From the NCBI GenBank assembly GCA_000708835.1, contig DF237289.1, positions 35,816-99,815 on the forward strand: a stretch of DNA of 64,000 bases, given 5' to 3'. Position numbers and translations under genes: made by a program. Below the pieces are notes generated by a model, which was not told where the DNA came from, searched no databases, and was given only the letters and a program-made list of their open reading frames with translations. Positions 1-64,000 of the stretch are shown piece after piece (the stretch's first letter is position 1; each line of letters starts with the position of its first letter). Origin of the DNA: Klebsormidium nitens (taxonomy: Eukaryota > Plantae > Klebsormidiophyceae).

Positions 1-351
1 CACGTTTGGAAAGTACATAGTAAGACATACAGGTATTTCTTCAAGCCAGATTATCAAAAGAGGTCAGACAGCAAACTCGTCTGCCAGGCGGACCCCACGT
101 TGTGATACTGCTAAAGCTTGCGGCCTCGTTGTGAAGGAGGCGAGCTGGATTCTCAGCCAGCATTACTGGTTATGTTGATCCACAACAGGCATATGCCTGA
201 GAGGTTGATATGCAGGTTCACGACGGCAAGTCAATCTTTCATGCTGTGCACTTGAGATACTTCATATTGGACATAAGAAATACATCGGCACAAAGCGATA
301 CCTTTTATTCTATCAGGTTCCAACAGCAATTTGAGAACATATTTCCAGAAC

Positions 352-1930
352 TTAAGTACCAATTGACTCGTCAAAATTGTAGAAGGGTACCTTGATGAAC
401 CCTCCAGTGATACCAACGGCAATTGCCCAGAACACAAAGAAAATGATGAGTGCCTTGTCGAATCCTTTTTGGACTGCAAAAGTGTAGATGAGATTGTCAA
501 CTTCAGAATTTGACCAGATGCGAATAGGTACAGAAGAATGTTCAAAAACAGTTCTAGCTGGAAAGGGGCGACCCGCTTGCTCATTCGATATGATGCAGAG
601 ATGAGATACCAACAAGCAGGTGACTCTTTCCATCTCCTCTATGACAGATCCAAGTGAACAACGCTGCATGCTCGTCGACAAAGGAAAGAGCGTAGAAAAC
701 TCACGCTTCTCATTCCCTTCTGTGTTCACGATAAGCCACTCTCCCCAGGTAATCAACTTTTTCAACCACTCTGGTTGTTCCTCAAAGTTCCCCGCTGTCC
801 CGTCCGGTTCCCCAAAAAGCTCAGCCTCCCGGGCTTTTAGTTCCTCTCGTCGAAGATCATCCTGCATGTGGTGTGGTTGACTTGACAAGAAATACCATCA
901 CATGCGAGCTGCGATCCCAATTTTGAAGGAAACATGCTGTTTCTTATGAACACTTGAAGTGGTGGTATTAAAGCTGCAACATAGTGGCTTCAGACAGGGT
1001 GGACAACCCCAACTTGATTGGACGCACACCACCAGAATCACAACAAGGAAGGGAAAGCTTGAGTTCTGGCTTCCTGGCAGCCGTAACAGGGACAGACCTG
1101 CCAGGACAACCCCTTTTCCAGAGCAAACATGGCCTAGTAGACTTGTAGTAATGATGGCGCCGCTACCCAGCAGAAGCACCACATGGCCCCGGAACACTCA
1201 CGTTAGAGCTTCTCAGCAGCGATCACGCTGACAGAGCAGGCGTACATGCTAAGGAGGCTTGGCCCTGAAAGGTACCACTCCTCAATCACAGCTTGATTGG
1301 ACACACACCACCAGAACCCACAACCAGGTAGGAAAAGTTTAGAGTCTGGCTTTTCTCGCAGCAGTAACAGAGACAGATCTGCCAGGACAACATCGGACTA
1401 AGAGTCTTGTAGTGATTATGGGGCCCCCACCCAAGCCAGCGCACCACTTGGCCTCCAAGGCTTAGAGCTTCTCAGCAGCAATCACAGTGACATGATTGGG
1501 AATACTTGCTAAGCAGGCTTGGCTCTACTCAAATAAGGAATAATATGAGAAAACCTTCTTGCAATGAAAATTCCTGGCATAAAAGTCGTCCAACCCTGAC
1601 CTGCCGCTTCTCCTTTGCTTCTAAGAGCTTTGTTTGCTGCATCAGCTCCTGCTCCATGTCCAAATTGTTTGAGCTGTCCGCGGCAGTTGAGCCTTCACCA
1701 TCCCTGTCCCGTGCTCGGAGCACGCCATTTGCGGCCCCTGACTTTTTCCCCGTGAAGGGCCTGTTAAACTTGACTGCTTTCCTTCTTAATCGAGGGGGCT
1801 CCGCAAAGCTTCTAACACTCAGGGCCCATCTTTTGCAGGAGAATGATTCTGCCCTCATTTCAGACGCCAAGCTTGTTTGGAAAGACAACAGCACTTTCGA
1901 GGCTTGCGTGCACTGCGCTAGCCCCGCCAT
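352..1930 (-). CDS. Unknown ~200-aa, probably plastid-targeted protein with one C-terminal TM helix; exons 1930-1601, 861-705, 473-352
   Basis: GT-AG junctions are phase-compatible. The N-terminus is S/R/A-rich and transit-peptide-like, followed by a charged coiled stretch (ELMQQTKLLEAKEKRQDDLRREELKAREAELF) and a hydrophobic ALIIFFVFWAIAVGITGGFI near the C-terminus. Confidence 0.7.
1013..1485. repeat. Diverged direct duplication (~1013-1226 and ~1292-1485) inside an intron
   Basis: Both copies start CTTGATTGGAC(G/A)CACACCACCAGAA, share CTGCCAGGACAAC and end TTAGAGCTTCTCAGCAGC(G/A)ATCAC. Confidence 0.85.
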
Positions 1931-3003
1931 CTGCGGAAGAAAGTGCAAGATTACTTGCTGTCAAGGCCTTATAAATTTTCTGCAGAAATGCCTAGCACTC
2001 TCAAGCAGTGTTTTGTTTGATGCTTGGCCTGGGCCCCGTACGTCGCAGCAGCCCTGAGCTAGCCAATGGGAATGGCTGCACCAATGTTGGAAAGCTCCAC
2101 AATCTGGTCTGTACCGGTCTAACATCTGATTAATCTCAAACCCTCCAACGCAGAGTGATCGGGGGATGAGCACCGTCCGATTCGAACTTGGAACGCGGTG
2201 GTATTAGACTCATGGGTGTCGGCAAGTCGGTGAGTCCTACCGGCTAAAGTTGGTTAATAGCCCCAGCAATCAGGTTAATGTGGGCCAAAAGCACTCCCCC
2301 AGCTCGGCGCCATGCAGTCGCGTGCTCAGACGTGTCTGCTCTGAACACTGCGAAACGCTCCTCGTAAAATGAGATCTCGCGCGCTGAACGATTACTGAGC
2401 AAGTCAGCCAAGTGAATGAGAGTAGAATGCATTGGCATCTACCCGCGTCTACCAAGAGTGCGCGGGGTTTGCAAGCTTCAAGGTAGCGGAATTACGTGAA
2501 CCGATTGAGCTGCTTAGGATACTTTAGAACTTTGATCAACCTTGCTCGACAAGTCGAAGCTGCGATGGCAACGGCTTGCTGGTAGACAGTCTTCACGGAT
2601 TGGATGCGAGTCAATCTGCGTATCCTGTGAAACGCAGAAGGCAGCCCGAAGGCGGGTACCACCATCCTACCTTAATGAAATCTACTAGGTAGGTATGCAG
2701 CTAGCGTAGCCCAACCAGCAGCGGGCATGCCTGAAGCTGCAGACCTTGGAACTTTGAAACGCTGCATGCTGGCCCCTCCGAGAGCAACAACTCTGCGTTC
2801 GACGGTGACTGCGGCACTTGACAGCATCGATACAAAATCTTATCAATACATCCTCTCATCTCAATCTTCCAACAACACCACGAAGTTGAACGGTCGAACG
2901 GAAATTGACTGAAAACTTAGTATTGATGACTGAGAGGTCTACTAATGCCCTTCATATATGTTCGGTCCTTGTTTCCAACTGCTTCATCCGTTTTCTCCTT
3001 TTG

Positions 3004-3745
3004 GGCCGCTCGACTGGTGACTTCGAGGCCAGCGAAAAAGCTACCTGGAAGAGAAACCCTGTCTGGGACAGCCAAGAATACTGCTCAGACAACATGCGGA
3101 ACGCTTGCAGGTCCTGAATTTCCGGTAAGAGGTGGCGGCCGCAAGGGTGCGGTGGGCAGCCTGGTGGCCATGCCACAACAGCCGGCATGCCGGGGCAGCC
3201 ATGTGTAGAGCGGCAGCCAGGACCACTCCGTCAGCTGGCATGGGACGCGCAGAAGATCAAGGAAACGGCAGGCAACGGCACGAAGCAGGTACCACGTTCA
3301 CGTCATAATTGTCGGTAAAAGGCAGAGCGTGTTTTGGTGCCGAACCGTGGCTCTAAAAACAACGAGTGCTCGTACAAGAAGGTGATCGTGGGGGTTCCAA
3401 AGTGGGCTTGACGAAGTGCTGCTAGCTTCCCATGCTGGCCATGCAACGAAGCGGGTGCAGTCGTTCGGGAGCATCTGATTCTATTCAAGTTGAGACAACT
3501 CTGCTCTTTGTAGCTTTGTTGCAGACTGCAGTGAGCAGACCATGCTCGTCGTCACGTTTACCGCTCTTTCAATCAATGCGCGCGGCCACCTTAATTTCTG
3601 CAACCTTTGGGCGGGGCGACGAGGTACTGCCCTCCCGTCCGGGGGCCGATCAAGGCGGGTACGTGCGACACATGTGCGCACCGGGTGGCCGCTTTGACGT
3701 TTGCAGCCGAGAGGGCGATCAACGTCTGCGCCGCACAGGTCAGCT
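3004..3745 (+). pseudogene. Decayed copy of exons 5-6 and adjacent introns of the WD40/coiled-coil gene (source ~19390-20060)
   Basis: GCAGCCTGGTGGCCATG, GGGACGCGCAG, CAAGGCGGGTACGTGCG and GGCGATCAAC match the source. TGG has become TAG in CATGTGTAGAGC, there are indels, and the exon-5 donor is lost. Confidence 0.85.
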
Positions 3746-4777
3746 CCAGGACGGCCTAGCCAGTGGACTTGTGTGCGGTGCTTTCGCAGCCCAAAACGAA
3801 GTAAAGATTGCAGACAACTTTCTCGTACGAGCTTGGGTTGAAAAATCATTGAACATAGTAACATGGCGCCTGATTTAGTATCAAAGTCGTTTGATGCTGG
3901 ACCTCGACGACGTCTACACCACGAATGGAAGAACGTAAAGACAGAACCGTAAAGTTCAAGATACTCAAGGAGGGGTCTCGAGAGCCCGAAGAAAGTTCGG
4001 GGAAACGGACTTAACCAGGTAGCCAAATTCGCACGAGGCATCCCCAAGCTTCCGTTCTGACACCCCTTCTGTTGTGTCTGCACAATCTTGTCAAGGTCGC
4101 TGAGATAGTCGAACCTGCCATCAGCCCCACCAGGCCTACTCGGTATTCTCTGGAAAATCTGCTACTGTAGCTACTGAGCTAAGTGAGCGGCCCCCTAACA
4201 TAAGGCATGTATACCTGAGTTCCGGACGCTACTGCACACTGCATGTTCTGACACAAACCTTAACCATTTTCAAGTCGAAGGCCGGCCAAAATCACTTATC
4301 ATTTCTGAAAGTCTTGCCAGCTCATGAGACTTGTTTTTGTTGAGGGAGCACCTAATGTCTGAGACGGCCCGGCCTTACTAGTACTGGAGACTTGGGTTCA
4401 AACGGCTCCTACGTGAGCGGTCAAGGGCGCTGACATGTCGTCAAGTGGCCCTTGACGTACAGTATATTGCAAGGCAAGTGATTGGAAAGCCTTGAACCTA
4501 GCGGGCGCGCACACACATACAATCTGCTAAGTCGTGCCGGACGCCGAATGCGGAACGTTCCATCTATCATCGATGCGCATGGAAATGAGTATATCAAAAG
4601 TGCGCAACTCTTAAATTAGCCGCTTTTAAAGCCATGTGTGTGTCCACCTTGAGACGGACCCAATTGAGACAGGTTGTGCGAACGGAAACAATCTCTTACA
4701 GTATATTCGCTAGGCAGGTGAACGGGACGGGACGAGGACGAACAGGGTGCGAACTCATCCGTACAATGAAACAGCGG

Positions 4778-7700
4778 CTAGAAGGATGAGCCGGCGGGGG
4801 TCAGGCGCCCCATCGACTCGTCTCCACTGTTTGGTCGATTTCCCTTCCAATAAGTAGGTGCCTGGCTGCCCGTTATCCGTACGTTCAAGCCGAACTGACG
4901 TGCAAGGATCCAGTCTCGGCACAGCAGTGGTAACACGTGGCTAACTATGAAGAGGGTCAAAGAATGTTGGCCAAAGAACCAGTGCCGGGGGGGCTTAGGC
5001 TTCAGAAGGGTCGCCGCGGCCTGCAGCGGGACAATGAAGAATAGGATTGACAGTTGCCGACGCCACATTGAATCACCGATGAACTTCAAAAAGAAAAAGT
5101 AGATTTTTGAAGATACGTTCCGAAAATTGATTTATGACTTGGAGTATGTTCGAATGTAAAGACGAAATTCTTTACGGTCAGCACATGCTTACTCGACAGT
5201 TCTAGACTCTCTGTGCATAACTGACTCTACCCGTTGCAAGACGACTTGTCATCGGACCGGTTTGGAGCAAGAGGACAACTCCCCAGGTTATTTACGCAGA
5301 TCCTTTCAAGTCGGAGTTACGCCGCATTTCTCGAACAGGTCCCAACCTTCAACCTCGCGGTCCTACTCCCGCTCAGTCGACCCAACGTCTCACCTTTTCG
5401 GCGAAGACATTTGCCGGCGTCGCGCCTCGCTTGTGCGCGAACACGGCTTTTGTCCGGATTGCCTCCTCGAACGGCGCAAAGTGGCCGTTTCGATTGAGGT
5501 GCTGGCGGCTGGCGTTGTTCTGCCCAAGGTTAGTCTCGACCACCCCCGGATTGATCAGGACCACGTCGACTCCAAACGGCTTCATCTCGAGGCGCATGCT
5601 GTCGCTCAGGGACTGGATCGCGGCCTTACTCGCGCAATATGCGGCGGTCTGCGCACAAAAGCCATGACGTCAGCATAGCGGTGGGAAAGCCGTCTGCGCT
5701 TAACGCCGTGGCCCATTGTCTCAACGGCTCGGTAAGAGATGATCTGTCGATAAACGTGATGTGCACAGAGTGCTTGGCAGCGGTCTTGTCAGCAGCGCAG
5801 CATGCGGTATTCGAGTCTAACCAGGGCCGTGACGTCAGCGGTGCGGTAAGGTGCACCTAGTCCCGGTACCGTGACAACCACAGTGCGGGTCTGCCCGCAA
5901 AAGCCGCAATGTCCGGAGTGCATCACGTGGCGCTCTGCGACGTACAACAAACGTCGTGGCAGCAGAGAACTCGGCGCTCGATGCACGAAGGCTGTAATGT
6001 CAGTATCTCCATGCGAGGCTGGCGGGATTCGCCGTAGACGTAATCTTCACAAGAACGGCAGCAGATCTTAAGAAGATTCTTGCTTGAAGCAGTCTTATTG
6101 CCATACCTGTAGCGCTCTAACACAGCCAAGGCCGCCCAACGGTTCTGCTGGACAAGTCAAGAAGTTAGCATTGATTACTTCGCAGCGGCAAGCCTGATGA
6201 GACCTCCGGCTTCCAGACGGATGCGGTCTCTCCGTTTGCTTTCGCTCGAAACGACGCAAGGGTCATTGTGTCCAACACTTTTCCAACAAGAAAGTTCGAG
6301 GTTGCACGAGATAATCCCAGAAGTATTGGGTAGCTCCAGCTCTCAAATCCGGGTCGAGCTACAATCGTTTTCCTCTGGTCCCGATTCTTTAGTTTCTAAA
6401 GGGTGCAAGTTCACGATCTCGAGCCAGAGGACCATACTGTAAGGGGCGTGCACGTCTACAGGAGCCTGCGTGCTCGAACCCGAGCTTTGCTGCCCGCACT
6501 CCCCATAAAGCGCTGACTATTCGGATCCCCAGCAAGTCAGCTTCGCTGACAAACCGCGCTAGGTAAAGTCCCTCCGTGATTGGACGGTAGGAAAAGACGA
6601 AGAAGAGAGTGGAAGTCCGCGTCGGGCAGAAAGTTAAGTAGGCACTCCAGAATTTTCAGCCAGATTGTAAGCCAGAATCCACACATCCGGAAATTATGGC
6701 GCAACTCTGACTTGAAGAAGTGGTGCGGTGAGGAAAGCATCACTCCTCAAACGGGCATCCTTGGGGAGTCTGCAATCGTGGTTGTGTCCTTGAACCCTTT
6801 TGTTTCAGCACTTTCACGAAGAAATCAATGATGCGACCAATTTATGCAATTTGATTCAGAATCCTGAAAAGTGAGAGTCGCTGAAGATATCTGGCCTGGC
6901 AGGCCCTTCGTGAGGGGTCGCAGAATCACGTCATCATCTGAAGGGTACGAGCAATATAAACGTCCGGTCTCCTCGGATTTGCGTGATATCTGGAAAAGAG
7001 AGACAGCTCAAAACTGTCTCTTCTGACAGCCCGCACTTCTTCAGCCCTTGGATAAGTATATTCAAATAGGCTCCTGGATCTGACGCTGAAAGTTTGCACA
7101 ATCTGCAATGGAGACTTGTGACCACAAACTGGAGAGCCAGGTGGCAAGAAGGTGATCCTCACCCAGGGGGTGGCCATCCATCCAACAATGCTGCCAATAT
7201 TGGCAATCGTGCCCCCCCCCTGCTTCGCCATAATTGGAAAGACGGCCTGGCTGACAGCGACTGTCCCGTACACATTGGTCTCAAACAGCTGGCGCATGGC
7301 CTCCATTGGGAGGTCCATCAGAGGGCCGACGGCGCCGACGCCCGCGTTGTTGACCTGCAAAGCGGAGTGATTCAGCCAGAGGTCGTGCGCTTTCTGTGGC
7401 TCTGTGCCAATGTTGTAGGAAGATGAGTGCAGACTGTAATGGAAGTTTTGCATTGCTTTTCAGCCACCACCAAGCCCTCAGTGCAGCAGGCTTCCTTGGA
7501 GAGAGAAAGACCTTGGAGGCACGAGCAACTGAAGCACCGATGGAACTAGTGTGCGCCGAGCGCCTAAACCTGACCGGTCAACGTTGAAACCCTTTCGCTC
7601 GACTAAGCAACGCCCTTTCCCCTCAGATTGTCATAAAAGCGCTGTCACTGAAGATGCAACGGTTCTGACAGTGTCTTTTCCCTCCTCCTTGAGACAAGGT

Positions 7701-8280
7701 CACTTGTTACTTGTCAAATGTGAAGAATGTCGAAAGCTTGCATCAAGAAAGAAAAGGGTGTCCGGTAGAACAAGGGAGGAAATCAACCCAGAGAAGACAT
7801 TCAGTTCGTGTCCTCCACGCAGAATCCTACTTAATGCAAAGTCAAAAGACACCACGAACATCACATCTACGACATCAAGTCCATCATGCACCAGCCCCCA
7901 TGGGCAGATTCAAAAGCTCCACCATATCAAGGACCTCTTCTCAGTTTTGAACTTTGATCTCGCAAGGAGACTCTTCTAAAAGCTGCACTCTCAGTGACAT
8001 CATATTTCGCACTCGAAGCTCCCTGCTCACGCTCCCTCACCAGAATATCCACCCTGCCCGCTTTTGCCACCACCGTCTCCACACAGTCCCTTATGGACGC
8101 CTCCTCACACACGTCCAGCTGTACCACACAGCACCCAAGCGCCTCCAACTTCGTCATACTCTCCAGCCGCCGCGCGGTGGCAAAGACACGGCACCCCCGC
8201 TTGAGCAGGGCCTCGCACAAAGCCGCCCCGATACCCCCCTCAGAGCAGCCTGTCACAAGCGCCACCTTGGGGCCGTCCAT
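4778..8280 (-). CDS. Classical short-chain dehydrogenase/reductase (Ayr1/17-beta-HSD-like), ~309 aa; exons 8280-8041, 7354-7163, 5648-5394, 5020-4778
   Basis: Has the TGCSEGGIG Rossmann motif, VNNAG, NIGS, catalytic YCASK and INPGVVETNL. All introns are phase-0 GT-AG. Confidence 0.93.
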
Positions 8281-10348
8281 ACTACACCAGCTCGGACTCT
8301 GACTCACCTCTGGATTCAAAGTGGTGCACAGCTACTTCGGTCTAGCTTGAATCCTTCTATTGCATCTCGCTAAACCGCCCTCTATTGAAGAATCCACCTT
8401 GAATCTGAACCCCTTGAATCACTTTGACAGTAAGATGATATTGTCAACATCTCAGGGGTGATAGCGCGCTGGCAAGCTACCCGCATTGCCTCTGGCAGGC
8501 CGAATTCGCGAAGCCTGAGCTGGTGGCAGGTCGAGCTCAACTCGAGCCTAGCTGGCGCCGCATATGACAGGTTCCGGAGAATAGGGAGCCAGTACTCCTA
8601 CTAGGAGAATCTCCTTACAGTGACAAATCCAGGGGGACTCCAACGAACCACGACGACTTCTTGGGAGTGCGTGCAGGGATGGCTCTGCCGAGAAAGGTGA
8701 TCACGTGCAGCACGCTGGTGCGGCCCGCTCGTACTAGCTACCATCATTTCGCTGTTCAGATTTCCAGTAAAAGTCGACAACGTTGACCACTGCGGTAAGC
8801 GGCGGCGACCGGACACCGTACCTATCGTCGGAATCGAGCGATAGCGTATGGAACCGATCACCAGGGAACGGTACCAGCCTCAGCCTCTCACAGTACCTAC
8901 TAGCTTGTGCTGCTTCATACTACAGTACCTAGTGTTATAACAGACGAACAACCAGACTCCGGAGCGTACGGCCGGTACGCGGTCGGTGCAACGACGGACG
9001 ACGGCCGGGGGCGTCAAGGAGTGCGTCGCGCTTCGCGGCGAAACCGGAGGGTCCGTTGGAAAGCCAATCATTCGCCGGGAACTCCCACATTACCGGTATA
9101 GCCATACCCTAATGTACATTGTACAGTGCCTTGAAGTGAGTACTGCCCGGACTACGTACGGCCAGTAGCTGGACTTGGGACGAGCCTTGATTCACGCGAC
9201 TCGTGTCATTAGCATGTACCGGCTATTTTTCTTGAGCTACACGCACCAAATGAACCAGATGAAAACATTTGAGTACTCATTCTACATCTAGCCCTCAGTA
9301 TTAAGGGTGTCACTAAACAGATAGACGTGTCCGTAGAATCGTCGACACGCATTTGGGACCACTAGTAGGTAGTTGCATAAGTACTGCTTGATGACTGGGC
9401 TCTGCTAATCTGAAATCGTCAAAGTGCCCTTCATTAAATGCCTTACACTGAAAGTAGAAAGAACAGGCGAGTGCTTTTGTCTGCAAACTGAGGCAACCTA
9501 CTCATCGCACTCAGCACTCTGCAATGGTAACTCCAATGCCGCGCCTCCGTTTATGGTACATTAAAAAATATGTTTAAACGGTAGGTATTGCACATTCCAA
9601 TTGCACGCATAATTACGACCGGCACTGGCTTGTAGTAGATAACGGGACACCACAGCGCGTTGAGACCCTCCTAGAGGGTCCGACATCTATGACAGGACCT
9701 ACCTCATGGTGAGGGGTACCACTGTATACGGTATGCTGCCAAGCTGCACATAACTCATCATGAAGATAGGTACCAGACGACCAGACGAGTTAGGCGGTTA
9801 TTTTCACGGCACTGTATTGCAGGACGCTGATTCTAAACTTTAGCAGTGGTACCAGGCACTGGTATTGAGAAATGGCCCCGAAAGGATAATTCGCCTAGCT
9901 GGCGGAATTGGACCCTGCCAGTGGCATTTTATTCTTTCCGTGCCTCAGATCAATTTCTAAGTGAGTGATTCTCATTTTCTGATGTTTCTATACCAGCGAA
10001 TAATTTTCCTGATCATATGTTTACTATAAATGATGATTGCCCCGTAATGCGTCGCCCTGTGATCGTCAGGATTTATAGCTCTTCTGACCACTTTTCCTTT
10101 TGAAAGTGCACAGGCTCTGTCCCCTGTGAGAGCTTGCCCTAAGCAACTGGCTAGTTTACGTTTGCCAGGCTGACGGTAACTCTTCCAAGCCGCATCAAAT
10201 GCAAGCGCCGTTAGCGCCGTTCATGATCCTAATACCAGTTGAGTGCACGTTCTCTCACTCATAAGCTGGGCCAAATAGTTGCCACTCTCAATTCCACTTG
10301 CCAGCACAAGACTGTGAGCACGTTCCTCACGGCAACTCGATGACGCAG

Positions 10349-10960
10349 GTGATTCCAACGGGCACCAACGGGGGCGTATGCCCTCTGGGCACCGCCGCCA
10401 GCGCGGCCGGAGGGCTTTTTATTGGCGTCATCTTCCACGCCGTTGGGTTGTAACCACTTGAGCGTCCGAAGCTGAAGGAACAGCGGTGCAGTGGCGGGCG
10501 CTTCCTCTGGCGGCTTTGGCGGAACTGGTCGGGAGCCTCGTGGACAGCCTGATGGGCGTCAGGTTGCAGTACAGCGGGTTGGACGCCAAGCTTGGGGAGG
10601 TGCGTTTGATCTTTCGGAGCGAGTGTGCCCCGGGACTGCGAATTCAGGCTGACTTTTGGCTGGCACTTGTCAAAAGAATTGCCTTTCTTCTGCTGATATG
10701 TACATGAGTAGTCACAGCTTCGGCACAAAAGGAATCCGATTATTTGGAGACTAATTCAAAATTCCTTGAACCAAATTAAATTCTGCGCTATAGCTCTTGG
10801 TCTAAGTATGATAGAAAGCAGTCGACATATGACTCGAGCATCTGCCGTCTCAGGTGGTGCAACACCCGGGCTGCACGTGCTCAATAATGAGGGCATTAAC
10901 TTCGTGGCTTCGGAAGCCACTGCCGCGCTGACTGCAGGCGCATCGGTGCTGATCTTCTGA
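10349..10960 (+). pseudogene. Decayed 3' fragment of a PGR/TMEM19 (DUF92) membrane-protein gene
   Basis: Reads GTNGGVCPLGTAASAAGGLFIG...LVGSLVDSLMGVRLQYSG...VLNNEGINFVA...SVLIF*, matching the PGR C-terminus. There is an in-frame TAA at 10451, a frameshift before VQWRALP and a frameshifting deletion in the last exon. No upstream exons were found. Confidence 0.8.
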
Positions 10961-11887
10961 GATAGACATCTTTACAGGAATCGTTGATGGATGGCGAGGT
11001 GCTAACCGTAACATTGGTGGCCCCATAGCTCAAGGATCATGCAATCCCATGCTATGGTGAGTTATCGGGTGCATCTAGGATGCTGTGTGATCAAAGGAAA
11101 TTTCATGCGCGCTCCATCCGCATGGAAACGAGCACCTTGCGCATCGGGAGGCCGTATTCTGTTTGGACCCGTTTCCGACGACGGAGGACCTATGCATGGC
11201 AGGTGTTTGCGTCAACGGGTTCGACTCAACTCGAAGAGCATAGTGCACCTCAGAAGAGGACAATGGTACAGGTATTGTCGAAAGACACCGTTCCCAACCG
11301 CAAGCCATGTTTCCGCGACAGCAGATTGTGCTGTCAAGCTTGAGACATGCGCGCGAGGCTGGAGACACGCTATAAATGTCCAACATGGGGAGAACACGGT
11401 CGGGATCCAAGTCCGGTTGAGGCTTCGCCACCGAGCGCTGGGCATACATACCTTTTATCATGGATCACGGCAGTATCTACGCTGGGCTTAAACGGCCGCT
11501 CAGCTGGGCGAATACATAGAAAGCCGGCCGGCCCGGGTCCCGCAATCCATTCGCAATCGGACCAGAACCTCAACTGCTTCTCGTCTTGCTTCCGGTGAAG
11601 ATATTTCATTCTGTGCCATTGCACGCCAACCCAGATTCCAGGCCCTCAAACGCGGGACGAACAACAGGTGTTCAGAAGTGGCTCGGCGCTTTGATATCAA
11701 CGCTTGGATTAGGCGCGGGTAAGTCCATGCGACTTGGGGCTCTTGGACTTGAGATCCTATGAGGCACAAGACGGGGTCACAGAAGATTCCAGATTCTTCG
11801 CGTCAGAGCTTGCAAGCTTCTCCGTATAATTCTCAACAGACGACCTTAGTTTGTTGACCCAAACCCCACACAGGTTTGGGTGAAACT

Positions 11888-14800
11888 TCAACTGACCTCT
11901 GCCAACGGTAACAGCCAATGCCCCAAAACGACCACTGCAAGCGGCACGGTTATGTTATCAACGTCCCGATAAGGGAAGCTCTCAACGGCTGCCGCCGCGA
12001 AGCTGAGCACGCAAACGAACAGTGCGGCGCCGCAAAGCGACAGCTCCCGATCAAAGTTCCCCCTATAGTTGAAGTACACCTGCGGGTAGTTTGAAATTTA
12101 AATTCTGAGGTCTCAGGTTGTTTCTGTTTCTAGAGACTGCGAGGTTCACAGCGCGCCTGTTTCATGGCAAGCACAAAAGGCATGCAGCAAGAGGTTGCAG
12201 CTTCCAATAACCGTGCGCTTGCCCAGCAATTTCGATCGTGCCACCTCGGAGACGATCGCAAGATTCTTGAGGAGCTGGGCACTTTGGGAGGTAGCTTGCA
12301 TCTTTAGGGGAGTACAAGAATACGAGAAAGTTCTCTCAGCAGCTCTGAACAGGATATCACACAAATGGATTCGTTCGCAGAGGTTGGAATGGCGCCTTTC
12401 TGGCGGCTCGCACCCAAATCCACAACGACGTGTGCATTAAACCAAGTGCGAGACCCCGGGTGCGCTCTCGTGCGCCGTACGGGCGGCCAGCACAACCGTC
12501 TCAACAAAACCCAAAGACGATGCTTGTAAGAATAATACCATCGCCTTACCAGAGCTGCCAACCCGAAGACGAAGCTCCCAAGAAACATGGCTGACGAGCC
12601 GACGTAGGTTTTTGATTGCGACCATGGTAGCTTCGCCCTGCGTTAAATTCAAAGACGCTTCTTAGCTCCTGTTGGCCGGTCAATCACAAGAAGAGCTGCT
12701 GTTTCAATTGAGCTGCTTCAACTCAGTCATGGGTATGCTTCAAGCTTCCACTTAGCGTCTGAATTCGACTGGACTTTCGAAGGAGACAATATTTCTCTCT
12801 TTAAGTTTGGCCAACAGCGTGCCGAAGATAAAGTAGGCTGTCCAGATGCATAATACAAAAGAGCACAACTGCGTCTGCGTCTGCGCTTCCGTTACATGAA
12901 GCGGTGACTAACATTTATCTTATAAACTGATCAGGAAAGAAGGAAGTTCCCAAAAAAATATAGGAAAAAGCTCTCTGCTCGTCCCAAACGAGAAACAATC
13001 CGTAGAAGTTTAGTCCGCTAAGCTATGGGGCTGAGCGGCGCCTTGAAGTGAATTCTGCAAGACCCTGCCGTCTGTACGTCATCCACATTAGTATTTCCCA
13101 AAAAGACACCGGTTCTGAACCTGACCCTTGTTCTGGTAAGAGGCCCGCTGCGAGAGGAACGCGCGTGCTATTGGGTGGTCCGTCAAGAATCAGATTCTTT
13201 CCTAGATGAGGACTCCAAAATAAGCCAGAACACGTTTTCGAAGGCCGCCCACCTTCCATATCTCCTCCCAAGAACCTCCGCCAGGCCATCGCCCCCGCAG
13301 AGCGCCGAGAGCCCCAGCACGCCCAGGGGGGAGTTCCGCCAGAACACGAGCTGCCAGGGCGCGTTTGCAATCTTCAAGCTGGTTTGCAACCGCCAAGAAT
13401 TGCAGGTGCTTCGTAACATGACGAGTGAGAGGTCGCATACGAACGGCGGACTTGGGTGAGAAAAGGTCTGAAATTCTGGAAACGGTGCAAGAAACGGTCG
13501 TCGAGAGAAAATTCACCTTGCAGTGTAAAAGAAACTCTCTGCAGGGTACCAATGCTTCGATTCTCGCCTGTATTCTCGGGAGATCTGGACTGCCCTCTGC
13601 ACGCAGCGACCTGCCAGCTGACGCGCTCAAACAATTTCGCACTTTCCGGCCCAAGACTAGGAAACATCGTTGCCTCCTTTTCTCCACATGCTATTTTCCA
13701 AGATATATGCGAAGCTTTTTGCTTCTGAATCGAGAGAGATCAAAGCGCGGCTCCCTGGACAAAGGAGTGGCGCTCACCGTGGCGACCAGGAAGACGATGC
13801 CGTAGTATAAGGGGCCCCGGAGCATCTCCGCCGGATCGCCTCTTCGGCTCATGGAGGCCACCGCCCGGGGGTCACGGATCACGCCTGAGCGGCAGAGAGG
13901 CCTGACGTCAGCGTCGGTGTCAGCATTGAATCTCAGGAAAAAGTGCGTCACCACAAATAACTTCGTCCTGCTGAAATGAAGTCTTAGGTTGAGTTTGCCT
14001 TGAGCTTTCGTTTGGCCATAGTCAATGCCAATGACGCGGACTGCTTACATCTGCGCAGCTTCGAGAAGAATGTGCAGCGAAGTTTTAGCATTTCTTAGTA
14101 AGTGGATAAGACTCCCTTCCAGCAACATCTCATGCGGACCAAAGAAGGCTCAAACCTCACAGAGCAATTCATGCATCGAACGCGTAACGACTAGAGCATG
14201 CCAATCAGCTGTTGGCAGAACGAAGACTCATTTAGAGCAGCAGTTGGGGCAGCTCGACGGGCCTGGCCAAGCTTCGAGTAAGCGAAGCCAATACGCCCAC
14301 CACTGCGTCCCGTCCTATGTTAACCTTTTCCAGGTGAGGGTTGTCTCACCGATCCCAAGGAGGAAGAAGTTTGCGGTGACCAGAAGGGGCGCCGCTGCTG
14401 CAAAGTAGCGCGACTCTGGGGCGTCGCTACAAATAGGGAGGGCGGCAATAAGTGGCGGCACCGATCAGTCGCCGGCAGCATTATGGAGGGTAGATTTGAC
14501 GTCGGACGAAGGTGAGAATAGCTCATCAGAGTCTGCCCCAGGAACACCGACCTTTTGGTCTCCGCACGCACACAGACCATCACTCCGCGTTGCCTGACTA
14601 AAGACGGGCATAGAGAAACGAACGGCTCCCAAATGGACGGACTCGAGACCCCAATCTAGTTCCATAGAATCCGTCAGGAGGCGTGGTCGAAGCAGCAGGG
14701 CGTGGCTGCGCACAGCGCACCTGAAAAGATTCCACGTCAGCAGGAAGATGGGGCCCGTGCCGATGTGGATGACCTTCCGACTCAGTCTCTGTACACGGAA

Positions 14801-15488
14801 CATATCTAGGCCTTCAGAAGGCGGGCTAGGAAGACAGAGGATACGAGGCTCCTCTCTAATGTTGACCTTCCAAGAGCAGCTAAGTCATTCTTCAAAGGGG
14901 ACGACAAGGACACCCCTTGGCCAGCTCGGAGAGCTTTCCACGGTCATCGTAAAGTCACCAACAGCTTATCTCATCAACGGTTTGGATCCTCTGATAACAG
15001 ATGTGTCTGAATCGCTGCCTTCTCCAGGTCAACGAGTGAGCAGTCTCATAATGTCGAGCATGTTGAGTGACACGGCCGCGTCCACTCATTTTACCCATGC
15101 GACGCACAAGAAGAGGGCGATTACTGATGCGCCCAGATCCTGCAGCACAAAGAGCGGATACCGGGCTGTTCAAGGGCGTGTGAAAGCATGAAGACGTCGC
15201 CTTCGGGTCTTGGTCTTGAGATGCTAGTGGGCCGTGACACTCTAAGCGGGAGGCTTGGTGATGGCACCGCATTCCAATGGACGCAATTGAGATAAATCAT
15301 CAATCTAACGAGAGCAGATTAATTTACTTCGGTGAGGTAGTTGGCTGCCGAGAAAGGATACTTAGGTAGGATGCCACCCTCTAGTGATTGGTTGCCACAA
15401 GCGCAACAAGCCTGGAGCACTCTGCAAGCGCAGGACTTACCAAGCCAGAGGAGGAAGAAAAGTAGGGCGATAGCGGAGACCCTGCCAT
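11888..15488 (-). CDS. Phytol/farnesol kinase (VTE5/FOLK, CTP_transf_1 family); exon 2 disrupted or spliced at an upstream donor
   Basis: Spliced motifs are RLSRKVIHIGTGPIFLLTWNLFS, SMSRRGDPAEMLRGPLYYG, FWRNSP...CGGDGLAEVLGRRYG, KLPWSQSKTYVGS and VESFPYRDVDNITVP. Exon 2 has an in-frame TGA at 15088-15086. The 5' end is uncertain. Confidence 0.85.
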
Positions 15489-17428
15489 GGGCCGACTCTG
15501 CTGGCAAGACCCAATACCAGCGGTTAGTGCAAGCTGATCTTCAGTGCTTCCTATGGGAAACGTGATTCTCCTTCAAAAAGCGTCGTTCGTAAGTTATGGA
15601 TATGCATAACATGATGCACTTGCAGATTCTTGAGGACTGAGAGCTGGAAAACTGAACTGGAAGCAACTTTGCAACGTCTGTGCCAAATGCCTGATAAGCG
15701 GTGGTCAAGTTTAAATCAAAATACCCGCACACCAGCAGCTGATCTTGACTGGTTCACAGCGGTCTTTTCTGGGTTGCTCCTCTATTCATGGTCGGCGGGC
15801 AAAAGGCTTTCTTCAATTCACCTAGGCCTATGTATATGATGAAGCAAATTTTCATAGGGATTTGTCTACAGCTCTGTGCTAGAGGTGCATCATGATTGTT
15901 CTCCCTTCAGAACTTTGTCCAGTCTCGGTTTACCTTAAGATTAGCCTCCTTCCACAACCATTTGTGTTGCAGTTCGGTGGGTTTGTTGGCTTGCAATGGC
16001 ATTATGCACCCCAGGCAGCCCTTCTATGCATTCAAGGACTCTGCGACAGGCTGCTTTCTCACAACTCAATGGCGTGGATCCACAATCGAAACCATGATGT
16101 CTTTTGTCAGATGCTCTCTTCAACCTCCAGCTGAGGGCATCTAATACAAAGCCCATACAAAAGCAAGCGGGCTGGTTTAGAAGTCATACCATGAGAAGCA
16201 AGCTAGCGGGCTTGTGGCCGGTCATCTAAACCACAGAAATTGGAGCCGGCTGGCTCATCCATCTCCCAAATGCAAGCGGGCTTGGACTCGGACTGGAAGC
16301 AGGGCTCAGAAACGGCTCTTGATCTTAACCAAACCATGGACACTTCTCTTTCATGCGTTTGCACTCAGCTGCACAGCTGGCGTCGCCACTGAGCCACAAC
16401 TGAGCCAGCAAACGGATTCTAGTGTTCTAAGGCAACGTAAAGAAGTAAGCAAAGAATTCAACTTGCAAGCGCTTAGCCGCAGCTTGCGGACTACTTACTG
16501 CATTACACAAGACACCTGGGCGAAGCAGGCGAAGTCCCGGACTCCAGTACGCCATTGAAGATCTGCTCGCCAGTGCCAGTGGCAGTGTTCTTGCCGGTAC
16601 CAGTGAGCGAGTCTGCAGTGGTAGTGATATGGAGTGTGAATGATTGCGCTAGCCGGCTGGCCTAGCTATAGCGTATGCATGGGTGACGTATGCATGGACC
16701 GCCAAGGGGCGCCGGCTTGGATGCGGTGCCCGGTTCCTGTAACCTGTTTTAAAAGTACAACGGCCAAAGAACGTTCAACGCGGCGCCTCAGAGTACGGTA
16801 GTGGATTGCCACTGCAGTGCTTCTTTTGAAGTACAGGGAAGGTGGCGCGCGCACAATCGCATCTGACAGCATTGGCCGTCGATCTGAAGAACACGGACCG
16901 ATCGGAGGGCTCTGCCAACTTTGAGAGTCTGAGATCATTTCTCAGTGCCCCCTGCTGCCGGGCCTGGGGGCTGCTGCAGGCCTACGACTACCTAGCTGTA
17001 CAATGTGAATATCATAACTTGAAGGTACGATTGCGGTAGCAACGAAGCGACTTGGCTCCCCAGCAGGGGGCAGAAAGCTGTAAAAGCAGCCCGTATGTAT
17101 CCAGAATCAGTGGCATTCTGGAAGTGGGGCACCGGATGGCAATCACATCGCCATTGGTTGGAGATTCTTCTAGGCTGCAATGCTGCTTTCTGCAATGCCG
17201 CTCATACCTTGCACCGCTTGCTGCGCAGCATTCCACCCATCTCTTTGACACGAGCATTGACATATGTACGATACGCTCCTCTAGCCTATGCTCGCCCGAC
17301 CATTTTCGTTGTAGTCCACTTTTCACAGAGTACTTCGAAAGTCCAAGCTGCAACAAGTAGTTTCAGTAAAACGATGCGGACCCAATCCCCTGCGAGCATT
17401 TGTGAAGGTTTGGAACACTGTCTGACAG

Positions 17429-20400
17429 ATGGCTGCTAACAGCCGTGGCGCTACGCGTGGCGCCACAGGGGGCTCTTATGGCGGCCGCCGGGACAATGCT
17501 GTGGAGGGGCTGGAGAGTGTGGGCACCGGCTTAAAAGTAAAACGGACGTCGAGTGGGGTTGCAGCGGCCAGTCAAAACCTGGCAGGTGTGTCGCTGCAGA
17601 TTTGGAGATTCGCTGCTGGAGAACTTTGATCTGCTATGCTTGTGCTAGCCATGCAAACATAGGCTCAATGTGCAACACGATGTTGCTGACGTTTTGGGGC
17701 TGCATGCTCGCTCGTGATCTATGTGACCTTTGCTAGATGGGGCTTCATCACAGGTTGCTGATCAATGACAAGATGAGATGCACTGCCATCCAGTTCTGCG
17801 AACACACACCAATGCAACTATTTTGCAGAGCTCACCTGCAGCTTGGCCGACAGACTGCTGTTGGCACAATCTACTCTGTCCTTTCCGCTTAGTGTTTTTG
17901 CCACCACATGTACCACCTCAAAGAGGTGAAGTTTTCCATCAAAATCTGCTTTCCACTTCCTTTCCAGTTGCAAGCATTGCAAACCTCCGTGGCGAGGTCC
18001 GATGCGCGTGCGTGAGCGGTTCAGCCGTCTTCACTGGGGACCGTAGCGGCCCCATCCTGCAGTGGGACGCCCGCAGCGGCGCCTGCCAGAAGCTGCTGGA
18101 CCGGCCCCTGCAAGCATGTGCGCTGGCAAGCGTCGCGGACGGTAGTGAGCTGTGGGTGGGCTTGGCTGACAGCGACATCCTGGCCATTGATGTTGCGGGG
18201 AGAGTCGCTAAAGGGCGGTGGCGGGCGCACACCGGGGGGGTGTTCTGCCTGGTGGCGGGGAGGGAGTGCGTGTGGTCGGGAGGGGCGGACTTCCAGATAC
18301 GCAAGTGGGACCTGGTGAGAAGTGCGGCGGTGCAGCCCATCTGATGAGGACCAGAAGCTGGCATGTCCACAAGAAAAAGGCATCTTGTAGAGCTGCTCAA
18401 TTGCCCAGAATGTTTCACAAATGCATCCACAGCGATTCACTAAAACTTTCGAAGTTGGAGGGCTTTCCATATTAGAAGGCAGCCAGCCTCTGCATCGCAT
18501 CATACTTGAGAGTCAAGGGCGAAGGTGCGCCCAATGGAAGCAACAGTGCATGTCAGAGGTGTGCAACAATTGGCAACACTGGCCAGCCTGACTTATCAGT
18601 GTTGCTTTCTGTGCAGGCTGGTCAGCCCCTGGCTGCGTATTCACACCACCACAACTCGGTGCGCTGCCTGCTGCTGGCCCCCCTGTCTCATGGGCCGGAG
18701 CGGGGCGTGCAGGTCTGGAGCGGCTCCAGTGACACCACCGTGGGCGTGCTGTATGACACAGTAAGCCATTCACTTCTGAGGAGACTGGTGGTATCATTAA
18801 GGCACCCTTCGAGGAATCGATTTACACTGAGTGATTCGAGGACTCACAGCTCAACCCTCTCGCAGAACTTTAGAGTCTGTCAATGGAGTAGCCACTACAA
18901 CAGCAATGATATACAGGCGCTTAGAGCTGCAAAGAGTTCCTTGCCAACTTTGACCTAATATGGTCGCACCTCAATAACATGTCAGGAAGCTGGGTTCTAT
19001 TACATTGCTTTCTCTGGATTTTTCTCATCTCCGTAATTGACTGGTGAGAGGCCCTCGACCAGGTCTAATCTGACGGACTCCCTTGTTCTGTGTGTGTGTT
19101 TTAGGATGGGATGCAGTCCGCTGGGACCGCTCCGGAGGCTCAGATCTTGACAGGCCACACCAAGGCAGTCATCACAGTGTGCACAACAGCCGGGGAGGTG
19201 TGGAGCGGTTGCGAAGACGGGGTGATCCGGGTCTGGTGTCGGGAGGTGGGGCCTTTCGCCTTGCCCCACAATCATATCGTCCAAGACACTCTTTGTTCAG
19301 ACGGAAACAGCTAATCGTTGCTTATTTTGAAAGCTTTCTACTCCGGAATTCGTTCGGGTCTAGTTGCCCCAATCCTAGATTCACGGGTTGGCCTGGCTGG
19401 CGACTTCGAGACAGGTAAGGCAACCCGCCTTTCTGAAAGAGCGTCCCCCTTTCGAGACAGTCAGAAACACTGCCTGAGAAACATGCCGGGCGCGTGCAGG
19501 ACCTGAGTTTCCGGTCGGAGGTGGCGGCCCAAAAGGGCGCAGTGAGCAGCCTGGTGGCCATGGGCAGCCACGTGTGGAGCGGCAGCGGGGACCACACCGT
19601 CCTGGCGTGGGACGCGCAGGTGAGGGTCTTCTGTCAAGCAAAAGCACAAAAGCAGGTAGTATTCGTGTGCTTGGATTTGAGAGACGAAAGTACTGTCTTT
19701 TGCTTTTGAAACGAGATACTGAGGACATCAAATGCTCTACTGCAGAGGTGGGAGTACGCATAGTGGGTTCGAGGAACAGGCCTGCTGGCTCCTCACCCGT
19801 GCAACGAAGCGGTCCGGTCGTTGTCAGGATCTCACCACCTTCTTCAGAGGAGTCTGCTCGAAATCAGAAAGCACGTAGACTTTGCTCCTTTTCTATCGAG
19901 TTTCAAAATTGTAAAACTTTCTGCTATGTCTTGCCAGAGCAAGGAGGTCCGCTTCTCGCTGGGCGACCAAGGCGGGTACGTGCGGCACATGGTGCGCGCC
20001 GGGTGGGCGCTCTGGGCGTTTGCAGCGGAAAAGGCGATCAACATCTGGGCTGCTCAGGTCAGTCGTCGACCAGCGCACGCTGGATAATGCAGCCAGTGGA
20101 CTGCTGTTGCAGCCCACTAAAATGCAGGAAAATTCCATGAGTTCCTCGTAAGGTTGGCGCATGGTTTTGGATTGGTCCATGGCGGCTAAGAAAGGTTTGC
20201 TTCCAGATCGACTCCGGTGCTCAAGTGAAGCTAAGAAAAGTCGACCCGCAGCACAAAGTACGCCGTCGCCAGGGCCATGCTCCACAACGCGCTCGAGTCC
20301 ATTGGCAGCTGAGACGTCGAGAAGACGTGAACGAATCTCAAGAGCTCAGAGAGTATGCTACTTCCTCAGAGAGGCCTACCCACAAAAGGGGCACGAAACC

Positions 20401-23400
20401 TGCCCTTCTAAGCGATAATCCTGACTGCGCTTCCGTCGTATCTACAGAGTTTGGTCGAGGGCGCCGAGGCAGAGTGCGGGGCCGCACAGGAGGATAAGCG
20501 TCTGGCGCTGCAGCAGGTGGACGCGCGGGACGCGCGCATCGCCGACCTCACCGCGCAGCTCGACCGGTGTGCCTTCGACATGCAGCAGCTCCGACAGGCG
20601 TGCGACCAAGCCGCCAGCGCTCGAGACGACGCGCTACAGGAGAGAGACGCGGCCGCGAGAGCGGGCGAAGAAGCGGAGGGGAGAGCGAGGGACCTGGCTT
20701 CAGAAGTTGACGAGCTTCGAAAGGCGCTCCAAGACCGAGACGCGGAAGAGTTTAAGAAAGAGGATGCCGTGCGCCAAGAGAGGGAAGCGATGGGACAGGG
20801 CACAGAACGGGCGAGGGCGGAGAGGGACCGCGCGATGATGGAAGTGGAGCGGCTGCAGCAGGAGGGGGAGGAGCGAGCGCGCAGTCTGGAGCAGGAAAGG
20901 CTGCTCACACAGGTGAGGACCGTAAAGAAAAGAATATCTGTAGGTTTGTACATCCAATCACTCGGAGCACATCGGACTACCATGGGGCTTAAAATTCCTT
21001 GGCAATCTAGTTGGTCAAGCCAAGTACAACAGTAGATTTGCAACCTGGATCTCGGCATGACCTCAATCCGAGTAGATTAGCGGGTCAACCCTCATCTCAA
21101 TGCTGTCTCTTGACTCCCACCTTTGACAGGTAAGAGCGGTATAACGAAGGAGCATGGCTGTGCAGGGTCAAAGATGTCTCTCAACGAGTCCTGCAACTCG
21201 ACAAGTTCTCTCTGCAACTGCATCTTACAACGTCCTTTCTGTAGAAGTCTCTGTTCTTTCTTGTGAGCAGCTGCAATTCTCAAAGTGCCCTTACATCTGC
21301 ACTAAGGAATTGTTCCAGAAAACCTTGGTGCATGCCCATGATTTGAAGATTCTGTTGCGCCTTCCAGGAGCTGCGGCAGACGCTGATGGATACCACCCAG
21401 AAAGCTCTCGAGCTGGCGGAAGACCTGGACAAGCAGAGGGCGACCATCAGCCAGCTGCAGGCCGACAGGGCCTCGGCGAACGGCGAGGCGAGCCAGCGGG
21501 AAGCGGACTTGACGGCGCAGCTACAAGCCTTGCACGCGGAAATGGACGCCCTTGCGGCACGGTTTGCGGCAGAAAGGGAACAAATGACTTTGAAGATGAG
21601 CCATGATCGGGAAGCACTCGTGGCCGAAGTGGATAGGCGGGAAGCGGAGATTCAGGAGCTGGTGCGAGAGCGAGACGGCCTGGTCCGCGAGCAGGAGGAG
21701 GGCGCGCCCCGGGTGCAGGGGCTGGAGGAGGAGCTATGGGGCACGCGCGAGCGCATGCGCGAGGTGTTGGACGAGAGCACGCGCTTGCAGGCCGACCTGG
21801 CGGCAGTGCAGCAGCGCGCCGAGAGCATGGAGCGCGACGCGGCCGCGCGGGAGGCGCGCGCGCAGGCCGAGCTCGCAGACGCGCGCGCCCGCATCGAGGC
21901 CCTCGTGGATGCGCTTAACGGAACGGATCAGGAGCGGCAAGCGGAAGTGCAGGCGAGGTGCGAGGCTCTGGAGGCGGACTGGGCGGCAAGAATGGAACAT
22001 TTGAGAGCGGAGTCGAGCAAAGAGGTCGCCGAGCTTCAGATACGCTTGAAGGATTTCCAAAAAGAAAGAGAGCTGGAGGCTCGAAGAGTGGAGGAGGGGC
22101 ATGCGGCAGAGATTGACGAGCTAAAGCAAGAGCTTGCAACGGAGATGGCTGCCCTGACGAGTAGCGGCGAGGCAGAGCGGGACCAGAGCGTGCGGCGCGA
22201 GGTGGAGGCTCTGCGGGAAAGGCTGGAGCAAGAGGCGGCGGTGCAGAAAGAGGTGCACCAGCGAGACGTGGAGTTTCTGCAGCAGAGACTGCTAGAGCTG
22301 CAGGGAGAGGCGCAGCGGAGCAAGCAGGAGGCGCAAGAAGCGGGAGAAGGGCTGCGGGAACGGGAAAGGGTCCTCGAGCAACGGCTGGCCGAAGAGAGAG
22401 GGGCGCTGGACAGGGAGTGGCAGACCAAGGGAATGGAATCGAAGGAGAGGGAAGAGGGGCTCCGGCAAGAAAGGGACGAGGAGCGGGCTAGAAGCGAAGC
22501 AGAGAGGACGGAACTGCAGGCGGAGATTGACAGGTGAGCCTTAGGAGCACTGGACTCGCGGGACGGCGGGGATCGTAAAAGACGCAAGACAAGTACTCAC
22601 CGACATCAAGTCATAATTCTACTTGAATGAAGCACAGCTCATGGTTAGTAAGGCTAACCATAAGCTCATACTAGCGTGTTCAATCCCCATTTATTTTGGC
22701 TCAGGTTGCGGGGTGTGCTGGACGCGACATATCAAGAAAAGGGCCACAGCCAGGAGTCGTGGCAGAGCGAGAGACAGGGGATCGTTGATCAGATGACGAA
22801 AGCAGTGGAGGAGCTTCGAGCTAGACTGCAGGTGAGGGCTATGCATCACGATCTTGTGCTTAGAGGTGGACGCAGGAAATTGTTTACAGAATGCCGTTGA
22901 ATGACTCATTCTTCCCGTTCGGTGGAGGTCAAAGCCTGGATTTCTTGGCGGCTTCTCCCCGTTTCAAAGATCTCTCTCCCTTCTGTCTCATTTTAGTCAA
23001 AGGTGGCTCGACTACTCCAAACCCTTTCTCGCCAGCTTTGCAATCCAGAAGCAGCCACGACAGTCCTACTTGAATCGCACTGTCTCTTCCTACTTCACCA
23101 TGTTGCTGGCGCTCTTATGAAAATGTGCTCGACCTCTCTTTCCCGTTTCCGCAAGCCAGGCTGTATAACCTGCCGAGATCTATTTGCAGGAGCTGGAGAC
23201 GCAAAAGGACGCAATGCACGCCGACAGCCAAAGGCTGCTGGCTGACAACGGGAGCCTGCGCGCGCAGATACAGGACCTGGAAGCGCGGGGCGACCAGGAC
23301 CGGGAAGAGCTGACGTGGGCAGCGCGCACCCGCAGTCAGATGGAGGAAGAACGAGGCGGCCTGCTGGCGCGACAGGCAGAACTAGAGCGGGAAGTCAGCA

Positions 23401-26279
23401 GAGCCGGCCGTGAAGCGGAGGAGAGGCAGGGGGAGTGCAGCAGGGTTAGCGAGGAACTGAAGCGGGTTAAGGGGGAACTTGAACGGGTTTCGGAGGAAGC
23501 GGAGGGGTCTGGTCGGGAGCGGAACCGGGTGGTAAAGCAACTGGGGCGGGCTCAGGAGGAACTGAACCGAGTCACGGCGGAGTGCCACGTGGCGGATGGA
23601 GAGAGGAGGAAGATGGATGAGGAGCTGAGGTGGGTTAAGGAGGAGCTGGACCGGGTTACTGAGCAGGTTAGGACCCAAATGCAGGGTCAGGAACAGGCAA
23701 GCATGGACGCGGAACAGACAAGGGCGCAACTCGCGGAAGCAGAGCATGAGGCAGAGCGGCTCAGAGCGGCCCTGGCTGACGCGGACGAGAAGCTGAGGCA
23801 GACGGACGCCACGTGGCAGGAAGAGATTGGCCGGTGGAGAGACGAGAACACCGGTCTGCAGAGTGACGTGCTCGCCGCAAGTCGGTCGGCGGAGGCGGCA
23901 GAAAAGAATCTGGAGGAGAAGCAAGGGTACATAGCCGACTGCGAGGCACGGTTAGCGCAAGCGCAGCAGGAGTTGGAACGGGTTGGCGGAGAAAACGGAC
24001 GGTTAAGGGCGGAGCTAGAAGCGGCGTACCAGAACGCTGAAGCTCTGACCCACGAAGCCGAAGGTCACAGAACGGATGCGCAGAATGCGCATGGGGACAG
24101 GGCGCAATTGGAGGAAAGGCTGTGTCAGCTGGAAGAAGAGAACCGTCGATTACAGCACGAGTTGGACCAGTCCGGCCAGCACATTCAAGAGCTGTCGACC
24201 GGCCTCGAAGCTCAAATAGCGGAGATTGCGGACGTTGCGGATTTGAGGGCCGCTCTTGACGAGAAGTGCGCTCTCGTGCACGATCTGCAGACGCAGCTAG
24301 CGGCGCTCTCGGCTGAGTTGCAGCACGCGAGCGCACTGCTGCAGGAGCAGTCGTTGGCAGAGAAAACCGTTTTTTCAAACCAGCCAAGACCGGACCAGCA
24401 GCAGCCGTACCAGCCCGACGTCAGCAGCGGGCCCCCAAACCCGGCTTCACTGACGTCAGAGGATGCGCCTGAGGCGTTCCGAGACGTCCACGTGGACCGG
24501 GTGGTTCTTCCTCAGCCAGGAGCGGGACTCGACCCGGGAGCGTCGCAAGAGTGGGCCGCGGCCGCGGCCGCGGAACGGCGCGAGGCACAGCTGGAGGGGG
24601 CGCTGGAACAGGCACGCCACGACTACGAACTGCTGCTCAAAGGTGACCTCAAGCAGCCAAGTGTCTCTTTCGCAGCAGGCCTTTTGACGTAGAAATAGGG
24701 GAGCAAGTCTGCCGGTCAGGGACGTCCTGTCTGGGAGGGCCTCACCGTCTGCCGCTTATGTACTCAGTGCGTGGCTTTCAATGAAGCGCGAGCTGGAACT
24801 GAAAAGATAGCAAGGGCGCATCAGTAACGATAGAGCTCCCCCTGTGAAACTTCCGTTACCACTCTAGTCCGAGGATTGATCACGCAACGGCAACCTCTGT
24901 TGATCCTAAGGTTTTCTTTGAAACCGATCGAGACCGGCAGAGTCTTGACGGACAGGCTGTCCTTGGGCATCATTGTCAACCTTGACAGTGACAGCTCTGA
25001 GTCAATGGTTAACCACGTTAACGCCGCCCAAGTGTCCCTTGTTCAGAGCTGTCGGACGTGAAGGCGGAGCGCGCCACCCTGATCAGCAGTCTGCAGCAAA
25101 TGGCGGGGGAGCTGGGCCAAGGCAGGCGACGGAGCGGCGACCGGGATGAGCTGGCGGCGTCCTTCAACAGGACGGCACTGCAGGTATGGCGCCGAATGCT
25201 CTGCTGCCCACAAGCAATCTAATGGACCTACTGCAGAAAAAGTCCTGGAAACGAACGGGGGAATAATATGGATCATCTAGCTCAAGCTCTTGCAAGCGTA
25301 GGAACAAAAGCTCCTAGACGAGGGAATATTCCTGTGGCACCACATTTCGCGGGGTCTTCTTGAAAGCCGCCGCCTCTTCTCAAGATCTTCGCCCTCATCA
25401 CCAAGTCCTTTCTTTAACGTCTTAAGATCGTTCCGCCCCACAGGGCTTTCCATTCTTTTTTTGAGTCTGCTACGACTCGCTTGCGTCAGACATCTTCATG
25501 TTGTAACATTCAAATCAAGCCATCTAATAATCTCAGTAGTGGAAAGCAACAGGTTCTGATGTTGCTTACAGGCCGTGGAGAATGAGAGGGCCGCCATGGC
25601 GCAGCAGCTGCTGTCCGCCAACAAGGCGCTCGTGAGCGCTAAGAAAGAGTGCGCGGGACTCAGGATGCTGCTCGCGGACAAGAGCGAGATGCTGGACCAG
25701 GGGGCGCGCGACCTCATGCGCGCACAGAAGCTGGTGAGATTCAATCGGAGCGCGCGCGTTGCTGCTCGATGGCTCATCTGTACGTATTCCGTATCGCTGA
25801 TTGGGCACGCGCAACACTGGCCCTCACAAGTAAAGGTGTAACGGAACCGTCTGCTCCATTCTACTTCTGCTTCAATACCTTTCGCTTCTCTGCGGATCAC
25901 GAAATTCTGACAACGAGCAACATCCTGAGGATATGTATGAGGCCAGGTTATCTACCATCGGCGGATGGCACTGATCTAGATCGAAACGGACAAGCCCTAT
26001 GCTACATCGAAGCTGCCGGGAGCTCAGAAAGACAGTAGCATTCTGTTTGACCAACAAATATGCTCAAAAAGACCCCTTACGCGTCTGCAGATCAAGCAGT
26101 ATGAGGCCGACCTCGCCGCGCTGCGGAAGGAGGTGGCGTCGCTGTCGAAGGAGCTGCAGGCAGGCCGGCGGCAGTCCGCGTCGGTGCAGACCGACTTTGA
26201 GGGCCTCGCCTTGCAGCGGTCGGTCAGCAAAGAGAAGGAGCGGTACCTGTCGGGGCGGGGGCTGTGGCGGGAACGGTGA
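17429..26279 (+). CDS. Large (~1,570 aa, 13 exons) protein with an N-terminal WD40 propeller and a ~1,200-aa coiled coil
   Basis: Exons are 17429-17585, 17968-18314, 18617-18760, 19105-19245, 19500-19619, 19938-20057, 20448-20912, 21368-22533, 22705-22831, 23190-24642, 25047-25183, 25572-25733 and 26091-26279, all phase-compatible GT-AG. It has repeated H...V..L.....VWSG..D..I..WD units followed by E/R/Q/A heptads. Confidence 0.88.
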
Positions 26280-27210
26280 CGTCTTGACAAGCCCAGTCAA
26301 TTTGATCTAGACATTGTTGTTTTAACGCGCCGCAGTTAGATAAATCGTCCCGAAAGCCACCAAGCGGTGCGACTCCGGAACCACGCGAGATCCCTTTGAA
26401 ATAGGGCGCGCGAGCTGCGAGCGTCCTAGGATCATACTGTAAGTATACGTCTCGATGGCTACACACGTCATTGCATGATAACCTCTTTAGAATGATATGT
26501 AAGCATCGGTTCCCAAGTTTGCCGGGCACCTCACGATTCCGTTGGAACCATAAAAGGGTACGTCTATTTGTGCAAAACAGGTGACATCGGCGTGCACCGT
26601 TAACAAGGGAGATTTCGAGTCGGTCTTCATGAAGCGCACTATACAGAGACACGCCTCAAGCTAGAAGCACATCATGTATAGCAAGCAGGTAGAGAAGTTT
26701 GTAATATTTTACCGACACTACAGATAAAGGTTGGCCTCTGTATACAGCTATCCATAATAGTATGCATGACAACATTTGAGCATGTCACTCGGGTCGAAGA
26801 TTTCAGTAAACAACTAGCTGACGACCTGCAAAACCCCCAGTGCAATCGTAATAAAAGGGTCGGCCGGAATCTGTCCGGCCCGGCTTCAAAAGAAGACTCA
26901 TGCAATGTGACTCGCATGCATCATAGCAAGAGCGGCCTTGATGCATGGCCGCGCGCTCGACAGCTATAGCTTACAGAACTTACAACAATAAGAATTCGGA
27001 GGAGATGAGAATATTTTTGTAAGAATCAAAAAGCGCGTCGAGCTAGCAATGTAAAAATTGAGATTGATTCTTCTGTACTTAATCTACAGAGCCCAGACCT
27101 CGCTCCTATACCTGAAATTTGATAGTATGGTTGTCAATCTGCCAACTCGTGGCAGGCCTGAAACCGCGAGGCGGTACGTGCGGGATTTCTAGCAATTTGG
27201 CAAACAATCA

Positions 27211-29360
27211 TCATCTATGAGGCTTGGACTTTCCTGTACCTATTGTCTTCAAAGACACGTGTCGCTCGGCGGCCGCTGCTTGCCTTGCGAGCACTCGTGC
27301 TGCGCGCAATTTAGGTCCGACTGCTGTCCGAGGCGGCCGCTCCCCGTAACGGACGCCTTTGGGGACGGGGGTTTGGGAGCGGCGCGCGCACTGGAAGAAC
27401 CTGATTGTGGCTGCTGCTTCTGGTAACGTCGAGGGGGGACAGCAGTGTCGGACGTCCTGAAGAGGAAAAGCCAAAAACGTCAGCAGCAAGTGAGGCAGAT
27501 AGAAAACATCCTGCCGCTCTGAGTGATCGTTTCTCCATACGAGGATACACACTTCGCAGGGTTGTATACGTAGAGGTAAGCTTTTGCATCGGGTGCCTGT
27601 AGTATATGTCAGGAGGGCCAAACTTCTATACATTGTCTTCCAGTCGAAGCTGAAAAGCCGGAGTCGCTCAGTTCCACCGGAATACCAAAGTGCTGCCAGC
27701 AAGGTGCTAGCCTGCCTCACCTTCTCCGCGTCTTCGGCTCCTCGAACGGCCTGCTCTGGCCAGGGTTTGTGACCGGCGCGGGGGTACAGATGACGAGTGC
27801 CCATCTCCAACCCGCGGATCGCCTCGACCTGCTCTTCTGGAGACGCGAGGGGGTCCTCGCGGGCCGGTGTAAAATGGGAAACGACTGTGAATACCACAAT
27901 CGCTTCGTAGCTCGTTCCATTCGCTGCTCGCATGTCGATGACCAGTTTACGGGCCGTTCCTGCATGTGCTACGAAGTGACGGGTGTTCAAGAGACGAGCG
28001 TTCCATCTGAAACGCATATCCTACCAGCGCGCTGCTGCTTTAGCTGAGCTGTTTGCGCGCGCAGTATTCAAAAAAATTCAGTCAGAGGCAGCAGTCCGTA
28101 CCTCGGGAGGGCGGTGTCCCTCCCTCGAGGTCTCGTCCCGGCCCTGGTCGCTGCGCGGCCACTCGCTCGCCTTGAGGGAGACATCCCGGGGGGGACGGGG
28201 CAAGGGAGACGCGCGCGTTGACCTTTGAAGGGACCAGCGCGACCAGCGGAGCTGGGATGCACGGCAAGCGACGTGCTCGTCGATTACCTTGAAAGATGGA
28301 AACAGCCCGGACTTTCTTCTATATACAACTGGGAGTGTCTGGAAACTCCAGGATATCGTCACAAAAGGTATCTTTAAGCCAGCGCGACACTGCTTGAAAA
28401 CCTGACCAAAGGAATGCACGAAAGGGCGGGCGCAATTGAATCCCAATATTACTGTCTGCAAGAGAGAACAATTTCGGTTCTTCTTTGCTGCCAGCATTAG
28501 ATCCTTAGAGCTCTTGGACAGACAGCTCGGGGATGCTGATAATAACAGCATGGACCGGCCCCTCATCGACCTGGCCTAAGCCAGGGGGGCCGCTCGCAGA
28601 GTGATGTCATCATCTGTAAGGGACGGTGGGCACGAGTGAGAGCTTTTCTGGCAGGATAAAGCAGTGATGCATAGTTAGTCATCCAATGCGTTGCTCGTCA
28701 GACGTTGCTCATTCATGCGAAGCTTTGTCTTCCCAACAAACCCAATCCTAACTTTTTGAGCGAGACCAGCGAGGAGACTACCCCTCAATCGAAGAACTGG
28801 ACATGAAGGGGAAAGCCCCCAAAGCATGCTGTGCAAATCTGAGAGGACTCTGCCATCGCATCAGGCAGCCATATGACCTCGCCTGCAGATTCGTGGCGTC
28901 CCCAAAATCGCCCAAAACGAAGTAGGCCGCAGCGTCCATGTCAAACGCCAGAGGATTCAGGCTCCACGTCGCCTCGGATGCATGGCAAATTGGTACGCCC
29001 CGTGCTCGGGCCGTCATTGTTCTCTGTAGCGGTGTGGGGCCAGCTGCAGGAGAGGAGAGGAAGCAGATTAAGTATGCAAAAAACCTCGTTGATCAAGTCA
29101 GCTTGTCGATACATTTCCAAAGCACCAGCTCTTCAACCTATTCATTAGCTAGTACGCAGAAATAGAACAAGTCAGAACTTAAGGAGTCCTTCACAAAGCA
29201 GACACTTCCAACTCACCCAAGACTAACGACTACGAATGCGTCTCACCACTGTGCATGCACAGCGGTTGCAGACTGACCTGTGCACGGCGATATCTCCTCC
29301 TTTAGAGCCTCGTGCACTGCAGCCTCCACGACAAGCTCCTGGCTGAATCCGGCTAAGCGG
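27211..29360 (-). pseudogene. X1: disabled paralogue of orphan family X (exons 3-8 only)
   Basis: Collinear with X2 and X3 (e.g. WSLNPLAFDMDAAAYF). Exon 5 has indels, an in-frame TAA at 28507-28505 and a lost donor. The last exon has 4-nt and 7-nt insertions. Exons 1-2 were not found. Confidence 0.78.
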
Positions 29361-29958
29361 GAAGTCAAAAATGGTCAGACGATTGGAGGCAGTTACTTTC
29401 TGCAAAGCTCCTAGGCACATTTTAGGATCGAGCAATAAGATCATTATAAGGGACGAAATTTCTGCTGATCCCGTGCATGATTTCATAAAAATCATGTCTA
29501 TTGAGAAAAGTTACGAAAGGGGATATCGCCTGACTGCAGTTCAGATCGATGGTGCCTGGTGTTAGCATACATAAAGAGGCAGGATCTAAGCCGGAATCAT
29601 TACATTGATGGTGGCACCAACGCTATCGGCAAGATTCGACAATGGCTGAGCTGGCATGTCCTTGCACAATCGGATGCATGACGCAAGCCACAACACACGA
29701 CTCGCCCCACACCGGCAACATGGGAACAATCTATCTATGGCGAGCACATGCACCAATCATCAGATGACTTTCGACTTGTGTAATCTGACTACATGGTAGT
29801 GGATAGATTGACTGCTTTGGCCAACTAGCCATACGTAGGGAAGGGGAAGGCTTTTCTTATGTTCGGCAGGTTGTTCCCGCCATCAACAGTTCCTTCGCAA
29901 TATGAAGCAGAATCCGTGCACCGCCGAAATTTCTTTCAAAGACAGAGTGATCGATCTT

Positions 29959-31516
29959 CTACTCCGCATTGGAGCTGAATTTCAAGCACAAAGTAGCTCT
30001 TGACCAGCCTTTCAGGATAAACTTTCTTGGCACCTCAACTAAGGGAAAGAGCACATCAAAGACTGCAAATACTGTATCAATTGCAAAGCAGCCGGAAACA
30101 AAGTCGGGCCACGGATTTATCTCTTCGATCACTTGAACACCTTTAGGATCAATAGACCAAGTCACAATCAACCGATTGTCGGCTCCATATAGCTGATACT
30201 TGGCGTTGGGATTCAGGAATTGTTGGATGCTGTAGATAGGCGTTGATGTAGCCGTAAATGTGTATGAGGTGACCTGCAAGGTAAGTGACTATATACTTTA
30301 CTACATGTAGCTGATGTCATTCGTCCGTTATGGAGTTTGCAGGGTCAGCCGTACAATAGAAGACCGCTTGTAAAGAATATGCCTAATCAATGATCAACAA
30401 TCAACATAGGTCACAGCAGCATCAATTTTAGCATAGCTGGTTGCAGATTCCCACCTGTTCCCCATTCAGCTTGATGCGGATCGACGGTGACAGCACCACG
30501 TGATTCCACTGATCAACAGCAAGCCAAAGTGCCTGGAAGTTCTTTGGGCAACTGGCAAAGAATCCCCTTTTATCATCTACCAGGATTATTCCTCGAAAGG
30601 CGTCAAAAGAAGATCCAAAAGTCGGTCCTCCTGGCCGTATTATTGTGCTCCAATTGAAGCAATTCGCGTCAGGTCCGGCTGGATTCGGAGCAAGGGTGAA
30701 GTACAGATTTGTGTGAAATGCTTGGGGTCTACCAAATGGACTCCTCCTACCCTCAAAGGCAAAGTGTACGCATGGTGCCAGAGCTCGACCACATGCGTGA
30801 ATGTCCTGAAGGCACTGCAGGTCTAAAGATGCATTACAATTGCTGTTTGGTGTCAATGTAAGATTCTTGCTTCCAACCGATGGGAACTGGGAACTGAATT
30901 CTGCAGAATGAACAGGGTTCAGATCAACAAAATGCCCAGCTCGAAGAGTCTCGTCCTCGTCGACAACGTCGACAAGACACTCTGCCTGAAGGTCCTTGAA
31001 TAGGACGGGAAAAGTTTGTGGCCCGATTTCAAAACTCTCTAGACACACACGTATGTCTGGCAATTGAAACGTGCCCGCAACGTCGTACTTGATGCTAACC
31101 CCAGGATTGCTTGTTTGGTGCAATGCCTGTAACAAAGCCACGCTGATCAGCATGCTAAACTTAGAAAGAAGGGCTCAGCTGCATTTTGTAAAGATGTCCC
31201 TGGAGTAGCAAAAAGGCCACTGGCCCAAGCAGCAGCGTGGCGTTTCACTGGCACGTGGTTGATCATACTGAATATGGAGCCACAGGCAATGAGGTCAAAA
31301 CCATGGCACAGGCTCATGTTCAGCTGTCATTCCGAGCAGGACCAGTTGTACGACGGAAGGAAGATTGAAAGATTAGTGACTGCAAAATGCTGATCGGCTG
31401 ATGCTCACCTCAGTCAAAAGATAACCTACTCCTGCAAGAAAAGCACCGCCAACCAAGAAGTACACAACCCAAGCCCAGCAGCGGCCCTGCTTTTCCACGT
31501 CCCAAGGCGTGGCCAT
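29959..31516 (-). CDS. Two-TM, large-ectodomain protein (364 aa) resembling PAC/TMEM206 (ENaC/P2X-like topology); exons 31516-31409, 31126-30455, 30273-29959
   Basis: All introns are phase-0 GT-AG. TM1 is WAWVVYFLVGGAFLAGVGYLL, followed by NPGVSIKYD, an ectodomain with 8 Cys, then DPKGVQVIEEINPW and TM2 FVSGCFAIDTVFAVFDVLF. The gene model is well supported; the family call comes from recalled PAC motifs. Confidence 0.75.
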
Positions 31517-31769
31517 TGCCCTGACCCAGCTATAGCTGCGGCCTGGCGGTTTCAGGCTTCAATTTCGCTATGTACATTGTTGTGTAGTGTGGGACTGTGT
31601 GGCACTTCCTTCAGTGAACAGTGAACACTTTCGTTGCCAGAATCATAGACGGTATTACCTAGCTGGTAGGGGTCGGCCTTCCGACTTCTACACCGTTGAA
31701 CCTGGTAAGAGTCTCGCATTCATTGCACGGCTGAATCCTTGTAAGTTGTGGTTGACAAAAAAAATGTAC

Positions 31770-32980
31770 CGACCGGTCTAATCAACTCCTAGGTCTTCGA
31801 CGCCCAAATGGCCGAGCATTTGGCTGGCGAGTCCAATAGGCCCGCCCGGGCTGGTTGAGGCTGCCGGGCGCAATCAGAGTTACCAGTATCACAAGCCGAT
31901 CAATGTACTACTAAGGTACCTAGTGAAAAATAACGGAGACGGGTAGCTAGGGCTAGTTTAATAGGGGGTTAGGGTGGGTACGGGTGCGGAGCGGATGATC
32001 TTTTGGGTTTAAGGGTTTTTAGTAACCCCAAAATGCTTCCTGTTCACTGGGCTTGCTGTTACACCGAATCAAGAAATTAGTACCGGCGCAACCTGACCGG
32101 CTCAGCGGCCTGACCGGCTGTAGCGGCTAGCCGGCTGCCGCTGTACGTGCATTTGATGCAGTGACGTGGACTGTACGGACGTCTAAAACAGTTGGAACCT
32201 TGACATCATGTTGACCGTCGTTCTCCGGCCACACCCATGTATGGAAACTGGCGACATTTGTGTTCAGTCAGGGCCGTGTTCACTTAAGAACAGGTCCCGG
32301 GGACTGGTAGGGTTGGTTTTGGGGTTAGGGTGGGTACGGGGCGGAGCGTGCACGTGAAATCCTGTTACTTTGGACTTCTAGTTTGTTTTCGCCCCGGGCG
32401 GATACTGAACACAAGCTTAAGTGAATACAGATGTCGCCAGTATGTATCCCTAAACCCCCAAACGAACGCAACCAGTGTTCGACACGAGCCGCGCCGTCAC
32501 ACCAGACAAACGTCAGCCGACCGTGACGGATTTGCCACCGGGCCGACTCAACCGAGGGGCGTCGGCCGAAAAGCCGGTACAGAATCAAGGTAATTTCGGC
32601 TGCTTGGCTGAGGTCCAGCCGACAGACCAGAGAGAAGTCGGCCTTGGACAGTGGGAGCCGACGTACAAAATCGAAACTCCATGTCGAACGCTGAACCCAA
32701 CCCGTCCGACCCAGGGTTGAAGGGTTTCCCACAGCCGGCAAGAGAACCTGGACCTGACCGGCCGAGAAAAGAACCCCGGCCGGTGCCGAAGGCAACCCCG
32801 CCGGCTGCTCAGCCGGCTGAAAATGCAGGCAAAAAGTGGGCTCAGCCGGCCGGTTAAGCCAATTGGCCGACTACCGAGCCGAGAGAACCGGGGGGGCGCC
32901 GGCAGCTGACCGGCCGGGACGAAACTCCGTGGGAAACCCTGGTCCGACCCCCGGGCTTTCCCAGTTGGTCAACATGTACC
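31770..32980. repeat. CCGG-rich repetitive non-coding block, possibly a non-autonomous element
   Basis: Has many (T)GACCGGC/CAGCCGGC motifs and a direct repeat GGGGTTAGGGTGGGTACGGG..GCGGAGCG (~31966 and ~32321). An inverted pair CTGGCGACAT(T)TGTGTTCA / TGAATACAGATGTCGCCAG lies at ~32249 and ~32422. The block is absent from duplication copy 2. Confidence 0.4.
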
Positions 32981-33249
32981 GTAGGTAGCTACAACAAACC
33001 ACAGTGTACATGAGTGCATGATCACATGATGCGCGCCTTGCATGTGCATTGTGGACTTCGAGTCTACAGTGGATCGGATCGTAAAGCTCTGCGCAGCTTG
33101 CAGCTTGAAATTTAGACCTTGAAGGCTCGAAGGCTCAGGCAAGATGATGATGATTTTCGTGTGTTGCGCTCCCGTTGCGCTATTACACCGTCATACCGCA
33201 TTTCAGGCATGCTGCACGTTTCTGGTACCTATTTAGGTCGAACTTAGAA

Positions 33250-33800
33250 TTTAAATAGGACCAATGTTAGGACCACTGCAGATCAAAATACAAGTTATTT
33301 ACCATTGACCTGAGGCGGGGCCCGGCAAACGGCTAAAGGCTCCATAACGAGCTCCGATGCCCACTTGTCGCGACGACATTGCTGCCAATGCGAGTCCATG
33401 ACAATATTATGTGAAGCTGCAGCGGCTATGCACCAGTGGTCACCTTGAGAAGCCCAGAGGGCAATCTGCTGAGTCGCTCCTCTAAAAAGCGGCTTATCTG
33501 GCAACTGTACACAATTTGAACCCCACAACTTAGCCATCCGTGAAACCCAACAGGCACCCCATGAGGCCGCTGAACGACCTTCACTTACTCTTGGCGTCGG
33601 CCCCTGCATCTTCGTCATCCTCAGTTTCCCCTTCGTCTTCAGGGGGGAAAGAAGACGTCTCGTCTGCCACTGCCAGCGCCCCGGCAAGCAGCGCGCACGC
33701 ATGCAGCCGCCGCAATGGTGTACCACGCCACTCCGCTGAAGAGCATCCTTGGCACCACCCCAGTGTTGGCCGCCAGCATCGTCTCCGAGATCGGGTTAGT
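33250..33800 (-). pseudogene. Duplicated 3' end and 3' flank of the DnaJ-ferredoxin gene
   Basis: NPISETMLAANTGVVPRMLFSGVAWYTIAAA matches 39550-39748, with a 4-nt frameshifting insertion. Confidence 0.88.
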
Positions 33801-33904
33801 TCTGACAAGCCCAATGCTATGTCGGGGCTGCCGCAAGATCAAACAGATGATAGCATTCTGTTCGACCGACAAACATGCCCAGAAAACTTCTTCCGTGTTT
33901 GCAG

Positions 33905-34093
33905 ATCAAGCAGTATGAGGGCGACCTCGCCGCGCTGCGCAAGGAGGTGGCGTCGCTGTCCAAGGAGCTGCAGGCGGGCCGGCGGCAGTCCGCGTCGGTG
34001 CAGACCGACTTTGAGGGCCTCGCCTCGCAGCGGTCCGTCAGCAAAGAGAAGGAGCAGTACCTGTCGGGGCGGGGGCTGTGGCGGGAACGATGA
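33905..34093 (+). other. Intact orphan duplicate of the WD40/coiled-coil terminal exon (possible alternative last exon)
   Basis: 189 nt with 8 substitutions relative to 26091-26279. The TTTGCAG acceptor and TGA stop are retained. Confidence 0.8.
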
Positions 34094-35366
34094 CGCCAAA
34101 ACAAGCTCAGTCGAAAACGAAAGAAAGATGGTTAACCCGCCGCAGTTGAGTATTAGGCTTGTATCCTTTTAGGGTGGCGAAGTCGGGCTCACACAGAACT
34201 TGTCCTGAAGTGCGGCGCGCGAGCTGCGAGCTTTTTAGGTTCCTTTGTACGTACGTCTTAGTCGCTCAAACCGTCATGGAACACCTTCACTGATCTGTAA
34301 GGTCGGGGCCCAATGGTGCCGTTCCCCTCACAATACTGTACGACACTGTCGTCACATGGGCACGGTTAGTAAGTCAGTCGCAGGTGCTTTTGAAGCGCAC
34401 TATACACAGGCCTGAGGCTAGAAGTAGGATTGAGCACTGCAAGAAGACCTGTCGCACCAGCGGCATCGCCAGGAAGCCACGTTAGTATGAGCCGGACGAT
34501 GCACAAGCTTCATCGGAACCAAATTACCATACCCACGATATAAATAGAAGTTGGCCTTCTGAATACAGGTTCATAATCCATTGCTTTCAGAACGTTGATT
34601 ACGCAATTTGAGGAGCTGCAAACCGTGACCTAAGCCGATCCGTCTACGTCTGCTGTAGATGAAGAGTCAACAGCAATTTGACTTGCACTTATGCATGGCC
34701 GCGCTCGACAGCTAGCTCAAAGACAACAAGAGTTCTTGATAAGCTCATCACTTTGGTGTTTCGCACCGTATATCTGAGCTCGCGCGCCAAGCCCGTATGT
34801 TTCCAGCGGTTTCCAGCGGTTTCCAGCTCGCGCTTCCGTTGGCAGAGCTGCATGCAATCCAAAATTGAAGTAATGGTTAAGCAAATCTCTCTGTTCTTGA
34901 TCGGTATATCATTGAACGTATCTGATCGAGCCTGCGTTTTGGTCGTCACGCTGTGAGAATGCATGGTGCGCAAGTAGGATTAACATGCCAGTCTCCAACT
35001 TCCGTTTCAAAACCATGTGTGTGTGCGGATAGGCTTTGCCGAATTCCCCATCATTGGAAGGGCTTGAAGTCTTGTCGTGCATCAGCTCTATGCAATTGAA
35101 TTGATGGTGGCAGGACCCCGCTGAGGCAGAGTCCGATTCAACTTCACCACCAGACAGAAATTGAACATAGATTTGAATACATTTGAAATCAATTGCGCGC
35201 AGCTAGCAATGTAAAGAATAAAAGAATGTTTTAGTGTCTTTTCTAAAGAGCCCAGGCCTCAATCCTATACCTCCTGAGTATGTCTGTCAATCTGTCAACT
35301 CGTGGCCGTTAGGCCTGATATACAAGCGGTGCAATTTAGCAATTTGCCGAAAAATATCAATCTCAT

Positions 35367-38258
35367 CTACGAGGCCTGGGCTCTTCTATACCTACACTGC
35401 AGAGACACGTGCCGCTCGGCAGCCGCTGCCTGCCGTGCGAGCACCCGTGCTGCGCGCAACCTACTGCTGTCGCGGCCGCTCCCCGTATCGGATGCCTTCG
35501 GGGACGGGGTTCCGGGAGTGGCGCGCGCAGCGGAGAGGGCCGACCACAGCTGCTGCTTCTGATATGCTCGAGGGTGGGCAGCAGCGTCGGACAGCCTGAG
35601 CGAAGAGAAACTCAGAAAGCATCAGAAGCAAGTCACTGAGGTGGGCGGAAAACATTGGGCCGCTCTGGACGTTCGCTGTTTGACCCCAGAATCTGTACTC
35701 CCTAGAGTCTTGCGAAATGAACTCTGCCTGATGTGTCTGTGAGACAGGTTAGACGGACGAAACACACGTTCTGTCTTGAATAAAACCTTGAGAGCAGGAA
35801 CCGCTCGTTTCACTGGTTGCCAGCAACGGGGTAGCCTGCCTCACCTTCTCCGGTTCCTCAATCCTGCGGACGGCCTGCTCTGGCCAGCGACCGGCGCGGG
35901 GGTGAAGATAACCAGTGCCGGTCTCCAGCCCGCCGGCCGCTTTGACCTGCTCCTCCCAGGACGCGACGAAGCCTTCGCACGCCTGTAAGAAAAAAAGGCA
36001 ACCTTGAACATCAACACTGCAGTCTTTCTGTAACTTGATTGGTGGGAATGAATGCCAAGGCCTCGTTTACGGGAGGTCCTTGCATGTGCTCCAAAATGAC
36101 GGAATAACATCTGGGTAACGAACGTTCCACAGAGACGCACAACCATCAGCACGCTGCTATACTTTGTTTCGACACACAATCCTTAGAGGAACCCAAGGGC
36201 AGCAGTCCGTACCTCGGAGGAGCAGCGTCCCTTGGGGTATCGTCCCGGCCCGTCTGGTCGCTGCGCGGCCCCTCGCTCGCCTTAAGCAAGATAGCCTGGA
36301 GGGGACGAGGCGAGGGGGACGCGCGCGCGTTGACCTCTGAGGGGGTCAGCGGGACCAGCGGAGCCGGGGTGCGCGGCCGGAGCTCCTCGCAAGCAATATG
36401 TTCGTCGAGGACCTGGAAACACATGTGGCGAGCATCTTGTCAGCGAATGGAAAATATATGAGAAGACGATTTTGTCAGCTATCCAGACACTCCCCATATT
36501 CGTAAGCAGCAGAATGCACGAAAGGGCGTGCGCGGCGTTTTTGAAAGGGTGTCTGCAAAAGAGAATACTTCATTGTCGTTCTGCAACAGTGGTAGAACCT
36601 TACCAGGGAGCTCTCGGACCGCTCGGGGATGCTGATGGTCAGCATGGACCGCCTCATCGACCTGGGCTTTGGGGAGGGGGGACGCTCGGAGAAAGATGTC
36701 ATCGTCTGCGAGAAACATCGGCATGAGTGAGGACTTTTCTGGCAGGTGAAAGCAGAGATAAAGAGCGAAAAGTAAAGATAGAAGGAGATGAACCGCTTGT
36801 CAGACGTTGCTCACTCGTGCCAAAAGCAAAGTCCCCAATCACCCCAAATCCTGACATCTTCAACAAGGAATCTCCTCACACAGACCGAATCGGATCCTCG
36901 CTAAAATACCCAAAGTATGCTGTGCAGATTCAGTGAGACTTTGCCATTGCATTTAAAAGGTCATATCCCCTCACCTCCAGATCAGTGAGGTCCCCGCAGC
37001 CCAGGTCGAAGAAGGCCACCGCGTCCATGTCGAGCGCCAGAGGATTCAGGCTCCACGTCACCTCAGATGCGATGGCATTGGCGTGCCAGGTGACGGGGCC
37101 GTCATCGCTCTGCGCAACTGAGAGGGCAGCTACAGCAAAGGCCGAGAAGCACAGTAAGTCCAAAGGTAAACCTACTGACCACTTAATCTCAAACATGTTC
37201 TGAAACCAACATTTCAATGACCAACAGGAGGCAAAGATAGAAACAGGGTAAGAGAATGAGTCTTTCACAAATTGAAGACTGGGTTACCCAAAACTGACAC
37301 GAAGGTAATGCAATGACTGACCTGCGTGCAGCGCGCTCTCCTCCTCCAGAACCTCAGGTGCTGCAACCTCCACGAGAGGCTCCTGGCTGGAGCTCTGCTG
37401 AAGTAAAAGAGTGAAACTGAGTCAGAGACTTGGTGGCAAGTTTGTTCCTGCAATCCTCCTAGTCACACTGCGAAATCAGGAAAAGCACTAGCGATGAGTT
37501 GAGCATCAGCTTCGGACCCTCCTCTGGACAAACAATCCAAAGGTGGTTCACTCCAGACAGCCACGTTGCATACCTGGAGGAGGCTGACAGCCTCGATGAC
37601 GAAAGTGAGGCAGGCGACCAGCAGGGCCACCGTGACGGCCATGCACTGGAAGAGCACGCCCATCATCTGAAGTAAGCAGGCACGAGGTGAGGGAGCGGTC
37701 TTTCCATCTTAAGTCACAATTAGACAAAGGAAGCGCCCACGCGCAACCGGAGCACCAATCTGTAACCCTGAGCGTTAGAGGCTTTGGCTGAGTGCCCATT
37801 CTGGCTGCCTTTGAAGATGAAGGAAAGCACCTGCTTCAGAACTGGCACAATCCCCCACACGCAGTGCAACTTTATCTCTCTGTGCCAAATTGCATTCTTG
37901 TTTTGTTCAGCAACACTTTGAAAGGACTTTCATGACATTCTGTGCTGCCCATACCAATAGCCAAGTCTTTTAGTATCTCGACACGGCGAGCGGAATCGTG
38001 GGTCTAACACCGTTTGGTCAAAAACCTGCTACACAATGCTTGCTTGATCTTCTGTGCTCCCTTCTTCCCGAGCTCTGACAACCCAAATATCGGTCACCTC
38101 ATCGTGAAGTCTTAAGTGGGACGAGAAGAGCAAAGAGCTATGTTCTGAACAACCAGGTTCTGAACAAAAGTTCAACTCACCATGACCTGGAGGCGCCTGC
38201 CGCTTGCGGCCGCCTGCTGTGGTGCCTGCGTCTGCGTGGGAGCAGCGCAGAGCGCCAT
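35367..38258 (-). CDS. X2: orphan ~350-aa single-TM, S/P/R-rich protein, ~8 exons
   Basis: Reads MALCAAPTQ... | MMGVLFQCMAVTVALLVACLTFVIEAVSLLQ | ...GPVTWHANAIASEVTWSLNPLALDMDAVAFFDLG... | MTSFSERPPSP... | ...LRAARVLARQAAAAERH. The exon structure matches X3, and the exons checked are in frame. Confidence 0.72.
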
Positions 38259-39549
38259 GGTGCTCCCAAACTCAATGCCCGCTGCCACGCTGCACTACTA
38301 GCAAACTGCAGCTGGCGGCGCTGGACTGCAGGCGTCAAGCGCTGAGCGCCAGTCAACGCTAACCTCGACGCGGAGGCTGAGCGCAGAAAGCAGGCACAGA
38401 AAGCACTAATATAGCTGAGAGCGGCAAGGTACGCTGAGCGCCAGAATGCTGGAGAGCTGTGTAAGCAAAGTGACATTTGAAGTTTTGCAGAGCTTGAACA
38501 TGACCAGAGAATTGAGAGCTAGTGTGTTGTTATCGATCAGCGCCGCATTGACTTCGCCGGGGGGGCGCTTTTGCAATATTTATTTGAGACCCCCAGACGA
38601 CGAGGAGATGAACAAAGCCAGCTAGGTAGTCCCCCGCGCGAGACTCACTTGGCGGAATGCGCGCGGCACCTCATTGCGCAAATGAGTCCTTGGCCTTGGC
38701 TGACTCAGCGCGCAGAGTCAATCAACGTCTGCCACGTGGACAGGGTTGTGTCCCAGTGCCAGGCCGTGCGCATTGAACTACCGGCAAGTATTCTTGATAG
38801 CGTTCCTTGACGTATTATAGGTACGCTATCGATTGGTTGTACCTACTACAACCACGCAGAAGTGGATCTACGCTGTTGCATGTAGGTGAAAGGCTGCAAT
38901 GTTCCAGAGCCACATCTTGCATTAATGAATCAGATCATGAATGGAAGGTAAGCATTCCTTCCACTGAATGCAAGTCTCAGCTTTAGCAAGATAGGAGCGG
39001 CTGATGCAAAGAAATTTGTACAAGGTTTTACAGTTTTACAGTAGAGACATCTAGCTATCTCAAGCTAGCGGGTTTCAATAGCTTACCCTACCTTACACGG
39101 CAGAATTCATACCTTGAGGCATGGCTACTATGTCTACCGATAGCAACAAATGTTTGCATCCAAGCGAATCCAATGTAGATTCACTGAACATAACGTATAC
39201 ACTATGCTTAAGCCGACCGGGGCTGTATGCATATGTGCACATCTAAACCTGGTGGAAACTTCTACAGAACTAAAATACGAGTCATATACCTTTGACCAGC
39301 GAGGGCCCAGTAAACGGTCATAGCTCTACAACATGCGCTGATCCCCCACTTTGTACGCAACCATTATTGCATGCTCGATTCGATCGAGTAAGCTGCAGCT
39401 ATGCACTGATGGTCCCCTTGAGAAGCCCAGAGGGGGCACTGCTGAGTCGCTCCCCTGAACACCGGCTGATCTAGCAACTGTACACAACCCCACAAACTCG
39501 CCATCCATCAACAGCGTACAGGCATCCCCATAGAACTGCTGAACGACCT

Positions 39550-42500
39550 TCACTCACTCCTGGCATTGTCATCATTCTCGGTTTCCCCCTTGGTATTCAA
39601 GACGCGAGTCTCGTCTGCCACTGCAAGCGCCCCGGCAAGTAGCGCACACCCAGCTGCCGCAATGGTATACCACGCCACCCCGCTAAAGAGCATCCTTGGC
39701 ACCATCCCAGTATTGGCCGCCAGCATCACTTCCGAGATCGGGTTCAGTTCGTGGGCAGCAAAACTGGTTGCTTCCGCCACCTCCTCGAACGTCAGCCCCA
39801 CCCTCACCGCCTGAAAGAGCGCGACCAAAGCAGGGACGCGGGAAAGCCACTCCGACCCCGCCCGCCTCTGCAGACTCTCCTGGAAGCTATTCACACCCTC
39901 AGGGGCCCTGCTCTCGGCGCCCTGTCTCGCGCCAGTGTCAACGCGCTGGCCCACGACGTTGCTCATGGCGTGCGCCTTGGCGAAGCTGACGCGCCGCTTG
40001 ACGCCCTGCCCGGCTGCGCTGTACTCAAACACACTCCCGGCCGGGGTTATTCTCTCAGCTGGATTGGGGGCTCTCACTTTCGGCGCCTGCCAGTACTCAT
40101 CCTCCAGCCCGTCCGCCTCTGCGCTCTGCCTGGGCTCCTCCGCCCCCCCCTGCCGCCTCGCTGCCGCCTCCTGCAACGCCTTCAGCGCATCCGATGGCCG
40201 GTGCCCCTCCACATCAGCCACCCCGTCAGGAGCATAGTACGGCAGGGGGTCGGACCGAAGCCGGTCTTCTTCCTCCCCAAGAACCCCTTCTCCAAAGTAC
40301 TTGTAGTCGACCGTCTCTCTGTCCGTCTCCCTTCCCCCAGACGAGTACGCTTTGGCCCAATCGCTGGCGGCCGCTGCCGCCTGCGCCTCCTTTGCACTCA
40401 CCCAAACCAAGGCCTGCGTTGTCGAATCTGCCGCTCCTCTGTAATCGGAGGCCCTGTTCCGGGGCCGGTCATCGATCTGCTGACCCATAAACCAGGACAG
40501 GTCCATCCCGCGGAGGCTTTGCGTCGCCTGGATCGCCTCTGCGGCCCTTCGCCGAGCAGCTTTCTGGGCGGGGGTCTCCTCCTCTGCTACAGGGCCGTTC
40601 TTGGCGCGGCGCTCCCGCTTGGTGAGGAAGCGCTCGGTCGCCTGTTCAAAAGCAAGCAATTGAGCTTCGTTCAGTATCTTTAGAGATATATCTCTTGGAA
40701 GCCAGTCGTCAAGCTGGCATTGACAAGTCATTTTTTGAGTCTGATGCAGCCACGTTCCAAATCTGATTCAAGACAAGACAACGACAAATGGTGCCTCTGT
40801 TGAACATTACGTTGTCAGATCTGCGGGCTTTTCGTCCTATCAATCTTGATAGAAGCGAAATGTGTCCAGCTCGGAGGCTAGATAATGTCGAGCTTCTCTT
40901 TTGCAGATCGACTGATGCTAGGCGACCACTTTTAACAGCTTATTAGCTGATGGTGTCACACGAAAGGAAACAACCAGAAACACTCTTGAAAGCTTACTTT
41001 CCAGATTTACAGCAACTACAAGTCTCGTATCAGTTCCGCTCTCAAAAGTCCACAAAAAGTCAGAAACAAAAAGGTCATTCAAATGCTAAAAGGGTTCACG
41101 TTCCCGACATTCGTTCTTTGCAATGATGCAACGAGCCACTCCCGATCTGGGGCATCTGGACCTCCACTCTGAAGCAAGCCTCTGCCACACAACGTCCCGG
41201 ATTTAAAGCCACTGGATTCACAGAGGCCCCGCAATTGGGCAATATATTAACACAATCATGACCACATGCTCACCTGGAACACGTCCACGTTGCCTCTCTT
41301 GAGGCCCCCCCCGCTGTGCACCTCTACTCCTACGCCATGCCGCGGGAGCTGCGCCATGACGTACTCCAGTGCCGGCAGCTTCTGGCGCTCCACCAGGTGG
41401 ATGCAGCTGACAGGGCAGGATGCAATCGCGTCGCTGATGGTGCGCTCGTCATTGGCCCACTGCCGCAAGCACCGGGCGCGGCCATACTTGTTCTCGATAG
41501 CAAACGTCTCGCCTGCGGAACAATGGTTAGAACCATGTAAGGAGAGAGAAAGCTGAACCTCTTCTTCAGGATCGCTTCGTAACCCACTGTCGAAACGACC
41601 TTTTCCATTGGAAATGTCAAAGAATCACGAAACTGACTTCGATGATGCTTCCACAGCGCTTGTTCTGCTCGATTGATACAAGGCTTGGCAGATACAGACT
41701 GGTCAAGTGACACTCACTGGCGATGAGTGCGCAGTTGAGGCAGCCGACGCACGAGGTCTCGTCCACAAACACCGCCTGCTGCTCGTCTGGGTGGCCATGC
41801 CAGGTCGAATGCAGCGGTTGGCCCGTGTATGCATCGTCCTCTATCCACATCACGCGTGTCTGCAACGACAATGGTAGGGGTCAGCTTTAAAAGATTCCTC
41901 TACGAGTTACAGACTGCTGGTCAACAGTGTAGACCATGACATTTTAGCCGATTCTGAACATTGATGTTTTTACATCATCCTCTCATCAATAGGTTTGCAA
42001 GAATCTTCTTGAACATGCAACTGCAACTTTACTACTAGATTGGCACCCTGGTCAGCACTAGACGAAGATCAACGCCCCAAATGCGAGCTTGCAACCTCTC
42101 GGCAGGCAAATTGACAAAAACTACCACACAAAATGCAAGCTTACAATATCTGGGCTTGCAGCTGGCCCAGGAATCTCTAGATGATGGTTCCAGGTAGGAA
42201 TCCAGTAACTAGAACTGCCGGAAAGTCCAGACTTTTCATCCTTGCTATGTTTGGGGTCAACTTTGATTTCAGGCATGTGGTGCATGACCCCTATCTAATA
42301 TTCTCTGCAACTTCACTGAACAGTAACCAGCTGCTTGACACTTACTTGATCATAGGCAGCCCGCAATTGTTCGTCTGACAGAATGGAGTAGGCCTCGTTC
42401 AATAAAACTGCCATGTCATGACCAAGCTGATCGCCGGCAACATCAGGGTGGCAGCGCTTCTGTTCCAAGCAAGCAGTGAAATTGTGAGACTCGCACCGAG

Positions 42501-43112
42501 AAAATATTGGCCTTTTGAGACTGGAGGTTGGATTGGATGAATGGAGGTGGACGCCAGAATTATTTGGTTCAATTGCAAAGGTAGCGGACCGCATTTCTTA
42601 TCGCAGGGCAAACAGTCAAGAGACGATTGGGTAGTTCACAGTGATTTTAAAAGATTACAGTGATTTCAAAATGGCAATTGTGCTAGTGACCATTTTGATG
42701 ATTGATGATTACTGCAGGTAAGACTGCATAGGCTACCATATCTGCGTGCACTCACCTGCAGCCATCTGTAGGCCTGCTTGACCTGGACCGCATCAGCTGC
42801 GGGGCCAACCCCTAGGAGCTCATAATAGTCATATCCATGGCTTGGACGGGCTTTTCGAACGCCCCCGGCAACTGCGAACACTCTCAGAGATCTTCTTCTG
42901 GCGTTCTGCTGTGTGATCCTAGCGCCTGAAAGTGGGACTGCTCGGTTGATGAAGAGTTGACCGCATGCTCCTAGAGGGGGGCACTTGACTGACAATTGGA
43001 TGGCACGGGCAGGCGCCGCTGGACGCAGCTTGACTGCAATTGAGCAACTGCGGGAGTTAAGAAGGGGCGCTGTGCCCATGGCAGCAGGGGCAGCTGAGAG
43101 AGCACACGCCAT
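39550..43112 (-). CDS. Plastid DnaJ-ferredoxin protein (CDJ3/4, DJC76/77-type), ~647 aa; exons 43112-42756, 42459-42346, 41859-41718, 41512-41274, 40641-39550
   Basis: Has a transit peptide, a J-domain (DYYELLGV...HPD...LNEAYSILSD) and a ferredoxin motif VFVDETSCVGCLNC...FAIENKYGRAR...AIASCPVSCIH. Confidence 0.93.
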
Positions 43113-44330
43113 CGCAAATGCACAGGGCCCCGAAAAGAAACAGCCTTGCTCAAATCAAGCCCTGGTTCTTGGTCCTTCATGCAGCAGCACAGCGCTCCCG
43201 ACGAATCAAAACATGCCTATCTTCAGCTAGAAAGTGACAGGAAGGGAAAGCAGGGAGATTGGCTGCCAATGAGAGGAACAGCTGCACGAAGAATAGCCTC
43301 AGCAGGTTAAACTTGAAGCCTGGTTGCTGCAGCAAACATGAATGCTCCGCCAACCGTCCGCGTGTGGCGACGCAAAAGTGCATGTTCTTGACGTGGGAAA
43401 AGCGCACTTTTCTGTGACGTGGCAAATTGTCATTGCGCGTGGCGGACCAATGTTTCAAAAAGTGAACCACGTGGTCACCATAAAGGTACGCGCATTGCGC
43501 ATCATTGATCCTCCGGCCATCCTACAGTACATTCAAGTTGTGCGGCTTGTTGGCAGACCATCATGCATGCAGGCAGCCATCTATCAGGCCTCTGAAACTT
43601 TCTATCTCCATAGGTACGCGAATCCACTGCTCCGAGTCCGTGCTTTCTTGCGTTCTTTGTCATGGCGGCGTACTCCAGTATTAAGGGAATAGGAGCCCGG
43701 GTGGATCATGCACAGACAGCGTGGCATCGCTTGCTAGTTTTCAAATCAATTCCTGGTTTACCATTCCAGATATTCCTCACTTGAGAACATACAATCTTTT
43801 GGGATGCACTTTGATTGCGACCAAAATGATCCGATGGAGGCTTCCCATGAAAAGGATACACTATGCCGAGTGAAGATATTATGAAACCCAAACCAGCTTC
43901 ATGACCTCCTAGGGCCGGGACTGTCTGTGATGGTACTGTACTACGCTAACTTGACCCTGAGGATTTGCAGCTTCGACCTACGAAGTACGAATTACTTGAA
44001 GGCTTGCAGTACTGCATTGTTTTGCGGTCCACTTCTCTCGTACAACTTGGTGGACTTGTCAGAGAGTGATAAACCTCTTTGAAACTCAACGCGTCCACGA
44101 CAAACTTGCAATCCGTTTTACCACCTAGCTACAGCTTGGAATACACAAAACACCATAACAACACCCACCCTCTAGGCAGCAACCTCGCCTACCACAAGAG
44201 TGCCAGTCAATAGATTACTCCTGCTAATATACAGACCCGTCATAGATCAGTATTCTCGTGTTGATCAGTGTCACTGTTTCTGTGGTCGACAAAGCATCGG
44301 CCAATCACCCAACTCGCTCCCAATAAAACA

Positions 44331-47300
44331 CTAAAGCTGAAGCTTGAAGTCGATGTAGTTGAAATTGACATCGCCCGAGTCAAAGACGAGGCGCACCAAA
44401 TGGGGCCCCGCACTAATGACAGTCTTGGTCACCACAGTTGAATCGGAGAAGATCTGCAAGGATTGAGGAAAAAGATGCTCAAAGACTTATGCATGTGGTT
44501 CTCGACCGTGTTCGAGTGCCAAACTGATACGACGACAGTGATGCATCCGAATAGATACCATGTTCATTCCAGCAAAGTAAACTTAGGCCACTGGTAAGCA
44601 TCTGACGTCCCCCGTTATCATAATCTGCCGAAGTCGGCCGATGAGCTGTCAGACTATCCAACTCAAAGAAACGTAACCAGTCAGTGTCGAGCCACTTCCG
44701 CTTCAAGGTTCTTCTGGTCTGATGTTCGTATCCGAGCTGTGGGAATTGTCGAACACTAGGGGTTGGACGCTGGCATCCAGATGCTGGTGCTCCCAGGCCA
44801 ACGACGAGGTATAAAGCCAATAAAGTTCGAGAAGATCAGAGAACCTTCGACCGTCAGGAGAGGCCACTTTTGGACAAATTCGGGGACTGAGCCATGAGTG
44901 TTGCGCAGTCTCTGACCTGCCAGCTGCCCATAGCCGGGAAGACGACCGGGCCGGTGATGTCTGCCCCGTCCACCTCAAGGTGCGCCTGCTTGGGGTTGGT
45001 CGAGTTGCTGGCCGTGCGGAACGTAATGCTGTACAGGCCTGCCGTGGCGAACGTTACGTCGTACTGCAGCCACTCGTGGGGCAGGATCATGCCGACCTGC
45101 AGGAAGGAGGGGCCCCCAAATCACACCGACGCCTTCTGATTCTTGGAGTTGCTACCAAAATGGAGCAATCTGTGAGATGAACGTCTGCACTTCTGCAGGT
45201 TGATCAAGTCAGCGTCTTCTGCAAGAGTCGGGGAGCACGCCGAGTAATGATTTTCCTAGTGTTATCGTAAACGGCCATGGCCATGGGGATCAACCAAGTA
45301 ATGAGTAACCTCTTCCTTCTCCAAGCGGTGCCCAACTCGCGATGCTAGATTCTTTCCATGTAGAAAGGAGAGATTGCCCACCATGCATCCGGCCTCGACG
45401 CCCTTCCCCGGGACGACATCCAGAGCGGCTCCCACGTCCACGTCATCCCCGTTAGTGCAGTTGTTCAACCGTGCGTCATCTCCGAAACTGCAAACAGAGA
45501 GGTCGGTTTCAATTCACGCTTCGAAACTGCGTTCTGCAATGTGCTTTTGGGCGAAGCCTCCTGAAGTAAAGACTCAATAGCACGAGGCCTCAATTCCGCC
45601 GAGCTGCCACATCTCAAGTGCCCTCTCCAATTTTCTACATTCGGATTTGTATTATAGGGTATCCCACTCCTTAGTGATTCGTTGTTGCATTGTTTCGTTT
45701 TCTTTTGTATCCGATGCAAAGGGGCAGGATGTAGAGGAGACTTGTGAAAGAGGCTCTCCGCTGATTACTCACGCGTTGCCCTTGGAAAAGTCCGAGTACC
45801 CGATGCCCTGTCCCCCAGCCCGGTAGTTCTCAGCTTCGAGCCGCCCGGGCAGCACCGTCACGTTCTTTCCCGGGACGTAGGGGGCAACGGAAAGGCCCGA
45901 CACCTTGGCCTCACCCACCAGGGGCGAGAACAGGACGTTGAGCAGACCGGTCGTCACCGACGTGCTGCAAAAACGAAGGTCAAGATTTAGGTTCAAAAAG
46001 CAAAGGTTGCGAATCTGCCGGAAAATGACTTTGCACAGGCGTAGAGTACGCAACGCAGCGAACGAAGTGGGGCAATAATCAAACGGCCGGCTTGATCGAC
46101 ATGAAAGGCAGCTGCTTTCCCGAAGATACTTCGACGTCAGCTTACGGGCCCTTCGACAAATACAGGTCCGCATGCGGAATCGGACATCACCTAAGCTGAC
46201 TAATATGGCAAGATTCATACAAAGAGCGGCTTCATCTCAGATCTGGCCTGATACTACTTCTAAAGAACTCACGTGCGGGTCAGAACGAGTGCCCGGTGGT
46301 TCCCCCCGGTGGCGTTGAAGACGTCGAGCGCCGAGATCTCCTCCCGGCCGTTGATGAAGACGTCGAAGACGCGCTTGAGCGACGCGTTGAACACCGTCTC
46401 CGCCTCGAAGATGCTCACCACGTAGCTTCCGCTGGGGACCGGAATTTGGTACGAGAAGTTGGCAGCGCCGTACCGCTCCTTCTGATACAGAGCCTGGAGA
46501 GACACAAAACAGGAAGGTCACGTACTACGTTTTGTATCCGTGCTGTCTGCAAGATTTGCCTCGGTTGTCAGTCCGAAGTCTGGTCGCAGGTCGCTAGGGG
46601 CCTAAACTCAAGCGAGTCTGTTTGAAAACCATGATTGAGGTCACGCCGACGCATTCTTACGCCCCAATCAGCAGCATACCCTTGATTCTGACCTCGCAGA
46701 AACACAGTTGGTAAGTGTAGCACTGAGACGAACTTCTGCGCTCGACGGAGACGAGCCACTTGAGGACGTTTTGCATACACCGTAATAGATGGAAGAAGCA
46801 AGCTGGCAAAACATGAGAAATTGCAGCACAGGTGACTTTTCCGGATGTTATACTGTGCTTCTCTCCTTTTCGAAGATACCTAGAGATGCTTACCTGGTCG
46901 GCCGTGCCGGTGAAGGTGAGCAAGTTGGTCAGCATCATGCCCCCCACAAAGTAGTTGTCTGCCGCAAACACCGTCCCGTCGGAGAGCGTCAGGTCCAGGC
47001 CCGACCCGCAGTTGATGGCAATGCTCGCGTTTCCTGCGGTGCCGTTAGGCGCGCTGTTTGGCAGCACGGTAATCGCACCAGCCGTGGTTCCGTTAGCCGT
47101 GCCGTTTGGCAGCATGGTAATCGCACCAGCCATGGTTCCGTTAGCCGTGCCGTTTGGCAGCATCGTAATCGCGGCCGCGGTGGCGTTTGCCACCCCGATA
47201 CTGGTGGGCGCGGCCGCCGAGGAGTTGGAAAACACGGCCAGGGGGTCGGTGAAAACGGCCACTGAGGACGTATTCACATTGAAGGTGTAGGGCAGCGTGA

Positions 47301-50300
47301 AGTTGCCGGTCTGGGGCTTGGGGTTGACGGCAATCCCCTGGCCCCCGAAAGTGATCCGGTTGATGCGGAAGAGCTCTGTGGCGGGCAGCGGGGTGCCCTT
47401 GGCCAGGAAGACGAAGTGGAGGGAGACCACGCCGGAGCGCTGCGTCTCGCCGGAGCCCCACCTGCAGAGGGGACCGCGAGGGGATTGTTAGTCCTTGCCA
47501 GCCCAATCGTAAACTTCGCATGCTTGGCGCTCTTGAATAAGCAGGCGCCTCGACCGCTCCAGCACGAATCTCGAAAATCGCGTTGCACAGCAACATGTTC
47601 TTTTCGATATCATCGCAGAGGCAATGTCTAGGTCGAACTCCTCGCTTTCTTGTTGAGAACCCGCACTGACGGCTGCAAACTTAATGTCCAGCACTGACCG
47701 ACGGCTTCGATTCATACAGCCACGCAGCCTTGTCTCTTACTTGGAGGTGAGGTTGCCGTCGAAGGCCATGCTCTCAGTGAGCTGGGACCCGCTGGAGCTG
47801 GCGGAGGCGGCCCAGCCGGAACGGTCGAGGAGCGCGCCCTGCCCGTCGAGCGCGTACATCTCGTGGATGGACCACCACTGGTACTCGCTCGCGCCCGCCT
47901 GCACTCAGAAACGGTTCCCGTGAGTGGGGCTGGAAAACGACAGATCTACCGAGCTCGCTGCATGGCTCAAGGGTCCTTCTCTAGAAACGACAATCATGCC
48001 CTGTACAAATCCAATGATTGTCTCTAGTAAGAAAATCTGGAAAGACATACTTTACAATGCGAATGAAAGGAGCAACAGATCAAGTAGCCCGGAATTTAAA
48101 CCACGCCTTTAGTACATCGAAGTTGGGTCTTCACGAATGCTGATATACTAAGGCACACTTGCTCGCCCTTGGATTATGCTGCTTCTCACCTGCACAATCT
48201 TGATGAACCGGGTGGTCACAGGGGCGGGGAAGGTGATGGTAACAAGGGACGAGTCGCCCTTGCCCGACAGCACAGAGTCGGAGCCGAAATTCCTGCCGTC
48301 ATCCGACACAAAGATGATGTAGCTGCGAGGGTAGTCGCCGGGGGAGCCAGTCGAGTTGAGGAGGAGCTTGGAGACGGTGGTGGGGACGCCGAAGTCTAGG
48401 ATGAAGTACTGGTTGGTGTCGAACACGCCCACCGTGAAGTCCCTGCAGCCAAAAAGGCGGAACTGTTTTAGCTCTTGAAAAGTCTGGAAGAGGTTTACCT
48501 CGTTGCATATCTACAAACAAAATTCGATTCTGGAGAGGGCGAGTGAAGCGCTGGACAGTTGTTTTTCAGCAGCTTTGGAGTCAAGGCTTTCCTTGGCGAG
48601 TTGCACACAGTAGCCTATGGTAAAGGAGCAGAAACTTCAGACCTTCACAGCATGTGATGCAACTGACTGATGTAAAGAAGTCGGAATGAGGCTCTAATCA
48701 GCAAGACTTTCAGAAATCATCTCTATCAACACCATACCCCTTCTCTCAAGGCTCACAAATCCAGCACGCTCTGCCAGGTGCCCACCTGTAGGTGGACCAG
48801 TTGCCAGTGCCAGCGATGTCGCCGCGCGCGATGCGCCTGCCGGTTGGGGAGTTGACCCGGACTTCAAACGACCCAAGGGATTGCAGCGGGGTGGCCATGC
48901 CTGAGGAGGCTCGCACTGTGATGCTGTCAATGTTGTACAGGTTCCAGCCGTCGTAGCGCACGGAGGTCCCGTTGGTGATGCCAGCCAGGTCCTGGAAGGA
49001 AAAGAGGGACGACGTACATAAGTGGGTGAACGTTGTGTCAGGGTCAGACGTGGTGAAATCAAGGGAGTTCTCTGTTCTTGGAAAGCGTTTGGGAGGAGTG
49101 ATGCGCATAGAATCAGTGAAAAGCTAGAAGGTACTTGCATGCAAAGCCCTCCCACAAGATTGCAAAGAGAGCAGGAGGCCATTCATGTTGAGCTGGTGTG
49201 AAGCTGAAGATCAGAATCAAGGAGATGTACAGCTCTGTATGTTTGACTGAGACATTTCTCACCAGGCCTCCAGAGACGTCGAGAGTGGTCTGGTTCTTAA
49301 GGGTGGTGCCATTCAGAGCATCAGTGTTCTCTGCTTCCCACACTGAGGGGTTGAGCACGGCATAGCTGATGCTGTCAGTGGACGTGTCCTTGGCTGCGGA
49401 GGTGACATTGCTGGAACCCACCACCTGGAGCACAGTAACACAGTCACTACAACTGTGCTTCAGAAGTTGGTACCTGGTTTGCATGCTTAGAAAAGGAGAC
49501 TTTCCTGGACGATAAGAAGCAAAGTTACCACCTGCTTTTGGATGCCTCAAAACAGAATGCAGAAAACTGTTCTCTGGGTCTTTGGAACTTGCCTTGATGA
49601 CAAAGTTGTATCTGCCGCTGTTGAGAGGCGCAAGCGGCGTGTCCACAGTCCCATTGCAGGGGGAAAGAGTGGTCAGCCCGATGGACAGGTTGCTGCCGGC
49701 AGTTTCATAAGCAGAGATAGTGGCACCGCTGCAGGAAAGAAAGGAACCACAGGTAAAAAAGACAGCTTGTATGTAGTGCCAACCTTGGCTTTCAAGGGAT
49801 ACTCTATCAAGTTGTTCATCAGATTAGACTGTTTGGAAGGCGGTACTCACTTTCTCCGTCTTAAGAGGTGAAGAAGCCCTGAACGATTGTCATGTTCAGC
49901 GGAAGGAGAGTATCACGTCATAACTTGGAATTTGCAACCACTGTATAGAGAGTGAAGGCACACCTGCAGCTGGCTTGATCCACCCGGTAGTTGACAGTGT
50001 CTCCCCAGGTGAACACGGTTCCAGGGAGGGGCCAGGCCAGCAGTGATGCCAGGGGGTCAGTGGGAAGGCTGATGTTGACTGCAGCAACACTGCTCACCTG
50101 CAAATCCAATAAGAACATGCATCACTTGGTGGCAAGGGGAGGGGTCTAAAGAAAGACAAATGTCGATTGGGGGGGGAGCGAAGCAAAGAAGAACTCTACT
50201 GGCAATCAACTTGGAAAGGTTCCCCAGTTAGCCCTTTCCTGTTCAACGTGCTTCGACTTGCAAGTTGCAACATAGTCGACCGAGCAGCGCAGAGCAGAGC

Positions 50301-50613
50301 GTTTCAATAGGACCCATCTAATGCCACAGGTTATAAACACTTGTTGGAGGATTTCCACTTGGAGGGACTCACAGACAATAACATTTTGCAATTGAGGCTA
50401 TCCTCGCAAGAGGACTCTGCTTTCCCCAGCATTGCAGCTCACTCAAGCCACGCAATATAGAATGGTCACTGAAAGAATCAAACGAAGAAAGGAAAGGAGT
50501 CATCCTGAGCCACCGAAACCACAGTAAGCTGAGCTTACCAGCTGGAGCACCAACATCCAGCAGACAGTGCAGCTGGCAGGTCGCATTTTCCTTGTAATGT
50601 TGCTGGGCGCCAT
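44331..50613 (-). CDS. Secreted non-catalytic carbohydrate-binding protein: signal peptide, Ig-like region, CBM6 (with inserted F5/8C), repeat linker, malectin, CBM6-like domain
   Basis: The signal is MRPASCTVCWMLVLQLVSSVAA. Domain motifs are WEAENT...TGNWSTY (CBM6), YFILDFG...DYPRSY...SDDG...RFIKI...WWSIHE (F5/8C), INCGS...ADNYF...LYQKERYG...RVFDVFING...AKVSG (malectin) and LEAENYRAGGQG...EWLQYDV...FNYIDF. Exon phases are consistent, with one GC-AG intron. Confidence 0.88.
47038..47180 (-). repeat. 48-bp (16-aa) coding tandem repeat x3, AITMLPNGTANGT(M/T)AG
   Basis: The plus strand shows GCCGTTTGGCAGCA(T/C)GGTAATCGCACCAGCC(G/A)TGGTTCCGTTAGCCGT repeated. Confidence 0.9.
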
Positions 50614-52317
50614 TATGGAGCAGCTTCAGATTGCACAGGAACTTGAAACCCAGAGTCTTTGGTGGGCTGTGCAGCTAACGTAAGCCCGATAGCAAGCAAA
50701 CAATTGTACACCTACTAGGGAGCGCTGCTATCCCTCTGGCGAAAATGGATGAAGACGAAAATCTTGGAGCAGAATAGAGCAGGATAGAGAAAAGGGCCAG
50801 CAGGTTCTGCAATGGCTTCTGTCAAAGCACGCCGTGAAATAGGAACCCATTGACCACTCGACGCGATAAGTAGCAGAGGCTACCTAGGTACTCTAGAGTC
50901 TAGAGGCTAGCCGACAAGTCTCTGTCGCAGCTCAATGCTCTTGATCAGACTCAAGCTGTTTCAATGATGCTGTGGACTGCGGCGCCGGCGACTCGGTCGC
51001 AGACGGCGTTTGAAATTCGGTTGCCGATCTGCTGAGCTGGTTCCGTATCGTTCCCCCATCGAACGACCTACAACAGCCAACTGCAGAATCGGACGATAGT
51101 TCGGCCCTCCAACTGTACCTCGCGCTAAGTTGACAACGGGTAGATCAACCGCCGCGTCATCATTCAATTTCTTTGGTCGCCCTGCTTCTCTGGATAGCTC
51201 CCGGATGCTCTCGGGTCATCAGCCCACGCCCGGGGCAGTTGCCAGTGACGGTGAGAAATAAAACCGTCTGAAAGGGAGACCCATTTTAAGTCAGAAATGG
51301 AACCCGGCCGGCCGCTTCGGTGAAATGCCGGTCATGCCAAGCGAATGGTATCTACCCCGGTAGTACTTTCCCGGCCAAATCGACCGCCACGGTAACTGAG
51401 GGTTTGCTGCCGCCGCATAGGCGGCCGCGACTGCACACAGGCAAGCGCGGCCGCCGCACCCGACCAGCGCAGCGGCCGGCGCGTACGTACGTGGCCGCGG
51501 GCGCCCATGCAAGGGAGAAACCTTCTCAAAAACCTTCATCAGTTATGCAAGCTTAGTCGCACGCCCGCGGCGCGCCGCACGCGCGGCGGCCGTGCGTAGT
51601 AAGTAGTCAAACCATGTTGTGCTCCCGACTCTCCCGTCAGACTCGTATTCTTATGCACCTGCATCACTTCATCAACCCTTTTCAGGACGGCGCCAGGAAC
51701 CTGTTCTGACAATCCTTTAATTTGACAACCTGAGGGGGCAAGAGAGGGGCAAGGGGGACAATCTGAGACTCCAATGCTCTAGGAACCTGTATGGAGAAGA
51801 TGTGTTGTTGAGGCTTTCTGAGGCAACATGGCGCATCTGCAGGATTTCATTGACCTAGAAAGCTTGGGAGACTCAGCTGGTAAGTCATAAGCACTCTTTC
51901 AGAAGAAGCTCGAGTCCGAGTAGGACTGACAGTCTGTTTCAGCAAGACTCGACCATGAACAATATTTCTATTGAAAGATTTTAAGACGTAATGGCGAGGT
52001 GACTGTTGCACAAAAGACGGCACGATTTGAGGTGGCATCAGTCCTTCACAGCTCCACTTCTTTCAAGGCTTGTGCAGCCAAACTTGACACATGTAAGAAC
52101 TCATCAGAAGGCTCCCATTATATCTCCAGTCATGTCTCCGCTTGCATCCTAGCATTATTCAATATTGGAGCGGTGTTGCAGAGTCCCTGATTGCCACCTA
52201 CGTAACCAGAATCAAACCAATTTCAATCATGATCAACCCATCTCCATCAAACCACAGTGCTGATAATTCTTCACAGGACCTGTGCTACCATCGCTCACGT
52301 CCGGCAGAAAAACAGCT

Positions 52318-54988
52318 ATGAGCACTACAGCTCCCCTTCAACGCTTTTTGAAAGCGAGAAACAGTGCAGAGGAGGACGAGGACCTAGTCGAGCTTGATCC
52401 AGCACAGTTTCAAACGAAGGCAAGCAGATGACACGTCTCAAAGTGCATCAGAGGTTTGAGCTTCTTAGATTGCTTAGGCTGCTTATTGTATTGGCTGAAT
52501 GTGTCAGATTGAAGAGCTCCTTCCACAACTATTCTCACATTTGTAGAGTCATTAGACTCTTTCAGACTTTACTTATCGATAACCTCCGAGTAAGAGGTGG
52601 AGGAAATGTAAGAGACTCGAGTACAACAAGCTTCGTCATTGATGTTGTTATTCGGCGAAACGTTGTGCTTGGATTTTCTGGAGATCTGCTGTCACAAATG
52701 CTGACCAGCTTCCTGCTCTTCCCTTCTGCAGGTTGCCCGAGCCAACTCTTACCCCATCATTCTAGATGGCCCCGAGAGCCCCTGTGGCATCAGCACTAGC
52801 GTTGGCATCAAGATGTTCTCTTTGGGAGGCAGCGCTAGCAGCAAGCAGACTGCGGAGAGGAGAGGTCACACTCTGAAGCAGCAAGAGAAAGCAAGGAGAC
52901 CAGCCCTGACAACCATAGTCGACGATGCCAGCAGCTCGCAAACAGGATCAGCTGCCGCCGTCCTGTCCCCTCATGGCAATCAGCAACTGACAACTGGAAC
53001 CGGAGGAGAGCGCAAGAGACGCAATGAAGGTCGGCTTGACAAGGAACACGACACGGATGTCCAGATTCTCGGGAGCTCGGCACCCGTCTTCGATGGAACC
53101 CGGGGCCAGCCTGAACGGAAGAAAAAAACGGTCGAAAGCTCCGGCTTTGCTGCCGGCCAGACAAACCCTCTCCTGGCGACGAACGGCGGCCCGACTGTCT
53201 CGCGCTCCACAAGAGTCGCGGCCGCCGCGCGCATCGCACCAAACCCCACTGCGCCCGACTCTTCGGGCCGGAAGAACCACTCAAAGCCCCCGATACCTGC
53301 TGCCGCCGTAAGGAAGCCCCCCGGCAGACCAAGGAGAGTGCGCGCGCCTGCTGTGGCAAGGGCGGGGCTTGGTCTCCCGGCTACTGTCAGGAACGTCATG
53401 GCCGGAGTCCTGAGTTTGAGCCCGGGTGAGTCATTAGTTCTTTGCAGAGAGTCTCGAGTGTCTGCGAGCGAAAGCTCTCTTGGGCCCAATTCTAGTGCAA
53501 CGGCAGACGTCAAGGGTTGACGTTCAGAAATGTCTTGAGAATTTTCCGAACAGCGAATTACGGTTTCCTTAGGGTTCAGAGTTTTGTTTTCCAATCCACC
53601 CGCCTTCGAGCCTTCGGCCAGCCCACTTTCTACTCAAGTCAATGGCTCGCAAAGGTCAAGTGAAGTTCTGCAGTCGAAACTTATGTTTTGACTCAGCCTC
53701 TTCATTGATAATTCCCGAGAACGTCTCTTGTCGTGCATTTTCGGACAAGATCGGTCCCTTAGCTTGCAACGATCTTTGGTCCAGGTGTATTCCCCCCGGG
53801 CTTCACCTTTCCGGCCGCTCCAGCGTTCCCCTTTCCAATGGCTCCAGCCTTCCCCGGTGGCCCCCAGCCCGCCCCGCCCATCCGGACCGCCACGAAGGAC
53901 GCCTTTGCCGCTCTGATCGGGAGCAAGCTGGCCGTCCTCCAAGCGAGAGACGACGAGTACCAAGCGGTGGCCGCCCTGTTCAAACAGGGCGACCAGGTAG
54001 AACCCCCGTCTCCTGCCTTGCGCCAAAGAGTCTTCAAACGTGTTGCCACGTCGTCCACTGGGCTTTCGACAGATTTGACTGTGCTTACTAAGTCAAAGCT
54101 TGAGGAAGGCTCTGCAGAGAGGTGAAAAGTCTACGGAAGTCATGTCGCGCACGGTTGTGAATCTTTCATACATGCGTATTGTGCCGTCTTCCGAGTTTGA
54201 TACTCTCTTCCTTCCCATCATACGTCTCGGGGTCTCTTCTTAGGGACACGTGGTGGCAGTCCACAAGGTGCTGAACGGAGCCGCGCGCCTGGCCGCGTTC
54301 GAGGAGGAGGCGCGCGCGGTCGCGCGAGTGCGCCGGCAGGGCGCCAAGGTGCAGCAGTGCTGGCACGGCACCAGCCCCCAGGCTCTGCTGTCAATCCTGA
54401 AGACCGGCTTCACCGCGAGCAGAACCGTGAACGGAAAGTCTTTCGGAAATGGGCTCTACATGGCGCCGGGACAGCACGCTCGCACCAGCAGGTGAGACGA
54501 TCAGCAAAGTACTTCGATTCTGCAAGTTCCTTTGAAGAATCCCAGGCTCAACGGTCATGCTTAGGCACGTTGGTAGAGGCTATGTCCGATTTGACACACT
54601 TTCTCGAGGATGACACTCTCGTATGCAATTTCCCTATCGCCGTCATCAGACCTCCTGCTGATATTCTCGGAAATCAGTAACAGTCAATTAGCACTCGGAG
54701 ACGATCGCAGTCAAGGTTATACTCGCGTCCTGTTTTCCAACTGTTATCCCAGCTTTGTGTTTCTGTAGGGGTTACTGCCAGCCGGACGACTCTGGGGTCC
54801 TGCACATGTTCCTATTGAAGGTGATCCTGAGCAGTGTCGAGACGGGCCGCCCAGCGATGGACCTTCCCAGCAACCCGGAGAAGTACGACTCCGCTGCAGA
54901 CCGGCCAAGCAATCCAGCCATGTTTATCATGTGGACGCCGTTTCTTTACTCCAGAATTTTGCTGAAGTACGTTGTCAGCTTTTGCTAA
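52318..54988 (+). CDS. SRO/RCD1-like PARP-domain protein with a long disordered N-terminus and no RST domain; exons 52318-52419, 52732-53425, 53785-53996, 54244-54491, 54769-54988
   Basis: Motifs WHGTSPQALLSILKTGF, NGKSFGNGLYMAP, DDSGVLHMFLLKVIL, YDSAADRPSNPAMFIMW and ILLKYVVSF parallel the SRO PARP-like fold. The first intron is GC-AG. Confidence 0.82.
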
Positions 54989-55299
54989 GCACGCAGGCTA
55001 CCGCCTGCCATAGTGCTTTCGTTGAGACTGATCAGTTATATTACAGAGCGTCGAGGAGAGTCCTGGTGGGACTGCCCATTGCAAGTGCTTCCTGAACTAC
55101 TTACGCAGTATTCCAACCACAATATGGTCCAACGTGTTTCCGTAAGAAACTGTTCTGTAGGTTTCATCAATTTCTCACCCGGCTGGGGTTAGGCTGCATG
55201 CAAGGACTGGTCGAGCAATGAACTGATGCACAAAAGCTCAAACGACTTCTTAGTCTTCTGATATTTAGGTGGATACACATTACTAGGTGATGCCCTGGC

Positions 55300-55955
55300 T
55301 CGTGTCGGGTATATACAGCTTGCATGTATCTTGTGGAACATTTAAAACGGGGTACAAACGCAGATGTGCTGATTATATCTACGGTATGAATGCGATCGGA
55401 TTCTTGCGGCTGCAGCCAGTAGTCCTGTTGGTTGATCGTACGTGTAATGTTGACTTAAATCGCGGCATGTCGCAGTTTGCTTAGGAGGGGCTACTGGAGC
55501 ATTACCCAAGCATGCTGCCGCAGCCCCAGCGGATTCCGTTTAATCAAATGCATACCTATCAATGTTGTCGTACGCAATATACGCGGGCGATCTAGCTTGA
55601 ATACCATCTTGGCCGGTCGAAGTACCCCCACTCAGTACGTTATTGAACGTGCAGCGCTCAACTAATGCGATGATCGAGTGTGCAGAACATCTTCCGCCGC
55701 CCGGCCCACGATCCATGGCCCGCCGATGGACTTAAGGAGTTGCAGTCTAGGTGATTTTCCACCGCGGTGGATCGACTTACGCGCGCGCCGTCTGCAGCGG
55801 TGGATCGACTTACCGCCCGCGACGTGCTGGTTTTGACTGATCGCCATCCTCGTGTATGTACCGTACAGCATAAGCTGCTTCTATACCATGTATGCTGGCA
55901 TGATACGTACCCAGCTCCACAAGTGCATGCAAACGCAGTGCCTATATACTAGGCG
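55300..55955. mobile_element. Possible degenerate MITE/foldback element
   Basis: TATATACAGCTTGCATGTATCTTGTGGA (~55307) is an imperfect inverted match to TCCACAAGTGCATGCAAA...TATATA (~55916-55948). There is an internal 17-bp direct repeat GCGGTGGATCGACTTAC (~55763 and ~55797). Confidence 0.3.
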
Positions 55956-56289
55956 CATTATAATAAGTGTTTCTCCGAGTGGGGCAAAACATGCGCGCCA
56001 AACATCTTCTCATCATGTCGGACCACCTGATGGAATGATAGATATCCATTATCGCACATGCAAAATGCACCCGCCGGGTGTACGTGTAAGTAGCTTCCTT
56101 TAAGTCCGGGGGCCGGACTTGTGCCCGTCCTAGTTTGAAGCTTGACAGGCGTCTTGCTCTCTACTTTACACCCTCTAACTCGAAATAAACTGCATGAAGC
56201 AGACTGACATGCAGACTTATCTGTGTCGAGAGCAGATGCAAATTTTATCAGAGGGTTCAAAGAAGCCTGCACTATTCTCACTACCAACA

Positions 56290-59200
56290 TTACTTGCGTC
56301 GCAGTTGCGGCCCTTCGCTCTTTCGTTGTTGTCCTAGAGTGCTGCTCTCACGTCTAGCTAACATGAAGCTGGCATGCGCATGCAACCAGTTGTAGTCCAG
56401 CGACAATTACGATATGGTAAGCGCAACGGGTCGTCGACTATAGAAACTCTTCTCGCCAAAGCGAGCACGTTTTCTCTCTATCATTCTTGACGGCCATTCT
56501 AGAAGCCTTTGTAAAATACCTTCGTGTCACCTGCTAATGCGCGCTCGCCTTCGCATATCCAACGCATTCCAAATCTGTTCGATCCGGTTTTTGATAGAAC
56601 GGGCCTCCACGTCTCCGTTTTGCACGTTCGCAGCCAGAGCGTCCAAGAAGTTAGTGGCAGCTTCCACATCCTGCAGAAAGGGGAGAGGCCTCAGTCGGAC
56701 AGCTTTTTCGTACTCTCTCGCATGATCCCATGGGCGGCACATGCATCCTTCAGGTGCCTATAGAAACAAAGTGCTTTTGCAAGAGAGCACGCAGACGAAG
56801 GAGTTTCTTCGACCGAATTCCAAACTCCTGTCAACCACGTTCCACACCCTTCCAAAGTGAGGGTTTCCCCCAGACAAACTGGCAGTCCTCATATGCTAAC
56901 CGAGGGAACTCCGAACTCCATGGCCTCCAGGTGGCCGGTGTGCAAGTCGTCCAGTTCCGTTCGCAACACCACCAGCCGCTTGAACGCCGGCAGCAGCTCA
57001 TACTCGTTGCAGAGAGCGGTGCGTACCCTCTGAGGCATCACACTCTCGCGTTTAGCAATGATGACATCTAGAGTACCTGCGACGGGCGGGAAGGCGGCTG
57101 AATATGCAATCGCGTTGTTCAAAGGAAGCAGGGAGGCCTCGAAGAGTGCCGAAGGGGTTGACTGTTGTTGCGAATACCAAGGCAAAAGCTCGACAAAAGA
57201 AGTTTCCAGAAGGTCCAGGAAGGACCTTTGCGCTGCGCTACAATCTGATCAAGAAAGCCCTCAGCAAGATAGCAGAGCTAAGCGCACAAGAAGGACTATT
57301 CGGCTGCATAAATTCGACGGACAAACTCTACGAAAATGACGGGCTGAGCGCATTCCTCCGCCATGGTATGTGGTTTATTAACCATATTCAGACTGGCATG
57401 TCTTACCGTACTTCTTGAGCAGGTTGGACGCTGTTTTGGGCCCAATGCCGAACACCCCCGGGATGTTGTCGGCCTGGTCGCCCATCAGCGCTTGCATGTC
57501 TGCAAACTGGTCTACGCGCAAGCCCTCGAATTTGGCCTCGAACTCCTCCAAGCCAAAGGAGTCGATCCTGGGCATTCACAGAAAAGGTGCTTGTATCTGT
57601 TGCTGGTTCATGAAAAAGATGCTTATATATGTTGCTGGAATAGATGACCGTTTGAAGGTCAAGCTCAATCACTCACGCCTTCGGAGCTCTGCGAACCCAG
57701 AATTGGTATGAGGAGTGTGACAAAACCTTGTCCCTGCTCCTTTGAAGGTCAACGCAACGTGGTATCAGAAGAGGCAGCAAGCGCAATAGGTGCACCTCTG
57801 TATGACGAAGCATCTACCGCGACAAGCCCACAGTGAAATGACATCCACAAAAGATGACTCACTTGCAGGGCGTCGTCAAAACCGGGCAGTAGTGTAGTGA
57901 AGAAAACAAGGAAAAGCGCCGTTTGTAAGCGGGCATCACAAACTTACCCTATTCCTTTGGGCCGAGGCCGGAGAAGCCTCAGATTGGGCCCCAGGATCTG
58001 GAAGAAATCCTTGTCAGGGGACGCGACTCGCACTTCCATGCCGGCTTTCACACCCCTCATTGCGAGGCTTGCAATGACGTCATCTGCCTCAACGCCGTGT
58101 CTCTCAATGATGGTGAGGCCCAACCCGCGAACAGATGACTGCGGAAAGGAAGAAACGACTATAGAGTCACTTTGATATGAACATTCTCAAGTTCGGCTTT
58201 CTCAAACAAGAAGGTATGTCACGGCTAGCAAAAGTCGTCAGGACAGGCTGGGGTGGCAAAGAACCCCGACTACCACAGATCTTAGCACCTGGACGTTCTC
58301 TCCACTGCTGAGCCACATGGCTGAAAGTTGGATTGGAAGCAACAAGTCCATTGTAAGAAAGAGATCAAAAGAAAGGAAGACGCCGCTGGAAGCCGCCAGG
58401 CAATCTCGCGTCAAGAGCCAGGTTCTGCAAACAGCATTGAGAAGGTTTGCCTCCTTCAGAACGCACCTTTATTAAGCCCATGGAGTTTCTAAGCGTGTCG
58501 GGCATAGCCGCGCGGTGCTGCTTGTATTGGGGGAACAGCTCGTGGCGGAAGTTCTTGCCCCCCGCATCAAACACCACCCCAACGTGAGTAGGCACCAGGT
58601 TGAGCAGCGTCACCAGGTTGGACACGAACGTTAGTGTAGTAAGAATCTCCTCCGCCTCGGGGTACTCCTGGCTGGCGTGACGCGTCTCGTTCCACACTAG
58701 TTTCGCCTGGGAGGAGGGTGGGGGCCAGGCTAAGACCCTTCTAGCTTATATTTTGAAGCGACCCCAACAGCATTGGAACAGGAAGCAGGGAAAGGCATTC
58801 AAAAGCCAGTTGAATAAGCAAAAGGGAAAGCAAGGAGGCAGAATGACAGTTTCGTTAATCTGTATCAGGAAAAGGTCGTATGGATGGGAGAGAATTGTAC
58901 GTTTTTGGCTGCCCGCTCACCCCTATCTTGAAGTACGCTCGATATGCGACCGCCATGCCGTCCACCAGGAGCAGCCTGCCTTGCCGCGGCTGCAGCATGT
59001 CGTCCCACTCCTCATCAGGAGTCCAGGTACTCGAGTCAGCACGCGCAGGCGCCTGCTCTTTCAGGATAGGTTCTGGGCCTATGACCAGATTGCTGCCAGC
59101 CTGGTGAGGACTGGCACTGGCCCTCCATGTTCTTGCTAGGTGATGGAAGGTTTTGGCTGAGCTGCCAAAGCTTAGGGCAGTTCTGCATTCTGTAGTCTTG

Positions 59201-59487
59201 GGGTGGTGCGATACCCATAACCCCTGTGTAAGTACATGGCAGCATGACAACCTCTGGCCTTGTGAGAGCTCTCTCTGACAAACCCTGCCCGGAAATTGCA
59301 AAGCGGGCTTGCTTAATGGGTTACTCCTCAGGAACTCAGATTTTCTGTACAATGCTGCCTCATAAAAAGCTGCTGCCTGGATTCCCTGGCTTTGCATGAA
59401 GACTGCTCTTGACATGGTGTGAGCACCAGTGAGTACAAATTGACTGATTCTGCTTTGCTTCAATAGCCGAGAGACAGCCAGGTGCAT
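56290..59487 (-). CDS. Organellar 5'-3' exonuclease/flap endonuclease (Pol I N-terminal domain, OEX-type)
   Basis: Has a long transit peptide and the motifs [57 protein letters not shown] and H3[23 protein letters not shown]. The final small exon is inferred. Confidence 0.92.
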
Positions 59488-60267
59488 GCTCAATCAAAAT
59501 CTCTTTTGGCGTACGGCTTGCCAGATTTGATGTCAGTTTTCTTCGTGTCGCAATGGTTAAAGCAGGGCACCTTTACCATCAGGCAGCAAGACAGCCGATC
59601 TCACGTCAACCTTCCCCCTCCTGTAGTTTCTGAATCTTATGCTTCGTATGCTTCTTCTCGTCCTAGAGCGGCTGCATCCAGCACCTGCTCACACCTTTTG
59701 GAGTGCTCAGTCTAGTATGGATTCTGCTGCGTGTGGGGCGCTTGTGTGCAAGCTTGCTTGGAGGAGACCTAGCGCAGCTTACAGGGACCGGATCGACGGC
59801 TTTCGACGGGTCAAAAGAGACTTTGAAGGGTCACGATGCTTGGATAGTTGACATGTGCAATCCACGTGGCTAAGCGAAGAAGTTGAGCCTCGCGCGGGGG
59901 ACTCCCCAACTGCTTGAATCCATTCAGGGGGTCAAGCCGAATCATCAATTGTGGCCCCCTATCGAAGTTGTTGATCAGACTCGTTTCGAAAGGCTGGTTG
60001 ACCCTTGCAGACTCGTTGCCTGCCAAGTGACGTGCTGTGCGTCGTGTGCTTCACTTGCTTTCGCAGTTGTTCAGCAGTTGAGGCGCTCAGCGTGCGCTCG
60101 CTTGCTTTCAGCTGTAGCTGCGTTCAACGTTCAGCATTTAGCGTTCAGCGTTCAGCGTGCAGCATTTGCAATCTGCAACGTCCAGCATTCAGCGCTTGAC
60201 AGCAGCTTCCCTTGCTGTTCAGAGCTAGAGGCAGCCCTGTGTTCCCAGCATTTAGTTTGGGAGCATT

Positions 60268-63017
60268 ATGGCGCTCTGCGCTGCCACTGCGCAGGACGGT
60301 TCCTCTGCAGCCGAGGCAGATGTGGCAGCGCAGCAGGTGATGGCGGGTGGCCGATGGCCCTTGCTTGCGGTAAGTTGGCATTTTGTTCAAAACTTTGCTG
60401 CTTTGGGCATAGGGTCTCTTCTAGGCTCATTGAAGTGATGTCGACTGGAGAGCAGCAAGCAAAGTTGATTACCGTCTTAGTTCTTTCTGCAAGCAGCTTG
60501 ATGTCCCTGTTCTTGTTCACATCGGTTTCAGGAGGTACTGTTTAAGCCGCATGATGCATCACTGAAGCTGTGGCTTGTTCAACCTGAACAAGCCACAGAG
60601 TAAAGCAGAGATATACAAGCAGAAGACCTCTGTTGGTATTGATGATTCACATGTGAGATAATGAGGACATAAGCTGAACAAAGTCTGCTCGGTTGACCAC
60701 AGATGCTGGGCCAGGTGTTCCGCATGCTGGCCCTCCTGATGACGTTGCTAGCGGGCTGCGTCATCGTCATCATTGAGGCCCTCAGCTCCCTACAGGTACC
60801 TATGCTAGCATGCCTCTCCTTTCAACGTCCTTGGCCTTTCTTCAGCAGAAGTTTCGAAGATGCTGCTGGTTTTGTACCTTGTGAATTCTTGTGACACCAA
60901 GCACGTTGGCAAATTGGGAAAGCCTGGCGTTCTACCAGATCTGTGATAAGATACCTTGTTCTGAACCTCTCTGTACTATCCATCTGGCAGAGCTCCAGCC
61001 AGGAGCCTGTGGTGGAGGCTGCGTCACCCGAGACTGCTGACGAGGACACGGCGCCACCCGCAGGTCAGCCTTTATTGCCTCTCACCTACATAGGCAATTT
61101 CTGTTGGCTTAATCATTCCCTGACTTTGGAAGTTTGAAGGACCTTGGACCCTGTCTCTTCTGCCACATTGATGGTCAAGTTCTGCTAGAAGCTAGCGGCC
61201 AGAGAGAGAGAGTGAATGGACATGAAAACGACAATTGCTAGCTTCTCACCGACCTGAAGTCGCAGTGAAAGCTTATATGCATTTCCTGCAGCCGTCTCTG
61301 AGGCTGCGCACAGCGAGGCGGGCCCCATCACCTGGCACACGAATGCCATTGCATCCGAGGTGATGTGGGACCTGAACCCGCTGGCGGTCGACATGGACGC
61401 GGCGACCTTCTTCGACCTGGGCTACGGGGACCTCACTGATCTCGAGGTGAGGAAACGGAATAACTGATCTGAAGATGAAGTGATCTTTGAATCTGAAGCT
61501 TTTGCATAGGAGGAAATTTTTTGACTTTGCCTTGCTGAACATGCTCCCCTCCTCTTGTAGTTCAAAAGTCTGGGTCGAGAGTAAAAGTGCTCTGTTCGAA
61601 AGACCAAGAGTGACAGTGTGGAAAAACTCTTTGATTCAATCAATACGCAACGTTTTCGAAAGGAAAAGTCATTTGCTGTTCTCATGCCTGCCTGATCGGT
61701 ATCCTGAACCACAGTCGTTGTTTCCTACAGATGATGACATCTTTCTCAGAGTGTCCCCCTTCTCCCGAGGCCAGGTCGAGCCCGAGGTCCTCACTGACCA
61801 TCAGCATCCCCGAGCGGTCGGAGAGCTCCGAGGTGAGTCGTGAAAAGCAATCACCTCGAAACGTGAATGCTCTTCCTAGACAGCCCCTGACTGTTCTGAC
61901 TGCACCAGACTGTCTGATGCTGCGTTTTGCAGTCGGGGATCCTGCGAACTCCATTTGAGAGAAAGAGGTGATTTGCTATAAGTATACACGCATGTAATGT
62001 CAAGCTTCGTTTCCACAGACCTTTCAGATTATCCGTACTTATAATCTTTGCTTCCTTTCCCCCAGGTAATCAACGAGCAAATCATTTACCTGGAGCTCCC
62101 GCCGCGCGCCCCGACCCCCCTCGTCCCGCTGACCCCCTCCCAGGTCAACGTGCGCGCGGTTTCCTCGCCCCGTCCCCTTCAGGACAACCCTCTTACGAAG
62201 GGTGAGGAGCCGCGCAGCGATCGGGTGCAGGACGAGACTCCGAGGGAGATTGCCCCCCAGAGGTACGAACTGCTTTCTCTCTGCCGGTTTCACTGTGATA
62301 TCAGTTTCTCAAGAAAGCATGAAGATACTTGTATTGTTAGTTGAAGTATTCCTTTTTTCGGGAGCAGCAGGCAATGACACCAAAGAACTCTCATTTCCTG
62401 ACCCATTTTGCAAACGGAATTGTTCCGAGATGACGAAATAACACTCGCTAGATGTCTGAGGACCTCTCTTTCATCCCTCAGGGGCTCTCGAAAGCCGTCA
62501 AAGCGTCTCGCGGGGGGCAGGTCGAAGCGTCCGGCCGGGCGGACACCAGCGGGGATCGCCTTTACTCCCGCGCCGGACGCGACGACCTTCCTGAGCATGC
62601 CGGCCGCAGGAACGAGGAACCGGAGACGGTGAGGCAATTAGACCTGTTCTGAGCAGTCTCAAGCAAGAGCGAGTTTGAATGATTTTCTGAGGCGTTCTGC
62701 ACAGTTAGCAAAAAACTCTTTGCAGGTCAAGTTCCACAGATTTCTTCATGTTTTCTGACTTGTTTCTGGCATCTATATTCTCACGCGGTTTCGCGTTTTC
62801 CAGGATCTCCGCCGCGGCCGCCTCGCCTCGGCCGTTCAGAGGGCAGAGGCTGCGGCTGATCCCGACCGGTGCGCGCGCCGCCCCCGCAGTCCCGTCCACG
62901 AAGGCATTCGATGCGGGGAGCGGCCGCGACAGCAGTACGACGCGCGCAGCCCGAGTGCTCGCAAGGCAGGCAGCGGCTGCCGAGCGGCACATTTCATTGC
63001 AGCAAAGACGTAGATGA
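60268..63017 (+). CDS. X3: third, inverted paralogue of orphan family X (~349 aa); exons 60268-60336, 60703-60795, 60991-61063, 61292-61446, 61731-61832, 62066-62262, 62482-62628, 62804-63017
   Basis: All junctions are GT-AG and phase-compatible. It has a TM segment (LALLMTLLAGCVIVIIEAL), the core GPITWHTNAIASEVMWDLNPLAVDMDAATFFDLGYGDL and the tail RAARVLARQAAAAERH. Confidence 0.78.
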
Positions 63018-64000
63018 GCCCAGGCCTCTTAGAAATTGATTCTTTGGCATATTGCCCCTTCTGGTAGGAACTGACGACAGCTGACACGATGATGGCTGGC
63101 CGGTGGGCCTGAATTGCTGAGTTGATCACCGTAGTAACAGTTATGACCCGCGATTAGGACAGAGGCCTGGGCTCAGTGCATAATTCTTTCATTTTTACAC
63201 TGAACATACTTATTCTTTTGGAAAATTGCTTGCTGCGCGCATCTAACCAACAATTGACTTTTCTCATCCGCTCTCAATCTGACAAGACAAGCAATGATGC
63301 AAAGGATCGATATACCAAGAAAGTCTACTGCGTGCTGATGCATGCTTGCGCCTGATGCACAGTGCGAAACGCATGCATGCTCTAGCGGCGCCGAGCGCAG
63401 CCAGCCAAATTCTGAGAAAGCCGAGGCGAGCAGGCAGACACGTGCGTGTGAACGTCCGTGCAAACGTCCTCACGTTTATATATCAGTCAGGGTTCATGCA
63501 CGCCCATGTTTATCTACATTTGACAGACCGCATGGAACGCGTAAAGCTACGCGTATCGGCAGTTAGTGGAAGAACCCACCGCACTTTTTTCTAATGATCC
63601 CAAGGTATGGTACGCCAGAATTTGTACGTTTGAGACTTGTTCGAACGTGCCTAGGTGAACCGCATTAATTGGCCTAATCGATTCCATATCGAACACGCAT
63701 GCAGCACAGCACTCTGCATGTTGTCCCGGCCTACAAGCCCACATTTTGCGCAGCACTAAAACTTGTCCCTTGCTGTTGATCGTTTATTTGACAGTCGATA
63801 GATCGTGCGCGCGCGTTTATCGTTTGGTTCAAAGTTTTAAATTCTCGAAATATGTACGTACCAATTCCGTGTACCAGACCACCTATGAAACGGTCCTGCC
63901 ACTAACGACATGGGGGGCCCGTTCACAACGAAACTGATGGAAAGTCTATAAGTGACGTCATAATTATAGAAGCATGCATGTATACCAAGTATATGCGATA

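Follow-up and report, generated by a model that had tools for sequence, protein, structure and literature searches.

A putative circularly permuted discoidin domain inside a CBM6 domain of the alga Klebsormidium nitens

Swaposin, the plant-specific insert of plant aspartic proteinases, is a permuted saposin domain situated inside another domain (Ponting and Russell 1995, via PMC3320104); its accepted origin is permutation by duplication, in which the C-half of one repeat is combined with the N-half of the next (PMC3320104). CBM36 and CBM60 are two β-jelly-roll CBMs related by a natural circular permutation (Montanier et al. 2010, J Biol Chem 285:31742, via PMC13552848). The joint occurrence of permutation and domain insertion is a textbook rarity in nature, for which swaposin serves as the standard example. 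A stretch of 64,000 nucleotides from Klebsormidium nitens (the window) encodes a 276-residue unit that is likely to be one composite lectin module, in which a complete CBM6 sandwich holds a complete circularly permuted discoidin (F5/8 type C) domain in a hairpin. The CBM32-like discoidin would occupy the hairpin between the third-last and second-last CBM6 strands; its old termini would be joined through an 8-residue linker, with the new termini in the loop that leads into the Q(Y/W)F..D(L/F)G strand. A permuted domain can fit a tight hairpin of this kind because the opened loop yields two adjacent ends, and as the insert is tethered at both ends it should fix the mutual orientation of the two domains. 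Two complete folds with an interface between them would make up the algal unit, which is presumably rigid and presumably able to bind ligand; it is plausible that two sugar sites would be fixed within one rigid unit.

The gene for the nested unit (44334..50613; all coordinates refer to the minus strand) has 13 exons and an 837-residue product, and is collinear in two related algal genomes (L021 and L001). The unit itself (49358..47347) corresponds to residues 138-413 of the product and is distributed over exons A (49424..49263), B (48991..48786), C (48442..48190), D (47898..47741), and E (47461..46894). All four introns within the unit are of the GT-AG type and the frame is maintained over every exon junction, in agreement with the sequence-only reading, which had placed all four junctions in phase. 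In the product, a CBM6 N-part of 107 aa is followed by the F5/8C C-part (94 aa), the linker (8 aa), the F5/8C N-part (36 aa), and finally the CBM6 C-part (31 aa).

The host CBM6 begins at the end of exon A (49263..49358), where the translation starts VLNPSVWEAEN and aligns with the bacterial CBM6 of P0100 over its N-terminal strands; the joint between exons A and B is present in RNA contigs. Exon B, which continues the N-part over its whole length, matches positions 25-88 of the 125 in Pfam CBM_6 when searched alone (34.9 bits, cutoff 28.9, E 2.2e-8), and also matches the CBM6 structures 2v4v and 1gmm in the PDB. The head of exon C (48424..48442) supplies the rest of a split Arg codon and then, based on translation and alignments to CBM6, the strand DFTVGV, the final host strand ahead of the insert. 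The C-part of the host (47347..47439; RSGVVSLHFVFLAKG ... LFRINRITF) contains its two last strands and aligns with the C-terminal strands of CBM6 in P0100, in P0051, and in the C-terminal CBM6 of the same protein; a MAFFT alignment (A2) agrees that the C-part represents the last CBM6 strands. The insert is 138 residues long, and the N-part and C-part of the host together also come to 138 residues. With the insert removed, the CBM6 aligns unbroken over the junction with the contiguous CBM6 domains of P0100 (E 1e-7) and P0051 (E 2e-4), and 38 residues follow the W of the TG.W motif, compared with 37-38 in 2v4v and 1gmm. When the P0100 CBM6 is modelled with AlphaFold, the insertion site maps to the turn that connects strands 99-108 and 111-117; this model superimposes on the solved CBM6 1gmm with a TM of 0.83/0.90. 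The nesting proposed from the sequence therefore stands: the discoidin lies between strands DFTVGV and VSLHFVF, at the hairpin turn, in a CBM6 that is otherwise complete in the alignment. The EAEN motif is kept in the host, as is the W of GNW; the MAFFT alignment places an Arg at the first conserved Asn of the C-terminal N-x-(N/D) motif in all three orthologues. This Asn is a ligand-binding residue of cleft A in CBM6, and the host may not bind sugar in the usual way because it appears to be replaced.

The discoidin C-part occupies the remainder of exon C (48190..48423; FDTNQYFILDFG ... RFIKIVQ) and the start of exon D (47851..47898; AGASEYQWWSIHEMYA), the latter being its last strand as assigned through translation and a canonical-domain profile built from 200 canonical discoidin domains. 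Exon C alone matches Pfam F5_F8_type_C at positions 34-111 of 127 (44.5 bits, cutoff 28.2, E 2e-11), and has no PDB sequence match at E up to 0.01. The linker LDGQGALL (47827..47850) is read from the translation and leads from the old discoidin C-terminus to the old N-terminus; it is followed by the N-part, of which most is encoded in the end of exon D (47741..47826; DRSGWAASASS ... AFDGNLTSK) and the final seven residues (WGSGETQ) in the head of exon E (47440..47461), where the profile match continues and the sequence fits the array consensus TRWxTGxxQxxG. The canonical-domain profile finds two matches in the unit, residues 109-202 at profile positions 42-133 (E 7e-33) and residues 208-248 at positions 4-44 (E 6e-10); the two are complementary and in swapped order, so that one domain is covered once. 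Re-ordering the halves gives a single match over positions 4-131 (E 5e-45) with 141 bits, within the 127-157 bits scored by independent canonical domains, and none of the seven residues that are near-invariant in the array alignment is missing. Because positions 42-133 come ahead of 4-44, rather than the N-part before the C-part as in the canonical order, the insert is a permuted variant and no standard member of F5/8 type C; judged by these matches, the swapped order of the halves is far beyond chance. The break at the loop ahead of the Q(Y/W)F..D(L/F)G strand is where the earlier reading had put it.

The most likely origin would be a one-period, out-of-register stretch of two tandem bacterial-type discoidin domains placed in a CBM6 coding sequence, an event of the class proposed for swaposin, in which permutation by duplication is combined with insertion; the order of these evolutionary events is presumed. 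The full reading, that a single out-of-register graft from a tandem discoidin pair produced a permuted lectin inside a lectin and that this rigid two-site module has been kept under selection, is about evenly poised between right and wrong. Among the best 150 of 870 library matches and the metagenome loci, the closest relatives of the insert are bacterial canonical discoidin domains, found in tandem arrays and in ThuA-HEAT proteins, and the alignment of residues 111-248 of the unit runs across the boundary of adjacent domains, free of large gaps, in dozens of array proteins. A different origin, which concerns how the module arose and not what it is, would be horizontal transfer into the alga of a module that was already nested and permuted in bacteria; this is considered rather unlikely. 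It is consistent with the bacterial nature of the nearest discoidin relatives, including ThuA-containing loci (L016 and L013, both carrying 3-keto-disaccharide hydrolase, ThuA, HEAT, and F5/8C domains) and the array protein P0002, which is bacterial judging by its gene neighbours. Against it, the nested or permuted order is absent from all of the best 150 of 870 library matches, which are canonical throughout; these matches are biased towards multi-domain arrays, and any bacterial protein above ~45% identity to exon C would have been listed. A metagenome scan with exon C gave 16 loci, none of them nested, the 14 with a usable ORF (L005-L018) having one canonical domain each, and an Atlas shape search using the permuted model returned no CBM6-nested match. 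The search for the same permutation suggested by the sequence-only reading succeeded in two related algae (L001 and L021) and failed among the bacterial sequences examined, all of which have the canonical order. Five proteins (P0043, P0051, P0121, P0056, and P0004) had an apparent CBM6-like extension upstream of the discoidin C-part; upon inspection these extensions are ordinary discoidin N-parts. A tree built from the re-ordered domain sets the algal clade apart on a long stem, with weak placement beside single-domain ThuA-HEAT-F5/8C proteins; it is too poorly resolved to name a donor or to tell descent of the insert from an array apart from descent from a single-domain protein.

The discoidin halves could also pair with those of a second molecule through 3D domain swapping, making the unit a dimerisation device; the order of C-half, short linker, and N-half is indeed found between neighbouring domains of the arrays. 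This is improbable, as a bacterial array slice with the same order of parts (P0002:343-476, 44-51% identical), used as a proxy for the fold, is predicted by AlphaFold to be a compact monomer of one domain, with a pLDDT of 96.4 and a pTM of 0.90; these values belong to the bacterial homologue and not to the algal unit, and AlphaFold may pack together halves that come from separate domains in nature. The proxy model matches CBM32 and discoidin structures, the CBM32 matches extending over ~96 of 134 columns. The termini of discoidin domains are adjacent to each other, as is established for the C domains of factor V/VIII, and 8 residues are therefore enough for a join within one chain. The host, moreover, holds both ends of the insert about one hairpin-width apart, which favours closure within a single chain.

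The same 13-exon gene is found in L001 and L021, and across the three orthologues the unit is 276 residues long with no indels. Its overall dN/dS is 0.12-0.17, with 0.06-0.24 for the four domain segments taken singly and a dS of 0.30-0.78; the least constrained segment is the 8-residue linker LDGQGALL, with a dN/dS of 0.37 to ~1. By these estimates, all four domain segments are under purifying selection. The all-against-all library search contained no spliced protein of this gene, and word searches gave single-exon ORF fragments of related algae only (exon E in its open frame, and exon C), with no candidate for exon D. It might be argued that the insertion disrupted the CBM6 and that the two discoidin halves do not fold and are tolerated as a spacer: Pfam and PDB sequence searches give no match for exon D alone or for the first 45 residues of exon E, and a possible cleft-A residue has changed. 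A relic of this kind is very improbable and is disfavoured by the selection estimates, since constraint is seen on the four segments at a dS of up to 0.78 and the 276 residues are free of indels in three genomes, unlike the true linker downstream of the unit, which is indel-rich and just 56-61% identical among orthologues; furthermore, the halves cover the whole profile with no overlap, and once de-permuted they score as genuine domains do.

The possibility that the exons were mis-ordered by an assembly or gene-model artefact is negligible and ruled out, as RNA contigs of four studies and the independent assemblies of two related algae (L001 and L021) all show the same order; no observation speaks in its favour. 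The nested-unit gene is transcribed in Klebsormidium nitens; spliced contigs from public runs X1, X3, X4, and X5, each from a different study, contain the four joints of exons A-E exactly as predicted, and so bear out the exon order that had been read from the sequence. The cDNA check proposed with that order, which looked for a different order or extra exons, was run on these spliced contigs and neither was seen; they contain no extra exon between A and E and no joint that skips exons C and D. Such a skip would preserve the frame but lose the CBM6 strand DFTVGV.

The complete product consists of a signal peptide, an unknown domain of ~105 residues, the nested unit, a linker rich in N-glycosylation sites, a malectin domain, and a canonical CBM6. 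It contains 27 N-glycosylation sequons and, besides the signal peptide, no other hydrophobic segment. As judged from its sequence, the protein is secreted, heavily N-glycosylated, and non-catalytic, with two further lectin domains (the malectin and the canonical CBM6); its probable role at the surface of the algal cell is to bind or cross-link glycans in a multivalent manner. The literature searched gave no earlier report of a discoidin in permuted form, and the composite module would be the first permuted domain of the discoidin/CBM32 type of which a trace was found, as well as a CBM nested in a CBM. If the graft reading is true, the architecture would be new among CBMs and one of the rare clean cases in nature of joint permutation and insertion. 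The evidence is unusually clear: the profile coverage is complementary, the permuted order is contiguous in arrays, the mRNA is confirmed, and three genomes show purifying selection. In the engineering of rigid bivalent lectins, the unit may serve as a natural template, as the opened discoidin loop and the insert-accepting CBM6 hairpin are shown by nature to tolerate these changes; it also bears on the re-working of bacterial-type lectin domains after their entry into a streptophyte alga near the land-plant lineage.

In comparison with known systems, the insert is 44-55% identical to canonical bacterial F5/8 type C domains, with which it has in common a period of ~135 residues, the near-invariant residues, and the DYPR.Y and WWSI.E motifs; however, in every canonical domain examined the N-part comes first, with neither interruption by another domain nor insertion into one, whereas the algal domain has its halves swapped and is nested. 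The host N-part and C-part align end to end with canonical CBM6 (PF03422; 1gmm and 2v4v) as a 138-residue domain, differing in the interruption of 138 residues at the hairpin and in the one near-C-terminal Asn that is Arg. The host is continuous without its insert, and the insertion site falls at a hairpin turn in the model of a homologous CBM6, as expected of a nested domain. The permutation of CBM36 and CBM60 relates two free-standing CBMs of different families with no nesting, in contrast to the nested algal domain. Swaposin is the closest known precedent: it is likewise a permuted copy of a domain known from tandem arrays (the four saposins of prosaposin) inserted in another domain, and for the algal insert, too, tandem-repeat homologues exist in which the permuted sequence is contiguous. 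The two differ in that swaposin is a four-helix lipid binder hosted by an enzyme, while the algal insert is an all-β lectin sandwich hosted by another lectin domain, and in that the arrays homologous to the algal insert are bacterial.

The gene that carries the nested module lies on the minus strand and is intron-rich; with splice sites set from sequence, exons A (49424..49263), B (48991..48786), C (48442..48190), D (47898..47741) and E (47461..46894), all on the minus strand, are separated by four GT-AG introns (4/4), and the frame is open throughout without a stop, in agreement with the sequence-only reading that the four junctions are in phase. The unit of 276 residues (window 49358..47347, minus strand) translates in exactly the order which that reading had claimed: CBM6 N-part (107 aa), discoidin (F5/8 type C) C-part (94 aa), linker (8 aa), discoidin N-part (36 aa) and CBM6 C-part (31 aa). 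In 20 public runs from eight studies, which are guessed to be RNA, about 0.26-0.44 of words sampled from a 3.6-kb stretch are present, a proportion that probably approximates the exonic fraction. When contigs from four runs, one per study, are compared with window 45000-50900, eleven joints appear, identical in all four runs; four lie within the unit (47461/47741, 47898/48190, 48442/48786 and 48991/49263 after cut shifts, with plus-strand ends CT..AC), and no additional exon was found between these four joints in the contigs of the four runs. Contigs without introns at canonical splice sites can originate only in spliced transcripts, and in all four runs they follow the proposed exon order rather than another. 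The intron 5' of exon A (49425-49592) is GC-AG rather than GT-AG (GCAAGT...CTCCAG), as RNA contigs support; a 262-nt contig of depth 4 from one run, X1, lies at window 46620-46881 within the intron after exon E, which suggests some unspliced transcript.

Exon C alone matches positions 34-111 of 127 of Pfam F5_F8_type_C above the curated cutoff. An exhaustive library search with exon C returned 870 relatives, ranked in a way that favours multi-domain arrays; the top relatives among the best 150 of 870, which were inspected, are long proteins with 2-8 tandem discoidin domains, one having 38 matched stretches. Unit residues 111-248 form one aligned block spanning the boundary of neighbouring array domains, and the arrays so aligned begin with a lone N-part and end with a lone C-part. 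Against a 136-position profile built from 200 canonical domains excised from those arrays, the native unit gives two matches in swapped order (residues 109-202 to positions 42-133, E 7e-33; residues 208-248 to positions 4-44, E 6e-10), and the re-ordered insert gives a single match over positions 4-131 (5e-45, 141 bits), a score inside the range of independent canonical domains (127-157 bits); the orthologue at the related algal locus L001 behaves in the same way. The circular permutation that had been claimed is thereby upheld. The insert retains each of the seven residues that are near-invariant in the array alignment (7/7), and no further discoidin piece was found elsewhere in the whole protein; complementary profile coverage and the lack of another piece mean that the unit contains the sequence of one discoidin, once only. 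The cut falls in the loop preceding the Q(Y/W)F..D(L/F)G strand.

No database protein containing the algal spliced unit was found by exhaustive library search and word searches. The proxy used for structure, residues 343-476 of the array protein P0002, comprises a C-part, a linker and the N-part of the next domain, with 44-51% identity to the alga; from a 32-row alignment it is predicted to be a single compact domain (pLDDT 96.4, pTM 0.90). Foldseek matches the model to galactose oxidase domain 1, the AlyQ CBM32 and other CBM32/discoidin structures over about 96-98 of 134 columns; this partial coverage is expected because the alignment is order-dependent and the fold permuted. The prediction shows that a one-period, out-of-register slice would be able to close on itself, for a bacterial slice and without thereby proving the algal fold. 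In a shape search of the ESM Atlas with the proxy model, one cluster from Planctomycetota, whose proteins are 498 residues long and all carry Pfam PSD1 (24% carry F5_F8_type_C), aligns over 121 residues in permuted order with a TM of 0.75; the other rows align the C-part only (88-93 residues). The cluster may represent an independent bacterial discoidin-like domain with permuted order.

Exon B alone matches Pfam CBM_6 at positions 25-88 of 125 above the curated cutoff. Joined without the 138-residue insert, the CBM6 parts make 138 residues that align over the junction to the contiguous CBM6 of library proteins P0100 (E 1e-7) and P0051 (2e-4), as the claimed nesting predicts; the CBM6 C-part pairs in the alignment with the final two strands of both and of the protein's own C-terminal CBM6. 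The AlphaFold model of P0100:55-190 (pLDDT 80; 85-91 in the region of the insertion site) resembles solved CBM6 structures (1gmm, TM 0.83/0.90; 2v4v), and in this homologue the insertion point is predicted to be the turn that links strand 99-108 to strand 111-117. The strand before this turn begins directly after the TG.W loop, a part of cleft A; the insertion hairpin should therefore lie at the sandwich end opposite cleft A. The C-terminal N-x-(N/D) motif of the nested CBM6 (window 47347-47375, LFRINRITF) has Arg in place of its first Asn in each of the three orthologues (3/3). P0100, P0051 and the second CBM6 of the protein all keep this Asn; because Arg replaces the Asn of canonical domains, cleft A of the host CBM6 may be altered.

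Two genomic loci of related algae were reached through the exon-sized ORF fragments P0017 and P0156: L001 on a JGI metagenome contig and L021 on a Logan contig. In both, each exon is collinear with its counterpart in the window gene. The unit has 276 residues and zero indels in all three genes, with identities to the window gene of 93% (L021) and 80% (L001); its dN/dS among the three orthologues is 0.12-0.17 at dS 0.30-0.78, each of the four domain segments gives 0.06-0.24, and within the unit constraint is relaxed only in the 8-residue linker. That the unit is a decayed relic is strongly argued against by its indel-free, constrained state, in contrast to the Asn/Thr/Ala-rich linker downstream, which is indel-rich with 56-61% identity between orthologues. 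This downstream linker holds, at window 47040-47160, a tandem repeat of ITMLPNGTANGT-like units with N-glycosylation sequons, within which all RNA contigs break (47114/47134).

The whole gene comprises 13 exons between its ATG at 50613 and its final codon at 44334 (minus strand) and encodes 837 residues: an N-terminal signal-peptide-like segment (the sole strongly hydrophobic stretch), a domain of about 105 residues without assignment, the nested unit, the linker, in which NGT-type repeats occur, a malectin domain (E 2e-16) and a canonical CBM6. The product contains 27 N-glycosylation sequons, and no catalytic domain or membrane anchor was found in its 837 residues; its sequence suggests that the protein is secreted and binds glycans multivalently at the cell surface or in the wall.

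P0002, one of the top array matches, is bacterial as judged by its neighbours MacB, RND and ExbBD. The metagenome proteins closest to the C-part (43-55%, tblastn) each have one canonical C-terminal domain; a domain scan of four metagenome loci found 3-keto-disaccharide hydrolase, ThuA, HEAT repeats and a C-terminal F5/8C in L016 (2488-6276) and L013 (257-3931), only HEAT repeats and F5/8C in L005, and only an N-terminal F5/8C domain in L018. Since its nearest relatives are bacterial, the discoidin part is, to judge by sequence, of bacterial type. The same permutation is present in the two related algae; no nested or permuted copy was seen in the best 150 of 870 library matches or in 14 bacterial-type metagenome loci, searches in which bacterial nested copies are detectable only above ~45% identity. 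A tree built from the re-ordered domain has poor resolution, with the algal clade on a long stem weakly beside a single-domain group. The nested module may predate this gene or may even be bacterial; descent from a tandem discoidin pair would be the simplest route to the permutation. Exons C and D (window 47741-48442) form a symmetrical cassette with both flanking introns in phase 2, of 411 nt or 137 codons, nearly exactly one discoidin period; because the cassette begins and ends 7 codons upstream of the discoidin domain boundaries, exon C opens with a host strand (R/DFTVGVFDTN) and exon E, at 47431-47461, with the end of the insert (K/WGSGETQRSG), an offset for which simple exon shuffling into an intron offers no explanation.

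A published permuted discoidin/CBM32, or a CBM nested in CBM6, was not found in full-text literature searches, most subscription journals being outside their coverage. The closest precedent is swaposin, a permuted saposin domain inserted in plant aspartic proteinases; its origin is explained by permutation by duplication, starting from the saposins that stand in tandem in prosaposin (PMC3320104). CBM36 and CBM60 are related by circular permutation according to Montanier 2010, as cited in PMC13552848, and to the extent of that citation permutation between CBM families is already known.
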